Assembly: GCA_963677925.2 (NCBI GenBank)
Contig: CAXXYH010000003.1
Span: 672,001-736,000, forward strand
Length of the DNA: 64,000 nt
Direction of reading: 5' to 3'
Origin: Spirochaetia bacterium
GTDB taxonomy: Bacteria > Spirochaetota > Spirochaetia > UBA9216
In this document: positions 1 to 64,000 of the stretch, one piece after another
How positions within the stretch are numbered: the first letter of the stretch is position 1
Layout: each line of letters begins with the position of its first letter
Program-made: the position numbers and the translations under genes
Notes under the pieces: model-generated
Database searches by the model: none
What the model was told of the DNA's origin: nothing
Seen by the model: the letters and a program-made list of their open reading frames with translations, nothing else

Positions 1-102
1 CAAATGGACGCTCAGGAAAGGGAAAACGCATATTCCAGGGTACTGGAAATTTCAGGTAATGTAATCAGATTGATATATGAATTGAATGACCACCTAAAGT
101 AA
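1..102 (+). CDS. 3' end of an unidentified CDS entering from the left edge
   Basis: Frame 1 is open from base 1 (QMDAQERENAYSRVLEISGNVIRLIYELNDHLK) to TAA at 100-102 and converges on a terminator hairpin. Confidence 0.55.
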   Translation, partial: QMDAQERENAYSRVLEISGNVIRLIYELNDHLK

Positions 103-116
103 AAAACGCAGTAATT

Positions 117-144
117 AAAAAAAACCCGGGAATAACCCCGGGTT
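117..144 (-). terminator. Intrinsic terminator for def-fmt-PASTA (possibly bidirectional)
   Basis: Stem AACCCGGG (123-130) / CCCGGGTT (137-144), 6-nt loop; the A-run on + gives a U-tract on -. Confidence 0.75.
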
Positions 145-163
145 CAATTATTAATAGATAATT

Positions 164-1204
164 TTAATCTGTTGTCAGAGCCCTGATGGCATATGTAATA
201 ATTTCCTTATCAGCAACGCTTACCTTAAGAAGAGTATTTTCAGGTTCAAAGTACGGTATGGTTATCAGACCGCCCTTGTGTTTCATCTGAAAAAGTTCAG
301 TTCTGACACCGTCTGGAGTAATCTTGTCAACCTTCAGTGTTACAGGCACCTGGTAATCAGGCAGTGTTCTTTCAAGTATGCCGAAAACATATCCCTCCGG
401 TGCTTCCTGGGGTGCCGCTATAACAAACTGCATAATAGTATCGTTGGGAACTTCAGCATCAGCAGACGGAGACTGGCTCACAACAGTTCCGGGTGCTTCG
501 TTGGTTTTAGCCGGGGCAGATGTAAACACAAACTGTATATTGCTCTTTACAACACTTTCAATAACCTCACCGAAGGTAAGACTTGAATAATCAAGAACCT
601 TTCTGCTCTGTCCCTGAGGCCCCTTGCTGACTACCAGTTCCAGTTCAGTTGCCGAGGCAATCTCGGTACCTGGTTCCGGGTTCTGTACCAGAACGGTGCC
701 TACAGGAGAATCATCATAAATCCTTGTAATCGGTTTTTTAACCTGCAGAAGCGGGCCGTAAATTGAAACCATGCTCTTTATATGTGCTTCAAGATCATCA
801 ACGTTCCAGCCTACATAATCGTCTAGCTTTTCTACAGCCGAGCCCTTGCTCACCTTCAAAATAACCCTTGAACCGGCACGAACGCTTGTTCCAGGCTGAG
901 GATCCTGGCCTACGACAAGGCCTTTATCTTCAATATTCTGTGTGTATCTAAGCTGAACGCTTGAATAAAGCGCCTTTTCTTCGAGTTCAACCAGGGCGTT
1001 TTCAACCTCAAGTCCTGTAATATCAGGAACCATAGTCAGTTCAACGCCCTTAAGGGAAAGAAAGAATGTTGAAAAACCTGCAATAAGCATTATGATAATA
1101 ATGACAACTGCAAAAACCATAAAAGTCCTGAGAAACTTTTTCTCAGGGTCCTCAGAACCGTTTCCGAATAAAAGGTTCTGTAATTTGTTTCCGAGTGGGC
1201 CCAC
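164..1204 (-). CDS. Membrane-anchored PASTA-domain protein
   Basis: N-terminal TM helix, then three PASTA-like repeats (VPDITGL..., GLVVGQDPQPG, GTVLVQNPEPG, GTVVSQSPSAD); follows fmt as in other spirochaetes. Confidence 0.85.
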   Translation of the reverse strand: MGPLGNKLQNLLFGNGSEDPEKKFLRTFMVFAVVIIIIMLIAGFSTFFLSLKGVELTMVPDITGLEVENALVELEEKALYSSVQLRYTQNIEDKGLVVGQDPQPGTSVRAGSRVILKVSKGSAVEKLDDYVGWNVDDLEAHIKSMVSIYGPLLQVKKPITRIYDDSPVGTVLVQNPEPGTEIASATELELVVSKGPQGQSRKVLDYSSLTFGEVIESVVKSNIQFVFTSAPAKTNEAPGTVVSQSPSADAEVPNDTIMQFVIAAPQEAPEGYVFGILERTLPDYQVPVTLKVDKITPDGVRTELFQMKHKGGLITIPYFEPENTLLKVSVADKEIITYAIRALTTD

Positions 1205-2160
1205 TACTCTCCTCCAAGTACTGTGTTGGTAAAATCTTTAACACCGTTCAGGAAATCTTTCCATCCTAGTGCCTTCTTTGACTGAAGCTGCAGCTTTTTT
1301 ACTGAAATAAAACCGTCTCCGGTTTTAACCAGTATACCCGACTTTTTATCAGGTACAGCAACAGTTCCTGCAGCTTTATCCATTAAGTCTCCGGCTGTCT
1401 CCGGCAGGTTTTCTGGATAAATCTCAGCTTCCAGGATATTAAGTTTTTTACCGTTAAAAAATGTATAGATTCCGGGCCATGGTGTAAAGGCCCTTAACTG
1501 TCTGTCTATATGATCCGCGCTGCGGTTCCAGTCTATTTCACCGTCTTCCTTGTTTATATAGGAACAGTAGGTTGCAAGGCTTTCATCCTGTTCATGTTCA
1601 ACAGCATTCCCGTTTTCGATGTCTGTAATAACCTCAGATAAGAGCTCGGCGCCCCTGTGAGCAAAATAATCGGTCAGCCATTCAGTAGTTTCTGTTCCGT
1701 TATAAACGTAGCGTTCCTGGCTTAGTATTGCACCGCTGTCCATTTTAAGCGCAAGTCTCTGAATTGAAACACCTGTCTCTGTTTCACCGGCTATAAGTGC
1801 GGCAGGAATTGGACTGGCTCCCCGGTATTTGGGAAGAAGCGAAGGATGAACATTTAATCCGCCCTGAGGAAAGACATCAATAAAATCCTTTTTAAAGATT
1901 TTTCCAAAGGCGGTTACAGCTAGAATATCCGGCTTTAAAGCCTTTATTTCATTGATAAAAGCCTCATCCAGGGCTTCAGGCTGATAAGTTCTTATTCCAA
2001 GCTCATCAGCCTTTACTTTAACCGGGCAGCACTTTATTTCACGGCCACGGCCGCAGCCTCTGTCCGGATTAGTCAGCACAGCTATAACATCATGATTCCG
2101 GCTTAAAACCTCCAGAGATGGAACGGCTATATCGGGAGTTCCTGCAAATAGTACTCTCAT
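1204..2160 (-). CDS. fmt: Methionyl-tRNA formyltransferase
   Basis: MRVLFAGTPDIA start, NVHPSLLPKYRGASPI motif, adjacent to def. Confidence 0.97.
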   Translation of the reverse strand: MRVLFAGTPDIAVPSLEVLSRNHDVIAVLTNPDRGCGRGREIKCCPVKVKADELGIRTYQPEALDEAFINEIKALKPDILAVTAFGKIFKKDFIDVFPQGGLNVHPSLLPKYRGASPIPAALIAGETETGVSIQRLALKMDSGAILSQERYVYNGTETTEWLTDYFAHRGAELLSEVITDIENGNAVEHEQDESLATYCSYINKEDGEIDWNRSADHIDRQLRAFTPWPGIYTFFNGKKLNILEAEIYPENLPETAGDLMDKAAGTVAVPDKKSGILVKTGDGFISVKKLQLQSKKALGWKDFLNGVKDFTNTVLGGE

Positions 2161-2166
2161 ACCCTG

Positions 2167-2664
2167 TTATTTGCGATCCTTTTTCTGATATATTTTCAAG
2201 AGCCTTTCGCGTTTCTTTTCGTTAAGTCTGTCTATGAACAGCCGGCCTCTAAGATGATCATATTCATGCTGAATAACCCTTGCAAGAATCCCGTCTGCAT
2301 CCAGAGTAAAAGGTTTTCCCTTTTCATTCCATGCCTGAATGGTAATCTGATCCGGCCTCATGACTTCCGCATAAATACCGGGAATGCTCAGACAGCCTTC
2401 TTCATACGGAACAAGGGCCTCAGATGTACTGATAATTTCAGGGTTGATAAAGACCCTCGGAATATCGTTCTGGGCATGAGTAACAAAGATCCTCAGCTGT
2501 TCATTTACCTGCGGACCGGCAAGTCCTATTCCCTTATAAACACTTAAAGATTCTATCATTGCCTGGGCAAGCCGCTCAATTTTTTCGTCAATATCGGCCA
2601 CACTTGCAGCTTGTTTGTATAATACCGGTTCTTTCTCCGAACCAATCGTAACTACCTCTATCAT
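2167..2664 (-). CDS. def: Peptide deformylase
   Basis: GIGLAGPQ, EEGCLSIPG and QHEYDHL motifs. Confidence 0.97.
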   Translation of the reverse strand: MIEVVTIGSEKEPVLYKQAASVADIDEKIERLAQAMIESLSVYKGIGLAGPQVNEQLRIFVTHAQNDIPRVFINPEIISTSEALVPYEEGCLSIPGIYAEVMRPDQITIQAWNEKGKPFTLDADGILARVIQHEYDHLRGRLFIDRLNEKKRERLLKIYQKKDRK

Positions 2665-2718
2665 AACTTAATAATACTATTTATTTTCTTCATTGAAAAG
2701 TAGATACGGATACTCCGC

Positions 2719-2764
2719 TTTCTAACCGATTTCTAATGATTTTCTAACAATCCAGATTTATTAT
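2719..2764 (+). promoter_or_regulatory. Three 11-bp-spaced direct repeats (Pho-box-like) plus a -10 element
   Basis: TTTCTAA at 2719, 2730 and 2741; TATTAT at 2759-2764; ATG at 2771. Confidence 0.6.
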
Positions 2765-2770
2765 CTGGAC

Positions 2771-4567
2771 ATGGTACTGACCAATATAGACCCGGATCGG
2801 ATATGCTGCCGGGAGAAATGGACTGATAATATCGACAAACTCGATTATGCCTTTCAGCCTATAGTAAATATTCATACAGGTATTACGCTTGGATTTGAAG
2901 CACTGTTAAGGGGATGCAGCGAAGCCGGATTTAATTCTATAAATGAACTTTTCGACCTTGCCTACAATGAAACCACTCTTTACAGCCTGGATCTCCATCT
3001 TAGAGAACTTGCCATAAGCAAACTTTACAGCAGACGGGAATTTTCCGAGCTGAAGCTGTTTTATAATCTCGATAACCGTACACTTGAAATGCCTGATTAT
3101 AACGAAGGAAATACCAGCAAATTTCTTCAGAAAAAGGGTCTTTATCCCGGAAATATATGTTTTGAAATCTCAGAAAAACACGAATTCAACTGCTATAACG
3201 ATATCCACTTCATTCTGAAGAATTATAAGAACCAGAATTTCCGTCTGGCAATAGATGACTTCGGCTCTGGATATGCCGGACTCACCCTGCTATATCACAG
3301 TGAATCTGATTATATAAAAATCGATAGATTTTTCATCGAAAACATCAACAGCGACAGCCGGAAGAAATTCTTTGTTGCCAACGTTGTTAACCTTGCCCAT
3401 ATGATGGGCCTCTCGGTAATAGCAGAAGGAATAGAAACTGTCGGAGAGTTTTACGTCTGCAGGGAAATCGGCTGCGACTATGCTCAGGGATATCTTATTC
3501 AGCGGCCTGAACTAGATACCGCAAAGCTGCAGCTTACCTACCCTGAAGTTGAGAAATTCATAATCAAACAGCAGAGAAAGGAAGACGGCGACACCGATAT
3601 GATACGGAAGGAGATCGATAAACTCCAGCCTGTTTTAATCGACTGTTCAACCGAAGATATCCTGGAAGTTTTCAGGAATGAACAAACCTACTGCTGTCTG
3701 CCTGTTATAAATAATTTCAATGAACCGATCGGCCTTCTGCGTGAAAAAGACCTTAAGAAATACGTCTATTCCCCATACGGAATCTCCATCCTGCAGCATA
3801 AATCCAACAGTGAGGGTATCGAAAGCCTTATTTTCAGGGCTCCTGTAATGGAAATATCCACTCCAATAGAGAAAATTCTTGAACTGTACAGCCTTAACCA
3901 GCAGCTTGAAAGTGTAATAATTACAGAAAACGGCCGATATGTTGGGATCCTTGAATCAAGCGCTATTCTTAGAATTCTCAGCGAGAAAAAGATATCCATT
4001 GCCCAGGATCAGAATCCGCTGACAAGACTTCCCGGAAATTCGAGCATAAACAGCTATATTGCAGGTCTTGTGAAGAAATCGGGGCAGGACAGGATTGTGG
4101 CATACTTTGATTTTGATAATTTTAAACCCTTCAATGATGCCTACGGTTTCAGACAGGGCGACCGGATAATCAGACTATTTGCTGATATTCTACGGGAACA
4201 CAGCGAAGTCGGAAAGGAATTTATTGGACATATCGGGGGTGATGATTTTTTTGCCGGATATTCTATGGCAACACATCATCAGCATAGAATTGTAAGCGAG
4301 ATTAGAAGTATTATTGAGCGTTTTGAAAGTGACTGTCAGAGCTTCTACAAGGAGGAAGACAGATTAAACGGATACATCATAGCCAAGAACCGCAGCGGCA
4401 GGATGACAAAAATGCCGCTGCTTTCGGTAAGCGCGGCGGTAATCTGCATTAATGGTGTACCTGAAAACTATACATCTGAAAACTTTTCTGAACGGATTGC
4501 AGCCCTGAAGGTCCTGGCAAAAAAATCAAAGGACCATGTCGCTATCGACTACCTCACAGAAGGCTGA
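2771..4567 (+). CDS. EAL-CBS-GGDEF c-di-GMP phosphodiesterase/cyclase (RapA-like architecture)
   Basis: FQPIV...EALLR, AIDDFGSG, KIDRFF, AEGIET, QGY; CBS-like middle; DQNPLTRLPGN, FDNFKPFND, HIGGDDF. Confidence 0.92.
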   Translation: MVLTNIDPDRICCREKWTDNIDKLDYAFQPIVNIHTGITLGFEALLRGCSEAGFNSINELFDLAYNETTLYSLDLHLRELAISKLYSRREFSELKLFYNLDNRTLEMPDYNEGNTSKFLQKKGLYPGNICFEISEKHEFNCYNDIHFILKNYKNQNFRLAIDDFGSGYAGLTLLYHSESDYIKIDRFFIENINSDSRKKFFVANVVNLAHMMGLSVIAEGIETVGEFYVCREIGCDYAQGYLIQRPELDTAKLQLTYPEVEKFIIKQQRKEDGDTDMIRKEIDKLQPVLIDCSTEDILEVFRNEQTYCCLPVINNFNEPIGLLREKDLKKYVYSPYGISILQHKSNSEGIESLIFRAPVMEISTPIEKILELYSLNQQLESVIITENGRYVGILESSAILRILSEKKISIAQDQNPLTRLPGNSSINSYIAGLVKKSGQDRIVAYFDFDNFKPFNDAYGFRQGDRIIRLFADILREHSEVGKEFIGHIGGDDFFAGYSMATHHQHRIVSEIRSIIERFESDCQSFYKEEDRLNGYIIAKNRSGRMTKMPLLSVSAAVICINGVPENYTSENFSERIAALKVLAKKSKDHVAIDYLTEG

Positions 4568-6533
4568 CGGGATCAACATCAGTTTCAAGGTAAATTCCCG
4601 AGGGAACCTTAAATTGAAGTATTGCACCGGAAAGCAGTGCATGAACCTTATTAAACTGTGATGTTCTAATGATTATCTGAGCCCGGTAATTCCCGGCAAT
4701 CATCGATATAGGACATTCAGCAGGGCCCAGGGTCTCAGTTTCCCCATTGTCATCTATACCGGCCTTTGTGTAATCAAGCCTGCCTGCAAACCTGTCCGCG
4801 GTCTCAAAAACCCGCTCCTCATTCTTTCCGCGGAACACTATCCTGAACAGGCGGGCATAGGGCGGGAATCCCAGCATTTTTCTTGTTTCAAGCTCGTTAT
4901 TATAAAATGCTTCGGAATCTATTGATGCGGCAAGCTGGACTGCCTGGTTTTCGGGCTTGAAGGTCTGAATCAGCACCCTTCCGTCGGGTATATAGCGTCC
5001 GGCACGGCCCGAGACCTGAACTATAAGATTAAAGGTCCGTTCATAGGATCGGAAATCAGGCAGATGAAGGCCTGTATCGGCAAGTACGATGCCGACAAGC
5101 TTTACTCCTGGAAAATTCAGCCCCTTTGCAACCATCTGGGTTCCGAGCAGGATATCAATTTCACCCCTTTTAAAGCGGTCAAGGACATCCTTAAGACTGC
5201 CCCGCTGCTTTACAGAATCGGTATCTACACGCTCAATCCGAAGTGACGGGAACATCTGCTTCAGGTCATCTTCAATCATCTCGGTACCGAAACCTGAGTA
5301 CCCGGTATCAAGCGAGCCGCACTCAGGACATACATCCACGGGTTTCTCGGAATAGCCGCAGTAGTGACAGACCAGACGGTTGCGGTGCTTGTGGTATGTA
5401 AGCGATACAGAACAGTTTCGGCAGCGTGCTTCATAACCGCAGGTACGGCAGTGAAAAAAGTAGCTGAAACCGCGGCGATTGAGAAACAGTATAGACTGTC
5501 TGCCCTCATCCGCAGTGTCGCGCAAAGCCTTTTCAAGCGGAGCCGAAATGCTGCCGTTGTATTTTTTCATATCTATCAGCTCGATCGACGGAAGTGCTCC
5601 GCCGGAGAGTCTTGCCGAAAGGTTGTACCCCTTGATCACACCTGAGCGAACCATATGCCAGGCTTCTAGAGAGGGTGTTGCACTGCCCATGACAAGCCTT
5701 GCCCCTTCGGAGGATATTATCCGCATTGCAACCTGTCTGGCATGATAGCGCGGTTTTGACGAGGACTTGTATGCACCCTCATGTTCTTCATCAATTATTA
5801 TCAAACCTATATCGGGAACCGGTGCAAATATGGCACTTCTGGCACCGATAACAAAACGGGCTTCGCCCTTTTTTATCTTCATCCACTCTACAAGTTTCTG
5901 GGATGGGGTAAGGCTTGAATGAAGAACCGCCACTCCTTTACCGAAGCGGTGCGAGACTTCTTCAACAAGCTGATGGGTAAGTGAAATTTCCGGGACAAGG
6001 TAAATAACCCCCTGCCCCTGTGAAAGAACAGCTTCGGCAATACGTAGAAAGACCTCGGTTTTGCCGGAACCTGTTATACCGCTTAGATAGCTTATACCGC
6101 CCTCGGTTGAAAGGATTCCGTCAATAGCGGATTTCTGCTCGTCAGAGAGTGTAATTTCCTTTTTAACAGGGAGGCTGAACTCTTCGAGTGCGGGCATCAG
6201 GCTTTCGCGTTTCCCCCCTGGAAGCATGGCTGAAAGGGCTTCACCCTGGGAGCAGAAATACATACCGGCTATCCATGATGCAAGTTCGGCCTCTCTTTTC
6301 GAGAATACCGGTTCCTTGTCTATGCATCGGGAGATTTCTTTTATTTTAAAATCTCCTTCGGGTTCAGGAACGCCGGTTTTAATCACAAAACCATTCATTT
6401 TTCTGCTGCCGAATGGTGCTGCAACCCGGACACCTACAGGTATTTCCATACCTTCCGGAACCCGGTAGGTATAGCTTCCAGGAACCGGGGTATTAAATAT
6501 AATTTCTATAAATTTATCAGAGGCTGAACTCAT
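4554..6533 (-). CDS. priA: Primosomal protein N' helicase
   Basis: GITGSGKTE, IIIDEEHE, four CxxC Zn motifs, GTQMVAKG, QVSGRAGR. Confidence 0.97.
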   Translation of the reverse strand: MSSASDKFIEIIFNTPVPGSYTYRVPEGMEIPVGVRVAAPFGSRKMNGFVIKTGVPEPEGDFKIKEISRCIDKEPVFSKREAELASWIAGMYFCSQGEALSAMLPGGKRESLMPALEEFSLPVKKEITLSDEQKSAIDGILSTEGGISYLSGITGSGKTEVFLRIAEAVLSQGQGVIYLVPEISLTHQLVEEVSHRFGKGVAVLHSSLTPSQKLVEWMKIKKGEARFVIGARSAIFAPVPDIGLIIIDEEHEGAYKSSSKPRYHARQVAMRIISSEGARLVMGSATPSLEAWHMVRSGVIKGYNLSARLSGGALPSIELIDMKKYNGSISAPLEKALRDTADEGRQSILFLNRRGFSYFFHCRTCGYEARCRNCSVSLTYHKHRNRLVCHYCGYSEKPVDVCPECGSLDTGYSGFGTEMIEDDLKQMFPSLRIERVDTDSVKQRGSLKDVLDRFKRGEIDILLGTQMVAKGLNFPGVKLVGIVLADTGLHLPDFRSYERTFNLIVQVSGRAGRYIPDGRVLIQTFKPENQAVQLAASIDSEAFYNNELETRKMLGFPPYARLFRIVFRGKNEERVFETADRFAGRLDYTKAGIDDNGETETLGPAECPISMIAGNYRAQIIIRTSQFNKVHALLSGAILQFKVPSGIYLETDVDPVSLL

Positions 6534-7246
6534 TTTCCGGAAGCCAGTGACTCAATAAGATTTTTAAGCCTTCTAAGATCATCCCAGACAGCAGATCTCA
6601 GTTCCGGGTTTCTTAGTACGGCACTGGGGTGATAAGTTGGAATAACGGGAATATCGTTGTAATAAAATGTGTGATTTCTAAGACGCCCGATGCCGTCTTC
6701 ACTGCTGCATATTACCTGAGAGGCAAACCTTCCCAGAGTTACAATCGTCAGCGGTTTGAGCAAGGCCAGCTGACGATCGAGAAAATGCCTGCAGGCTCCT
6801 ATTTCATCCGGAAGAGGATCTCGGTTTCCGGGCGGACGGCATTTAATTATATTTCCGATAAAACAGTCTTTCTGTCTGTCCAGGCCTATAGCCGAAACCC
6901 ATTTATCAAGATACTGCCCGGCCTTCCCGACAAAGGGTCTGCCGCTGCGGTCTTCATCCGCGCCGGGGCCTTCACCTATAAACATAACAACAGGGTTCAC
7001 AGCACCCTCTCCCGGAACAACATTGGTCCTGGTAGATGCAAGCCGGCAGACCGTACATCCGCCTATTTCAGCGGATATGCTTTCCAGATTATCGTCTGAG
7101 CTTTCCCCTGCAGCTGGGTCTGTAAAAGAGGAAGCTGCCGGAGTTATGCTGTAGTTCTGCCGTTTCCCGGGAGTTTTCCATCCGTCGCGGATAAAATCTT
7201 CGGCAGTGTTTATCAAATCAATGTAATCAGAAAAAGTCTCGTTCAT
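6530..7246 (-). CDS. Family-4 uracil-DNA glycosylase
   Basis: CTVCRL Fe-S Cys, IGEGPGADED, PFVGKAG, KCRPP, TYHPSA; start set to MNETF (7246) because the longer ORF overlaps truA extensively. Confidence 0.92.
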   Translation of the reverse strand: MNETFSDYIDLINTAEDFIRDGWKTPGKRQNYSITPAASSFTDPAAGESSDDNLESISAEIGGCTVCRLASTRTNVVPGEGAVNPVVMFIGEGPGADEDRSGRPFVGKAGQYLDKWVSAIGLDRQKDCFIGNIIKCRPPGNRDPLPDEIGACRHFLDRQLALLKPLTIVTLGRFASQVICSSEDGIGRLRNHTFYYNDIPVIPTYHPSAVLRNPELRSAVWDDLRRLKNLIESLASGK

Positions 7247-7982
7247 TATAAAGTACCCTGTCCAGAAATAGTCCTTTTGCAGGGGCTGTAGCCCCTGCAT
7301 TTTCACGGATTCCGCTGTCAAGAATCCTGCCCATCGCAGACGCATCTGCGCCATCGGATTCAAGCTGAACAGCAGTTCCTACAATGCTTCTAACCATCCG
7401 CCATAAAAAAGCGTTTCCCGCAATCTTAAACACGAGGAATTCATGCTGCGGATAGAAAACTGCACTGTAAAGCCGGCGAACCTTTGATTCACTCGGGTCT
7501 CCGGCTGCAGTAAAAGCAGTAAAATCGTGTACACCCGCAAGAGGGGCAGTCAGCCGGTTGAGCACTCTTATATCCGGCGTCTGGCGCAGCCGCCAGCAGT
7601 ATTTATCTTCATGGGGCAGGCTTCGGCCGCCTGTACGTATATAATAGCGGTAAATTCTAATTTTTGCATCAAACCTTGAATGAAATTCATCATCCGCTTC
7701 ACAGGACGAAAGAATAGTTACATCTCCGGGAAGAAGAGAATTAATCGCATCGGTAAACTTGTAATCGGGGATGTTCTCTTTTTCGGTGTAAAAATTCGCG
7801 ACCTGCCCGTTTGCATGCACTCCGGAATCAGTCCGGCCCGACCCCGTCAGCCGTACTGCTTTCCCATGAATAGTCTGTAGTGCTTTTTCAATCTCTTCCT
7901 GTACGGTACGGCCGTTCTTCTGCACCTGCCAGCCGTTAAAATCTGTACCGTCGTATGAGATTGTAAGCCTGATATTTCTCAT
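7227..7982 (-). CDS. truA: tRNA pseudouridine(38-40) synthase
   Basis: YDGTDFNGWQVQ, GSGRTDSGVHA, FLWRMVRSIVG. Confidence 0.97.
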   Translation of the reverse strand: MRNIRLTISYDGTDFNGWQVQKNGRTVQEEIEKALQTIHGKAVRLTGSGRTDSGVHANGQVANFYTEKENIPDYKFTDAINSLLPGDVTILSSCEADDEFHSRFDAKIRIYRYYIRTGGRSLPHEDKYCWRLRQTPDIRVLNRLTAPLAGVHDFTAFTAAGDPSESKVRRLYSAVFYPQHEFLVFKIAGNAFLWRMVRSIVGTAVQLESDGADASAMGRILDSGIRENAGATAPAKGLFLDRVLYNERDFF

Positions 7983-7988
7983 TGCTAC

Positions 7989-8837
7989 TCAGCCTTCACT
8001 CATCTCTGAAGACATTTTTTCATAAAGGTCTTTTGCGTGTTCAAGAAGCGCTGAAGGCTTATCCTTGGAAGCCTTTCCCATTCCGAAAAGCCTGGCTACC
8101 GCCCTCTTTGCAAATTCAAGCCGTTTTTTTCTAATCTCAAAATCGTCTTTGCTTCCATACCGGTATTCAAGAAGTCCGCTCAGATAAAAGACTCCGTCAT
8201 GAGCATAATTTTTATCAAGATCGGGACCAAGATGCTGAACCTCTGCCAGGCTTTCAGTTGCATCCTGTTCATATTCAACGGCCAGACTGTAGAAAAACTG
8301 AGCCTTGTGATAGAAAATCTTTGAAAGATAATCATAGTTATCATTGGGATAGCGTCTATGCAGATCAGTAAAAATCCACGCTGCACGAAGAGCGGAGATA
8401 CCGCATTTCATTGTTGGAGAATGATCATGGGGAAAGTGCTCATAACAGGATATTGCAAGAAAGTAACTGGCAGCGCCCTCTTTCAGCCCGCGGTTATTTG
8501 TAAAATCAACATCAGGCAGGATCCTGTTCAGGCTGTTTTTACGTGTATCCGTCTCACTCTTTAGAATTTCTGCTGCAGATTCAGGTACATGATCAAAATC
8601 CTGCCCGTATGCGGCATACAGACACGACGGGCATACAGTAACCGGATAGTTAAGCGGACAGACATCTCCATATTTCTGGGAAGGCTCATAAAGCCGCCTC
8701 AGTTCATCGGTAAGTTCACCGGCAATAAGCCGGCCTCTTCCGGTCAGCAGTTCCTCTTTCTTAAAACTGCTTCCGCATACAGGGCATTCGACATCCTTCT
8801 TGGACCAGAACGTTATTTTACTCTCACCTTCTGCCAT
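7989..8837 (-). CDS. DUF2225-family Zn-binding protein
   Basis: CPVC...CPSC pair, LRAAW motif; lies between acpS and truA as in spirochaetes. Confidence 0.8.
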   Translation of the reverse strand: MAEGESKITFWSKKDVECPVCGSSFKKEELLTGRGRLIAGELTDELRRLYEPSQKYGDVCPLNYPVTVCPSCLYAAYGQDFDHVPESAAEILKSETDTRKNSLNRILPDVDFTNNRGLKEGAASYFLAISCYEHFPHDHSPTMKCGISALRAAWIFTDLHRRYPNDNYDYLSKIFYHKAQFFYSLAVEYEQDATESLAEVQHLGPDLDKNYAHDGVFYLSGLLEYRYGSKDDFEIRKKRLEFAKRAVARLFGMGKASKDKPSALLEHAKDLYEKMSSEMSEG

Positions 8838-8838
8838 A

Positions 8839-9210
8839 TCAGCTCTCCAGAACTACAACAGCTACAGCGTTGTCTCTTTCGTGTGTCATTGATACGAAGA
8901 TATTTTGTGCACCGAACGCTTCAAGAGCCCGCTTTGCCGTGTCATGTACTTTTATATCAGGTTTGCCGTTGTGGTTTGAAACCACCTGGATATCTTTTAA
9001 ATTGATTCCGGTAAGCCCGGTCCCCATTGCTTTACCAAGAGCTTCCTTGGCTGCAAATCTTGCAGCGAGAGAAACAGCACGTGATGATTTACGTGATTCT
9101 GCATCAGCAATTTCCTGTGGATGAAAAAATCTTTCAATCAGCCCCGGAATTGAATCCCAGTGCTCCAGACGCTCTACATGGACTATGTCTACACCTATTC
9201 CTCTAATCAC
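8839..9210 (-). CDS. acpS: Holo-ACP synthase
   Basis: GIGVDIV, ARFAAKEA, SMTHE. Confidence 0.96.
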   Translation of the reverse strand: MIRGIGVDIVHVERLEHWDSIPGLIERFFHPQEIADAESRKSSRAVSLAARFAAKEALGKAMGTGLTGINLKDIQVVSNHNGKPDIKVHDTAKRALEAFGAQNIFVSMTHERDNAVAVVVLES

Positions 9211-10153
9211 CGGCTTCTTCCTTTTTCACTTCTATATTTATCACTTCAGGAGAATATTTCAGGACTGCAAGTCCCGGCGGAACAAGCGGCTGTATACTGA
9301 TATCAAACCGGCCTTCCTCTGTTATAGCGCTGCAGTCGGCTATCAGTGAAAAATCAGCTGTTGTAGTATCTTCCAGCTCAAGCTGCTTCCCCTGAACCTT
9401 TATCTGGCCCGAACCCTGCGCTCCAACTATGTACAGTTCCTGCGGCAGATCAAGATAGATAATTCCGATATTTTCAAAGGTTTTCAGAATGACGGTTTCC
9501 TTTACAATGCCCTGAAATCCCACAGTATCCCCGGACGGAAAGCTGAGGTACGGGTCGTTGACTTTAAGTTTTGCTCTGATGTAAAAATCCTGATTTTTAC
9601 CTTCAAGGCTTATATCCTCGGTCGGCACAAAATCAAGCTGCTCAATATGACTGCGGGGTCCTTCAATAATTATATCCTCATCACTTAGAAGATACTGATC
9701 AAGTTCCCAGCCTTTTTCCGGATATCCGCTCAGCTGCGGCTGTATCTTTACAGACCTTGATATTTTTCTCTCAAGCTCTACAGTAATCTCATCAGGGTCT
9801 ATACGTACTTCAAGCGGTTCAACCTTCTCGGCGCTGCCGGTCTTTTTAAACTTAAGAACCTCGCGGAACTGTCCTTCCGAATTATGTGCTGAAAAATCAG
9901 CATATATTTCTATATCATCCTCAAGAATCATGAAGACATTTTCTTCCGATCCGCGAAGTGTCACCTTGACCGTAGAAGGGACATTGCTGGCAACTGCATA
10001 GCCCTCGTTAATTATTAGATCGAGGGGGACAGTAATGAAGCGTTCCTCCAGACTGGATGCCCTGTAAAAAAGGAACAGCAGAACTGCCGCAAATAAAGAG
10101 AGTATCTTGGCGGGCCAGTTCCGTTCCACCATGCGGGTAAATTTATTATCCAA
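9203..10153 (-). CDS. cdaR: CdaR/YbbR-like regulator of diadenylate cyclase
   Basis: N-terminal TM, YbbR-like repeats, directly downstream of cdaA; TTG start at 10153 preceded by GAGGGG SD. Confidence 0.82.
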   Translation of the reverse strand: MDNKFTRMVERNWPAKILSLFAAVLLFLFYRASSLEERFITVPLDLIINEGYAVASNVPSTVKVTLRGSEENVFMILEDDIEIYADFSAHNSEGQFREVLKFKKTGSAEKVEPLEVRIDPDEITVELERKISRSVKIQPQLSGYPEKGWELDQYLLSDEDIIIEGPRSHIEQLDFVPTEDISLEGKNQDFYIRAKLKVNDPYLSFPSGDTVGFQGIVKETVILKTFENIGIIYLDLPQELYIVGAQGSGQIKVQGKQLELEDTTTADFSLIADCSAITEEGRFDISIQPLVPPGLAVLKYSPEVINIEVKKEEAGD

Positions 10154-10946
10154 AATCAGCCCCCTCAGGTGCGGCAACCTCTTCGCGTGAATTGAGGAGG
10201 TATTTCAGCTTTCGTTTTACTTCATCAATTGAGAGATCATAAAAAAGGTTGGCATCATAGGCCAGCGATACAGCACCGGTTTCTTCAGAAACTATCAGTA
10301 CAACAGCATCTGTTTCTTCTGCAAGCCCAAGAGCCGCTCGATGTCTTGTTCCGAATGAGCGGCGTATATCTGTCTGCTCAGATAGTGGAAGAAAACAGCC
10401 TGCAGAACCGATTCTGCCGTTGTGAATTACCAGGGCACCGTCATGCAGAGGTGTATCAAAGCTGAATATCGTAAGAATAAGGCTTGAGGATAATTCGGCA
10501 TCAAGCTGGGTGCCGGTATCAACAATGTTCTTAAGCCCCATCTTTCTTGAAAAGACAATAAGCGCTCCCCTGCGCCTTCCTGCAAGAACATCAACAGCAT
10601 TCAGAACAGAATCGATCTGTCTGGGCTTTGCACCCGAAGAAGATTTAAACCAGTCACGCTGACCAATTTTGGTAAAAATACTCCTTAGCTCAGGCTGAAA
10701 CACCACAGCAAGCACTACAACCAGAAGCGTTGTAAGTGCGTTCATTATCCAAAGCAGAGTATCAAGCTGAAGAATAAACGCGGCTGAATAGATAACAACT
10801 ATCAGCATTGCGCCTTTAAGCAGCTGCAGGGCTCTGGTCTGGATCAGAATCTTGTACATCTGATAAATCAGAAATGAGAGAATTGCTATATCAAGTACAG
10901 GACGGATTATATCCTTGAAAACCCAGAACTGATTCAGTTTTTCCAT
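10146..10946 (-). CDS. cdaA: Membrane diadenylate cyclase
   Basis: Three TM helices, VFQPELR, TPLHDGA, GTRHRAA. Confidence 0.96.
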   Translation of the reverse strand: MEKLNQFWVFKDIIRPVLDIAILSFLIYQMYKILIQTRALQLLKGAMLIVVIYSAAFILQLDTLLWIMNALTTLLVVVLAVVFQPELRSIFTKIGQRDWFKSSSGAKPRQIDSVLNAVDVLAGRRRGALIVFSRKMGLKNIVDTGTQLDAELSSSLILTIFSFDTPLHDGALVIHNGRIGSAGCFLPLSEQTDIRRSFGTRHRAALGLAEETDAVVLIVSEETGAVSLAYDANLFYDLSIDEVKRKLKYLLNSREEVAAPEGADFG

Positions 10947-10951
10947 CGGGT

Positions 10952-11785
10952 TCAGGCTCCTTCCACTGCTTTAATAATTTCAAGCATTGCTACAGTTTCG
11001 GGAACATCATGAACCCTGAGGATTGACGCACCGGCAAGTGCACTCAGCATATTGGCGGCAAGTGTTCCGGAAAGCCGATCTTCAACAACCGATCCGGTAA
11101 CCGCTCCGATAAATGATTTCCGGGAAAGTCCGATAAGAATCGGATACCCCGTATCTGTAAATCTTTTAATTTCTTTTAATATTTTCAGGTTATCATCAAG
11201 CCTTTTACCGAATCCTATGCCCGGATCGAGTATAATTCTGTTTTTGGATATTCCGTAGGCGCCTGCCCTTCTGATACAGACTTCAAGCTCGGTAAGAATC
11301 TCTTCAATCGTATCGTTATAATGGGGATTCTGCTGCATCGTTTCAGGAGTTCCCCGCATATGCATCAGAATCAGAGGGACATCACGCTCCGCAGCAAGAA
11401 AACCGAGTTCGGGGTCATCAGCCAGGGCTGAAATATCGTTGATTATATCCGCACCGGCATTAAGCGCAGCCTCGGCTGTAGCGGATTTTCTGGTATCGAT
11501 TGAAATTGGTATATCAGAAAAAGATCTGATTGCCTTAATAAGCGGGATGACCCGGCTGATTTCCTCATCCGCTGAAACATAGGCTGACCCCGGTCTGCTT
11601 GATTCACCGCCGATATCAATGATATCAGCACCTGCATGAATCATCTTCTCAGCGGAGGATCTGCCTTCCTCAGCCTCCACCCTGCTTCCGGGAAAAAAAG
11701 AATCGGGAGTTGTGTTAAGAATTCCCATTACAAAAGACTTTCTTTTTGTGGATATTGACCTTCCACCTGACAATTCAAGTTTCAT
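10952..11785 (-). CDS. folP: Dihydropteroate synthase
   Basis: MGILNTTPDSF, DIGGESSRPG, DPGIGFGK, SRKSF, RVHDV. Confidence 0.97.
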   Translation of the reverse strand: MKLELSGGRSISTKRKSFVMGILNTTPDSFFPGSRVEAEEGRSSAEKMIHAGADIIDIGGESSRPGSAYVSADEEISRVIPLIKAIRSFSDIPISIDTRKSATAEAALNAGADIINDISALADDPELGFLAAERDVPLILMHMRGTPETMQQNPHYNDTIEEILTELEVCIRRAGAYGISKNRIILDPGIGFGKRLDDNLKILKEIKRFTDTGYPILIGLSRKSFIGAVTGSVVEDRLSGTLAANMLSALAGASILRVHDVPETVAMLEIIKAVEGA

Positions 11786-11874
11786 CGGTTCATTATAGAT
11801 GAAATTATCCGGTCTAACAATAAAAGTAATTTCAAAATCTGGTTTTAATAATCAGCATCTGTTATTATTCAGAT

Positions 11875-12489
11875 ATGAACAAATTATTCCGCTTTTCATT
11901 AGTATTATTTTTAATTGTAGCTTTACCCGCTTTTCATGTATCAGCTTCAGGCCGGAAAGAAAAAGAAGAGCCTGCTGTACAGGAAGAAGATATAAACAAT
12001 GTGTTTGCCCCCGAAGTCGAGATGAATGAATCTGATGTCTCGCTTCCTTCCGACTGGGACTATCAGGTAGAGATAACGATGGAAGGCTCACGCAGTGAAG
12101 GCCGCATTGGGCATCTTTTTTTCATGGGAACCGAGATTGGTCCCTGGTTTGACTATATAATAATTAACGGCACGGGTCTTGAGTATATTCCGATGCAGAA
12201 TATCTGGGACCGAAGCGGCTACCGTAAGATAACAAGATACAGCTGCTACAGCATAGTCACCGATATGAGCCTGCAGCATAATTATGAAATTACTGCCGAA
12301 GAACTTGGTAAGGGCTGGTATGAGGCTCCTGCTGATGAAAAGCACAGCGGAACTCCCTCCGAATGGGTACGATGCAAAAGCGGCGAGCTTTATTTCTGGG
12401 CTGATCCTGCCCGCCTGAATGAAATTGCAGAAACCATGGGTATAGACAGGCTTGATGTTCCCCAGATGGTTCCGGTAAAAAATGACTGA
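11875..12489 (+). CDS. Exported hypothetical protein
   Basis: Signal peptide ending ...VSASGRKE; 8-bp overlap with the next gene; no family recognised. Confidence 0.7.
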   Translation: MNKLFRFSLVLFLIVALPAFHVSASGRKEKEEPAVQEEDINNVFAPEVEMNESDVSLPSDWDYQVEITMEGSRSEGRIGHLFFMGTEIGPWFDYIIINGTGLEYIPMQNIWDRSGYRKITRYSCYSIVTDMSLQHNYEITAEELGKGWYEAPADEKHSGTPSEWVRCKSGELYFWADPARLNEIAETMGIDRLDVPQMVPVKND

Positions 12490-14095
12490 TAGCAAACTGC
12501 TGCTTAAAAGCAGAAAAATTTTTACAGCAAACGGGGAAGCAGTATTCAGCGGTGCAGTCTCGATTGCGGATTCAGTTATTGAAAGAGTATTCAAATCACC
12601 CGCAGAACTTCCCAAAGAAGCAGAGGGGTACACCGTCGTAGACTGCGGAGAACGGCTTATTATGCCGGGATTCTGCGACAGCCATATTCACGGCTTTTTC
12701 GGGAGCCTGCAGTCAAGCTCTGTCTCACTCGGCGGATGCAGATCAGAAGAAGAAGCCGCTGCAAAAGCAGCTGAGTTCTACCGTGATGAGATAAACCGGG
12801 GATTCGATGACTGGCTTTTCGGTTTCGGATGGATGCATTTCACCTGGGATAAAAAAAACCTGCCCTCAAAGGAATCACTGGACAGATACTTCAAAAACAC
12901 ACCGGTATGCCTTTTTAATGACGAAATGCACAGCGTCTGGGTAAACTCGGAAGCTCTAAAACGCTGCGGAATAACAGCAGCCACACCGGATCCGTCCATC
13001 GGCAGAATTTTCCGTGATAATACTGGAAATCCTACAGGCTATCTGCTCGAACCCGAGGCTATGGATCTTGTTGTATCAAAGGCTTTGCGCTTTACTCCTG
13101 AGAGGCTGAGAGCGACAGCAGAAAACCTGCTTGCCGAAGCCGCCCGCTGCGGGGTTACATCAATGAGCGATATACAGATCCTCAATTCACTCAATCCCGC
13201 ACTTTACAGTGAACTGGAGAAAGACGGGAAGCTGACATGCAGAATGCATATGGTCTTTCCGATGGAGCAGCCGCTTGAAGATATTCTTGAGCAGAGGTCG
13301 GAATATGCATCTGACTATCTGCGTTTCAGCGGCGTAAAGGAGTTTCTTGACGGGACAGCCCCCATGCAGACCGGAGTTCTGGTCGAACCCTATAATGAAC
13401 CTGCCGGCTTCAATGCGCCCCTGCTTGTAGATATGGACCGGACCGTAAAAAGGGCAATCCGATTTGACAAAAACGGAATAAGAATACGCTTTCATGCCTG
13501 CGGTTCAGGCGCGGTAAGGGCAGCTCTCGATATATTTGAGGCGGTCCGGAATGCAAACGGATATAACGGCACCAGACACACTATTGAACATATTGAGGAT
13601 ATACATCCTGATGACATCCCCAGATTCAAAAAACTGAGTGTCACAGCATCCGTTCAGCCGGATCACCTGCTTGCCGAAGAATACTCCCTTCATCCTTTTC
13701 ATGAAATACTTGGTGAAGAACGCTGCCGATGGGCCTGGCCGTTTAAATCGCTGATAGAAAGCGGTGCAGAGGTCTCCTTCGGTACAGACTACCCTATATC
13801 TCCGCTAAACCCGATGATTGGAGTCTTCCGTGCTGTTACCAGGCTGCATGAAGACTATAAGCCTGAGGGCGGATGGATACCCGAAGAGAGGCTGACTGTT
13901 GAACAGTCTCTTTATCATTACACAGCAGCCTCATCAAGGCAGATGTACACCGAAGGCCTGACCGGCAAACTTATCCCCGGACTGGCTGCAGACATAACAG
14001 TCCTTGACGGGAATCCGTTTGAATGCAACCCGGTTGAGCTTAGAAATATTAAAACCTTCCTGACCTTCTCCGGCGGAAAAAGGGTATTTGGATAG
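12482..14095 (+). CDS. YtcJ-like metal-dependent amidohydrolase (amidohydrolase_3)
   Basis: MPGFCDSHIH, HSVWVNS, KEFLDG, HACGSGA, IEHIE, FGTDYP, GLAADITVLD. Confidence 0.9.
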   Translation: MTDSKLLLKSRKIFTANGEAVFSGAVSIADSVIERVFKSPAELPKEAEGYTVVDCGERLIMPGFCDSHIHGFFGSLQSSSVSLGGCRSEEEAAAKAAEFYRDEINRGFDDWLFGFGWMHFTWDKKNLPSKESLDRYFKNTPVCLFNDEMHSVWVNSEALKRCGITAATPDPSIGRIFRDNTGNPTGYLLEPEAMDLVVSKALRFTPERLRATAENLLAEAARCGVTSMSDIQILNSLNPALYSELEKDGKLTCRMHMVFPMEQPLEDILEQRSEYASDYLRFSGVKEFLDGTAPMQTGVLVEPYNEPAGFNAPLLVDMDRTVKRAIRFDKNGIRIRFHACGSGAVRAALDIFEAVRNANGYNGTRHTIEHIEDIHPDDIPRFKKLSVTASVQPDHLLAEEYSLHPFHEILGEERCRWAWPFKSLIESGAEVSFGTDYPISPLNPMIGVFRAVTRLHEDYKPEGGWIPEERLTVEQSLYHYTAASSRQMYTEGLTGKLIPGLAADITVLDGNPFECNPVELRNIKTFLTFSGGKRVFG

Positions 14096-14097
14096 CT

Positions 14098-14754
14098 ATG
14101 AACGACGAAGCAGTAGATTTTCTTGATATAGAAAAGGCGATCAAGGCTGAACGATACAGGCAGCTGAATCCGCTGGCACAAAAAGGCCGGATAGTTTTTG
14201 CCGGCTCATCTCTTGCAGAACAGTTCCCGGTCGACGAACTGCTGAAAGCTGCAGGTTCTGATAAAACTGTCTATAACCGGGGCATAAGCGGCGATGTCAT
14301 TCAGGGACTGCTTGATAATATTGAAACACTTATTCTTGATCTGGCTCCGTCAAAGCTGTTCATCAATATAGGTTCAAATAACATCGGCAGTCCTGACTAC
14401 AGCCTGGATACACTGATGTATAAATACAAAGAGATTCTGAGCATAGTGCGTACCAGGCTTCCGGACTGTAAAATTCACATACTTTCCTACTATCCGGTAA
14501 ACCCCGACAAGGAATCCTTCATCCCGGCGGCAGAACGAATCGAAATGTTCAGGACCCGGTCGAATGAGGCTATCAGCCAGGCAAATACGGCTCTTCAGAC
14601 GCTTGCAGAAGATTTCAATGCAGAATATATCGATGTAAGCAGTGTTTTAATGGATGAAGAACGCCGGCTTAAGGCTGAATACACCGTTGAAGGTGTACAC
14701 CTATGGCCTGAAGCCTACAGGCTGGTCTTTGAAGTTCTTCTTCCCTGGTTTTAA
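14098..14754 (+). CDS. SGNH/GDSL hydrolase
   Basis: FAGSSL, NRGISGD, NIGSNN, EGVHL blocks. Confidence 0.88.
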   Translation: MNDEAVDFLDIEKAIKAERYRQLNPLAQKGRIVFAGSSLAEQFPVDELLKAAGSDKTVYNRGISGDVIQGLLDNIETLILDLAPSKLFINIGSNNIGSPDYSLDTLMYKYKEILSIVRTRLPDCKIHILSYYPVNPDKESFIPAAERIEMFRTRSNEAISQANTALQTLAEDFNAEYIDVSSVLMDEERRLKAEYTVEGVHLWPEAYRLVFEVLLPWF

Positions 14755-14779
14755 AAAAGACCGGCTGTTAATCAGCCGG
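14753..14779 (-). terminator. Hairpin between the convergent SGNH and cupin genes
   Basis: CCGGCTG (14761-67) / CAGCCGG (14773-79) with an upstream A-run. Confidence 0.5.
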
Positions 14780-15085
14780 AGACTTTACCACCATAATTCT
14801 TAAGCGTCCGGATGCATTATTTTCAACCTGCCTATCAACATCTGCCGGGCATTCAAGAAGCTGATCCGCCGACAGTTCAGCCGAACTCTCATCAGTAGCA
14901 ATAGTAGCTGTCCCTTCAAGGACAAAAAAGAAGGTTTTTACCTCAACCGAATGTTTTGGAATAACAGCTCCCGGCTCCATGGTAATTATATTTGCCTGGG
15001 CTTCAGGATGCTCATATATCCTTCGGCCTACCACACCGTCAGTTTCAAAAACAATCTTTCCATCTTCAGCATTTAAAATTTTCAT
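14768..15085 (-). CDS. Cupin-domain protein
   Basis: MEPGAVIPKH, FFFVLEG, NNASGRLRIMVVK; start 15085 has a GGAGA SD (alternative start 15100). Confidence 0.85.
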   Translation of the reverse strand: MKILNAEDGKIVFETDGVVGRRIYEHPEAQANIITMEPGAVIPKHSVEVKTFFFVLEGTATIATDESSAELSADQLLECPADVDRQVENNASGRLRIMVVKSPAD

Positions 15086-15110
15086 AAAGCTGTCTCCCAT
15101 CTCTCATCTG

Positions 15111-15152
15111 ATTATAACCTGAAACAAGAGTACAGCCCGTAACAAATGTTAC
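15111..15152 (-). promoter_or_regulatory. Class II CRP/FNR-type promoter for the cupin gene
   Basis: Palindrome GTAACA-AA-TGTTAC at 15139-15152; TATAAT on - strand at 15116-15111. Confidence 0.6.
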
Positions 15153-15159
15153 AAAAGAC

Positions 15160-15186
15160 AAAAAAAGGCCGACATCCCTGTCAGCC
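15160..15186 (-). terminator. Intrinsic terminator of the clostripain gene
   Basis: On - strand GGCTGACA-GGGA-TGTCGGCC followed by T7. Confidence 0.8.
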
Positions 15187-15215
15187 CCGTAAAATAGTAT
15201 GCAGTATGAAAAATA

Positions 15216-16856
15216 TTAATAAGTTCCCGGTGTATATGTCTCGCCTGAATCATACCAGGCTTCAAAGAGCTCCCGCCATGTTTCAACAGTACCGTCACTG
15301 TCAGAGTCTGCAAAATCAATATTACCGTATAGGTAAGTCGAACCCATTTCTGTTTGGGTATCAAGCGCCGTATACCACCATTGGTAGGCATAATGTGAAT
15401 AACTGTTATATATTTCTTCCCCATGGGAAAAGAATATTGAAAGCCCACGTACAGCAGCTGAATCATCTGTTTCATAAAAAGAAGTTATAGTCTCAAAACT
15501 TGTACCGGAATACTCGCCGAAACAGGCAATTACCGCGTTATCAAGAGCAGTTAAAACATTATCCGCAGCAGTATATACATCACCGGAGGTATAGTATGAC
15601 TGCAGGACCAGACAGAAATCATAAATATCAGTATATGGGATAGATACAGGTTCAGTAGTCGAGTCTTTTGCGTAATAGTAAAGAGCTTCATCGCGGTATG
15701 TCTCAATATTGGACTGCTCACCTGCATTGTAAAGCGCTGCAGCCAGCGCATCTATTGCGGTTTTCAATTCATCGACATATGACAGATCAACGGCAGTCAT
15801 AGTATTCTGATAGGTAGACGATGATGTTGAGGCCTGAAACTGTGTTACTATCTCAACAGCAAGCTCCTGTGCGGATGGTATATCACCTGCAGTATTAAAC
15901 AGTCCGGAACCGAAGAGTTCAGAATAATCCCAGCCGTATCCCCATTCACTCGCAGGCGAGGCTGCATAATAGTCTGCAAGATTTCTAAACTCATAGGCAA
16001 TTTCAACAGTCCCCATCAGACAGGCGTCTATACCGATGATATCAAGCATGGAGGAACCGAGAGCAGAGGAAATAGCCTGCTGTACTTCATCCATATACAT
16101 TATATCCCCGCCGGAAGTTTCATCTTCAGCTATCTGTTTACTGATTTCAGAACCTGAATCAATAGAACGTGCTCCATTACCATGGTTCCACATTACAAGT
16201 GCATTCTTTGTTGACGCGTAATTATCGAGACCGTATTCAATAAAAGCCTGCAAAATATCAGGATCTGCCATATTTACTTCGTTATCTACGATAAAGTCAG
16301 CATACAGAACTGATGAAGCGATGGAGGAACTGCTGTTATCAGGTGATATCAGATAGAGTGTTGTATTGTTACTCCCCTTAGCATCAGCAAGTACCAGAAT
16401 TTTCAACTCCTCCTGAATACCGGCATTACCGGCAGTAAGAGCATTATAGAGGCCTTCTTCCATTTCATTTATGTCATACGGCATTACTGGAGAAAGTGAG
16501 TTATCACCTGCCATATAAACCATTACAGTCCAGCCGTCACCGGATTCCGCGAAGTCTGCGGACAGTGAAATATCATCATCAGGCATCTGAATCTGAATTT
16601 CACGGGTTCCTGATGAATCCACTACATAACCGGTATCACCGTTCCAGCCTGCAAAATAATATCCGTCATCAGGCTGAGCATTAACCGTGACAAGTTCATC
16701 TTCAGTGTATTCATATCCCGATGGGTCAACAGTCACAGACCCGCCGGCCGAAGAATCAACAGTAAGAGTATACTTAGGTGCACATGAATTTATTGAAAAT
16801 ATTGCCGCAGCAATTCCGGCAGTAAATATTATCCGTTTCATCATAGAAGTCATCAT
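15216..16856 (-). CDS. Lipoprotein: InlB-B-type repeat plus clostripain-family (C11) cysteine peptidase
   Basis: Lipobox INSC; GYYFAGWNGD repeat; WTVMVYMAGDNSL; catalytic WNHGNG and DACLM. Confidence 0.88.
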   Translation of the reverse strand: MMTSMMKRIIFTAGIAAAIFSINSCAPKYTLTVDSSAGGSVTVDPSGYEYTEDELVTVNAQPDDGYYFAGWNGDTGYVVDSSGTREIQIQMPDDDISLSADFAESGDGWTVMVYMAGDNSLSPVMPYDINEMEEGLYNALTAGNAGIQEELKILVLADAKGSNNTTLYLISPDNSSSSIASSVLYADFIVDNEVNMADPDILQAFIEYGLDNYASTKNALVMWNHGNGARSIDSGSEISKQIAEDETSGGDIMYMDEVQQAISSALGSSMLDIIGIDACLMGTVEIAYEFRNLADYYAASPASEWGYGWDYSELFGSGLFNTAGDIPSAQELAVEIVTQFQASTSSSTYQNTMTAVDLSYVDELKTAIDALAAALYNAGEQSNIETYRDEALYYYAKDSTTEPVSIPYTDIYDFCLVLQSYYTSGDVYTAADNVLTALDNAVIACFGEYSGTSFETITSFYETDDSAAVRGLSIFFSHGEEIYNSYSHYAYQWWYTALDTQTEMGSTYLYGNIDFADSDSDGTVETWRELFEAWYDSGETYTPGTY

Positions 16857-16973
16857 ATATCAAATATAACGCAATGAAACACTAAGGCCAAAGCTTTATC
16901 TCAATATTTACAATCAGGTAACAAAATTTACATATACCCGCAGCAGAATTTACAATATACTTCTAACAAAGTA

Positions 16974-19025
16974 ATGATTCGAAAAAGATCGCTAAGCAGT
17001 ACAATAAGATACGCCATAATAATGTTCAGTCTGGTTACTGTGATATCCGCAGCTGTGGTTTTTACATCTATCACTGTATTTTCCGGATTCAGAAACATCA
17101 ACAGTGACATAGAGCTGTTCATTGAGTCCCAGAGGAATCTTGCCGAGGCAGAAACAAAGCATGCAGTTGAATATATCTACCACACCAGGTTCAATTCCGA
17201 ATATACAGAGACGGCAAAGAAGACAATCATAAACTGGATAAATGTATATAAATTCAATCTGCTGTTCGATCAGGAAAGCTCATTCGTTATATATAACGGT
17301 AACGGCCTGCTTATTGCAGGAGAAGAATCCGAAGACTTCGGTGATATTGCAAACGGAAACATACATTCCGCCCGGAAAAAACTGCTTTCAGTCATAAAGG
17401 ATATTCTCCCCCTTTCTCCTTACGGAAGCCAGGTCTGCATGAGTTCTCAAACTGCAGAATGCGCGGGAGCTTCATGTACATTCTGCGGATATGCAGCATC
17501 CATACCTGATTGGGACTGGTACATTTTTACCCGGGTAAAGCATGAACCGACAATTACTTACAGAAGACTCAAGCAGAAACATCTGCTGGTAACAACATTA
17601 ATCAGTACTTTCGCAGCGGCAATGACCACAGTACTGCTGCTTTTTTTAAGTTTCAGGCAGAGCCGAAAATTTTCAAATTCAATTGCTGACAGTTTTAAAA
17701 AACTCGACTCCTATTTTTCCGGAGAAATTGAAGCCGACCATATTGCTGAAGAACAGGATATTGAGTATCAGGAATTCATCAATCTGGCCAGATACTCAAT
17801 TGTAACGCTGAAACAGAAAGAAACCGCTCAAAAGCATCTTTCTACGGCACTTCAAATTTCAGGCTATATTTCCTGGGAGTATGATATAGAAAGCGGAAGT
17901 ATAAGCCATCCGGATAACCTTACAAGCCGTGAGTTCAAAGCCTATTCAGAAATGGTTGTAACTCCTGAAAATCTTTCAGAGAAGAACCTTGCCCCCTTAT
18001 ACGGCAACAAGGCGGAACAGCTTTTCCGGCATATAAAATCAGGAAAAGAGAACAGTATTTATATGGAATATAAATTAAGGATAAACCACGAAACTGAGAA
18101 GTGGTTTAACCTCTATTATCAGATTACCCAGGCAGACGCCGACGGGAAGCCTTCGAGACTTCTTGGAATAGCAAGCGATATAACAGAAAAGGTTAATATG
18201 TCGGAAATGGTTATTCAGTCTGAAAAAATGCTGTCTGCAGGCAGTCTGGCCGCCGGGGTAGCACATGAGCTGAACAATCCGCTTGCCGGGATAATTCAGA
18301 ACGCCTATGTTCTTAAAAACAGGCTCGATCCGGAACTTGAAAAGAATCAGAGTGCGGCGGATAAAACAGGAATTTCAATGGAGCAGCTCGCAGAATACTG
18401 TAATACAAGAGGTATCATCAGGCTGCTCGACGATATAATGTCATCTGGAAGAAGGGCCGCCGATATAATAAGCGATATGCTTGTTTTCAGCAGGAAAAGC
18501 CGGACCAGTATGTCAGCCCAGAGGCTGAGTGAGATCCTTGATAAGACTATCCAGCTTGCATCCAGCGATTACGAGCTGAAAAAAAAGTACAGATTTAAAG
18601 ATATTGAAATCAAAAGAAGTTATGATAATGATGAGACCGAAGTCATGTGTGAACCTGAAAAAATGGGACAGGTATTCTTCAATATACTAAAAAACGGAGC
18701 CCAGGCAATGGCCTCAAAAGTTTATGAGGATGGTATAAAACCCTGTTTCTGTCTCAGCGTTAAAAATACTGTCCACGGAGTTCAGGTTGCTATTGAAGAC
18801 AATGGTCCCGGTTTGTCCGAAAAGCTCCGCAGCAAGATTATCGAACCTTTTTTCACAACTAAGCAGGCCTCAGAGGGGACGGGGCTTGGATTATCAATCT
18901 CATACTATATAATTACTGACAAACACAAGGGAAAAATGTATATTGAATCGGAAGAAATGGAATGGACCAGATTTATTATAGAACTCCCCGCAGAGGATCG
19001 GAATGATAACAGTTCTTACAATTGA
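16974..19025 (+). CDS. Membrane sensor histidine kinase (Cache-like, PAS, HisKA, HATPase)
   Basis: Two TM helices, SEKMLSAGSLAAGVAHELNNPL, DNGPG, FFTTK, GTGLGLSI. Confidence 0.92.
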   Translation: MIRKRSLSSTIRYAIIMFSLVTVISAAVVFTSITVFSGFRNINSDIELFIESQRNLAEAETKHAVEYIYHTRFNSEYTETAKKTIINWINVYKFNLLFDQESSFVIYNGNGLLIAGEESEDFGDIANGNIHSARKKLLSVIKDILPLSPYGSQVCMSSQTAECAGASCTFCGYAASIPDWDWYIFTRVKHEPTITYRRLKQKHLLVTTLISTFAAAMTTVLLLFLSFRQSRKFSNSIADSFKKLDSYFSGEIEADHIAEEQDIEYQEFINLARYSIVTLKQKETAQKHLSTALQISGYISWEYDIESGSISHPDNLTSREFKAYSEMVVTPENLSEKNLAPLYGNKAEQLFRHIKSGKENSIYMEYKLRINHETEKWFNLYYQITQADADGKPSRLLGIASDITEKVNMSEMVIQSEKMLSAGSLAAGVAHELNNPLAGIIQNAYVLKNRLDPELEKNQSAADKTGISMEQLAEYCNTRGIIRLLDDIMSSGRRAADIISDMLVFSRKSRTSMSAQRLSEILDKTIQLASSDYELKKKYRFKDIEIKRSYDNDETEVMCEPEKMGQVFFNILKNGAQAMASKVYEDGIKPCFCLSVKNTVHGVQVAIEDNGPGLSEKLRSKIIEPFFTTKQASEGTGLGLSISYYIITDKHKGKMYIESEEMEWTRFIIELPAEDRNDNSSYN

Positions 19026-20967
19026 TGATGAAAAAGCAGTACGAAACTCAATAAAAGAATTTCTGGAAGATTACGATTATGCTGTGATTGAAGCGGAAAA
19101 TGGTGAAGAGGGAATAGATATATTCAAAGACCTTAATCCCGATGCGGTTCTGATTGATCTGAGAATGCCGGGCATGGACGGTCTTGAAGTTGTCAAAATA
19201 ATGCACAGTATTTCAGACACAATACCCCTGATTGTAGTGTCAGGAGCCGGTGAAATTTCTACAGCCATTGACGCCCTGCACAGCGGCGCCTGGGATTATA
19301 TTCTGAAACCAATAGGCGATATGGAAATTCTTCGTTCAGCCATCACCAAGACCCTTGCCCGAAGCAGACAGAGAAAGAAAGACAGGCTTTACCAGCAGCA
19401 TCTTGAAGAAGAAGTTTCAAGAAAAACAGCAGAACTTGAAGAAAAAAGCCGGCAGCTTTCTGATTTTAACAGCAGGCTTAACAAAGTAATAAACTCAACA
19501 ATATCCATTACAACAGTTCGCCGTATGCGTGAAATGGGAATCAGAATTCTGGATGATTTCGGCACACATCTCATGGCAACCGGCGGAAGCATATATCTCA
19601 AGGAAGATAAGGGCCTGAGGCTTGTTCATGCTCTTGACAGAGGACATGCCGAAGAGTTCATCCCCTTCCCTTTAAGAGAGAAATCTGTTTTCAGGAAAGT
19701 ACTTGAAGAAGGGAAAAGCATTCTGATAAACAATATAGACAGTTTTCCGGATCTTCATTCCAGCGGTTACGAAGGATATACCGATTCATCCTTTATGGTA
19801 TTCCCGCTGCCTGATCATAACGGAAATGTCATAGGTCTTCTCTCCATGCACAGCAAAACAAATCCTCCCTTCGTTTCAGAGGATAAGGAACTGGGACTGC
19901 TTTTATCCATCTTTTTTAAAGAAGCAACCAGAAATGTGCAGTCTGAAAAACAGATCGAATACCAGGAATCAAGATACAAGCGAATTACAGAGAATGTTGA
20001 AGCCATTGTCTTTTCTTATTCAATACCTGAGAATAGATTTGATTTCATGAATTCATCCTTCGAATTCATAACCGGCTATCCCGTAGAGAAAACTGCAAAT
20101 CTTGACATGGAAGGACTTGTAGATCTTCTTCAGATTGCTCCAAAAAATGAATTTCTTTCAGCTTATTCTCAGCTTCTCAGCGGAGAAAGTTCCGGAAACG
20201 GTGCTGAGTATATGATTATCGATGCCTCAGGAAGAAGCCGATGGCTGTATCAGAAAGCAATAAGCATATCCGATCCGAATGGAATTCCGGTTACAATCGA
20301 GGGTTTAATCACTGATGTAAGCCGGCAGAAGGAAATACAGGAAGAACTTCAGAGGACGCTTACAGAGAAAGACTTTCTGATAAGTGAAATAAATCACCGT
20401 GTTAAGAATAATATGCAGCTGATATCCAGCCTCCTTTCACTGCAGGAACAGCAGAGTGATAATATGCTCGTTGTTAGAAAGATGAAAGCGGCAAGAGACA
20501 GAATTGAATCGATGGCCCTTGTGCATGATAATATCTACAGCGAAGACAAAATTCCGTCTATTAATGTAACGAATTATATCAGCAAACTGATATCCAATAT
20601 GAGAGACAATCATGCCGTTGGTCCGAACATCAAGGTAGATATAGATGTTGAATCTTTCCAGCTTGATTTGGACAGGGCGGTGCTCTGCGGTCTCCTGATA
20701 AACGAAGTTGTTTCAAACAGCTTCACCCACGCCTTTCCCCGAAGCGGCAAGGGAGTCGTACGGATAAACATCTTTTCGCAGGACGAATCATATGTACTTG
20801 CAGTCTCCGATAACGGGATAGGATTTGATCCCCAGAGAGCGGACATTGAAACAAGAGGCCTGGGCCTTGATATAATCAAAAGCCTTGCATTTCAGCTCAA
20901 CGGAGTTCTGCAGATTAGCGGTGAAGAAGGAACCCTGGTACAGATATCCTTCCCCGCCGGCTTTTAA
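19003..20967 (+). CDS. REC-GAF-PAS-HisKA_2 hybrid kinase
   Basis: IDDE...IDLRMPGMDG receiver, GAF-like middle, EINHRVKNNMQ H-box, DNGIG, GLGL. Confidence 0.9.
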   Translation: MITVLTIDDEKAVRNSIKEFLEDYDYAVIEAENGEEGIDIFKDLNPDAVLIDLRMPGMDGLEVVKIMHSISDTIPLIVVSGAGEISTAIDALHSGAWDYILKPIGDMEILRSAITKTLARSRQRKKDRLYQQHLEEEVSRKTAELEEKSRQLSDFNSRLNKVINSTISITTVRRMREMGIRILDDFGTHLMATGGSIYLKEDKGLRLVHALDRGHAEEFIPFPLREKSVFRKVLEEGKSILINNIDSFPDLHSSGYEGYTDSSFMVFPLPDHNGNVIGLLSMHSKTNPPFVSEDKELGLLLSIFFKEATRNVQSEKQIEYQESRYKRITENVEAIVFSYSIPENRFDFMNSSFEFITGYPVEKTANLDMEGLVDLLQIAPKNEFLSAYSQLLSGESSGNGAEYMIIDASGRSRWLYQKAISISDPNGIPVTIEGLITDVSRQKEIQEELQRTLTEKDFLISEINHRVKNNMQLISSLLSLQEQQSDNMLVVRKMKAARDRIESMALVHDNIYSEDKIPSINVTNYISKLISNMRDNHAVGPNIKVDIDVESFQLDLDRAVLCGLLINEVVSNSFTHAFPRSGKGVVRINIFSQDESYVLAVSDNGIGFDPQRADIETRGLGLDIIKSLAFQLNGVLQISGEEGTLVQISFPAGF

Positions 20968-20986
20968 ATATACTGAGAGGAATTTT

Positions 20987-22288
20987 ATGAACATTAATAT
21001 TCGCAGATGGAGTTCACTGTCTGAAGATGAAAAAAAACAGATTTTCTCAAGATCTGAAACAGATATAAGTAATATCAGTTCTTCCGTTCAGAACATAATT
21101 GACGAGGTTAAAGAAAGGGGAGATGAAGCCCTTTACGAACTTACAGCAAAATTTGACAAGGTTAATCTGAAAGGAATACCGCTCCGGGTAACCGAAGCAG
21201 AATTCCGTGAAGCCTCTAATCTTATCGATGATGAACTGAAGAAGGCTCTTGAGTTTTCCATTGAAAACGTAAAAAAATTCCATAAAAGCCAGCTTCCCGA
21301 GGCAATGAGCTTCAGCGAGGTCAGACCCGGGATCTTTGCAGGTGAAAGAGCAACATCCATTGAGTCCGTAGGGCTGTATGTCCCCCGCGGCAGAGGCAGT
21401 TTTCCTTCAATGCTTTACATGCTGGCGGTACCCGCAGTTATTGCCGGGGTCGAAAGAATCGTTATCGTAACCCCGCCCAATGAGGATGGTACCGTTGATC
21501 CGGCATGTCTTTATGCTGCAGAATTATGCGGAGTAAAAGAGATTTACCGAATCGGCGGGGCGCAGGCAATTGCCGCACTTGCACTTGGAACCGAAAGTAT
21601 TAAGCCGGTTATCAAGCTATCCGGCCCCGGAAGCATGTATGTTGCCGCGGCAAAGCGGCTGCTGTCTTCAGTTGTTGATGCCGGACTTCCGGCAGGTCCT
21701 TCCGAATCTGTGGTACTTGCAGACAGTACTGCTGATCCTTTCAAGGCAGCTATTGATCTGCTTATTGAAGCAGAACACGGTTCTGATTCATCAGCCCTTC
21801 TGATTACGCCTTCAGAGGAGCTTGCACAGAAGGCAGCAGCTGTACTTGCTGAAAAAGCAGAGGCACTGCCGGAACCCAGAAAAACATTTGTAACTGACGT
21901 ACTCTCCGGATACGGGGGAATTATAATTACAGACTCGATAGATGAAGCCGCTGAAATAATCAATGATTTTGCACCCGAACATCTGCAGATTCAGGCCGAA
22001 GATCCATTCGATCTGCTTCCGCTAATTAAAAACGCAGGAGAGATTCTCATGGGTGATAATACCCCCTTCTCCATTGCAAACTACTCAACCGGGGCAAATG
22101 CTGTACTTCCAACAGGCGGCGGAGCAAAAACCTACTCCGCAGTATCGGTACGTGATTTTATCAAATACAGTTCGGTTGTATACGCCAGTGCTTCAGGCCT
22201 TAAGGAAACCGCAAAGCATGTTAAAACTCTTGCTGACTATGAAGGCTTTGTTACCCATGCCGCAGCACTTCGAGACAGAGGCCTTTAA
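20987..22288 (+). CDS. hisD: Histidinol dehydrogenase or close homolog (variant Zn ligands)
   Basis: GLYVP, GGAQAIAAL, GPGSMYV, AGPSE, EAEHG, APEHL; start at 20987 after GAGAGG SD. Confidence 0.8.
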   Translation: MNINIRRWSSLSEDEKKQIFSRSETDISNISSSVQNIIDEVKERGDEALYELTAKFDKVNLKGIPLRVTEAEFREASNLIDDELKKALEFSIENVKKFHKSQLPEAMSFSEVRPGIFAGERATSIESVGLYVPRGRGSFPSMLYMLAVPAVIAGVERIVIVTPPNEDGTVDPACLYAAELCGVKEIYRIGGAQAIAALALGTESIKPVIKLSGPGSMYVAAAKRLLSSVVDAGLPAGPSESVVLADSTADPFKAAIDLLIEAEHGSDSSALLITPSEELAQKAAAVLAEKAEALPEPRKTFVTDVLSGYGGIIITDSIDEAAEIINDFAPEHLQIQAEDPFDLLPLIKNAGEILMGDNTPFSIANYSTGANAVLPTGGGAKTYSAVSVRDFIKYSSVVYASASGLKETAKHVKTLADYEGFVTHAAALRDRGL

Positions 22289-22294
22289 TTTTCA

Positions 22295-23590
22295 ATGCGG
22301 TTCAATTCGGCAGAAGAAGCATTTACTCATCTTGAATCACTGAATAATCTCGAAAAGACTCCAAGTCTTACCGCCCGTGAATACCGTCTCGATCGAATGA
22401 AGGCTCTTCTGCCGGTGTTCGGCAACCCGCAGGAATCATTTAAATCAATCCATGTTGCAGGGTCAAAGGGCAAAGGGTCCACTTCAGCCTTTGCAGCTTT
22501 CATACTTAAGGCGGCAGGGTACAGAACCGGACTTTTTGTTTCACCTCACATAGAGACATATAAAGAACGTATAAGCCTCTGCGGTGAATACTTTAAGGAT
22601 AATGTTTACATTGAAACCATCACTGAGATGGTTGAAACTATCGAAGCTCTTCCGGACGGAGTTCTTCCGCCGGGGGGACCTCCTACCACCTTTGAACTGC
22701 TTACTCTTCTCGCTTTTCTTATTTTCAGGAAAGAAGGTATTGAATGGGCGGTCTTTGAAACCGGGCTCGGGGGGCGTCTTGATGCTACAAACGTTCTGAC
22801 TCCCGAAGCCTGTATACTTACCCCCATTGAACTGGAGCACACCGAGTTTCTGGGAAATACAATAGCAGAAATTGCAGGAGAAAAGGCCGGGATAATAAAA
22901 AACGGCGTACCTGTATTTTCCTCAGCCCAGAAAGCAGAAGCAGCTGAGGTATTCAGGAACAAGGCTGCTCAGATGAACTCAACACTTTGTTTTTTTCCTG
23001 ATGTACTGGATAATATTGAAATGAAAGATCCCTTTCATGCTCTGTTTAAATGGAAAAACGGGACAGCTGAGGTTTTGACTCTGAAGATGTGCGGACGTAT
23101 TCAAGCTGAAAATGCTGCCCTTGCTTCATTGTGTATCAGAAGTCTTATTCCCGGACTCAATACTGCTTCCGGAATCGAAACGGCTTCCCTGCCCGGAAGA
23201 AGCGAGCTCTTTCCGAATGTTTTGGGAACAGATTCTTCGATAATGATTGACGGAGCACACACCCCTGTATCCGTAGTTATAGCAGCAGAAGCCTTTAAAT
23301 CAGTTTACGGAAGCGGAACGCTGATCTTCGGGGCTGTTGACGGCAAGGATATAAGGGGAATGGCGCAGAACATCTGCAGACACTTCAGCACAATCATCAT
23401 TTCGACTCCGGGCAGTTTCAAACCGAACTCCCCTGAAACTGTATTTGAAATATTCAGAGAAATAAATCCTGATACTGTATTGGAGCTGAATCCAGAAACC
23501 GCACTTTCCGCTGCATTAGAAAAAGGCGGGCCGGTACTTGTTACCGGAAGCTTTTACATGGCTGCAGAAATAAGAAAACTCATAAGCTGA
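22295..23590 (+). CDS. folC: Folylpolyglutamate synthase/dihydrofolate synthase
   Basis: IHVAGSKGKGS, SPH, ETGLGGRLDATN, DGAH, TGSFY. Confidence 0.95.
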   Translation: MRFNSAEEAFTHLESLNNLEKTPSLTAREYRLDRMKALLPVFGNPQESFKSIHVAGSKGKGSTSAFAAFILKAAGYRTGLFVSPHIETYKERISLCGEYFKDNVYIETITEMVETIEALPDGVLPPGGPPTTFELLTLLAFLIFRKEGIEWAVFETGLGGRLDATNVLTPEACILTPIELEHTEFLGNTIAEIAGEKAGIIKNGVPVFSSAQKAEAAEVFRNKAAQMNSTLCFFPDVLDNIEMKDPFHALFKWKNGTAEVLTLKMCGRIQAENAALASLCIRSLIPGLNTASGIETASLPGRSELFPNVLGTDSSIMIDGAHTPVSVVIAAEAFKSVYGSGTLIFGAVDGKDIRGMAQNICRHFSTIIISTPGSFKPNSPETVFEIFREINPDTVLELNPETALSAALEKGGPVLVTGSFYMAAEIRKLIS

Positions 23591-23666
23591 CTAAAATCCT
23601 GCTGACAATAATTATTACTTCAGATAATATATGAATGCCTTTAAACTATTTATATGGAGTCATAAG

Positions 23667-24719
23667 ATGTTTGCAGACAGAATGAACCAGCTTACTCCCT
23701 ACGTACCGGGAGAGCAGCCGCAGGACGGACAGTATATTAAACTGAATACCAATGAAAATCCCTATCCCCCTACACCAAAAATTCTTGATTTCCTGCAGAC
23801 ATTCGATCATTCAAGGCTCAGACTCTATCCCGAACCGACATCACTGAAGCTCAGGAAGGCCATAGCCGATGACAATAACCTGAAACCGGAAAATGTCTTT
23901 ATAGGAAACGGTTCAGATGAGGTTCTCTCTTTTGTTTTCTTCGGATTCTTTGACGGTAAAAACGGTCCCCTGCTGTTCCCGGAGTTCACCTACTCATTTT
24001 ACCCTGTGTATTCCGGCTTTTACTCTATTCCTTACAAGAAGGTTCCGCTGAAAGCAGATTTTTCACTCGATATCGACAGCTATCTTAAAGAAAAATCCAC
24101 AGGTATAATTGTTCCGAATCCCAACGCACCGACAGGAGTCTGTCTGACTCTCGATGAGATTAAATATCTGCTTGATTCATACCCTTCCGACCGGCTTGTA
24201 TGCATAGATGAAGCCTACATAGCATTCGGAGGAGAAAGCGCAGCATCGCTGATAGAATCCTACAGCAATCTGCTTGTAGTAAGAACCTTCTCCAAAAGCT
24301 CTTCGCTTGCAGGCCTGCGACTCGGCTATGCACTTGGTGCACCGGAGCTTATTACAGCATTGAACACCGTGAAAGATTCCTTTAATTCCTACCCGGTAGA
24401 CCTCATTGCGCAGACCTGCGGAGAACTTGCAGTTACAGACAGTACCTACTCTAAGGAAATTATCTCAAAAATTATTAATACAAGGGAATGGTTTACATCA
24501 GAAATCGAAGAATCCGGCTGGGAAGTCCTGCCATCCAAAGCAAATTTTGTATTCGCAAGAAAACAGGGATTAAACGGTGAGGAAGTATATTCTAAGCTTA
24601 AGAACAAAAAAATACTGGTACGTTATTTTAATAAACCCGGTATTGATGACTTTGTCAGAATTACAATCGGAACGGATGAAGATATGAAAACACTCGTTGA
24701 GGCTTTGAAAAGTCTCTGA
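23667..24719 (+). CDS. hisC: Histidinol-phosphate aminotransferase
   Basis: PYVPGEQ, KLNTNENPY, GNGSDE, NPNAPTG, DEAY, RTFSKSSSLAGLRLG; GGAG SD before 23667. Confidence 0.95.
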   Translation: MFADRMNQLTPYVPGEQPQDGQYIKLNTNENPYPPTPKILDFLQTFDHSRLRLYPEPTSLKLRKAIADDNNLKPENVFIGNGSDEVLSFVFFGFFDGKNGPLLFPEFTYSFYPVYSGFYSIPYKKVPLKADFSLDIDSYLKEKSTGIIVPNPNAPTGVCLTLDEIKYLLDSYPSDRLVCIDEAYIAFGGESAASLIESYSNLLVVRTFSKSSSLAGLRLGYALGAPELITALNTVKDSFNSYPVDLIAQTCGELAVTDSTYSKEIISKIINTREWFTSEIEESGWEVLPSKANFVFARKQGLNGEEVYSKLKNKKILVRYFNKPGIDDFVRITIGTDEDMKTLVEALKSL

Positions 24720-24793
24720 ATTTCGACTTTTTCTGATTATACGGCAATTTTACTGTAGACAGTTCTGCTTTCGTGCTCTTATCATATTAATCT

Positions 24794-25348
24794 ATGGAGA
24801 AGATTCCTTCAGACAGACTGCGTTTTGTAGTCGGTGATATAACGGTCCTTGATGTTGACGCAATCGTTAACGCAGCCAATTCCAGTCTTCTTGGAGGCGG
24901 CGGTGTTGACGGCGCCATACACAGGGCCGGAGGTCCGGTTATCCTTGATGAATGCAGGGATATACGCACTCACAGATATCCTGAGGGGCTGCCGCCCGGA
25001 CGAGCTGTACTGACCAGCGGAGGAACAATGCCCTGTGAATATGTTATTCACACCGTAGGTCCCATATGGCACGGCGGCAAAAGCGGTGAACGCGAAACGC
25101 TGGCCAACGCCTACCGGAATTCACTCAAGCTTGCGGCGGAAACCGGGATTAAAACAATTGCTTTTCCTTCCATTTCAACCGGAGTATACGGATTTCCGAA
25201 AAAACTGGCTAATGAAATTGCAGTAGACACAATTTCGGCACATCTGCAAAGCAGCAGTCTCCCGCGCGAGGTTACCCTCGTTTTCTTCAGTGAGAAAGAT
25301 GCGGATATATATTCAGAGGTGCTTGATAAGCTTAAGATGTCCGTATAG
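24794..25348 (+). CDS. Macro-domain O-acetyl-ADP-ribose deacetylase (YmdB-like)
   Basis: GDIT, AIVNAAN, GGGGVDGAIH, HTVGP, ISTGVYGFP. Confidence 0.93.
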   Translation: MEKIPSDRLRFVVGDITVLDVDAIVNAANSSLLGGGGVDGAIHRAGGPVILDECRDIRTHRYPEGLPPGRAVLTSGGTMPCEYVIHTVGPIWHGGKSGERETLANAYRNSLKLAAETGIKTIAFPSISTGVYGFPKKLANEIAVDTISAHLQSSSLPREVTLVFFSEKDADIYSEVLDKLKMSV

Positions 25349-25357
25349 AATTCCCGA

Positions 25358-26767
25358 ATGTCTCTAAATTGTGTAGAAATAGATAAAATACTTGAAGAAA
25401 TCAGTCTTGAAGGCTGCCACATCCAGAAGATAAAGCAGCCTGACTTCCACAGTCTCTTTCTTGAACTATACCGTCCCGGCGGAAGATTCAATCTGATAAT
25501 CGATCTGGCACCGGGTAAAACCAGAATCCACACTACTGCCAATTCAGCTGTTTCCGAGATAAAACTTCAGCGCTTTGCCCAGCTTATGAGAGCCCGAATC
25601 AAGGGAGGTAAGATAACCGGCATTCAGCAGATCAATCAGGATCGAATTATTAAAATCGAGATCTCACGCAGCGGTGAACCCACTGTTCTATGGGTCCGCT
25701 TATGGAGCGGTGCAGCCAATATCATTGCCTGTGATTCAGAGCAGAAGATCCTTGACGCCTTTTACCGAAGACCCGGACGGGGTGAAACCTCAGGCGGTGT
25801 ATTCACATTACCTGAAAATAAAGGAAACTCTTCGGGCAGGGTTTTCGAAATCAGGGATTATAATTCATCTGAGAGTTTTAATAGCTTTATTGATGAATAT
25901 TATTCCCATGTCGAAGAAGATGAAAACATTGACCGCCTTCGCGACCGGGCCGTTAAAATAATTACAACGGCTATTAATCGTATAGAAAGCACTCTAAAAA
26001 ACCTTGAACGGAAGGCTTCGGAATACGGACCTTATGAGGAATACAAGGAAACAGGTGATCTGATAATGAGCAACCTCCATATTGCACAGAAGGGGGCAAT
26101 ATGGCTCAAGGTTGTAAATTTTTACAGGGATAATACAGAAACCGATATCGAACTTGATCCCAGGCTGACACCTGAAAAGAATGCGGAAAAATACTATACC
26201 ATGTACCGAAAGGCGAAATCCGGTATTGATATAGTTAATGAAGATATTGAAAATCACAGACTCCAGCTTAAAAACCTGAGAGCGGATCTGTTAATAACAG
26301 AAACAACTGACGATGCGTCACTTCTTAAAAAGATCTCGGAATCTGCACCGAAGCAGCAACAGAAGACAAAAGAAAAAGAATCTACTCCCGGACTCAGCTT
26401 CAGATCAGGAATGTACAGAATACTTGTAGGGCGCAGTGCAACCGAGAACGACCAGCTGCTGCGGAAGTACGTCCGGGGCAATGATATGTGGCTTCATACC
26501 AGAGACTACCCCGGGGGATATGTTTTTATTAAAACACTGCCCGGTAAATCTGTACCTCTCGACATCCTTCTTGATGCGGGCAATCTTGCCCTGTTCTACA
26601 GTAAAGCAAGAAATTCCGGTAAAGCGGAGCTGTACTACACTCAGGTAAAATATCTTCGCAGGGCAAAAGACGGAAAAACAGGGCTTGTCCTGCCGACTCA
26701 GGAAAAAAACCTTTCCGTGGTTCTTGATCCGAGACGTATAGACCGGATAATGAATCCGGATAACTAA
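25358..26767 (+). CDS. NFACT/RqcH (FbpA-like) ribosome quality-control protein
   Basis: NFACT-N with DRI motif, coiled coil, NAEKYY, NFACT-R (VGRSATEND, WLHTRDYPGGYV). Confidence 0.87.
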   Translation: MSLNCVEIDKILEEISLEGCHIQKIKQPDFHSLFLELYRPGGRFNLIIDLAPGKTRIHTTANSAVSEIKLQRFAQLMRARIKGGKITGIQQINQDRIIKIEISRSGEPTVLWVRLWSGAANIIACDSEQKILDAFYRRPGRGETSGGVFTLPENKGNSSGRVFEIRDYNSSESFNSFIDEYYSHVEEDENIDRLRDRAVKIITTAINRIESTLKNLERKASEYGPYEEYKETGDLIMSNLHIAQKGAIWLKVVNFYRDNTETDIELDPRLTPEKNAEKYYTMYRKAKSGIDIVNEDIENHRLQLKNLRADLLITETTDDASLLKKISESAPKQQQKTKEKESTPGLSFRSGMYRILVGRSATENDQLLRKYVRGNDMWLHTRDYPGGYVFIKTLPGKSVPLDILLDAGNLALFYSKARNSGKAELYYTQVKYLRRAKDGKTGLVLPTQEKNLSVVLDPRRIDRIMNPDN

Positions 26768-26781
26768 ATAAGGAGGCTAAA

Positions 26782-27336
26782 ATGGATTTTACTCTTACAA
26801 TCGAAGAAAAATCGGCTCTTATTAAAACGGCACGCGGAAGAATAAGGTCAGAACTTTTCGGAGAAGAAACTGTATACCCTGAAGTATCAGGGGTTCTGAA
26901 TGAAATCTGCGGAGCCTTTGTAACCATTCATATAGCCGGAAGCCTCAGAGGCTGTATCGGAAATATTGTCGGCAGACTTCCCTTATTTACCACGGTTAAA
27001 GAAATGGCTCACGCAGCAGCCTTTGAAGATCCAAGATTCCCTCCGTTGACCAAAGGTGAGTGGGATATGATTGATATTGAAATATCTGTCCTTTCGCCAC
27101 TGTATCAAACTTCAGATGTAAATGAAATTGAGGTTGGAAAGCACGGAATTTTCATGAAAAAAGGATATCACTCCGGGGTTCTGCTTCCGCAGGTGCCTGT
27201 CGAACAGGGATGGGAAAGGGACAGATTTATACAGCATACCTGCCTGAAGGCGGGACTTCCTCCGGACGCATGGAAAGACCCGGCAATGGAGATTTATCTA
27301 TTTACTGCTATTGTGTTCGGTGAAAAGGATATCTAG
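26782..27336 (+). CDS. AMMECR1-domain protein (AmmeMemoRadiSam protein A)
   Basis: GAFVT, LRGCIG, DPRF, EISVLS, LLPQV, CLKAG. Confidence 0.92.
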   Translation: MDFTLTIEEKSALIKTARGRIRSELFGEETVYPEVSGVLNEICGAFVTIHIAGSLRGCIGNIVGRLPLFTTVKEMAHAAAFEDPRFPPLTKGEWDMIDIEISVLSPLYQTSDVNEIEVGKHGIFMKKGYHSGVLLPQVPVEQGWERDRFIQHTCLKAGLPPDAWKDPAMEIYLFTAIVFGEKDI

Positions 27337-27347
27337 AAATTATTCTG

Positions 27348-28265
27348 CTATTTAATTCCGGTGAATTCTCTGACAGCGTCTGATATTCCTTCCAGGTCTT
27401 CCGGACTGTACCAGTTGATATCAGGGAGTTGACGAAAGAAAGTAATCTGCCGCTTTGCATAACGTCTGGAATTGCGTTTTATTAGCTCAACAGTTTTTTC
27501 AAAGCTTGTCTTTCCTGATTCATAATCAAAAAATTCACTGTAGCCTATTGCCTTCATGCCCGGATCTTCGGGGCCGTATCCAGCTTCTCTTAATTTCTTA
27601 AACTCGAATTCAAGTCCTTCATCAATCATCTGTTCCACTCGTTCATTTATTCTCCGGTAAAGCTCATCCCGCGGACGATCAAGCCCAATTAAAAAAAATC
27701 GATATCCGCTCCTGGGAGTATCGGGAACTTTGTAGTCAGAAAGAGGTTTACCGGTATTTTGAAAAACCTCCAGTGCCCGGACAAGTCTGTAATGATCATT
27801 TATTTCTATTCGTTCTGCGGATACAGGGTCAACCTGTGCGAGTTCTTTGAATAATTCAGATGAACCTTCGGTCTGCAGACGTTTTTCAAGCCTGACCCTG
27901 ATTTCTTCTGAAGAAGCAGGAGCCTCAGGCAGTCCGAAAATAAAATTTTTAAAATAAAAGCCTGTACCTCCGCAGATAACAGGCAGCTTTCCGCTATGGT
28001 GGATATCTGAACAAAGCTCATCTGCAAGACGGACGAAATCTCCGGCATGAAACTGCATTGAGGGATCACGGATATCTATCAGGTGATGCTTAACTACGGC
28101 CAGAAAATCAGCAGACGGTTTGGCAGTACCGACATCCATTCCGCGATATACCTGCATTGAGTCTGCATTTATTATTTCTGAATTATTAAAGACTGGTGAA
28201 AGAAGAAGATTGGTTTTCCCAGTTGCGGTAGGTCCAAAAATCAGGACAACCGGTATACTGTCCAT
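27348..28265 (-). CDS. miaA: tRNA dimethylallyltransferase
   Basis: GPTATGKT, DSMQVYRGMDVGTAKP, GGTGFY, YAKRQITF. Confidence 0.97.
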   Translation of the reverse strand: MDSIPVVLIFGPTATGKTNLLLSPVFNNSEIINADSMQVYRGMDVGTAKPSADFLAVVKHHLIDIRDPSMQFHAGDFVRLADELCSDIHHSGKLPVICGGTGFYFKNFIFGLPEAPASSEEIRVRLEKRLQTEGSSELFKELAQVDPVSAERIEINDHYRLVRALEVFQNTGKPLSDYKVPDTPRSGYRFFLIGLDRPRDELYRRINERVEQMIDEGLEFEFKKLREAGYGPEDPGMKAIGYSEFFDYESGKTSFEKTVELIKRNSRRYAKRQITFFRQLPDINWYSPEDLEGISDAVREFTGIK

Positions 28266-28275
28266 TTACCGGTAT

Positions 28276-28467
28276 TTAGTCCTCTATTGCGTATTCAACT
28301 TTAGATGTAAGAATCTGATCTATTGCAGTTGATACAACCTTTCCATTATTTCTATCGAGGTCTTCATCACCTGCAACTGTAACCTGCTGTGCTCTTTTGA
28401 TAATTGCAGATGTACAGGCATATACATCTTCCTGAAGATCAATAAGTTTATAGAGAGGAAGAATCAT
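28276..28467 (-). CDS. rpoZ: RNA polymerase omega subunit
   Basis: 63 aa with KRAQQ and KVVSTAI motifs; position between the kinase and miaA; AGGAG SD. Confidence 0.8.
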   Translation of the reverse strand: MILPLYKLIDLQEDVYACTSAIIKRAQQVTVAGDEDLDRNNGKVVSTAIDQILTSKVEYAIED

Positions 28468-28521
28468 CGGCTACTCCTGAATTTCTTTCAAATTTATAAT
28501 AAAATATAACAAAATTCGGCT

Positions 28522-29049
28522 TTATTGTAAAGATTCAGCGGCTTTTATTATGATATCTGCAACCTGATACTGATTGAACCGGTCTACATTTATGATAAGA
28601 TCAGCAAAGGCAAAATCATTGTTATCGATATCGTAGATCTGCCGGTAACGCTCGGAATCATTTTGATCACGTTTTTTGGTAAAATCGGCAATAGCCTGAG
28701 AATCTCCGCCTTCCCTATTGTGAATTCTTGAAGCTCTGACCTCATCTGAAGCAGTTAAATAGATTTTCAGATCAGCTTCTTTAAGCATCCAGATAGCAAG
28801 GCGGCTTCCGTATACACAGTTTCCTTCCATAGCCAGCTCAACATTCCGGTTGTCCAGCTTTCTGTCATATGAAAAATCATCCCTGGTCATAGCATGAAGC
28901 TCTTCAAAAGGAATCCCCATTTCATCAGCCATCTGTCTAAAAGTATAGTTAATCATTTTCAGTCCGAGTTTTTCAGCGACGAGTCCGGTTACAGTGGTAT
29001 TTCCGCAGCCGCTCTTGCCTGATATGGCTATCTTGATATCCTTTTTCAT
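28522..29049 (-). CDS. cmk: Cytidylate kinase, archaeal/spirochaete type
   Basis: IAISGKSGCGNTT P-loop, GSRLAIW, RYRQIYDID. Confidence 0.85.
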   Translation of the reverse strand: MKKDIKIAISGKSGCGNTTVTGLVAEKLGLKMINYTFRQMADEMGIPFEELHAMTRDDFSYDRKLDNRNVELAMEGNCVYGSRLAIWMLKEADLKIYLTASDEVRASRIHNREGGDSQAIADFTKKRDQNDSERYRQIYDIDNNDFAFADLIINVDRFNQYQVADIIIKAAESLQ

Positions 29050-29916
29050 CTATTCAACATTCCTCAGCTGTTCCCGAATCTTTTCAAGGTTGTCCTTTAC
29101 TTCAACAACCCTCTTGTTTACCCCAAATATTGTCGATTTAGAACCGATTGTGTTCACCTCACGGTTTATTTCCTGGCAAATAAAGTCGAGCTTTTTTCCG
29201 ACGGCTTCCCCGGACTCTACCCCTTCAATGAAGGAATCCAGATGACCGCGAAGGCGCATAATCTCTTCATTGATTGTATATTTAACCAGAAGGACTGCTG
29301 TCTCAGCAAGAATCCGCTGTTCATCTATTTCACTTCCCAGCACTTCCTGAAATTTTGAAGCAATTCCATTTCTGATCTCGGATTCCATCTCATCGCCTTT
29401 CTGCTCAAACAGTTCAAGAGCGCTGTAGATTCCATTTATATTATTGCGGATATCGGCTTCTGTTTCTGCTCCCTCTTTCTGTCTTGAAGCATCCCACTGT
29501 CTGAAGCCTTCCTCATACATCGGCGCAAGCAGTTCACGATAGTGATCGATATCCCGCTTTTTTTCAGTTTTAAGGATTCCATCCAGGGCGAGAAAATGCG
29601 AAAGGTCAAGGCTCTGCTGGATACCGGCAAGTTCCTTAATTTTATTCAGTGTTTCTGCATATACAGCAACAGCAGGTTTATCAAGATGGACAACTATATC
29701 CTCTTCGAGTTCCCTTACCCTGATATATACTTCAACTCTTCCCCTTTCAGCCCTGCTTGAAATAAACTTTCTAAGTTCAGCTTCAAGCGGATTAAGAAAT
29801 ACAGGCTGATTGATAATAATATCCAGGTATCTGTTATTGTATGATTTAATCTCAAGAGTGATATGAATTTTCTCATCCTGAAACTCGGTATAGCCGTATC
29901 CGGTCATGCTTTTCAT
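29050..29916 (-). CDS. yicC: YicC/YloC family endoribonuclease
   Basis: MKSMTGYG, EIKSYNNRYL, GKKLDFICQEINREVNTIGSK, REQLRNVE. Confidence 0.95.
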   Translation of the reverse strand: MKSMTGYGYTEFQDEKIHITLEIKSYNNRYLDIIINQPVFLNPLEAELRKFISSRAERGRVEVYIRVRELEEDIVVHLDKPAVAVYAETLNKIKELAGIQQSLDLSHFLALDGILKTEKKRDIDHYRELLAPMYEEGFRQWDASRQKEGAETEADIRNNINGIYSALELFEQKGDEMESEIRNGIASKFQEVLGSEIDEQRILAETAVLLVKYTINEEIMRLRGHLDSFIEGVESGEAVGKKLDFICQEINREVNTIGSKSTIFGVNKRVVEVKDNLEKIREQLRNVE

Positions 29917-31364
29917 TCAGTACATCCGTATTGTTCTTCTTTAAAATAACTGTAAACCGATTCACCTAGTTTCCAGTTATCACCGGCACCCATTGTTACA
30001 AAAAGGTCTCCGGGTTTAAGCTCATTTATTACAAAGTCTTTTGCGTCCATTACTTCTTCGAAATACTGAACAGCACTGTGGTTTTTCTTTGTCTGTTCAT
30101 AAAGATCCTGACCGCGAACAGTTCCCTGTTTTTCTCTTGCCGATGCATATATTTTATGGAGGATAACAACATCCGCTGCATCAAAGGATTTGCTGAAATC
30201 ATCAAGCAGAGCCTCGGTCCTTGAATATGTATGGCTCATGAAATCAACAATAATCCTTCTTTTAGGATAAAAATCCCTGAGTCCGTGCAGGGTTGTTTTT
30301 ATTGCTGCCGGGTGATGTCCATAATCATCCATAAAAATTATATCATCAGAGCTTCCGAGTATCTCACTTCTGCGTTTGGTTCCCCTGAATCCGGCAAGGG
30401 CTTCTGAAATAAGTTCACCGGAATCACGCCCGCGATCTTCAATATCCAGCAGCTGACATGCCACAGCAATTGCAGCAGCGGCATTTAGAACATTATGAGT
30501 TCCGGGAACAAGAAGCTTCATTTTTACTGAAGGGAATCTGTTGATTTTAAAACGGGTTTCACCGTCAGCCTTTTCCAGGTCAGTAAGCCCGAAATCGCCG
30601 TCAACTGTAAGACCGTATGGCACAAGTCTTACATCATCCCTGTTAGCCCTAATACGTTCAGCCGCTTCAGAGGCTCCGGCATCATCAGCGCAGTAAATAA
30701 GCGCTCCTCCATTGCTGAGCTTCATACCGTATTCGACAAAAGCGCTGAGTATATCATCGTAATCACGGTAATAATCCAGATGATCGGGTTCAACACTCGT
30801 AATAACAAGCCATTGGGGGCTGAAGTTAAGGAAATTTCTTTTATATTCACATGTCTCGGCTACAAAATAATCATTTCCCTTCACAAGAGTTGATCTTCCG
30901 CCGAAGTTGGCGGCAGCAGATCCGGTCAATATTGAAGCAGGAAGTTCCAGGGCATTTAAAATAGTCCCTGTCATTGCAGTTGTAGTAGTTTTTCCATGTA
31001 CGCCGGCGATAGCCGCTGATCGGCTCATTCTTGATAAAGAGCCTAAAGCCTCTGCATAGCTCATCATCCTGATACCGCGCGCTGAAGCTGCTGTAAGTTC
31101 CGGATGCTCAGTCAGCGAATAAGCAGCTGAATACACCAGAAGATCAGTGCTTTCCGGAATATTATCAGGGCTGAAGCCCTTGAAAACCGGAATTCCAAGC
31201 TGAGTAAGAATCTCATCCGTATAAAAATGTTCATCAACATCGGAACCGGTAACAATAGCACCCCTGCTTCGGAAAATCTCAGCAAGAGCCGTCATACCGG
31301 TTCCCTTTATTCCTGTAAAAAATATAACGGAACCGCTAAGGTCCGGTAACTCTTTTTCTATCAT
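29913..31364 (-). CDS. murC: UDP-N-acetylmuramate--L-alanine ligase
   Basis: GIKGTGMTALA, AGVHGKTTTT, DHLDYY, DDYGHHP, HTYSRT, MGAGD. Confidence 0.96.
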   Translation of the reverse strand: MIEKELPDLSGSVIFFTGIKGTGMTALAEIFRSRGAIVTGSDVDEHFYTDEILTQLGIPVFKGFSPDNIPESTDLLVYSAAYSLTEHPELTAASARGIRMMSYAEALGSLSRMSRSAAIAGVHGKTTTTAMTGTILNALELPASILTGSAAANFGGRSTLVKGNDYFVAETCEYKRNFLNFSPQWLVITSVEPDHLDYYRDYDDILSAFVEYGMKLSNGGALIYCADDAGASEAAERIRANRDDVRLVPYGLTVDGDFGLTDLEKADGETRFKINRFPSVKMKLLVPGTHNVLNAAAAIAVACQLLDIEDRGRDSGELISEALAGFRGTKRRSEILGSSDDIIFMDDYGHHPAAIKTTLHGLRDFYPKRRIIVDFMSHTYSRTEALLDDFSKSFDAADVVILHKIYASAREKQGTVRGQDLYEQTKKNHSAVQYFEEVMDAKDFVINELKPGDLFVTMGAGDNWKLGESVYSYFKEEQYGCTE

Positions 31365-31370
31365 ACCGTT

Positions 31371-31399
31371 ATAATAGAGTAAAATCGTTATAATTTCAA
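31371..31399 (-). promoter_or_regulatory. Sigma70 promoter of the murC operon (apparently leaderless)
   Basis: TTGAAA (31399-31394), 17-bp spacer, TATTAT (31376-31371), then ATG 6 nt later. Confidence 0.7.
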
Positions 31400-31422
31400 T
31401 TAGAGACGGATCTTACCGATAA

Positions 31423-32727
31423 ATGAGTATGAACAGATTAATGAACATCAACCCGGCGCATTTTAAGCTCCCGGTATCACTGCTTATCAGACTTCTGCAG
31501 ACTATAGTGCATACATATACGAAATTTATGAGAGATAACGGACTTGCGAGAGCCGGCAGCATGGCATATTCAACACTGCTTGCCGCTGTTCCGCTTGCCG
31601 CCCTTGGTATATCCCTGATGAATTCCTTCGGGATTCTTGATTCCGCCCAGACTAAACTGACAGAGTTCATTGTACAGCTTATGATTCCAACCAGACAGGC
31701 TGAGGCGACCGCCCTTCTTGAACAGTTTCTGGAAAACTCAGGAAAGCTTGGAGTGGTCGGACTGGTTTTTTTTACAATATCAAGCGTTTTCCTGCTGGAC
31801 AGCATCAGCAGCAACCTCAATGCGATATGGGGAAGCAAGCCTAAAAGTAACTTCTTTTCTAAATTTACAACCTACACCTCAGTTATAATATTCGGAACGC
31901 TGCTTATTACCGTAAGCCTTACGCTTTCAAAGGGTATCAATCCCTGGATATTTGAAAAGGCAAAGGCATTAACCCGGGTATTCATATCGATTTCACCATT
32001 TGTATTTAATTTCATGATTATCAGCATGCTCATAATCCTTACTCCATCAGCAAAGGTTAAACCTTCAAGTGCCGCTATTGCAGCGTTGCTCGGCTCGGTA
32101 GCCTGGGAAGTAATGAAATTCGGCTTCGTAAACATATCCAGCTGGGCTTTGCGGGCATCCGTCATCTACGGAACAATAGCAGTTGTACCGATTTTTCTTT
32201 TCTGGCTTTACATTCTCTGGATAATCATTATTGCCGCTATGGAACTGACGTGGCTTCATCAGCATCGAAAAAAACCCTGGACCAGACAGGAACCTTCAGA
32301 GATGCAGCCGGCGGAAAAAGCAGCCTTTGGTCTTGAAGTTTTTGTCTTTATAGCTGAAAAATTCGACGAAGGCGGAGAAGCGCCGGACATCAACGAACTT
32401 GCCATTAAGTTTGCGGTCTCCACTGAGGATATAAAAACTGTAACTGATCTGCTGATAGCTTCTAATTTACTGATAACAACCGGAGAAGACTCCGAGGCTC
32501 TGGTGCCATCGCGAAGCCTTACTTCAATGGATATGGAAGAGGTTGTTAAGGTACTGTTCGGGGAAATACAGTTTAGAAGCGGAAACAACCGGGAGGCAGC
32601 CAGAGTTATTCAGCGTATTCTGTATACAGGTATAGACCAGGTATCATCGCTGAACATGTCGGACCTGCTGGCACAAAAAAAACCCGGTCAAAAAACCGGG
32701 CTTTCAGCATCAGAATCTGATGATTAA
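31423..32727 (+). CDS. YihY/BrkB family membrane protein with C-terminal winged-helix extension
   Basis: AGSMAYSTLLAAVP, LNAIWG, IYGTIAVVPIFLFWLYILW; multiple TM helices. Confidence 0.9.
   Translation: MSMNRLMNINPAHFKLPVSLLIRLLQTIVHTYTKFMRDNGLARAGSMAYSTLLAAVPLAALGISLMNSFGILDSAQTKLTEFIVQLMIPTRQAEATALLEQFLENSGKLGVVGLVFFTISSVFLLDSISSNLNAIWGSKPKSNFFSKFTTYTSVIIFGTLLITVSLTLSKGINPWIFEKAKALTRVFISISPFVFNFMIISMLIILTPSAKVKPSSAAIAALLGSVAWEVMKFGFVNISSWALRASVIYGTIAVVPIFLFWLYILWIIIIAAMELTWLHQHRKKPWTRQEPSEMQPAEKAAFGLEVFVFIAEKFDEGGEAPDINELAIKFAVSTEDIKTVTDLLIASNLLITTGEDSEALVPSRSLTSMDMEEVVKVLFGEIQFRSGNNREAARVIQRILYTGIDQVSSLNMSDLLAQKKPGQKTGLSASESDD
32675..32700 (-). terminator. Terminator for the small Zn-finger gene (inside the 3' end of the YihY/BrkB gene)
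   Basis: CCCGGT (32683-88) / ACCGGG (32695-700) with A8 on + (U-tract on -). Confidence 0.7.
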
Positions 32728-32918
32728 AGAGCAGCTACAGCTTCAGCCTTCTTTCCGGCTGCGATTGCTGCCTTACACTGCTTGCAGATCATGAATTTCT
32801 TCTCATCTTTAGAGTATTCGTAGATAACTTTGATACCGGTTCTCTTGCAGACAGGGCAGCTCCCTCTTCCGTTATTGACCAGCTCACGAACACCAAAACC
32901 TCTATGTGATTTTGACAT
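32724..32918 (-). CDS. Small basic CxxC...CxxC protein; candidate spirochaete ribosomal protein (bL38-like)
   Basis: 64 aa, K/R-rich, CPVC and CKQC; AAGGAGA SD; own promoter and terminator. Confidence 0.6.
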   Translation of the reverse strand: MSKSHRGFGVRELVNNGRGSCPVCKRTGIKVIYEYSKDEKKFMICKQCKAAIAAGKKAEAVAAL

Positions 32919-32985
32919 TAATATCTCCTTTCATACCGCCTGCCGCGGTTGATAACTGATTTACAGATATAAAATCCGGTCTGTT

Positions 32986-33048
32986 AATATACCTGTAGGC
33001 TTGAAAAAAGTCAATGGAGTTGACCATCAGCCTCTTCCGGTTTATCAT
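32986..33048. promoter_or_regulatory. Back-to-back divergent sigma70 promoters
   Basis: Minus strand: TTGACT (33014-09), 17 bp, TATATT (32991-86). Plus strand: TTGACC (33020-25), 17 bp, TATCAT (33043-48). Confidence 0.75.
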
Positions 33049-33063
33049 CTCTGCTGATATTCA

Positions 33064-34008
33064 ATGAAAATAGACCGTCTGTTATCAATCGTAGTATACC
33101 TTCTCAACAGAGAACTTGTCAGCGCCAGTGAGCTGGCAGATAAATTTGAGGTTTCGGTACGTACAATACAACGGGATATGGAAGCTATCGACCTGGCGGG
33201 GATTCCGGTTGTTACAGTCCAGGGTCCCCGCGGCGGCTACGGGATTATGAAGACATTTAAACTTGACCGTCAGCTTGTCAGCCCGGAAGATATTTTCTAT
33301 ATAATTACAGCGCTGAAGAGCATAAGCGATTCAATTGACAATCCGAAACTTGAGAATACTCTTGAAAAAATGAAAGGACTTATGCCCGGAGTACCGGGAG
33401 AATCCTTTTTAAAACATAGTTCCAAACTTCATATCGATTTTACAATGTTAGGCGGCGGACCCGATCAGAAGCGGATATTTCAGATAATAAATACCGCGGT
33501 AGAAAAGGAAAAACTGCTCAGAATCAGCTACACAAACAACAAACTGGAAAAAGATACCAGAATAATAGAGCCGATGACCATTGTTTTCAAATGGAGGGCA
33601 TGGTATCTCTATGCCTGGTGCAGAAGCAGGGAGGATTACAGGTTTTTCCGCATTTCGAGAATCAGGGAACCGGAAATCCTCGAGCGGGGATTTATCAGAA
33701 GAGATCAAGGCTATGAAGAGTTTGAATCGCGGAATTCATATGGTCCCACAGGTACCGGCAGCGGCAGTATTGAAATAAAACTGCATTTTAAAACACCTAT
33801 GACCGATCTGGTTGAAGAATATTACGATGAAAAGAACTGTGAAAAACTTGATGACGGCAGCATAATTTGTACGGTTTCAATGCCTGAAGACGGCTGGCTT
33901 TACGGCTATATTTTAAGCTTCGGTGAATATGTAGAAGTTCTTTCTCCGCCCCATCTGCGAAAGATAATAAAAGAAGGTGCCAAAAAGATTTCCGAAGTCT
34001 ATGATTAG
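33064..34008 (+). CDS. YafY-family HTH-WYL transcriptional regulator
   Basis: ELADKFEVSVRTIQRD HTH, GPRGGY, RAWYLYAWC, RFFRISRI, C-terminal WCX (ILSFGEYVEVLSP). Confidence 0.93.
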   Translation: MKIDRLLSIVVYLLNRELVSASELADKFEVSVRTIQRDMEAIDLAGIPVVTVQGPRGGYGIMKTFKLDRQLVSPEDIFYIITALKSISDSIDNPKLENTLEKMKGLMPGVPGESFLKHSSKLHIDFTMLGGGPDQKRIFQIINTAVEKEKLLRISYTNNKLEKDTRIIEPMTIVFKWRAWYLYAWCRSREDYRFFRISRIREPEILERGFIRRDQGYEEFESRNSYGPTGTGSGSIEIKLHFKTPMTDLVEEYYDEKNCEKLDDGSIICTVSMPEDGWLYGYILSFGEYVEVLSPPHLRKIIKEGAKKISEVYD

Positions 34009-34202
34009 GGTTTCTCTTCAGTTAAAAACCAGTCGTATAATTCCTGTCCTGAATAAATTTCGGGCTGTATGTAGTGAGTACCCTTCTGTGTAATTGTATA
34101 TTTAATATTACCGCCTGCATTATTCAGCTTCATAATAAAATTGATTTCATCCTTAATCTGTATAGGGAGATCATCCAATTCACTAGAAGTCCATACTGGC
34201 AG
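34005..34202 (-). pseudogene. C-terminal remnant of an alpha/beta-hydrolase (phospholipase/carboxylesterase, COG4099-like)
   Basis: Manual translation gives LPVWTSSELDDLPIQIKDEINFIMKLNNAGGNIKYTITQKGTHYIQPEIYSGQELYDWFLTEEKP*, preceded by an in-frame TAG; the N-terminal part is missing. Confidence 0.6.
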
Positions 34203-34305
34203 CTAAAAAACCTTTTATGCCAGCACTTAGAATCTGAATTTTTTTCAACCCTCTCTTTTTTATATTATTTAAATCATCAGTAGAGATACAGACTGCCAGT
34301 GCAAT

Positions 34306-35436
34306 TCACTCTCTCAGCATTTTACGGTAATAAGCTGAACTTCCGGTCTCTGAGATCTCCAGTATCAGCTTCGCTGTAAAGCTGCCTATACCGCGGATTG
34401 CGGTTAACTCTTCATAACTCATTTCTGCAATCGGCTTGTCATTTTTAGTGAGAGAATAAACCGCATAACCATATGGGCTTTCACGATTTTTAAGCTTCAG
34501 CAGCCAGTCAAGCTGTTCCAGAATAAGTATAATAAGTTCATCCCTCGAGACTATAGACTCAAAAATCTCAGAAGGTATTCGTTTTGCCATAGCATATCTG
34601 GATGCGGCAGTATTAAAGCGCCCGGCGATAGCTGATGTATATGCCGAAGACGGTGCCCCCCAGCTGTTTTCATTACTATAAATCTTGTCGTATCCGTTTT
34701 TTAATTCAGGATGGTAATTATCCAGAAAATTCATAAAATAATCTTTCTGCCTGCCCGGTTTAAGTGTCATACCGCTGAATACAACGTAATCTGCTCCGGC
34801 CTTTGATGCAGCCGCTACTGACGCATCGATCTGCTCTGCAGAATCTGTAATGCCCGGAACAACCGGCATAAGAAACATTCCGCAGTTAAGTCCGGCCGCT
34901 TTTATGCTTTTCATAAGAGCAAGACGCTTTGAAGGCAGAGGCACCCCCGGTTCCAGCAGTTTTCCGAGTTCATCATCAACAGTTGAAAAACTGAAACTGA
35001 CCGTTGCCCCTGTGTTTCGGTTAATATCAAGCAGAAGTTCCAGATCCCTCTCAACCAATGTTGATTTAGTCAGGATATGAACCGGATGATTAAACTCACG
35101 GAAAAGTTCCAGAGTCTGCCGGCATAGCTGAAGATCCGTTTCAAAGGGCTGGTATGAATCGCTTACTCCGCCGCAGATGATAAAATATCCGTTTTTAAAG
35201 GGTTTTCGCTTCCTGGAAGGATCAAGCTCCTTTCTCAGAAGTTCAATTGCATTGCTTTTTACACTCACATCACGTCCGAAAACGCCTTCAACCTGATATT
35301 TTTCATCACGGCCGTCACAGTAAACACAATTATGAGTGCATCCTCTGTACAGGTTTATAGCATATGCGCTAACAAACCAGGAATCGATCTTCTTATACTT
35401 CCTTAATATGCTTTTAGCCTCTATTTCAGTAATCAT
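34306..35436 (-). CDS. SplB/Rv2578c-like radical SAM protein with C-terminal helix-hairpin-helix
   Basis: NLYRGCTHNCVYCDG, SDSYQPFE, ILTKS, LEPGVP, IRGIG HhH; start set at MITEIEAK. Confidence 0.85.
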   Translation of the reverse strand: MITEIEAKSILRKYKKIDSWFVSAYAINLYRGCTHNCVYCDGRDEKYQVEGVFGRDVSVKSNAIELLRKELDPSRKRKPFKNGYFIICGGVSDSYQPFETDLQLCRQTLELFREFNHPVHILTKSTLVERDLELLLDINRNTGATVSFSFSTVDDELGKLLEPGVPLPSKRLALMKSIKAAGLNCGMFLMPVVPGITDSAEQIDASVAAASKAGADYVVFSGMTLKPGRQKDYFMNFLDNYHPELKNGYDKIYSNENSWGAPSSAYTSAIAGRFNTAASRYAMAKRIPSEIFESIVSRDELIILILEQLDWLLKLKNRESPYGYAVYSLTKNDKPIAEMSYEELTAIRGIGSFTAKLILEISETGSSAYYRKMLRE

Positions 35437-36286
35437 CCGTAATGAAGTCTTTCCTTTTAAAATGTCTGTCCTTGTATTTATATTCGTCAATATTCAGCAA
35501 ATCAAGGACTAGAAGAGGATCCTTTTTTACCAGATTTCTGCAGGCTCTGTATGCAATCCAGTGAGAATCCGGGTTTCCGGATTCTGCAAGCTGTTTAACA
35601 ACAGGGAAAGTAAGTTCAGGGTTTATCCTCAGCCAGTCGCTGAGGCTGTTACCTGCTGAAGTTCTGGGATAGGGAGAAGATTCAGTATACAGTAGTTTCA
35701 GCACAGAAAATGCGAAATCGGGAGCATTCTTAAACCAGCGATTCTCTGCTACCGGTCGCAGCGATTCAGAAGCAAAACGTCTATGCAGGGGATTATCGGA
35801 TACAGCCATTTCCAAATACCAGGGTTTGACGAGCGCGTTGTGTGATTTCACGAGCTTCCTGATGAAGCCGGAACTGCATTCCCTCACAATCCAGTCTTCA
35901 TCTTCAGAAGCTTTTCTGAATAATGACATAACAGGGTCTAAATCACCTGTTTCTTGAGCATACAGTGATGCCAGCTGAATACCCAGGCTTCTGACAAATG
36001 TATCATTCTCTGTATTTTTGTACAGAAGACTTCCGGCATCGAGAATCTCATCAATATCTAATAAGCCGGATTCCAAAATGAATATGCCCAGCTCCATCAC
36101 GACAGAATAGCGGCCGATTGATATTCTCTTCTTATCGGGTATTGATGCATGCAGAAGCCTGATAAGCTCTTCTGTTTGCGGGCCTGCTGAAACAGTGTCA
36201 AAAACTCCCCAATCTGAGAGACTTCTTTGTAATTCAGAAATTATTTCAGGCTTAATTATTTTATAAGGATAGTTATTATTTCTCAC
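35426..36286 (-). CDS. HEAT-repeat DNA alkylation repair protein (AlkC/AlkD-like)
   Basis: DEDWIVRE, RRFASESLRP, YPRTSAGNSLSDW; GTG start; overlaps the radical SAM gene. Confidence 0.72.
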   Translation of the reverse strand: MRNNNYPYKIIKPEIISELQRSLSDWGVFDTVSAGPQTEELIRLLHASIPDKKRISIGRYSVVMELGIFILESGLLDIDEILDAGSLLYKNTENDTFVRSLGIQLASLYAQETGDLDPVMSLFRKASEDEDWIVRECSSGFIRKLVKSHNALVKPWYLEMAVSDNPLHRRFASESLRPVAENRWFKNAPDFAFSVLKLLYTESSPYPRTSAGNSLSDWLRINPELTFPVVKQLAESGNPDSHWIAYRACRNLVKKDPLLVLDLLNIDEYKYKDRHFKRKDFITDDY

Positions 36287-36380
36287 AGATTAAATATACC
36301 ACGCAGGAATCAATTTTCACAGAATGCATTCGACGATTTTTCTTGACGAATTAGCAAAGTCGTGTAAAAGTAAAAGTTAC

Positions 36381-37244
36381 ATGTTAGAAGCACCTGTGAA
36401 AAATCAGTGGATCAACAATAATTATTCTATCGGTGAGGTCTCAAACATATTCGGTATTCCATCAAAAATGCTGAGATACTGGGATAGTATTAATCTGTTA
36501 AAACCATATAACGTCGATCAGATTAATGGCTACAGATACTACTCCTCATCTCAGTTTTATCTAATTAATTTCATTAAATACCTTAGAAAACTAGATGTCT
36601 CATATGACATGATTAAGACAAAGTTGAATGAAACAAACATCCAGAGTCTTGAAGAGCTGATGATAGAGCAGATAAATGAGACAGAAAACAAGGTAAGAGA
36701 GCTCTCTAATATCAAAAAGACCTTCACAAGCCATATAGAATCTATAGAAGAGGCTCTGCATAATAAAGAAGTCGAAGTTATTCACATTGCCAAGGCAAAG
36801 GATTTTAAGCTGATATATCTTGAATATCCCTTTGATAACCGAAAAGATTTTGAAATAGCTGTGAGAAAACTTGAATCTGTTCTTGAAGGCAATCCCACGC
36901 TTTTGATTTCACAGGTTTCCACTGTATTCAGCAAGGACGATTTTATTAACGGTACTTATAATCAGTTTATTGGAATCAGCCTTAAATACGGTATATATAA
37001 ATCCCGCAATAAATATGTTCAAAAAGTACCGGAGGATTCCGAATACGCTACGATGAGGTTCTGGGGCAGTCTCAATAACTCTGACGATTATTATAATAAG
37101 CTTAAAGATTTTCTGAAAAATGAAGATTATGAAATTGCCGGCGATGTTATCAGAAAATGTGTAGCACCCGGTACCATATCCGGAAAGCATGACCATCTTG
37201 CAGAGCTTTATGTTCCCGTAAAAAAAATTAATAAAAATATTTGA
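36381..37244 (+). CDS. MerR-family regulator with GyrI-like effector domain (BmrR/BltR type)
   Basis: YSIGEVS...LRYWDSINLLKP...NGYRYY HTH, coiled coil, GyrI-like C-terminus (YEIAGD...ELYVPV); start uncertain (36324 or 36381). Confidence 0.88.
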   Translation: MLEAPVKNQWINNNYSIGEVSNIFGIPSKMLRYWDSINLLKPYNVDQINGYRYYSSSQFYLINFIKYLRKLDVSYDMIKTKLNETNIQSLEELMIEQINETENKVRELSNIKKTFTSHIESIEEALHNKEVEVIHIAKAKDFKLIYLEYPFDNRKDFEIAVRKLESVLEGNPTLLISQVSTVFSKDDFINGTYNQFIGISLKYGIYKSRNKYVQKVPEDSEYATMRFWGSLNNSDDYYNKLKDFLKNEDYEIAGDVIRKCVAPGTISGKHDHLAELYVPVKKINKNI

Positions 37245-37271
37245 CCTTCCCACAGTGGTAAGGTTTACCAT
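37241..37271 (+). promoter_or_regulatory. MerR-type promoter/operator of the glycyl-radical operon
   Basis: TTGACC (37241-46), 19-bp spacer, TACCAT (37266-71); dyad ACCTTCCCAC-A-GTGGTAAGGT (37244-64, 9/10 match). Confidence 0.88.
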
Positions 37272-37303
37272 CATTTATACCAAAATAAATGAGGGTTTAC
37301 CTA

Positions 37304-38227
37304 TTGGCTGATCAACACATAAAGGGCTGGGTTTTCGATATTCAGCACTACTCTATTCATGACGGGCCCGGAATAAGAACAACTGTATTTCTAAGCGGCT
37401 GTTCATTAAGGTGCAAATGGTGCCAGAACCCGGAATCTCATACAATTAAACCGGTATTATCTTTTAATGCTGATAAATGCATAACATGCGGCGCCTGCAT
37501 CAGTGTATGTCCGGAGAAAGCGATCTTTATTGAAGATAATAAAATACATACAAACCGCAAATTGTGTACGGCATGCGGAGCCTGTGTGCCCGTCTGTCCT
37601 ACTGAAGCCCGAAGTATAATCGGCAAGGAAATGACAGCGGCTGAAGTTATTGCTGATGTCGAATCGGACAAGATTTTTTACGAAGGTTCAGGAGGGGGAG
37701 TAACTTTAAGCGGAGGGGAAATCCTTTTTCAGCCTGAATTCTCCCGGACACTGCTGGCAATGCTAAAAGAAGCTGGAATATCAACTGCAGTTGAAACCAC
37801 AGGAAACGCGGACTGGGAAGTAGTAAAAGACACTATAAAAGATGCCGATCTTGTTCTTTATGACCTTAAACACATGGATTCCGAAGGACATAAATTCGGT
37901 ACAGGTGTAGGGAATAAAAGAATTCTTGAAAACATAGTTAAAATTAAGAAAGAACTGAATATTTCTGTCAATATTCGTATCCCCCTTATACCTGGATATA
38001 ACGATTCATCAGAAAATCTGAATCAGACAGCCCGATTCATCAAAGAGCAGCTGGGTGAAGACACACCGGTAAGTCTTCTTCCTTATCATCGAATGGGAAT
38101 CGGGAAATGGGAACAGCTTGAAAAAGAAGCTCCTTCCTTTGAGGCTGATCCGCCTGATGATGCACATATGAATTCTGTAAAATTTATTTTCGATCAGTAT
38201 AACCTGATCAGTCAGATTGGAGGCTAA
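37304..38227 (+). CDS. Glycyl-radical enzyme activating enzyme with 2x[4Fe-4S] insert
   Basis: HDGPGIRTTVFLSGCSLRCKWCQNPE; CITCGACISVCP and CTACGACVPVCP; GGGVTLSGGE; TTG start after GAGGG (alternative 37289). Confidence 0.95.
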   Translation: MADQHIKGWVFDIQHYSIHDGPGIRTTVFLSGCSLRCKWCQNPESHTIKPVLSFNADKCITCGACISVCPEKAIFIEDNKIHTNRKLCTACGACVPVCPTEARSIIGKEMTAAEVIADVESDKIFYEGSGGGVTLSGGEILFQPEFSRTLLAMLKEAGISTAVETTGNADWEVVKDTIKDADLVLYDLKHMDSEGHKFGTGVGNKRILENIVKIKKELNISVNIRIPLIPGYNDSSENLNQTARFIKEQLGEDTPVSLLPYHRMGIGKWEQLEKEAPSFEADPPDDAHMNSVKFIFDQYNLISQIGG

Positions 38228-38228
38228 A

Positions 38229-40616
38229 ATGACACCAAGAATTGAAAAGATGCTGAATGAGCTGCATGTCGAAAAATACCCCCTGTGCATTGAAAAATTC
38301 CGCATCGCAACCAAGACTCTTTCAGAAACCGAGGGGCAGCCGAATGTTCTGCGTCGTGCGCAGATTATGAAGAATATCCTCGAAAACATAACAATTTTCA
38401 TCGAAGACGGCGATCTTTTTGCCGGCGCCGGTGCAAGCAAGCCATTCGGACTTGAGATTGATTATGAATACGGAACCTGGACTCCGGATGAGGTTGATTC
38501 GCTCAAATCCGAAAACTACAGCATTACCCCTGAAGAAGAGAAAGAACTTCAGGAAATTAATGAAAAATTCGGTGATTACAACCTTGTTTCAGCTATGGGC
38601 GCTGTCTTTATGAAGAATGAAAAACTCTGGCCGTTTATGAAATCAGGAATGATTCTCCCTCCATGGAAGGGAAAAGAAGGAAGCGGCGGCGGATATGCAC
38701 AGTCAGGTCTCGGACTGGGACCCGGCTTCTTTCTTGTCGGTATGGATTTTGAAAGAATGTTAAATGACGGTTCATTAAAAATCATCGCGGACTGTGAAGC
38801 AGCACTTAAAGAACATGAAGCCAATGGAAATCCTGATAAGGAAGCTGTAGACTTTCTTAAATCTGTTATTATTGTTCACCATGCAGTAATAAAACTGGCT
38901 GAGAGATATGCTGATCTGGCAGAAAAAATGGGTGCTGAAGAAAATGACAAGCGGAGAAAAGCAGAACTTTTCAGAATTGCTGAAGCCTGCCGAAAAGTTC
39001 CTGCCAAACCAGCTGAATCCTTCTTTGAAGCAATTCAGTCTTTCTGGTTAACATTCCTGCTTGCATCACCATCACCTACAACAGCCGGTGCCCGATTCGA
39101 CCAGTTCATGTATCCATTCTATAAAAAGGATATTGAAAACGGTGTAACAAATGATGATGAAATTCTCGAACTGCTTGAGAACCTCAGAGTCAAAGACATG
39201 AAGCTTAACCGGGTTTCAGGAAAACAGAATAGAAAGAAAAATGCAGGCATGGCAAAATGGCATAACTGGACTATCGGAGGTGTAGATAAGGACGGTAATG
39301 ATGCCAGCAACCCGCTCACCTACCTTCTTCTTGATGCAGCAAAAGAAACCAGAGTGCCGCATCATACCCTGACACTTCGTGTTCATGACAAAACACCTGA
39401 TGATCTTATGGTAAAGGCTCTTGAAGTCGTAAAAACCGGTATGGGAATGCCTGCCTTCGTAGGAGATAAATCCTACATCAACTTCTTCCGCTATCAGGGG
39501 ATGTCCATTGAAGACTCACGCAATTACATTATGACCGGATGTCTAGATGGAAATATCCCGGCGAAAGCAAGAACTGTTGCCGTAGGAATGTTCATAATTG
39601 CACTTGCATACGATATCTTCATGCACAACGGATATAACAAGGGTACAGAGGAAATGGTCGGTATTGAAACCGGTGATGTAACCGGAATGTCTGATTTCGA
39701 CCTGTACAAGGATGCATTCTACAGGCAGCTCGACTATCTTCTTGAACTTGGAGTTGAAAAAAGCAATATCGAGCTTAAAGCTGAACAGGATCTTTTCCCC
39801 GACCCATTCAGATCATCACTTATGAAAGATGCTATCAAGGAAGGCAAGGACATTCTCAGAAGAACCATGCCGCTTGAGAACGGACTTGTTCTCTGTACAA
39901 TTGGAGCAATAAACGTAGCAGACTCGCTGGCTGCAGTTAAAAAGCTTGTGTTTGATGAAAAGAAATACACAATGCAGGAACTTCTCACTGCGCTGGATGC
40001 TGACTGGGAAGGTTACGAAGAAATGCGGCAGGATTTCCTTGACGCACCAAAGTACGGTAATGACATTGATGAAGTTGATGTACTGGCAGCAGAGCTGTAT
40101 GACCATATAGAAAAGAAGCTGGCCTCGATGCCTACTTACTACGGCGGACGTGCAGTAACAACTGCTATTTCAATAACCTCGCACCAGCCGGGTGGACTTC
40201 TTACAGGAGCAACACCAGACGGACGAAAGAGCGGGGAGATTCTTGCAGACGGTTCAATGTCCCCGATGCATGGTATGGACAGAAAAGGCCCTACGGGTGT
40301 TCTAAAGAGCGCAATGAAAATCAACCAGGACACCTACCAGGCAACTCTGTTAAATATGAAATTTCATCCATCTGCTCTTAAGACAGAAGCTGATCTTGTA
40401 AAACTCGGAAACCTGATTAAAACTTATTTTGCCCAGGGCGGAAAACATATGCAGTTCAATATAGTTGATAAAGATCATCTAATTGCTGCAAAGATTGATC
40501 CTGAAAAGCACAAGGATCTTGTAGTAAGAGTTGCCGGCTACAGTGCTTATTTTACAGCGCTTGGGGAACCAATGCAGGACGAAATTATCGAAAGAACTGA
40601 ATTCTCTCAGGTTTAA
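38229..40616 (+). CDS. Glycyl-radical enzyme (PFL2-like fold), substrate unknown
   Basis: RFDQFMYP, TIGG, Cys loop MTGCLDG, PKYGND, GATPDGR, Gly loop LVVRVAGYSAYF; GGAGG SD. Confidence 0.95.
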   Translation: MTPRIEKMLNELHVEKYPLCIEKFRIATKTLSETEGQPNVLRRAQIMKNILENITIFIEDGDLFAGAGASKPFGLEIDYEYGTWTPDEVDSLKSENYSITPEEEKELQEINEKFGDYNLVSAMGAVFMKNEKLWPFMKSGMILPPWKGKEGSGGGYAQSGLGLGPGFFLVGMDFERMLNDGSLKIIADCEAALKEHEANGNPDKEAVDFLKSVIIVHHAVIKLAERYADLAEKMGAEENDKRRKAELFRIAEACRKVPAKPAESFFEAIQSFWLTFLLASPSPTTAGARFDQFMYPFYKKDIENGVTNDDEILELLENLRVKDMKLNRVSGKQNRKKNAGMAKWHNWTIGGVDKDGNDASNPLTYLLLDAAKETRVPHHTLTLRVHDKTPDDLMVKALEVVKTGMGMPAFVGDKSYINFFRYQGMSIEDSRNYIMTGCLDGNIPAKARTVAVGMFIIALAYDIFMHNGYNKGTEEMVGIETGDVTGMSDFDLYKDAFYRQLDYLLELGVEKSNIELKAEQDLFPDPFRSSLMKDAIKEGKDILRRTMPLENGLVLCTIGAINVADSLAAVKKLVFDEKKYTMQELLTALDADWEGYEEMRQDFLDAPKYGNDIDEVDVLAAELYDHIEKKLASMPTYYGGRAVTTAISITSHQPGGLLTGATPDGRKSGEILADGSMSPMHGMDRKGPTGVLKSAMKINQDTYQATLLNMKFHPSALKTEADLVKLGNLIKTYFAQGGKHMQFNIVDKDHLIAAKIDPEKHKDLVVRVAGYSAYFTALGEPMQDEIIERTEFSQV

Positions 40617-40625
40617 CTAGGGTAT

Positions 40626-40649
40626 AATGCCGGAGGAGGACCCGGCATT
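40626..40649 (+). other. Intercistronic stem-loop between the GRE and transporter genes
   Basis: AATGCCGG / CCGGCATT with 8-nt loop; weak U-tract. Confidence 0.6.
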
Positions 40650-40672
40650 TAAATATTTACTTTCAAGGGGGA

Positions 40673-41959
40673 GTGATGACGATTATCATCATCAGTCTAA
40701 TTGCAATTGTTGCTGTAATTGCATTAGGAGCTAAAACTAAAACTAATATAGGTCTGTGGGCTATAGCTGCAGCCTATATTATCGGAGTCTTTGTCCTTGG
40801 CGAATCACCACGAGGTTTAGTGGGAGTATTTCCAACAAGACTATTTCTGCTGCTTTTTTCTGTTACACTTTTCTACAGCTTTGCCGTACTTAACGGAACA
40901 CTAGGAAAAGTCGCGGATAAGGTCGTTTATGCTGTCCGGAACATGCCATGGGCAATTCCCATTGTACTGTTCATACTGTCATTTATTATGGCTGCGATAG
41001 GAGCCGGAGACGGTGCTACCGTTATGATGATTCCTATCGGTCTGTCCATAGCTAAAGTTACCGGAATGAATAATATTCTTGCCGCGGTATCCTGTGTATC
41101 AGGTATCAGTGCAGGAGGTTTTTCACCGATAAGTACCGCAGGTATCTTCCTCAGGGAGATGGCCATGACTGCAGGCGGACATTCGATTGACGAAGTAAAC
41201 AGTTATGGAAACCATGCGTTTTTCCAGATTACACTTCTTTTCACAATTATATTTATTGCTGCTTATATCCTCTTCAAGGGATATAAAATTGAAGCACCGG
41301 TTCTTGAAAAACCTGAACCCTTCGAACCGAAACAGAAGGCAAACCTTGCTGTTATTATCGGCTTTGTTCTAGTTCTGGTTGCGGCACCGCTTGTTGGACT
41401 TATTTTCCCGAACAGCCCTGCTGCTGCAAAAATAGCCCGCGGTGTATACCTGGTCTGGATTGCCTTCATCGGTACAGTAGTTCTCTCTGTACTGAAAGTC
41501 GGTGATGAAAAAGCAGCTTTTAAACGTGTCCCTCTTTCCGCACTTACAACACTCTGCGGTATGGGAACACTTATCGGAATAGTCAGCAAAACCGGAGCCA
41601 TTGAGATGGTATCGACATGGCTCGGAGAAAGTGTTCCGGTTGCAATCGTACCGATTATGCTTGCACTTATTGCCGGAGTAATGAGTCTTTTTGTAAGCGG
41701 ATTCGTAGTTAACACTACTTTCTTTGCCCTGGTTCCTGCTCTGGCAATAGCCGGCGGATTTGTACCGGGTATCGGCTATGCAGCTGTAGCAGTCGGAGCA
41801 ATGGCTACTGCAGTCTCTCCGTTCTCAGGTTCAGGCGGTCTTGTAGTCGCAAGCGTTGACGATGACGGTCACAGAAAAACAATTTTCAATTTCCTGCTTG
41901 GCTGGCCGTTTATAAACCTTGCACTCTATTTAATTATGGTTGCTATAGGTATCTATTAG
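40673..41959 (+). CDS. MatC/SLC13-like (ion-transporter superfamily) carboxylate transporter
   Basis: Highly hydrophobic, about 11-12 TM; NIGLWA, FPTRLFLLLFSVTLFY, AGGFSPIS, VSPFSGSGG typical of MatC-type carriers. Confidence 0.8.
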   Translation: MMTIIIISLIAIVAVIALGAKTKTNIGLWAIAAAYIIGVFVLGESPRGLVGVFPTRLFLLLFSVTLFYSFAVLNGTLGKVADKVVYAVRNMPWAIPIVLFILSFIMAAIGAGDGATVMMIPIGLSIAKVTGMNNILAAVSCVSGISAGGFSPISTAGIFLREMAMTAGGHSIDEVNSYGNHAFFQITLLFTIIFIAAYILFKGYKIEAPVLEKPEPFEPKQKANLAVIIGFVLVLVAAPLVGLIFPNSPAAAKIARGVYLVWIAFIGTVVLSVLKVGDEKAAFKRVPLSALTTLCGMGTLIGIVSKTGAIEMVSTWLGESVPVAIVPIMLALIAGVMSLFVSGFVVNTTFFALVPALAIAGGFVPGIGYAAVAVGAMATAVSPFSGSGGLVVASVDDDGHRKTIFNFLLGWPFINLALYLIMVAIGIY

Positions 41960-41980
41960 CATCGTCCTAATAATTCCTTT

Positions 41981-43681
41981 TCATTTTGCTCCGGCTGAAG
42001 TTTCAGCTAAAGCCGGAGCCCTTTTTTTTGTATTAAGTGAATTCATTTTTTTACTGAAACTGTTAAGCTGACTGACATTTTCCTGTCCAATTTCAGAGAC
42101 TCTTACAGCCTGGGCTTCTGCATCAGTGAACATTCTTTTTATATCAGATATTGTTTCAGCTACGGTTTCTGCTTTGCTTACTATCTCATCGAGCTTCTCT
42201 GTATTCTGTGCATTTATATTCTCAAGGTTTTTCATAGCTTCATCTGCAAGAGCTGATTTATCAACTATTCCTTCAATTTCCGACAGAATAGCACCAGTCC
42301 CCTGAGACATCTCATCTATACCTGCAGAAGCCTCCCTGAACATCGATGAAACCTTTCGTATTTCTTCTGTAATTAAATGAAATGTCTGCCCTACTCTCTG
42401 ACTGGCTTCAGTAGTTCTGCTGACTGCAGATATACTTTCTGATAGACGTTCAGAAATATTCCTTGAATTTTTAGCTGTTTCTTCCGCCAGTTTTCTTATT
42501 TCATCTGCAACAACAGCAAAACCTTTACCTGATTCACCTGCATGGGCTGCTTCAATTGCAGCATTCATTGCCAGCAAATTTGTCCGTTCAGCAATGCTCA
42601 TAATAATCTGGACCATCTCAAGCATGTCAGAGGAACTCTTGTCGATACTGTTAATCAACTCGACAGAATCATCCATTTCAGATTCACCCGACATCGAGGA
42701 TTTAACCAGGGCCTCCACAGCCTTCATCTGCGAGGCCGTATTTGATGAAATTGAATTAATGTTGGCAATCAGCTGTTCTACGGAAGAGGATGTAGTCTGT
42801 ACCGTCAGATTGTATTTTTCCAGGGTTGAATTGAGAAACTCTACTGATTCAACAGATTTTTTATTGGCTCCTGACATTTCAAATATGCTTGTTTCCAATT
42901 CTTCAACAGAGTCTTTTATCCGGTTTAAATCTAATGAAACCCTGCTGATCGTATCAATAGATGTATCTGATGAACTCCTCAGCTCCTCGCCTATTCCGGT
43001 GAAAATTTCAAATGTTTCATGGACACCCGTATTAAACTCGGCAAAATGTTTCTGAACTTCTGCCTTTGAATCTTCCGCATCTTTCACAAGAGTTTTAAGC
43101 AGCCGCAGTATCATAACTGCTGTAAAGCCTGAGCCGATAACAATTATATAACAGGTAACAAGATTCTGAACATCCAGGATACCGACCTGCCCCTTCTGCG
43201 AGGGAAGAACATCAATAAAGTAAATTGCAGCTATTGCTCCACAGTTTAATATAGTTGCAGCAACAGGCTGGAATATAGAATATCCAACAAGACAGGTAAT
43301 AATCAGAAAAAACAACCCAAGTGCTGAAATTACGTAGGTTTCATATACATCTACATATGCATCAAACTTGATTGTTGCAAAAATTATAAAAAAGAATACT
43401 GTCAGAAATAAATTTACGGCAATTTTAAAATTTCCTTTTTTAATCAGTAAAAGAAAAAATAAGCAGCAGACAGCCAGAACTGAAGTCATAACCATAGCAA
43501 CAACCGCTCCGGTTAAAGCCATTGCAAGTGTCAGCAACAGAGAAAGTATAATAAAAAGAAAATTGATAACTACAAGAATCGAAGCTTTTTTCTGAACTTC
43601 GAGCGGACGTTCTGAATAACATTTTAAGAAATATGCACTTGTTCTACTCATATTTAAATTTATATTGATTTTAATTGACAT
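41981..43681 (-). CDS. Methyl-accepting chemotaxis protein with multi-pass membrane sensor
   Basis: About 5-6 N-terminal TM helices; [38 protein letters not shown] hairpin. Confidence 0.93.
41988..42029 (+). terminator. Terminator of the GRE operon (overlaps the 3' end of the MCP gene)
   Basis: GCTCCGGCT (41988-96) / AGCCGGAGC (42011-19), then T8. Confidence 0.8.
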
Positions 43682-43691
43682 GTCCAGCTGT

Positions 43692-44465
43692 TTATTTATT
43701 AATTATATTTTCAAACCTTTTAACACTGATGGGATGATAGCTAAGGATTTTCCCGTCATGAATAATTCCGAATGAACCGAAGGGACTCGGAGATTCCTGA
43801 ACCTGTTCATGTGAACTGAGTTCTATCAGCTGAGAATTTAGCCTTTTTTCTTCAGCAGCTTTTATTATGGCGTCAACATTCTTAACCGTGTACGGGCATT
43901 GGGCTGATCTGAAAATATAAAGCCCCATCGAAAACTTTTCCGGGAAGATTTTCCGGAATTCCGGATTTGGATATGCATCATCAAATTTATTAACAAGCAG
44001 TTCAAAATCAGGCTTAGATGAATCTGATACTTTAAAATTGTTATTTATAAAAATGCCGCTGTCAGCCATGAAAGATCCCCTGCGGGCAACAACTGCAACG
44101 CCTTTATATCCGGAATTACGGCTTTCTTTTATACATTCTTCAATCAGCAGTGAGGCATAACCTCTGCCTTTGTATTCTTTTCTAAATCCCACAAAGAGAC
44201 AGTGTATAAACATGTAGCCTTCAGCTTTCACCGGTCTGTGTGCATATTCTCCGGGAATATATTCTATCATTCCCTGATATCCGCCCTCTGGATGTATCAG
44301 TGCTTTTATCCGGAGCCCCTTCGGGTAGTATTTTTTTACCCAGTCGATTTTCCGCCTCAGTTCAAGATGCTTTTGCACATCCTTATATCCGCAGACACCG
44401 TACTCTGCTATGTTATCCGGTGTAAGATCAATTATCTTAATATCATCTGATACGGCTTTTGACAT
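43692..44465 (-). CDS. GNAT acetyltransferase with YoaP domain
   Basis: [16 protein letters not shown]...[20 protein letters not shown]; start set at MSKAV. Confidence 0.85.
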
Positions 44466-44535
44466 TTTTCTACCCTCTGAAACTATAATACTTCCCTGCT
44501 GCATTTTCTGCTTTGCAATCTTTGCGAAATTTAAT

Positions 44536-44555
44536 TACGACATACTGCTGTCGTA
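44536..44555. promoter_or_regulatory. Inverted repeat, candidate WYL (YafY)-regulator operator
   Basis: TACGACA-N6-TGTCGTA between the divergent GNAT and GyrI genes; TG-C-AATAAT just downstream. Confidence 0.65.
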
Positions 44556-44601
44556 TACAGGGTGCAATAATGAATTATCGTTAAAACAAAGGAGTTCCAT
44601 T

Positions 44602-45054
44602 ATGAAGATAATTCAGAAGGAAGAACAGCCGACTATGGCTGTAAAAGGAATCACAACAATGCAGGAGATACCTGCCTTTCTTGCAAAAGCATATGGAGAG
44701 ATAGCCGAATATGCTCAAAATCTTGATATTCAGTTCACAGGTGCGCCCTACGCAATGTATTTCAACATGGATATGGATAATCTGGAAATTGAAGCCGGCT
44801 TTCCAGTTTCAGGAACTTTCGAAAAAAGAGGTAATGTAAATTCCGGACATCTTCCCGGAGGAAAGATGCTGATTGAAACGCATAAGGGCACATACGCAAA
44901 TCTTAGTGAAACATACGACAAAATTAGCGAATATGCGAAAGATAAGGGTATAGTTTTTGAAACAGCCATGTATGAACAGTACCTGAATTCACCCGAGGAT
45001 ACAAAGCCTGAAGACCTTATCACAGAAATTTATTTTTATATTAAGGAAGAATAA
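44602..45054 (+). CDS. GyrI-like small-molecule-binding protein
   Basis: GAPYAMY, EAGFPV, HKGTY, EQYLNSP...LITEI; AAGGAG SD before 44602. Confidence 0.88.
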   Translation: MKIIQKEEQPTMAVKGITTMQEIPAFLAKAYGEIAEYAQNLDIQFTGAPYAMYFNMDMDNLEIEAGFPVSGTFEKRGNVNSGHLPGGKMLIETHKGTYANLSETYDKISEYAKDKGIVFETAMYEQYLNSPEDTKPEDLITEIYFYIKEE

Positions 45055-45057
45055 CAG

Positions 45058-45321
45058 ATGAATGAAGTAAAATACAAAAATTGTCAGAGCTGCGGTATGC
45101 CTATGAAACAGGACCCGAAAGGCGGGGGAACCGAACCAGACGGGTCTCTGAATAATAAATACTGCAGTTACTGCTATGAAAACGGAGCCTTTGTTCAGCC
45201 AGAGATGACAATGGCTGAAATGAAATCGCTGGTCAGAGAACAGCTTAAAAAAATGAAGATGCCCGGCTTCATAGCTTCATTTTTTGCTGCCGGAATTCCC
45301 AAACTGGAACGCTGGCAGTAA
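45058..45321 (+). CDS. Putative zinc-ribbon protein (Zn_ribbon_2 type)
   Basis: CQSCGMPM, YCSYCYENGAF, PKLERW. Confidence 0.88.
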   Translation: MNEVKYKNCQSCGMPMKQDPKGGGTEPDGSLNNKYCSYCYENGAFVQPEMTMAEMKSLVREQLKKMKMPGFIASFFAAGIPKLERWQ

Positions 45322-45332
45322 TACTAATTTTA

Positions 45333-46772
45333 TCAGGCTTCAGCCCTCAATTCCGGCTGAAGCTGTATATTTTTATAATCATCCTTTTCAGTTTCCATAT
45401 CAGCTTTTCTTTCCTCATCAGCCCTGCCGAGCTTCTTTAATTCTACAATAAGCAGGATATAGGTAAGTACTGATGATAAGGTGTCTGCAACAGGGAAAGT
45501 TCCCCATACACCATCAAGCCCTATTATAAGCGGAAGTATAATAAGAACAGGCAGAAACAGCAGCAGCTGTCTTGAAAGACCGAGAAGCATTGACTGCTTC
45601 GCTTTTCCTACGGCCTGAAAATAGCTGATTCCGATAAACTGCACCGCCACCAGTGGAATTGATACCATTACTATTCTGAGCACTCTTGCACTGGATTCAA
45701 TTATCGCAGTGTCTGATGTAAAAAGACCCATACAAGCCTGGGGAAAAATCATGGCAATACTGTAGCCTACCATCGTAACTGACAATCCGGTAATTATTGC
45801 AGTCTTAAGGCTTTGCTTAACCCTGTCATAATTCTTTGCACCGATATTGTAGCCTGCAATCGGCTGAAAGCCCTGTGCAATCCCGATTATAGGCATAATC
45901 AGCACAGACATAAACCGGTTTGACATTCCGTAGTTTACTATGGCTTCTTCTCCGCCGTAATGCCCAAGCGAATTGTTAACAATCAGAACAAGCAGACTCA
46001 TCCCTGCATTCTGAATAAAGGGCGGAATACCGAGAATGACACTTTCTTTCAGAATTTTTGTATCAATTCTAAAATATTCAGGTCTAATCTTTACTGTATT
46101 TTTTTTCCTTACATAGATACTTATGAAATACAAGGCGGAAACCATCTGACTTATGGAAGTGGCAATAGCAGCACCCATAACGCCGAGGTCAAAACCGAAT
46201 ATAAACAGGGGGTCAAGCATACAGTTAAGGACTGCCCCCACCATCATTCCTATCATTGCGCCTTTTGAGTTTCCTTCCGCTCTTGCCATTGTACTTGCAA
46301 AGGATGAAAAAGCAAAAAAGAAAAATCCGATTGAAACCCATTTTGTATATTCCGATGTAAGCGGCATAAGCACATCTGTAGTTCCGAAAAATCCAAGTAT
46401 AGGCCTCATAAAAATAACAAGTGTTGCAGTAAGAATAAATGTTCCTGCAAGCATGGAAGTGTATCCGGTTCCTACTGCTTTCGATGCATCATCAAACCGT
46501 TTTTCTCCAAGTCTTCTTGATACAATGGAGGCTGTACCTATTCCCAGAGCCATTGCTATCGAGGCAACAATCATCTGAATTGGAAAAACCAGAGATAGTG
46601 CTCCTATTGCGAGCGACCCTACCCCTCTTCCAACGAAAATAGTATCAACAATGTTATATAACGCCTGTACAAGCATTCCAGCTGCAGCAGGTGCGGCCAT
46701 CTTTATTAAAAGAGGGAATATCTTCTCTTTTCCCAGAAATTCTGATTTATCTGTATTATTCATATCTTTCAT
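45333..46772 (-). CDS. MATE efflux transporter (MepA-like)
   Basis: ALYNIVDTIFVG, LDPLFIF, GAAIAT, QPIAGYNIGA, SRQLL. Confidence 0.94.
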   Translation of the reverse strand: MKDMNNTDKSEFLGKEKIFPLLIKMAAPAAAGMLVQALYNIVDTIFVGRGVGSLAIGALSLVFPIQMIVASIAMALGIGTASIVSRRLGEKRFDDASKAVGTGYTSMLAGTFILTATLVIFMRPILGFFGTTDVLMPLTSEYTKWVSIGFFFFAFSSFASTMARAEGNSKGAMIGMMVGAVLNCMLDPLFIFGFDLGVMGAAIATSISQMVSALYFISIYVRKKNTVKIRPEYFRIDTKILKESVILGIPPFIQNAGMSLLVLIVNNSLGHYGGEEAIVNYGMSNRFMSVLIMPIIGIAQGFQPIAGYNIGAKNYDRVKQSLKTAIITGLSVTMVGYSIAMIFPQACMGLFTSDTAIIESSARVLRIVMVSIPLVAVQFIGISYFQAVGKAKQSMLLGLSRQLLLFLPVLIILPLIIGLDGVWGTFPVADTLSSVLTYILLIVELKKLGRADEERKADMETEKDDYKNIQLQPELRAEA

Positions 46773-46806
46773 ACATTTAATAATTTATAGAAATCATATG
46801 ACAAAA

Positions 46807-46822
46807 GCAAGTACTTACTTGC
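46807..46822. promoter_or_regulatory. Likely TetR operator
   Basis: Perfect dyad GCAAGTA-CT-TACTTGC between the divergent MATE and tetR genes. Confidence 0.75.
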
Positions 46823-46872
46823 ACTTTTAACACTTTTCTGATTATTATATATTTAATACTAAGAGGAGAAAG

Positions 46873-47460
46873 ATGAGCATAGATACAAAAGATAAAATTC
46901 TTGCCGCATCTGTAAAACTTTTTGCAGATAAGGGTTATGCTGCTGTACGAACACGGGAGATAGCAGAATCTGCCGGAGTCAATGAGGTAACCCTCTTCAG
47001 GTGTTTTGGTAATAAAAAGAGTATTTATCATGAGACTTTCAGAAAATATATTGTAAGACCTACTCCTGAATATCTTCTTCAGGATGTAACAGATGATATT
47101 GAGAAGGATCTTATACTTATCTGCAATGCAATTGTAAATCTTTTTAAAAAGAACAGCAGACTTATCCAGATGAGTTTTAAGGAAATTATTGCCTTTGAGG
47201 AAATTGAAAAAGAACTCAAGAACCAGCCGGAGCAGATGATAGAAATAGTAAAAAACTATATTGAAAGCCACTCGAATCAGCTGACTGATGATACCGATGC
47301 TGTACGAAGTTCAAGACATTTTGTCAATATAATATCCGGAGCAACCTTCCATTATATGCATCATACCGAACTTAAAGATCCATACACTCTTGATGAGTGC
47401 ATGAATCGTTTTGTGAAAGATTTTACCCGCGGTATTTTAAAGCGTCCCGCAGGCTGCTGA
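46873..47460 (+). CDS. TetR/AcrR family regulator
   Basis: KILAASVKLFADKGY...TREIAESAGVNEVTLFRCFGNK. Confidence 0.93.
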   Translation: MSIDTKDKILAASVKLFADKGYAAVRTREIAESAGVNEVTLFRCFGNKKSIYHETFRKYIVRPTPEYLLQDVTDDIEKDLILICNAIVNLFKKNSRLIQMSFKEIIAFEEIEKELKNQPEQMIEIVKNYIESHSNQLTDDTDAVRSSRHFVNIISGATFHYMHHTELKDPYTLDECMNRFVKDFTRGILKRPAGC

Positions 47461-48744
47461 ATAAATTCTGATTACATCGGCAATTCTATCATGTATCAGG
47501 GCTTCAGCTTCGGGCTGTATCCATCCGTCCTGGACAGAGTAAAACTGCGAAGGCATAAACTGGCTTAATAGTGACAGAGGAATCTGTCTGCCTGACAGAT
47601 TATTCATTAGCCTGGAGATTGAATCCTTAATTGCTGAATCGGGCCAGTAATATCTTACCCGATCGCTGAAACTGTACTTCCTTTTTTGTTCAATCTCTTC
47701 CTCGGTTCCGGAATAGTATGATTTCCAGTATTTGGGATTGCTAATCATGACATTTTCAATTGTATCCTTAAGCTCTGATAACTGACATCCTGATTTGCCG
47801 CACAGTTCCCTTTCAATCAATTCAAGTGCAAATACAGCCTCTCTGTATGCAAAGGTAACCCATGGTCCGACTTTCAGTATGCAGAAATGATCCTCAACAA
47901 GGTGTTTTAAACCTTCACCGGTCTGATAGTCAGTGGAGTGAGCTTCAAAAACAATCGGGAGACCGTTTCCCGCAAGAGAAGACAGACCGGAGGCCATGTT
48001 CCTGTTGTAATGAAAAACCTGATCATCACCGAACTCAACTCCAGGCTGAACAACAAGGCCGCAGACTCTTTCCCATGCGTTTGACAAGCCTCTCTTTTCA
48101 AATGCTCTTCTTGTTACTTCATATGTTCGAACGGCATCCTCTGAGGATGTTGGAGTTACCAGATCTTCCTTTTCCCTGCTTCCGCCCGGTATTGGAACTT
48201 CTGTACCGATAATATATGAGAGCTGATGGGGATTACCCATTTCAGTAATGGTTTTCTCTGCTACACTGCATAAATCTGCAGCTCTTTCGGCTACTATCTC
48301 ATCAGCAAGCGGTTTATGCCTGTCTCCTTCATCATCAGCGCAGTACATACTCGCATCAAGATGAATCTTCTGATATCCGGCTTTAACATAACAAGCAATA
48401 AGCTCTCTGGCGTTTGCCATCGCATCCGCGGCCTTAAGGGATTGCCACGCATTAGGTCCCAGATGATCTCCCCCAAACAGAATACGTTCACCGGGATAAC
48501 CTGTCTCACCGGCAATTTTTTTAACATAGGATATAAAATCAGCAGGTTTCATTCCGGTGTAACCTCCGAACTGATCGACCTGATTACTTGTCGATTCAAT
48601 AAGCAGCATAGAACCATCGCTCATTGACTGCTTCATTGCCGCCTTTATAACCTCTGAATGAGCACTGCATAGCGAATATATCCCTTTGGAGTCCCCTTTC
48701 ATGTTGGATCTGAGGATACTATTAAATTCTTCAATTGCCGACAT
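47437..48744 (-). CDS. gatZ: GatZ/KbaZ family protein (tagatose-bisphosphate aldolase partner / tagatose-6-P 4-epimerase)
   Basis: ESTSNQVDQFGGYTGM, GGDHLGPN, KIHLDAS, GTEVPIPGG, EAHSTDYQ, KVGP, SDRVRYYW. Confidence 0.9.
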   Translation of the reverse strand: MSAIEEFNSILRSNMKGDSKGIYSLCSAHSEVIKAAMKQSMSDGSMLLIESTSNQVDQFGGYTGMKPADFISYVKKIAGETGYPGERILFGGDHLGPNAWQSLKAADAMANARELIACYVKAGYQKIHLDASMYCADDEGDRHKPLADEIVAERAADLCSVAEKTITEMGNPHQLSYIIGTEVPIPGGSREKEDLVTPTSSEDAVRTYEVTRRAFEKRGLSNAWERVCGLVVQPGVEFGDDQVFHYNRNMASGLSSLAGNGLPIVFEAHSTDYQTGEGLKHLVEDHFCILKVGPWVTFAYREAVFALELIERELCGKSGCQLSELKDTIENVMISNPKYWKSYYSGTEEEIEQKRKYSFSDRVRYYWPDSAIKDSISRLMNNLSGRQIPLSLLSQFMPSQFYSVQDGWIQPEAEALIHDRIADVIRIYSAACGTL

Positions 48745-48765
48745 AAGCTGCTCCTTAAAATTATC

Positions 48766-48791
48766 AATATGGTTAATCGATTAACCATATT
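48766..48791. promoter_or_regulatory. Perfect 26-bp palindrome, LacI-type operator
   Basis: AATATGGTTAATCGATTAACCATATT with central CG, just upstream of the gatZ SD. Confidence 0.8.
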
Positions 48792-48860
48792 ATGTCTTCA
48801 AAAAAACAAAATCAAGTGCCTGATATAGATAGTATAGGATAAAATAAGTATAATTCAGAT

Positions 48861-49484
48861 ATGAATACGCTCTATTTTATCCGTCATGCAGAAAGTGAAG
48901 CCAATAAAGCCAGAATCATGGCCAGTCAGCTGGCGTACCCCCTGACAGAAGAAGGCAGGAAGGAAGCCGCTCTTATAGCCGAAGAATTGAAGGAGATTGC
49001 TGATATAGATCATATAATTTCATCTCCGCTGATAAGGGCTGTACAGACTGCTGAGCCGTTCAGCAGTATTTTCGGTACTTCTATTAATCTTGATGAGAGA
49101 ATAACCGAACAGCACCTCGGCAGATTTTCCGGTATGAGCTATGACCAGGTAAAACTTGAATCCGATTATATCCAGGATCAGCTGAAAAGATGGGAATGGG
49201 AACCGGCCGGCGGCGGCGAGTCATATAAAATGATTGCAGACAGAGTAGATGCTTTTTTTAGTGATTTACAGGAGAAATATAAAGACAAAAATATTCTTAT
49301 AGTAACTCATGCCGTAACCATGAGATTGATAATTGCAACACTTAAAAATATTCTGCCGGACTACCCCAAAGATTTTCCGAATAACGGTGAGATAATTAAA
49401 GTAGTTTTCGATGGTCCCGGCAAAAAATACAGTCTTGAATCAATTTTTCTCGGGAATTCAGATAAGTTTACACATAATGCCTGA
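48861..49484 (+). CDS. Histidine phosphatase family protein
   Basis: FIRHAES, SSPLIRAVQTA, GGES, VTHA. Confidence 0.9.
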   Translation: MNTLYFIRHAESEANKARIMASQLAYPLTEEGRKEAALIAEELKEIADIDHIISSPLIRAVQTAEPFSSIFGTSINLDERITEQHLGRFSGMSYDQVKLESDYIQDQLKRWEWEPAGGGESYKMIADRVDAFFSDLQEKYKDKNILIVTHAVTMRLIIATLKNILPDYPKDFPNNGEIIKVVFDGPGKKYSLESIFLGNSDKFTHNA

Positions 49485-50352
49485 GCGATCTCAGATGCCC
49501 GATTAGCTCGGAGGCCAGTACTCCTCCCAGAATAAGCAGGGCTCCCATGGATTCAGAAAATGACAGTGTCTCATGCAGGATAATCCATCCAAAAATTATG
49601 GAAAATACAGGTTCTAAAGAATAAAGAAGGCAGGCTTTCAGCGGTGTGATATCGCCCTGATAACGGTTCATCAGATAGATAGCCAGAATACTGCCGGGAA
49701 GTGCGAGATAGGCTATAGAAATATACAGATTCAGACCGGGATTCACGAAGGGCTCTTCCAGCAACAAAGAGAGCACAAATGAAAGAAGTGCTGAAATTAG
49801 AAACTGAAATCCTGTTAAAACAACAGGGTTCTCTTCATCAGAATATCTGTCAATAAACAGAATAAAAAAGGCGTATCCCGCTGCACCGGCCATGGTAAGA
49901 AAGTCACCAATATTAAGCGAGGAATTTCCGGGTCTGGTAAAAACCACCATACCGGAAACTACAATCACCAGACCAAGTATATTTTCAGCATTCAGCTTTT
50001 TACCTGTAAAGAAAAACTGAAGCGGCGGAACAACAAGAGCAAAAAGATATGTGAACAGACTTGATTTAGCCACGGTTGTATAAGACAGTCCGATTGTCTG
50101 CATGGCGTAACCGCAGAAGAAAAACAGGGACAGAATAAAAGCTCTGAATACAGTCTGTCTGCTTAACCTGTAAAAATGCTTTCGAAATATCAGAAAATAT
50201 GGAATAAAGGCAGCACCGAACCTTAAGCCAAGAAACATAAGCGGAGAGGCATCGTTCAATCCATTTTTGATAACGACAAAGGTACCGCCCCAGATAACAG
50301 TAGTAAAAATGATTAATATTTCAGCACGGGTATTTTTTTTTATTGCAGTCAT
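49468..50352 (-). CDS. DMT/EamA transporter
   Basis: IWGGTFVVIK, QTIGLSYT, GDFLT, SLEPVF; about 10 TM. Confidence 0.92.
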   Translation of the reverse strand: MTAIKKNTRAEILIIFTTVIWGGTFVVIKNGLNDASPLMFLGLRFGAAFIPYFLIFRKHFYRLSRQTVFRAFILSLFFFCGYAMQTIGLSYTTVAKSSLFTYLFALVVPPLQFFFTGKKLNAENILGLVIVVSGMVVFTRPGNSSLNIGDFLTMAGAAGYAFFILFIDRYSDEENPVVLTGFQFLISALLSFVLSLLLEEPFVNPGLNLYISIAYLALPGSILAIYLMNRYQGDITPLKACLLYSLEPVFSIIFGWIILHETLSFSESMGALLILGGVLASELIGHLRSLRHYV

Positions 50353-51042
50353 TCAGTACCGGCATTCACCAAGAATATACTCAACAAGATGATAACTTCT
50401 TTCTGAAGCTGACTTAAGAAACTTATTATAGTTTTCGGGAGCCTTTCCATCAGCATTATCAGAAACAACCCTTATAAGTAAAAAGGGGGTCTTGTTTATT
50501 GCAGCAGTTATCGCAGAAGCAGCACCTTCCATTTCAACCAGATCTCCCTCAAGCTCATTCTTAAGATAGGCATATTCAGGCCGGTCTGAACCTGTAATAA
50601 ACTGATCTCCGGTCAGAACCCTCCCGGATTTAACAGATTCATCACTGAAGCCTAAAGCTGTATTAAAAAGATGTGTGTCCGCTTCAACTATACGTATTCC
50701 GGAATACGGGATCTCGCCTCGTGAAAAACCGAACATGGTGGCATCAAGATCATGCTGAATGCAGTCACGGGCGGCTACAATATCACCAAGGAGAATTTCC
50801 GGGTTTATAGAGCCTGCTATACCGCTCATGATTATGGCTGAAGGGGAATATTCATCACAAAGCCTCTGGGTTATCAGTGCAGTCAGAACCTTCCCTACTC
50901 CGCATCTGACCGCTACGACCTCTTTTCCGCCCAGCCGTCCCTGAATAAACTCGTATCCATTCCAGTTTTCTATTTGTCTGTTCTGAATGGAATTCCTAAT
51001 CATCCTGAGTTCTGGATCCATTGCTGCAATAATAGCTATCAA
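50353..51042 (-). CDS. mtnN: MTA/SAH nucleosidase
   Basis: IAIIAAM, GVGKV, GIAGS, TGDQF, VEMEGAA, RVVSDNAD. Confidence 0.93.
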   Translation of the reverse strand: MIAIIAAMDPELRMIRNSIQNRQIENWNGYEFIQGRLGGKEVVAVRCGVGKVLTALITQRLCDEYSPSAIIMSGIAGSINPEILLGDIVAARDCIQHDLDATMFGFSRGEIPYSGIRIVEADTHLFNTALGFSDESVKSGRVLTGDQFITGSDRPEYAYLKNELEGDLVEMEGAASAITAAINKTPFLLIRVVSDNADGKAPENYNKFLKSASERSYHLVEYILGECRY

Positions 51043-51788
51043 TGGATCTCCGGTATTGCAGAAACCAGCAGTGAGGTCATCTTTTCGACGTTTCCGGAAA
51101 AAACGGAAAGAATATCTTCCCAGCTCACAGGGGCCTCATCTTCTTTCCAGCAGTCATAATCAGTACTCATTGCTACAGCAGCATAGGGAATACCTGCTTC
51201 ATTAGCCAGAATAGCCTCAGGAGCAATTGACATATTGATAACATCAGCACCCCATATCCTGAACATCATAGATTCGGCTCTGGTTGAAAAACGCGGTCCC
51301 TCAATCGTAATAACCGTTCCTGTTTTATGATAATTCAAGCCCGCGGATTCTGCCTGACGGATAAGAACCTGCCGTATATCTTCAGAAAAAGGGTCAGCCA
51401 TACCGGTATGAACAGCTTTGCCTGAATCGAAGCTTTCATAAAATGAAACCGGCCTGTGCCTTGTGAAATCTATAAACTGATCAAGAATTACAAAATCTCC
51501 GCGGCATATTTCTTCTCTGAGCGAGCCGACTGCGGTAGTGGCTACAATATGTGTACATCCGGCTTCTTTGAGAGCCATAATATTAGCGCGGTAATTTACC
51601 TGTGTCGGCGGTATTGTATGTTCCCGGCCGTGCCTTGCTATAAGTACGACCTCTGTATTTCCAATTGTTCCTGTTTTCAGCATTGATGAAGGAAGGCCGT
51701 ACAATGTTGTTACTTCTGTATCTTTCGGGTTTAGCAGTATTTCAGGATTATCAAGTCCGCTCCCTCCGATTATACCTATTTTAGTCAT
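51039..51788 (-). CDS. mtnP: 5'-methylthioadenosine phosphorylase
   Basis: IGIIGGSG, ARHG, VNYRANI, AVGSL, IEGPRFSTRAES, NMS, TDYDCW. Confidence 0.93.
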   Translation of the reverse strand: MTKIGIIGGSGLDNPEILLNPKDTEVTTLYGLPSSMLKTGTIGNTEVVLIARHGREHTIPPTQVNYRANIMALKEAGCTHIVATTAVGSLREEICRGDFVILDQFIDFTRHRPVSFYESFDSGKAVHTGMADPFSEDIRQVLIRQAESAGLNYHKTGTVITIEGPRFSTRAESMMFRIWGADVINMSIAPEAILANEAGIPYAAVAMSTDYDCWKEDEAPVSWEDILSVFSGNVEKMTSLLVSAIPEIH

Positions 51789-52921
51789 TTCTTCACCTTC
51801 TCTTCTTTAATAACAGTTTCGAGTTTCTTTATTTCATCTTCGGCTTTCTTAATCTGATCTTTCAGCTTGCCGGTTTCATCACTGAAACTCTGAATTTTCT
51901 CTTCATATCCGTATATTTTTTTATTGAGGTTCTGAATTTCCTTATTCTGTTTTTCAATCTCAGCTTCAGCCTTCAGTTTTTCAATCTCAGCATTAAAAAC
52001 TGTAATCTCAGAGTTTGCATCATTTATCTGCGAGAAGATGTCTTTTATTTTTTCGGTATCAGAGAGCGGATCTTTCTGATTGTTATACAACAGTTCCCCG
52101 ACACTAACAAGAAGCTCATCTCTTTCAGTATTGTATTCAGCAATCAGCTGCTCAAGGTCAGCTATAGTTTTCTTCAGATTATCTCCCGCACCAAGCCCCT
52201 CAAGACTGCCTCTCAGTTCTTCTTTTTCAAGATGTAGCTGCTGATCTTCTTTCTCAAGTTTTTCCATACCATCAAGATTATCACGAAACGGCTGCACAGC
52301 ATTCTTTACAGAATCAGCCTCAAGATTCATGATCAGCTCTGAATTACAAATCTGTTCCCCTGCTTTTCGATAATGTTTTGAAAGCATCCTGTAATGGGAT
52401 GAAATTGAACTCTTATTACTTATTTTTCTGGCTGTGAGCTGAACCTTGCGCAGCAGTTTTTCACGCCCGAGAGCCGCCTCTATATCGCTCTGGTCATCTT
52501 CAAGATGTTTAATCCTCTCTTTACTTCCGATAATATCGGTGAATATCTGTTCATAATTCTCAAGAGGCAGACTTCCCTGACGGAAAGCCTCAAAACTGGC
52601 TCTACCGATTGTTTCATAATTTGAAATATTGTCTTTTTCAAGCAGACGAATCTGCTGTTTAAGACTTTTACGAATTTCTTCGATTTCATCACTTCTTTTG
52701 GCAGTTTTTATAATATTATCTTTTCTGGACAATTCGGCCGCTATCAGCTGATCCAGCTTACTTATTCCGGCCATATATGTAGATGCGCTTGAATCATCAG
52801 AGGAATTTTTGAATTCAGCGTATGCAATGGAACCGGAATCAAGATATAGCTGACGAATAAGGTCTCCGGTTTTTTCTATACTTTTCTCAAAATCTTTAAT
52901 CTGACGCTCTTTATTTTCCAT
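51785..52921 (-). CDS. Long coiled-coil hypothetical protein
   Basis: Heptad-rich E/K/L/Q sequence, no ATPase motifs; 4-bp overlap with mtnP. Confidence 0.75.
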   Translation of the reverse strand: MENKERQIKDFEKSIEKTGDLIRQLYLDSGSIAYAEFKNSSDDSSASTYMAGISKLDQLIAAELSRKDNIIKTAKRSDEIEEIRKSLKQQIRLLEKDNISNYETIGRASFEAFRQGSLPLENYEQIFTDIIGSKERIKHLEDDQSDIEAALGREKLLRKVQLTARKISNKSSISSHYRMLSKHYRKAGEQICNSELIMNLEADSVKNAVQPFRDNLDGMEKLEKEDQQLHLEKEELRGSLEGLGAGDNLKKTIADLEQLIAEYNTERDELLVSVGELLYNNQKDPLSDTEKIKDIFSQINDANSEITVFNAEIEKLKAEAEIEKQNKEIQNLNKKIYGYEEKIQSFSDETGKLKDQIKKAEDEIKKLETVIKEEKVKK

Positions 52922-52972
52922 AGATTATACTTTAGATCCTGTTTGTATTTTTATCAATAACTGTTCCGAATT

Positions 52973-54184
52973 TCATTCTGAAAGAGTGAAATAAAACAGC
53001 GAACCTTTATTTTTTTCAGACTTGACCAAAAGCTCACCGCCCAGATTCTCAACCAGACTTCGGGAAATTGTCAGTCCAAGTCCGGTACCACCGTACTTTC
53101 TGGTAAGCGATTCATCCTCCTGTCTAAATCTTTCAAAGATAGTTTCTAATTTGGCTTCTTCAATTCCAACACCCGTATCTTTAACGAAAAAATTATAAAC
53201 TCCGTCGGCTTTATGATAACCAAACTCAACATATCCGGATTCTGTAAATTTAACTGCATTACTGATTAGATTATTCAGAATCTGTCTAAGTCGTGTACCG
53301 TCGGTATCAATTTTATTAGACAAATCGGGAGAATCCTTAACAAGTTTAATCTTAATAGATTTTCTGTCATCAAGTTCAATTATGGATGAGAAATTGGTAA
53401 ATACTTCCTCCATAATTTCATCAAGATCAAATTCTTCAAAAAAGATATCAAGTTGACCGCTTTCTATTCTGGCGAAATCTATAATATCAGAAATAAGCCG
53501 TAAAAGCTGTTCCGAATTTGATGAGATTATTGCGCTGAACAGTTCTCTTTTCTCTAATGGAAGTTCCTCCTCTGCAAGTAATTTTGAAAAGCCGACAATG
53601 CCATTCAACGGTGTTCTTATCTCATGACTCATATTTGCAAGAAATGCAGATTTAAGCCTGTCACTCTCTTCAGCTTTTATTCTCGCTTCCTTCAGTTCTT
53701 CAGCGTATAATTTTACCTGATCAATATCGGTATGTGTCCCGATTACTCTGGATGGCTTACCCAGCGAATCCCATTCAATACATTGGCCCCGGCTTAGAAT
53801 CCATTTATAGCCGCCATCATTAGTTTTCATTCTCATTTCATACTTAAATGGCTCGCCAGTTCTGCAATACTCCTGAAATAAGGAGTCAATAGTCTCCCTT
53901 TCATCCGGGTGAATCAGACTTTTCCAGGATTCAGGGTCTGAGCCGAACAAATCGGACTGATAACCAAGCATTTCATACCATCGAGGACTGTAATACGCCT
54001 TGTTTTTTCCTATTTCAAGCTCCCAGAGCCCGTCACGTGTAGCTTTTAAAGTAAGATCAAGTTTTTCTATCTTGTTTTTAATATCAATGGCTGATATACG
54101 GGACACTCTGCATCTATATTTAAAATACAGTACCAGGAAAATGAGAACAAGATTTAAAAATAACGAAAGGCTAAAGACAGTCAT
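52973..54184 (-). CDS. Membrane-anchored PAS histidine kinase
   Basis: DGLWE...IHPDE PAS, FLANMSHEIRTPLNGI, NAVKFT, DTGVG, GGTGLGL. Confidence 0.93.
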   Translation of the reverse strand: MTVFSLSLFLNLVLIFLVLYFKYRCRVSRISAIDIKNKIEKLDLTLKATRDGLWELEIGKNKAYYSPRWYEMLGYQSDLFGSDPESWKSLIHPDERETIDSLFQEYCRTGEPFKYEMRMKTNDGGYKWILSRGQCIEWDSLGKPSRVIGTHTDIDQVKLYAEELKEARIKAEESDRLKSAFLANMSHEIRTPLNGIVGFSKLLAEEELPLEKRELFSAIISSNSEQLLRLISDIIDFARIESGQLDIFFEEFDLDEIMEEVFTNFSSIIELDDRKSIKIKLVKDSPDLSNKIDTDGTRLRQILNNLISNAVKFTESGYVEFGYHKADGVYNFFVKDTGVGIEEAKLETIFERFRQEDESLTRKYGGTGLGLTISRSLVENLGGELLVKSEKNKGSLFYFTLSE

Positions 54185-54293
54185 TACACATAATATCCCT
54201 GTATGTATTAAATATTAATTGCTATTTGTTATATTCGCAATATTTTTCTTAATAATATTGAATTTGTTATATATATTAGTTATCATTACTACA

Positions 54294-54659
54294 ATGACAG
54301 AGATTACAGATATTCAGGCAGAATCCATTATCAATAACAAAGAAATCCCGGATGAAATAGTCAATTCATCAGAAAAGGTTGCGGTGATATTAACTCAGGA
54401 CTGGTGCCCTCAATGGAAGTTTATGGAAACTTTTCTGAAAAAGATACCTGAAGATGAAGTGAAAATTTATTTTCTCAGCTACAACAGGAAGCCTTACTTC
54501 AGAGAATTTATGTTTGTAAAAGAGACTACCTGGAATAATCATCAGGTTCCCTTTATTTTATATTTTAATAAAGGACAGCTGATCGACAGCAGTAATTATT
54601 GCGGGCACAAAACCTTCAATTCTTACTTTGAACAATCCGAGCTGGTTACTGAAAGCTGA
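54294..54659 (+). CDS. Thioredoxin-fold protein with single-Cys WCPQW motif
   Basis: VAVILTQDWCPQW, QVPFILYFNKG; start set to MTEIT. Confidence 0.7.
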   Translation: MTEITDIQAESIINNKEIPDEIVNSSEKVAVILTQDWCPQWKFMETFLKKIPEDEVKIYFLSYNRKPYFREFMFVKETTWNNHQVPFILYFNKGQLIDSSNYCGHKTFNSYFEQSELVTES

Positions 54660-54660
54660 C

Positions 54661-56301
54661 TCAGAAAAGACGTGATTCAGCATCTGAAACGATATTTTCG
54701 GGATAGCCAAGATATCTGAGCAGACTAACAGCATTACCGTTACCTGCTCTTCCATCTCTTATTTTATAATCAAAATGCAGTCCGCCATCCTCAATTCTAT
54801 AGGTAAAGTACTTTAAACTCATGATCGATTTGAATTCTTCTACAATTGAAAGATCGTGTGTAGCTGAAACAGTCAGCGCATTCATGCTGCAGATTCCTCT
54901 CAGGATAGCTGCTACAGCAGCTTCGCGCTCTTCAGTGTTTGTACCGGAAAGAAGTTCATCGAAGAGACATAAAACCGCAGTTTTTGACTCTGAAGCGGTA
55001 TTTAATATTTCTCCGATTCTTTGAGCCTCAGCAAAATAGAGGCTTTCTCCATCCTGCGTGCTGTCCTTTTTGTCAATTGAGGATTTTACTATAAAAAGGC
55101 CTGATTCCCAGGAATCTGCAAAACAGAATCCAAGACTCTGGGCACATACCGCATTCAAACCTACTGTGCGTAAAAAGGTGGATTTTCCGGCCATATTTGC
55201 ACCGGTAAGCAGTATTCCCGGTTTTTCTATCAGAATGCTGTTTCCGACAGCTTCAGGTATTACAGGCATATACAGGTTTTCAGCGTTTATATTCCTGCTC
55301 TGATCTTTAAGAACCGGAGTACATATTGCCAGTCCGGCTTGCTCAAAACCCTTTCTGGCAGAAGCCAGTGAAATAAGAAAATCGATTCTCCCGCAGAGCA
55401 GATACAACTTGTACACTGAATCCCGGTTTTCACTGATACTGTCGAGAGATTTATAAAAACTTACTGCACTCAGATGAAAGAAGATATCCAGATACATCCA
55501 TAGCGACGCCGATATATTTTCCGGTGAAGAAAATGACTGTCCGAGGAATTTTGAAGATTTCTGAAGCGGTTCAAGGACTTTTAGAACAGAACTTATCTCA
55601 TCAGCAATTTTATTAATACCAGTATTTTCAGGAAAATTATTTTTTTGTAAAAGTTTTAAAATTGTTTTCGAATTCCGGATGAAAATCATTAAGGCACCAA
55701 GGGCAGGCACAGTCCCCTCAGTAAACCTGGCAATTCTGCCGTATACAAACATATTAACGACAAACATACAGATTACAGCCAGCAGCCCCCTGCCGCTAGG
55801 GATAAGCAGAATTGATAGAATGGAAATGACCGATAGAACACGTAAAATTATGCAAAGCCGGTAATAAAAAACAGGCAGATTTATTGTTTTTATAAGTCTG
55901 AGGATATCCAGGAATTTGTGTTCTCTCATCGATGAGAAGATCTTCGAAAGACTATTCCGAATACTGCTGTTATGATGAAAAAACTCTGCAGCTCTATTCT
56001 TCAGAATTACCGAGGCTGATTCAAGCTCCGGCTTTTTAAGGGAACGATACAGATAATAAAAACCTGGAGCACTTTGCGCATAATTAATGAGCTTAAAACA
56101 ATCCGATAATTCCAGATCATTCCATGTCTGAGCATCGATAAGAGGAGAATATTCTTCAAGACCGATTGACTGGATTTCTTTGTAAAGATTTTCGAGCATT
56201 TCAAGAGACAAGCCGTAGGGCATTTCTGTTCTGGTGCCGTAGTAATCACTGTCTAACGGCTTTTTTCTTCTAAATGAAAAGTAGTTATTTTTAAAATACA
56301 T
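54661..56301 (-). CDS. Membrane-associated MutS-related ATPase (domain V type)
   Basis: Two TM helices; LTGANMAGKSTFLR, SLYFAE, FDELLSGTN, ATHDL; no mismatch-binding domain I. Confidence 0.85.
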   Translation of the reverse strand: MYFKNNYFSFRRKKPLDSDYYGTRTEMPYGLSLEMLENLYKEIQSIGLEEYSPLIDAQTWNDLELSDCFKLINYAQSAPGFYYLYRSLKKPELESASVILKNRAAEFFHHNSSIRNSLSKIFSSMREHKFLDILRLIKTINLPVFYYRLCIILRVLSVISILSILLIPSGRGLLAVICMFVVNMFVYGRIARFTEGTVPALGALMIFIRNSKTILKLLQKNNFPENTGINKIADEISSVLKVLEPLQKSSKFLGQSFSSPENISASLWMYLDIFFHLSAVSFYKSLDSISENRDSVYKLYLLCGRIDFLISLASARKGFEQAGLAICTPVLKDQSRNINAENLYMPVIPEAVGNSILIEKPGILLTGANMAGKSTFLRTVGLNAVCAQSLGFCFADSWESGLFIVKSSIDKKDSTQDGESLYFAEAQRIGEILNTASESKTAVLCLFDELLSGTNTEEREAAVAAILRGICSMNALTVSATHDLSIVEEFKSIMSLKYFTYRIEDGGLHFDYKIRDGRAGNGNAVSLLRYLGYPENIVSDAESRLF

Positions 56302-56323
56302 TTTTAAATTCTCCGCTGATTAG

Positions 56324-57826
56324 CTATTGAAGCCCTTTCAGCATGGCGGATCCTGTGTCATTTATATACGCTGCGTACAGAATTGAAGTTCCTGCCGGAG
56401 TAAGATTGAATCCGGAATATGAACCAGCATCGGAAATAAACTCCGCACTGCCTCTCGCGGCATTCTGCCAGCCCTCATCCTCATCGAAATATTTAATCCA
56501 GGCAGCATCAGAACCGTCAACATAGAATACATACAGATATCCGTTATACCAGGCAGAGGCAAGAGTTCCTGTGTAAGCAGTGTTCGCGTCGGTTATGGAG
56601 GCATAAGCAGTCCAGCTGCTGTCCTCGTATTTCCTGACAACCAGCATATTTCCGCTGGTGACGTATACAGCATAGATTATTCCGCTGCCTGAAACAAAGA
56701 CAGCGAGACTGCTGCCCACTGTATCGGTGGAAACAGTGACGGAATCCTGAAGAACATCGGTATTGGTGTTGATTTCGTTCGTGTAGAGACCTCCGGCAGA
56801 AACTGTGTAGCCTACATACAAAGAACCGTTATTGGTAAACAGCTGGGTGAAATCGGAAACAGCTATAGGCAGCGGGCCTATATCCGGAACAGAGGCTCCG
56901 TCTGAATACACAATAATTTCATCTGGCGTAGTATCAGTAACAGCGTCAAGGTTAACTGCAGAAGTATAAAACTTGGTAGTAAATGTTCCCGAACTGACTG
57001 AACTTACATGATCAAGTAAATTATCAGCCAATTCCATGTTCAGAGAAGATTTCCACGAGTCTGAATCTGAATCATAATATTTTAAATTAAGGGTACCATC
57101 ATCAGCAGCAGTACCTATACTTAAATCAGAATCAAATGAATATGCAACATACAGGTCACCGGAATAGAAGGCTGAAACAGGATTGATTTTCGATGCAGTA
57201 ATACTTCCAGGACTTCCGGAAAGCGACGTCCATACCTTAGGGGGATTATCTTCTTCGGAGTCTTCCTCATCGGCATACTGCTTGACAGATATCGCACCGC
57301 TGGCAGCCGCTGTTACCGCGTACAGGACACCGCCTGAATAAACAAGATCAAGACTCACAGCATCATTTGTAATTTCCGAGTCTGTACTTGAAACACTGCT
57401 CCAGCTTCCGCTGTAGGTTGAAGCCTCAACAGCATCGCTCATTGCACTCTCGACCACCGTATCAGTAGCAGCCGCTGCGGTTACCCTGTAAGCGAATGTA
57501 CCGCCCTCGCCTTCCTCAAAGCTTTCAATATAGCTGAAACGGGTTTCCGAGCTTTCTTCATCTATGTAGCTGGTTACTGAAAACCCTGCATAGTCATAAT
57601 CCGACTCTGCAGAGTCAATAGAAGGTGCACGGTATACATAGTATATACCTGCATCCTCAACAGGCTGCCAGCTGATCTGTGTTCTATTGGGGTAATCGGG
57701 ATCCCCTTCCTCTGCAGCGAGATCTGCTGGGGCAGCAAGGCCGCTGACTCCGCAGCCGGAGAACAAAGCGATTATAATAATTATGAAAGGTATCAGCAGC
57801 ACAATGGATATATATTTTTTATTCAT
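56324..57826 (-). CDS. Acidic lipoprotein with FN3-like domain and beta-rich repeats
   Basis: Lipobox FSGC; ISWQPVEDAGIYYVYRA and AYRVTA; repeated LYVAY/LYVGY/IYAVY/LYVFY/LYAAY strands. Confidence 0.72.
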   Translation of the reverse strand: MNKKYISIVLLIPFIIIIIALFSGCGVSGLAAPADLAAEEGDPDYPNRTQISWQPVEDAGIYYVYRAPSIDSAESDYDYAGFSVTSYIDEESSETRFSYIESFEEGEGGTFAYRVTAAAATDTVVESAMSDAVEASTYSGSWSSVSSTDSEITNDAVSLDLVYSGGVLYAVTAAASGAISVKQYADEEDSEEDNPPKVWTSLSGSPGSITASKINPVSAFYSGDLYVAYSFDSDLSIGTAADDGTLNLKYYDSDSDSWKSSLNMELADNLLDHVSSVSSGTFTTKFYTSAVNLDAVTDTTPDEIIVYSDGASVPDIGPLPIAVSDFTQLFTNNGSLYVGYTVSAGGLYTNEINTNTDVLQDSVTVSTDTVGSSLAVFVSGSGIIYAVYVTSGNMLVVRKYEDSSWTAYASITDANTAYTGTLASAWYNGYLYVFYVDGSDAAWIKYFDEDEGWQNAARGSAEFISDAGSYSGFNLTPAGTSILYAAYINDTGSAMLKGLQ

Positions 57827-59616
57827 CAGAAACTGCCTCCTCCGATTGAAAACTCAAGTGTAAAACTCATGGTCGGCCCCTTCCAGTCATCACTGTTTCC
57901 GGATATTAGAGCTGCCGGATTGGTGTACTCATCACCTTCTTCTCCGAAGGTCATCCTCATCCCTGCCGAAGCAGATAAATAGTCCATAAAACTGTAGGAT
58001 ACAGTAGGTATAATCATTCCGGAAAGATCGGAAAGATTAGCAATACCAAGTGTTGAAAAACTGAGGTCGCTTCCTCCGATAGAGCTGTAGGAAACAGCCA
58101 GTCCGAGATAGTGTTTACCGAAATTTGTCAAATCATCAGTTCCAAGTGCAGGCGGATCTTCATAGCCCTCCGGCTGTTCATCCGCATCCAGGGCAAGACC
58201 GTTATCTCCGGAATTCAATGCAAGATGGTAGGCAGCTTCAAGAAGTCCGTCTTCATAACTGTGGCCTTCACTGTTATAGTAATACTGTCCAGTTACCATA
58301 AAAGTCCCGTTATCGCCTTCAAACTCATGCATATAGCTTGTACCGATTGTACCTGAAAGAAAAAATCCGCTGTCGACGGTATATGTGTCGAGAACTATAT
58401 CAAGATCATCCTCTTCATCTTCCTCAGCAGCGCTCTGATCCTTGGATTTTCTTACAAAAACCCTGTCCGACCCCCAGCTTGCCAGGCCCTCACCGAAGAC
58501 TGCAAAATCTCCGATAGTAGTGGAAACTGTCGCCACAGCACGCGGAGCGAGATCCCGCTGATAATATCCGCCGATTCCAATTTCGGTATTACCGACTACA
58601 AACTCATATTTAGGTGCAATAGCCGTATCAAGAGGTTCTTCAACATTTTCGGTTATCAGATATAAGTAAAGGTTATTGATATCTATTGGATAATGAATCT
58701 TCAGAGAAACCGGACCTTCAAGCTCGGCAGTCGGATCTTCAACATCAATCGATGTAAGATTCAGTACATCGGTGGGACTCCAGAAATAGCCGACGCCCCA
58801 TTTAATCGTACTTTTACCAAAACGGAAGTAGACTCTGTTATCCCAGTCAAAATCGGCAAATAATTCCTTAACACTTATATTTAATTCGGTACTGGTATCG
58901 GATGCTACATCTTCCTGGGTGATTGTTGTCTGGTTTGGATCCGATTCGTCCACATCCTCTGAATCAACTATCTGAAAAGTGGTGTTGCCGTCTTCATCGG
59001 TGACTTGTTCAAAAGTAAGTCCGTCATCCGGGATTATTGATGCAACAGTGTTGCTGTCTCCGCTTGCAGAAGTGAAGCCCAGCTTTCCGAAAACACGATA
59101 ATGTGTATCGGGTCGGGCATCAAAAAATAAATCGGCTGAAACAGATGGAGAGAGAGTCATTTCAGGGTTGCTTATGTCGAATGCAGGGTCCCAGAGGTAA
59201 TCGTAACTGAAACCGTTCGAAAGTGAACCGGAAAAAGAGCCTCCAAACTCAACGCCTTCCGATTTTAGAAACTCCTCAAAACTGCCGGTATCTTCCGATG
59301 CAGCTTCCTCATCGACAACTTCAATCATGGAGTCTGTATCAAACATGGAATCGAAATCATTTAAATCAGAATCCGGCAGTTCTTCATCCTCATCAGCCTC
59401 AGCAAACGGGTCATCGATTACTGCTGAAAGGTCATCATCCTCATCTGCGAATGGGTCGTCCACAATACTGAACATGTCATCCTCTTCACCAAAGGGATCA
59501 TCAATGACAGAAAGAATATCTTCATCAGCTTCCTGCGCAATGACAGTATTGACCGGCAGTAGCAGCAGAAGGAATATAAATAATCCGGCAGCCGGCCATA
59601 TTCCTGATTTTTTCAT
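57826..59616 (-). CDS. Putative outer-membrane beta-barrel protein with acidic N-terminus
   Basis: Signal peptide, D/E-rich N-terminus, ADLFFDARP, FRFGKSTIKWGVGYFWSP, amphipathic strands, terminal Phe. Confidence 0.68.
   Translation of the reverse strand: MKKSGIWPAAGLFIFLLLLLPVNTVIAQEADEDILSVIDDPFGEEDDMFSIVDDPFADEDDDLSAVIDDPFAEADEDEELPDSDLNDFDSMFDTDSMIEVVDEEAASEDTGSFEEFLKSEGVEFGGSFSGSLSNGFSYDYLWDPAFDISNPEMTLSPSVSADLFFDARPDTHYRVFGKLGFTSASGDSNTVASIIPDDGLTFEQVTDEDGNTTFQIVDSEDVDESDPNQTTITQEDVASDTSTELNISVKELFADFDWDNRVYFRFGKSTIKWGVGYFWSPTDVLNLTSIDVEDPTAELEGPVSLKIHYPIDINNLYLYLITENVEEPLDTAIAPKYEFVVGNTEIGIGGYYQRDLAPRAVATVSTTIGDFAVFGEGLASWGSDRVFVRKSKDQSAAEEDEEDDLDIVLDTYTVDSGFFLSGTIGTSYMHEFEGDNGTFMVTGQYYYNSEGHSYEDGLLEAAYHLALNSGDNGLALDADEQPEGYEDPPALGTDDLTNFGKHYLGLAVSYSSIGGSDLSFSTLGIANLSDLSGMIIPTVSYSFMDYLSASAGMRMTFGEEGDEYTNPAALISGNSDDWKGPTMSFTLEFSIGGGSF
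59404..59526 (-). repeat. Three tandem acidic DDPF peptide repeats
   Basis: DEDILSVIDDPF / EDDMFSIVDDPF / DDDLSAVIDDPF. Confidence 0.8.
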
Positions 59617-59617
59617 G

Positions 59618-60367
59618 TCAATTATTAACCCTTTCGATATAGGCTTTTGTAAATACAGAATCCGGAAGAGCGGCAGTTGAGGGATTTTTCATGGTCAGCT
59701 GGGTTCTCTCCCCTTCCTGAAGCTCATCAACAATCAGAATCTGGGCAGGGACAAACTTGGCGCCGACCTGAACATATTTTGGATAATATGAAGTTCTCAT
59801 AAGACGTCCCGACAGACTGTAATCTTCTTCTTTAAGGACAATAGTCTGATCAGTTCTAACCCATAATTTAATATTGGGATATGAAACCTCATTGTTCTTT
59901 GCCTTCAGATTGAGAATATAGGTTTCAAAATTTCCGAGTTTTCCGGTCTCCCAGAACTCAACGGTATAGTCTTCGGCAAGAGAAAGTCCGTCAATATCGG
60001 AGTTCTTGGCTTCCGAGTTCTGAATATTTTCTTTTAAGGATGAATGAGTAAATTTGCGGCTTTCCGGATCGTAGAACCAGACGTTTTCATCCACTTTAAG
60101 GTATCCCTGCCCTTTCTGAACTTCAGGCTTCAGAATGAGCATAACAAACTGCTCATTTGCATCACGTCTGAACATTCTGGCCTGGGTGACCTCAGTCTCT
60201 TCTCCCGGTTTTTCTGATACGAAAGTATATACGCATGAAAAATCGGTATCTTCAAAACTTCCCAGCTGGTCAATTTCTTTAAGCATTGCATTAAAATCAG
60301 GTTCAGCATAAAGACTGAATAAGGTAAATGCCGAAAGCAGTATCATTACAAAAGTTTTTCTGTTCAT
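59618..60367 (-). CDS. LolA-like outer-membrane lipoprotein-sorting protein
   Basis: Signal peptide; KGQGYLKVDENVWFYDP, YSLSGRLMRT, LPDSVFTKAYIE. Confidence 0.82.
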   Translation of the reverse strand: MNRKTFVMILLSAFTLFSLYAEPDFNAMLKEIDQLGSFEDTDFSCVYTFVSEKPGEETEVTQARMFRRDANEQFVMLILKPEVQKGQGYLKVDENVWFYDPESRKFTHSSLKENIQNSEAKNSDIDGLSLAEDYTVEFWETGKLGNFETYILNLKAKNNEVSYPNIKLWVRTDQTIVLKEEDYSLSGRLMRTSYYPKYVQVGAKFVPAQILIVDELQEGERTQLTMKNPSTAALPDSVFTKAYIERVNN

Positions 60368-60382
60368 ATTATCATCCTGTTA

Positions 60383-61696
60383 TCAGTTTGTAGTTCTAAG
60401 TGCGTCGGCAGGCTGAAGCTTTGCGGCTTTGTTTGAAGGGAAAAAGGCCGCAAGCAGAGTCAATCCGCTTACTACAGCAAAATTAAACAGCACCTGCAGA
60501 GCCGATATTCTGAAGGTCATGTATCCGTTTCTCATAAGCATAAATGCCGGAGTTTCAACTCCCCAGTAAATCTGCATCAGAATAAACATAGTAACTCCGG
60601 CCAGAATCAGGCCTGACAAAACACCAATCACTGAAATGAAAAAGGCTTCGTAAAGAAAAAGTTTCCGCACTATGCCTCTCTGCATTCCAACCGCACGCAT
60701 TGTTCCTATCTCTTTGGTTCTCTCCATCAGAACCATCCTGAAAGTATTGGTAACTCCAACCATAATTATTGCAAAAAGAACAAGCAGTATAATTAAAGCC
60801 GCAGTATTCAGCACATTAACAATCTGCTGTACCTCTTTCATAATGTCATTCAGCGTCATAAGACGGAAACGCAGCCCGCTCCATTCGTCTTCCTCTTCCT
60901 GTTCAAGCATTGCAAGAATAGGATTCTCATCGTCATCGGTTGCCTCACGGTCGAACATGTTAACCCTTGTTTTCAGGTTATCATAAAGGGCAGCAGCGGA
61001 TGAATCGATCTGATCCATGCTCTGCAGGAAAATTCCCATAGTCATGTATTCATCCTGCTGCAGGTTTAGAAGCTCGTTAACATAGGAAATGTTAGCATAA
61101 GAAGTAGTTGATCCGAAAAGGTTGGTATCTATCATGATACCGGTAACCCTGAGCTCTCCCGCATTCTGCTGTCCGGTGTAGGTTTTACATTTTACAAGAA
61201 GACTGTCCCCGACCTGAACATTCAGTCTGTCGGCTACCTTTTCACTCAGGATAATTCCATGCCGGTCATTCTCAAGATCTTCAAAAGTTCCATCTTTAAG
61301 AATTATCCTTTCCTTAAAATATTCCTCAATTCCCCAGTCCGCTCCGGTGATGCTTTGGCGTATGTTATTGCCTTCAAAAATCAGTGTTGCATTTATATCA
61401 GATCGCTTGGTTATATACTGCCAGGGAACTTCTGCTTCATCTATTGCAGACATAAGTATATCGTCATTTCGGACGAGAAAGAGAGTCTTTCCCGATTCAG
61501 ATTTTTCAACACCCTCAATAAATATATGACCGGCAAGAATATTAGAGAAGTTCTCACTCACATTTTCTATAAAACTGCCTGTAAATCCATTTATCATGGT
61601 TATAATATATATTCCGAAAGCAATTGCAGCTGAAAGAAGAATTGTTCTTTTTTTCTGCCGGGTAAGGTTCCGGAGTGAAATTTTTATATCACGCAT
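60383..61696 (-). CDS. FtsX/LolE-like ABC permease
   Basis: SLRNLTRQKKRT, ERTKEIGTMRAVG, KAAKLQPADALR. Confidence 0.92.
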   Translation of the reverse strand: MRDIKISLRNLTRQKKRTILLSAAIAFGIYIITMINGFTGSFIENVSENFSNILAGHIFIEGVEKSESGKTLFLVRNDDILMSAIDEAEVPWQYITKRSDINATLIFEGNNIRQSITGADWGIEEYFKERIILKDGTFEDLENDRHGIILSEKVADRLNVQVGDSLLVKCKTYTGQQNAGELRVTGIMIDTNLFGSTTSYANISYVNELLNLQQDEYMTMGIFLQSMDQIDSSAAALYDNLKTRVNMFDREATDDDENPILAMLEQEEEDEWSGLRFRLMTLNDIMKEVQQIVNVLNTAALIILLVLFAIIMVGVTNTFRMVLMERTKEIGTMRAVGMQRGIVRKLFLYEAFFISVIGVLSGLILAGVTMFILMQIYWGVETPAFMLMRNGYMTFRISALQVLFNFAVVSGLTLLAAFFPSNKAAKLQPADALRTTN

Positions 61697-61704
61697 AATT
61701 CCCC

Positions 61705-63216
61705 CTACTCACTCATCATAGCCTTGATTGGCTGAACTTTGAGAGCAAGTCTCAGCGGATAGATATTCGCAATCATGCCTATAAGCAGAATTATTATCCA
61801 TGACCCAAGCACTGAAAATACAGAGTATACCGGCTTAAGCACTGGTCCTGCAAAAAGTATTTCAAGGAAGGGATTTGTAGCTTCAAAGCCGATCAGTCCG
61901 ACTATCCATAAAACTATCACACCTGCAAGCATACCGATAAATCCGAAAATAACTGTTATTGTAATTACTTCTGCAGATATCATTCTGCGTATAAATCCCT
62001 TTCTTGCTCCCAGCGCCCGCATAGTACCAATCTCTGCAGTCCGTTCGACAACATTTATAACAAGTGTATTGGTCATTATGATTATGGCGACAACAGCTAC
62101 AAGTATAATTGCAACATTGAAGACAATCCGTATTACATCGGCTGTTGTCGAAAATGGTCCTGCGGCGGCCTTCCAGTCATAGGCTCTGGCATCTATACCT
62201 TCCTGAGAGAACCATAGATTCAGTTCAGCAATAGTCCTGGAAGCCGACGACGCTGTTCTTGTTTTAACGAGAATATATTCCCAGGTTGATGATTTATCTG
62301 AATCTTCAGGATCACTAAGCTCTGTTATTACAGACTCATCAGCAGTCTCTTCACCTGAATCAAGTTCGAGTATACTGAATAGATTATCTTCTGTCAGTTC
62401 AAAATCATTATCGGTCTCAAAGGTAATTTCATCTCCTGAAAAAACTGAATCAAAGCTGGATAGATCCAATAATGAGGTTTCATCTTCAGAAAGCTCTACT
62501 TCCCCCTGATTACCAAGATTCATCCCTTTAAGAACGCGAAGAGTCTGAGCATCTATATAGGAAATATATCCGGCAGCCTCGGAATCGAATTCAAGGCTGT
62601 ATATCCCGCGGATAGTAAGTTCTCGGATTTTAAATCCTGCCGATGCAGGGGATGTTATTATCAGCTTATCTCCGACACCCGTATCCATTTCAAATATTTC
62701 GTTAATTGTATCAAGATTGCTCTGTGATATTATCAGTCCCTCTTCACCCGGCTGGAGATAAGTTCCTTCTATTATAACGGCATTTGTGAAGATACGATGG
62801 TAGTCTTCAGGCTCTACTCCGAAAAGCAGACCCATGTAGGGGCCCTTATCTTCAGGGGCTCCTTCAATATTGATAATTCCGAAACCTGTTATCTGTGATG
62901 TGTAATCCTCTACTCCCGGTATCTCATCAAGATGCGATGTAATAAGATCGTATTCCGGAATTGTCGGTGTTTCTTCAAGACCTCCGGGAGACTGAACACC
63001 AAATAGCGAAATCTGGTTCTCAGTCACTCCGGTTATCATAATATTGCCGGTATAGTTGTCAATAAAACTGCGTTCTATTCCTGTCTGAATGGTATTGATC
63101 AGTGTATTTCCAATAACCAGGATCATCACCCCTACAGCCATAATAATACCAATAATAAGGCTCTTTGATCTGTGTTCCCTCAGGTTTCGAAGCGCTATTC
63201 TGAGAATTACGCCCAT
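61705..63216 (-). CDS. FtsX/LolE-like ABC permease
   Basis: ALRNLREHRSKS, ERTAEIGTMRALG; TGATG coupling to the ATPase stop. Confidence 0.92.
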   Translation of the reverse strand: MGVILRIALRNLREHRSKSLIIGIIMAVGVMILVIGNTLINTIQTGIERSFIDNYTGNIMITGVTENQISLFGVQSPGGLEETPTIPEYDLITSHLDEIPGVEDYTSQITGFGIINIEGAPEDKGPYMGLLFGVEPEDYHRIFTNAVIIEGTYLQPGEEGLIISQSNLDTINEIFEMDTGVGDKLIITSPASAGFKIRELTIRGIYSLEFDSEAAGYISYIDAQTLRVLKGMNLGNQGEVELSEDETSLLDLSSFDSVFSGDEITFETDNDFELTEDNLFSILELDSGEETADESVITELSDPEDSDKSSTWEYILVKTRTASSASRTIAELNLWFSQEGIDARAYDWKAAAGPFSTTADVIRIVFNVAIILVAVVAIIIMTNTLVINVVERTAEIGTMRALGARKGFIRRMISAEVITITVIFGFIGMLAGVIVLWIVGLIGFEATNPFLEILFAGPVLKPVYSVFSVLGSWIIILLIGMIANIYPLRLALKVQPIKAMMSE

Positions 63217-63935
63217 CAATCGGTCTCCCTGCATGCACGGCTGTCTTCCTGGCGGTAGTTCTCTGTAATCAGCCCGTCTCTAAGCCTGATAATATGATCG
63301 GCGACCTCAACAATTGACGGGTCATGTGTCGAAAAGATAAATGTAGTTCCAAGATCACGGTTTATCTTCTTCATAAGGGTGATGATAGCCTCGCTTGTAA
63401 CAGAATCAAGGTTGGCTGTAGGTTCATCTGCAAGGACAATTTCCGGTTTTGTTACCAGAGCCCGTGCAATAGCTACCCGCTGTCTCTGACCTCCTGACAA
63501 TTCATTCGGCTTATGGTTCCTCCATTCAGAAAGACCGACTTCTTCAATAAGCATATTTATCCAGTCGGCTTTTTCGGACTTCGAAATCTTTTCTTTCCCA
63601 AGCAGCATAGGAAACTCGATATTCTCATATACGTTCAGGACAGGAATCAGATTAAAACTCTGAAAGATAAATCCGAGAACCTGGTGTCTCAGCTTTGTAA
63701 TATCTGTATCTGAAAGGCCGCCGGTTTCAATACCGTTTATCATTACGCTGCCTTCAGTAGGAACATCTATACAACCAATCATGTTAAGGATTGTTGACTT
63801 CCCGGACCCCGAAGGTCCTGCAATTGATATAAAATCGCCGCGGCAAATTTCAAAACTGACTCCCTTTACGGCATGTACTTCTGTTTTTCCAAGCGGATAT
63901 ATTTTCTTCACATCCTTTAGTTCTACGATAGACAA
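63216..63935 (-). CDS. LolD/MacB-type ABC ATPase
   Basis: GPSGSGKST, GFIFQSFNL, LSGGQRQRVAIARAL, ADEPTANLD, STHD; TTG start with AAGGAG SD. Confidence 0.96.
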   Translation of the reverse strand: MSIVELKDVKKIYPLGKTEVHAVKGVSFEICRGDFISIAGPSGSGKSTILNMIGCIDVPTEGSVMINGIETGGLSDTDITKLRHQVLGFIFQSFNLIPVLNVYENIEFPMLLGKEKISKSEKADWINMLIEEVGLSEWRNHKPNELSGGQRQRVAIARALVTKPEIVLADEPTANLDSVTSEAIITLMKKINRDLGTTFIFSTHDPSIVEVADHIIRLRDGLITENYRQEDSRACRETD

Positions 63936-64000
63936 TTAATACTCCTTACCACAGATTTATAGGCTTCAACACATATAATTTTAAGATAATAAGACTTAAA

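Follow-up and report, generated by a model that had tools for sequence, protein, structure and literature searches.

A candidate ligand-inducible organic-acid operon with a Cys-x-Asp glycyl radical enzyme and a MatC-type carrier in a Spirochaetia bacterium

In the present study, we analysed a glycyl radical enzyme (GRE) operon in a 64,000-nucleotide stretch of DNA from a Spirochaetia bacterium (the window). It is suggested that the operon forms a catabolic module, induced by a ligand and built on a single enzyme, for a di- or polycarboxylic acid taken up by the cell, a reading to which we give slightly better than an even chance. The imported organic acid is probably broken down by chemistry that has not yet been described, since the enzyme belongs to an unstudied branch of the GREs and its catalytic loop and pocket are unlike those of every characterised relative. 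The operon occupies 36324-42029 of the window, all on the + strand, and the ORF, profile, promoter and terminator analyses found every part where the original prediction had placed it:

36324-37244, + strand: ORF of the BmrR-like regulator, with a predicted MerR/GyrI architecture (MerR_1 E 1.8e-13)
37241-37271, + strand: MerR-type promoter, with -35 TTGACC (37241-37246), a 19-bp spacer and -10 TACCAT (37266-37271)
37289-38227, + strand: GRE activase, a radical SAM protein into which a two-cluster ferredoxin domain is inserted (TIGR02494 360.4 bits against 174.35)
38229-40616, + strand: 795-aa GRE of the Cys-x-Asp clade, starting with ATG (PFL-like PF02901 E 1.8e-155; Gly_radical PF01228 E 4.7e-31)
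39540-39542, 39546-39548 and 40536-40538, + strand: key GRE codons for Cys438, Asp440 and the radical Gly770
40673-41959, + strand: MatC/CitMHS-type anion carrier of the ion-transporter superfamily (MatC_N 102.2 bits, CitMHS 67.4 bits)
41988-42029, + strand: intrinsic terminator closing the operon, GCUCCGGCU...AGCCGGAGC and then U8

The intergenic gaps of the operon are only 44, 1 and 56 nt, so there is no room for a small-subunit gene. As had been predicted, the nine ORFs of 33064-44504 include no gene for a CoA-transferase, a shell protein or a dehydrogenase of aldehydes or alcohols. Four further ORFs of the window likewise carry no shell protein or aldehyde dehydrogenase gene, and a GRE-associated microcompartment locus was ruled out on these scans. 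The activase has the C38-x3-C42-x2-C45 motif, a Radical_SAM match and Fer4 matches at residues 58-107; an alternative start lies at TTG 37304, preceded by GAGGG. The module had been described as self-contained, but it is not entirely so: the genome has seven GREs and only two full GRE activases, one of which is that of the operon. Just downstream, 44410-45054 encodes a GyrI-like protein that stands alone and 45333-46772 a MatE pump; both genes belong to other transcription units.

The GRE carries the barrel and glycine-radical domains, the RVxG motif, the catalytic Cys and the cognate radical SAM activase of the PFL-like superfamily, and its database form also has 795 aa. Its Cys loop reads TGCLDG and its glycine motif RVAGYSAYF; Cys438 aligned with Cys433 of glycerol dehydratase (GD). 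A formate lyase (PFL, TdcE) was ruled out by the single Cys of this loop and by the PFL model TIGR01255, which gave 123 bits against 994; PFL is described as having an adjacent Cys418/Cys419 pair. Clustering with a characterised class, which the original prediction took as evidence against itself, was not seen. All the NCBIfam equivalogs scored far below their cut-offs (bits/cut-off: HpsG 513/1000 as the best, CutC 473/1050, HypD 447/1100, IAD 442/1100, HpfG 421/1000, PflD-type 420/1109 and HPAD large subunit 352/1150), and the solved classes were alike low. The HPAD score and the lack of an accessory-subunit gene also excluded a multisubunit GRE (HPAD, benzylsuccinate and alkylsuccinate synthases). 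The broad PFL2/glycerol dehydratase model TIGR01774 gave 529 against 678, and nine of ten sampled GREs outside the clade scored 820-995 with it. IslA, GD, PD and HplG had no NCBIfam row among the 12 matches and were compared through solved sequences; PAD and AAD are without an equivalog model. In the solved classes CutC was the top at 448 bits, with HPAD at 255 and PFL at 99. The solved eliminases and isomerases spanned about 345-448 bits, IslA, GD, PD and HplG (344-437) being no better than the others, and the AAD structure 7e7l gave 390 bits. CutC, glycerol dehydratase and diol dehydratase were the top sequence matches.

When the GRE was placed in a tree, as the original prediction had proposed, a branch supported at 100 set the 27 Cys-x-Asp rows apart from the rest of the 86 (FastTree) as a separate clade. 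Close homologs showed GC[VL]DG in 119 of 121 rows (the query counted twice), and among 50%-clustered representatives Asp was found in 14 of the best 18 and 20 of the best 150. The clade extends at least to Spirochaetota, Bacillota (including rumen and gut genomes), Acidobacteriota and Thermodesulfobacteriota, and no published description of it was found in the searchable literature. The pocket was compared between the 27 clade rows and 55 Cys-x-Glu rows. At position 440, Asp occurs in all 27 clade rows and Glu in all 55 of the others, the latter having been chosen by that motif. Position 169 (GD His164) is Leu in 24/27 clade rows against His in 54/55 Cys-x-Glu rows; position 283 is Pro/Gly against His in 51/55, position 451 Ala against Asp in 41/55, and position 647 Ile in 26/27 against Tyr in 42/55. 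The clade also has Arg335 (27/27, against Ala/Thr/Ser), Lys/Arg343 (27/27, against Leu/Met), Arg448 (24/27, against Asp/Glu/Gly) and a 15-residue Gly-rich insertion that is missing from all 55 Cys-x-Glu rows. Alignment to GD indicates that the residues at GD His164, His281, Asp447 and Tyr640 were replaced in the clade, and alignment to GD and HypD would put the clade-specific residues in the lining of the pocket. We take GD His281, Tyr339, Asp447 and Tyr640 to be sites with functional roles in that enzyme. Cys-x-Asp, Arg335, Lys/Arg343-Trp344, Arg448, Ile647 and the Gly-rich insertion make up the signature of the clade.

With the GRE eliminases and isomerases (glycerol/propanediol dehydratase, CutC, HypD, IslA/IseG, HpsG/HpfG, HplG, YbiW, PflD), which are its best sequence matches, the enzyme shares the two-domain fold family, one catalytic Cys, an acidic residue at +2, the RVxG motif and a ferredoxin-domain activase. 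It differs from them in having Asp and not Glu, whereas a 2026 review states that Cys-x-Glu is kept by all GRE eliminases and isomerases. Further differences are Leu at GD His164/HypD His160, Lys/Arg343 and Trp344 at or beside the HypD Asp339/Phe340 positions, the Gly-rich insertion, and a carboxylate carrier where aldehyde-handling or microcompartment genes would stand. Like the arylacetate decarboxylases (HPAD, IAD, PAD, AAD), it appears to be a terminal, near stand-alone enzyme with a carboxylate substrate, and AAD works without a small subunit. Unlike them, it has no small-subunit gene at the operon, the decarboxylase equivalogs score lower on it than eliminase models do, and its presumed pocket probably holds several conserved Arg/Lys in place of the aromatic-binding set.

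The regulator start had been put at 36381, which is an internal ATG of the ORF from 36324; the true start is likely ATG 36381 or GTG 36396, because these fit the eight homologs found (272-285 aa). In the MerR/GyrI sensor that had been proposed, the MerR part was recognised by Pfam, whereas the GyrI part was seen in the predicted fold only. For a GyrI-like domain in the regulator itself Pfam gave no family at E<=10, and PF06445 was present in two of the eight homologs. The best relatives among solved structures were BmrR (E 1e-11, residues 32-145). The predicted model (pLDDT 84) matched full-length BmrR (E 6.6e-14, 282 columns), and its C-terminal half matched GyrI-like proteins in the fold search. 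On this model the regulator is predicted to begin with a MerR helix-turn-helix, to continue as a long coiled coil and to end in a GyrI-like effector domain. It resembles BmrR of Bacillus subtilis and other MerR-GyrI activators in its full-length predicted fold, its length of about 280 aa and a target promoter with a 19-bp spacer and internal palindrome. It differs in adjoining a radical-enzyme operon as putative target, not an efflux pump, and in an effector domain too diverged for Pfam. Against a catabolic role stands the fact that regulators of the BmrR type classically turn on efflux and detoxification. Among full-length NCBIfam models the regulator matched a choline-utilisation activator best, at 49.8 far below the cut-off of 450; this may be a weak hint that GRE catabolism can be under the control of such activators.

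The putative target promoter has the over-long spacer (19-20 bp) holding an operator palindrome of the BmrR subgroup; the inverted repeat (10-1-10, 37244-37264) reads ACCTTCCCAC-A-GTGGTAAGGT. A motif derived from it matched once in the window against 0.00 expected (100 shuffles) and at five sites in the 5.04-Mb genome, three of them within Cys-x-Asp GRE modules. The site is also present at a locus with a 97% ortholog (L008). The terminator has a 9-bp GC-rich stem followed by T8 (-20.7 kcal/mol, z -3.74), and none of 200 shuffles was as stable; it sits within the last 15 codons of a convergent chemoreceptor ORF. A generic promoter and terminator scan picked up neither signal of the operon, owing to the 19-bp spacer and to a terminator loop longer than 8 nt.

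The carrier passed both of its family profiles (MatC_N 102 against 23, CitMHS 67 against 32), and by sequence it had no match among solved structures. Its model (pLDDT 77) superposed on VcINDY (TM 0.69), and VcINDY, NaDC3 and NaS1 spanned TM 0.61-0.73 in Foldseek, a likeness to the MatC malonate carrier and the DASS family (VcINDY, SLC13) that predicts a DASS-like elevator-type fold. The MatC-type genes beside clostridial clade members are only 26-33% identical to it, and MatC-type carriers could export or exchange instead of import. By contrast, the design of Tct, TRAP and SBP-dependent ABC systems makes them importers. In the neighbourhood analysis, a MatC-type gene stood within 6 kb at 8 of 30 clade loci and at none of 58 other GRE loci. 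Any carboxylate-type uptake system (MatC, Tct, TRAP, SBP5-ABC) stood within 6 kb at 16/30 against 1/58, a contrast that is not a statistical test because the loci are related to each other, and whose probe proteins, drawn from clade loci, bias it toward the clade. At the remaining 14 clade loci the 6-kb surroundings lacked an uptake system; of these loci, at least two are contigs shorter than 4.5 kb. Proximity to a carrier thus recurs in the clade. The MerR regulator is shared by the closest orthologs only (the window, a 97% and an 82% ortholog), and GntR/FCD or PucR-type regulators replace it at other loci.

The genome holds five clade GRE paralogs with five different uptake systems, including a second GRE-MatC pair (74% and 84% identical). 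Minimal modules of this sort recur: one has the order MerR promoter-GRE-MerR promoter-TctBAC-MerR, and another spirochaete has a GntR/FCD-activase-GRE(68%)-MatC(51%) module. Genes for 2-hydroxyacyl-CoA dehydratase, CoA-transferase III, PrpD and PGA_cap occur at some of the clade loci, and therefore the GRE reaction may be one step within a longer pathway.

These findings support the interpretation of the original prediction, inducible import and radical conversion of an anionic small molecule, and neither result that it had named as contrary was obtained. From them we infer which way the carrier transports, what class of substrate is used and what type of reaction takes place, as follows. The BmrR-like regulator would sit on the spacer palindrome, and a small molecule in its GyrI-like pocket would realign the -35 and -10 elements; realignment of an over-long spacer is an established MerR mechanism. 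Activase, GRE and carrier would be transcribed as one unit and stopped at the terminator. The MatC/DASS-fold carrier would import the anion, and the activase would install the radical on Gly770. The substrate would be gripped by the clade-specific Arg335, Lys/Arg343 and Arg448 and by the Gly-rich insertion, with Asp440 serving as the acid/base where known eliminases have Glu. For the chemistry we prefer an elimination-type or isomerising cleavage beside a hydroxyl or amino group, at somewhat under an even chance; its product would be an oxo-acid that enters central metabolism without extra dedicated genes. Decarboxylation seems distinctly less likely, and chemistry without GRE precedent a little less likely again. 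Asp440 does not decide between elimination and decarboxylation, because an acidic residue at +2 from the Cys is likewise retained by the decarboxylases HPAD and IAD.

The strongest rival, which we consider doubtful, is a proton-motive decarboxylation module, in which the GRE takes CO2 off an imported dicarboxylate or arylacetate-like acid and the carrier swaps the substrate for the less charged product; the two proteins alone would conserve energy, like the oxalate/formate or malate/lactate systems. In its favour, the modules contain nothing beyond regulator, activase, GRE and carrier, no further enzyme being encoded downstream, and GRE decarboxylases are terminal enzymes, some (AAD) without a small subunit. 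GyrI-like sensors bind aromatic or hydrophobic ligands, to judge by the titles of the fold matches; MatC is named for a malonate carrier in its Pfam description; and the first Foldseek match of the carrier was a model of MleN (E 7.5e-8), though at a TM of only 0.50. However, the IAD and HPAD models score below HpsG, and the paralogous modules have Tct, TRAP and SBP-dependent ABC importers, which are incapable of exchange. The known radical decarboxylations by GREs all proceed through a benzylic radical, and CoA-transferase, 2-hydroxyacyl-CoA dehydratase and acyl-CoA dehydrogenase/ETF genes beside some members suggest further metabolism of the product.

The regulator raises a different possibility, namely a detoxification or stress module: a toxic compound would be sensed by the BmrR-like protein and inactivated by the GRE, and its product would leave the cell through the carrier. 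Its nearest solved relatives, BmrR, BrlR and EcmrR, are multidrug-efflux activators, and a GyrI-like protein and a MatE pump are encoded just downstream; these two, however, are transcribed separately. Orthologous and paralogous modules have GntR/FCD or PucR-type regulators and binding-protein-dependent importers, and five paralogs with five uptake systems in one genome resemble nutrient scavenging, so we judge this reading improbable. Least credible is a divergent ordinary eliminase (diol/glycerol dehydratase, CutC, HypD, isethionate/DHPS lyase) with a transporter adjoining by chance. It agrees with the top sequence matches and the acidic residue two positions past Cys, but every equivalog cut-off was missed by about half, Cys-x-Asp stands in the GRE and in 27/27 clade rows, and the residues aligned to GD His164, His281, Asp447 and Tyr640 are replaced. 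The clade-wide transporter linkage and the lack of aldehyde-handling or shell genes in the scanned ORFs also argue against it.

Glycyl radical enzymes perform difficult anaerobic chemistry, and enzyme discovery has a good target in the Cys-x-Asp clade. Its wiring to carboxylate uptake leaves a small search space (di-, tri- and hydroxy-carboxylic acids) for a new anaerobic reaction, and the minimal regulator-activase-enzyme-carrier operon offers a ready-made expression and biosensor unit. We think it unlikely, though worth stating, that the clade is a new functional class of GREs with a rebuilt acid/base apparatus, acting on aliphatic di- or tricarboxylic acids by an unprecedented GRE reaction type. 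If so, examples would be radical decarboxylation of non-aryl acids linked to transport that conserves energy, or a rearrangement of the carbon skeleton or C-C cleavage that does not depend on B12, and the paralogs, each with a different uptake system, would be a toolkit for related acids. If the gut members use dietary or host organic acids, the clade may also be of relevance to host-microbe chemistry.

The ORF listing and profile searches returned all the genes named in the original prediction, namely a regulator, an activase, a GCLD-type glycyl radical enzyme (GRE) and a MatC-like transporter, co-oriented on the + strand together with a promoter and a terminator:

36324-37244, + strand, MerR-family regulator gene (ORF listing, profile search)
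37241-37271, + strand, MerR-type promoter (-35 TTGACC 37241-37246, 19-bp spacer, -10 TACCAT 37266-37271; sequence reading)
37289-38227, + strand, GRE-activating radical SAM enzyme (TIGR02494, 360 bits; cut-off 174)
38229-40616, + strand, GRE of 795 aa, ATG start (PFL-like and Gly_radical domains)
40673-41959, + strand, carrier of 428 aa (MatC_N 102 bits, CitMHS 67 bits)
41988-42029, + strand, terminator (9-bp GC-rich stem and a tail of eight U; -20.7 kcal/mol)

The gaps between the four genes are 44, 1 and 56 nt, with the GRE start one base past the activase stop, and therefore a small-subunit gene cannot fit, as had been predicted. Since eight database homologs of the regulator have 272-285 aa, its true start is probably ATG 36381, the start first proposed, or GTG 36396. 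In the activase the cysteine motif reads C38x3C42x2C45 and a ferredoxin domain with two clusters is inserted, and the GRE has the Cys loop TGCLDG and the glycine motif RVAGYSAYF. The fold energy and a z of -3.74, with 0 of 200 shuffles folding as well, bear out the terminator, and its hairpin lies in the final 15 codons of a convergent chemoreceptor ORF (41981-43681, - strand). None of the genes on either side is related to the operon. Upstream of it are a WYL regulator, a radical SAM gene of the Rv2578c type and an ORF of no known family; downstream, the chemoreceptor just named comes first, and then a GNAT/YoaP gene, a GyrI-like protein and a MatE pump. The Rv2578c-family gene has a helix-hairpin-helix tail and is followed, with a 65-nt overlap, by a 286-aa ORF giving no Pfam or NCBIfam match (34306-36286, - strand). 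The stand-alone GyrI-like protein (44410-45054, E 4.6e-19) adjoins the divergent MatE efflux gene (45333-46772), and the two are possibly a separate drug-response pair.

The regulator matched BmrR and other MerR/GyrI-like activators in sequence within the DNA-binding half only (E 1e-11), and Pfam on the C-terminal half alone gave no match at E<=10, hence no GyrI-like domain was seen there. A 34% identical paralog in the own genome gave a sub-threshold GyrI-like match (E 1.1e-4), and the domain appears in the precomputed annotation of 2 of 8 regulator homologs. The assignment as a MerR/GyrI sensor stands because of the predicted fold: the regulator model (10 sequences, pLDDT 84) matches full-length BmrR (E 6.6e-14, 282 columns), and its C-terminal half matches the GyrI-like ligand binders CTR107, SAV2435, BmrR C-domain, SbmC, Rob and EcmrR. 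A phmmer search of the carrier against solved structures gave nothing meaningful; the carrier model (pLDDT 77) can be superposed on VcINDY, which carries dicarboxylates (TM 0.69), and also on NaDC3, NaS1 and NaCT.

The regulator stop codon falls within the -35 hexamer of the operon promoter. At 37244-37264, ACCTTCCCAC-A-GTGGTAAGGT forms a 10-1-10 inverted repeat (9/10 positions complementary), which starts within this hexamer and covers most of the spacer. An over-long spacer holding a palindrome is the architecture of MerR-type promoters, and the promoter claimed from sequence alone is thus present. A generic scan that allowed spacers of 16-18 bp did not list it. The motif derived from it matched once in the window against 0.00 expected (100 shuffles) and at five sites in the 5.04 Mb genome. 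One of these is in the window operon, and two lie on either side of another Cys-x-Asp GRE, ahead of it and ahead of its TctBAC genes. The remaining two, at G000:C4:934218-934240 and C4:2311560-2311582 of the own genome, are promoters of the same TTGACCTT.CCA-N4-GG.AAGG type; one precedes a PucR-type regulator gene followed by an ABC permease gene, and the other a URO-D-like gene. The operator site is identical at the 97% ortholog locus. At the 82% ortholog locus a similar site lies in the gap from regulator to activase, and a perfect match precedes a second GRE.

The GRE missed all the NCBIfam equivalog cut-offs by about half, in bits against cut-off: HpsG 513/1000, CutC 473/1050, HypD 447/1100, IAD 442/1100, HpfG 421/1000, PflD-type 420/1109, HPAD 352/1150 and PFL 123/994. 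On the broad PFL2/glycerol dehydratase subfamily model it reached 529 against a cut-off of 678, where 9 of 10 other sampled GREs score 820-995. Its scores against all solved GREs, a set including CutC, GD, PD, AAD, PflD, HypD, HpsG, IslA, HpzG, IseG, HplG, MasD, HpyG, YbiW and BSS, were low and flat (CutC 448, HPAD 255, PFL 99 bits), and an ESM Atlas search returned generic GRE clusters only. By these scores the enzyme is placed outside any CHARACTERISED class, and the expectation that it belongs to no biochemically characterised class was upheld. Membership tests also ruled out PFL-type, multisubunit-GRE and microcompartment readings. In an NCBIfam scan of non-clade branch representatives, 0 of 10 reached an equivalog cut-off (the nearest, L055, had 1108.5 against 1109 on the PflD-type model); the GRE tree is therefore without a characterised anchor, and the distance of the clade to known classes rests on the NCBIfam and solved-structure scores, not on the tree.

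The window GRE belongs to a clade with Cys-x-Asp in the catalytic loop. GC[VL]DG was found in 119 of 121 rows of close database homologs, with the query counted twice. Cultured species with homologs at 59-61% identity include Geosporobacter ferrireducens, Youngiibacter multivorans and Murimonas intestini. Among 80 loci from species-representative genomes, all GREs at least 42% identical to the query were Cys-x-Asp, and all those at or below 37% were Cys-x-Glu or something else. In a FastTree of 86 rows, a branch of support 100 separates the 27 Cys-x-Asp rows from all the others; L012, L017, L020, L022, L024 and L084 are absent from the tree and from the residue counts below, as no GRE ORF >700 aa with the glycine motif was called there, and the L075 row (658 aa) was dropped. 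Three long-branch sisters of the clade were considered as X-succinate synthases, and the answer was no for the one tested, L031_3678, which best matches IseG (361 bits) and CutC (357 bits), with MasD at only 318. In a library clustered at 50% identity, Asp occurs in 14 of the 18 best representatives and in 20 of the 150 best. Cys-x-Glu occurs in just 60 of these 150, and many other unstudied GRE groups are without it, so that a non-Glu loop is by itself not unique to the clade. A few representatives (P0137, P0145, P0147, P0160 and P0163) keep most of the remaining signature (Arg335, Lys343, Trp344 and Arg448) with Glu, Gly, Pro or Ser at the Asp position, and one of them, P0160, has Ala where the catalytic Cys is expected.

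The change extends beyond the loop, as the following columns show.

Table. Residues in 27 clade and 55 Cys-x-Glu rows, numbered on the 795-aa protein; L054_17868 (branch length 5) was left out of the counts. Equivalences are from a HMMER alignment to glycerol dehydratase (GD) and our own alignment.
Asp440: clade 27/27; Cys-x-Glu rows, Glu 55/55; equals the Glu of Cys-x-Glu
Leu169: clade 24/27; His 54/55; equals GD His164 / HypD His160, an essential residue
Pro/Gly283-Thr284: clade; His-Ser in Cys-x-Glu rows
Trp344: clade 27/27; Phe/Tyr; equals HypD Phe340
Lys/Arg343: clade 27/27; Leu/Met; equals HypD Asp339
Arg335: clade 27/27; Ala/Thr/Ser
Arg448: clade 24/27; Asp/Glu/Gly
Ala451: clade; Asp 41/55
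Ile647: clade 26/27; Tyr 42/55

We take GD His281, Tyr339, Asp447 and Tyr640 to line the active site. Additional clade-specific residues are His378, Thr380, Thr382, Arg320, Arg545, Lys739 and Tyr774, and a 15-residue Gly-rich insertion (PPWK..GSGGG...GLGPG) of the clade occurs in 0 of 55 Cys-x-Glu rows. In the predicted clade pocket the diol-dehydratase acid/base set is thus lost, while a number of cationic side chains are gained together with a glycine loop favourable to anions. The sections consulted of a 2026 superfamily review (PMC13450708) state that Cys-x-Glu is kept in all GRE eliminases and isomerases and that entire GRE clades remain unvalidated, and they do not mention a Cys-x-Asp enzyme. 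Our literature search yielded no publication about a Cys-x-Asp GRE, none tying a GRE to MatC or PrpD (MatC was searched by word start, so that 'match' was also caught) and none joining 'glycyl radical' with the named acids. A cluster of this clade may already appear in the GRE similarity network reportedly presented by Levin et al. in 2017.

The enzyme was found in 4 of 41 related spirochaete genomes, the own included. The operon recurs in the same-genus genome (regulator 93%, activase 98%, GRE 97%, MatC 97%), a same-family genome has MerR-activase-GRE(82%)-GRE(44%) on a 10-kb contig, and a same-class genome has GntR/FCD-activase-GRE(68%)-MatC(51%). GRE orthologs of 97, 82, 77, 75 and 66% identity come from assemblies whose longest contig has the same length as that given for regulator homologs, a numerical coincidence that hints at linkage. 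The same-genus genome also holds a clade GRE fragment with an in-frame TAG (G001:C9:322218-323744, L099; 48%, query residues 284-791), probably a broken paralog. The own genome has seven GREs, five of them in the clade (100, 74, 58, 44 and 44% identity), and each clade paralog is paired with a separate uptake system. The 58% paralog is preceded by TctBAC together with genes of the PrpD and PGA_cap families, one 44% paralog sits among TRAP and SBP5-ABC genes, and the other two form these modules:

G000:C3:1383933-1387660 (L088 7431-11161), - strand, second GRE-MatC pair (GRE 74%, then MatC 84% identical to that of the window)
G000:C4:213490-220136 (L091 8691-15346), TctBAC module (MerR promoter, GRE 44%, MerR promoter, TctB-TctA-TctC, MerR/GyrI-like paralog 34%)

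The TctBAC module holds no activase and no other enzyme. The second GRE-MatC pair has no adjoining activase, MerR regulator or MerR-type operator, the window operator was not found before it, and the pair was not seen in the same-genus genome.

Genes within 6 kb were tallied at 30 loci of the clade and at 58 further GRE loci. At least one of MatC, Tct, TRAP and SBP5 was present at 16/30 against 1/58, PGA_cap at 8/30 against 0/58 and PrpD at 4/30 against 0/58, a tally to be read as a contrast and not as a test, because clade loci supplied the probes and the loci are related to one another. An adjacent activase occurs at 10/30 against 49/58, and for its seven GREs the own genome encodes just two full GRE activases, that of the window operon and one next to a Cys-x-Glu GRE; several GRE paralogs thus seem to share one activase. 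PGA_cap (CapA-like) genes lie near clade GREs in the own genome (C4:1350500-1370400, L089) and at L010, L015, L018, L020, L022, L023 and L029. The PGA_cap and PrpD/MmgE-family genes may serve a step ahead of the GRE or one that follows it. At L010, L015 and L023, from uncultured Clostridia (n=1) and Acidobacteriota (n=2), the GRE lies beside two 2-hydroxyacyl-CoA dehydratase subunits, with CoA-transferase III, PGA_cap and a GntR regulator; in Geosporobacter (L009 14848-17847) a GRE-MatC pair is followed by acyl-CoA dehydrogenase/ETF genes.

The reading that best fits the module is an inducible unit that takes up an anionic organic acid and catabolises it in one step. Binding-protein-dependent uptake systems work in import only, and import is favoured because the paralogous modules use such systems. 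The proposed conservation of transporter and regulator as neighbours held in part: MatC lies near 8/30 clade loci against 0/58 others, whereas the MerR sensor is replaced by FCD-type and PucR-type regulators in orthologous modules, which argues for catabolism. For the reaction, we favour, at somewhat less than even confidence, an elimination-type or isomerising cleavage to an oxo-acid, because the nearest relatives of the GRE are eliminases, an acidic residue is kept beside the Cys, a central oxo-acid product would need no downstream gene, and some clade loci carry enzymes that process 2-oxo- or 2-hydroxy-acids. A decarboxylase coupled to energy-conserving transport is less probable, wholly new chemistry slightly less probable again, and it is very improbable that the enzyme is merely a divergent member of a known eliminase class. 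Described in no paper that we found, these enzymes make up a GRE clade marked by an altered catalytic motif, a predicted change of the pocket and a typical set of neighbouring genes.
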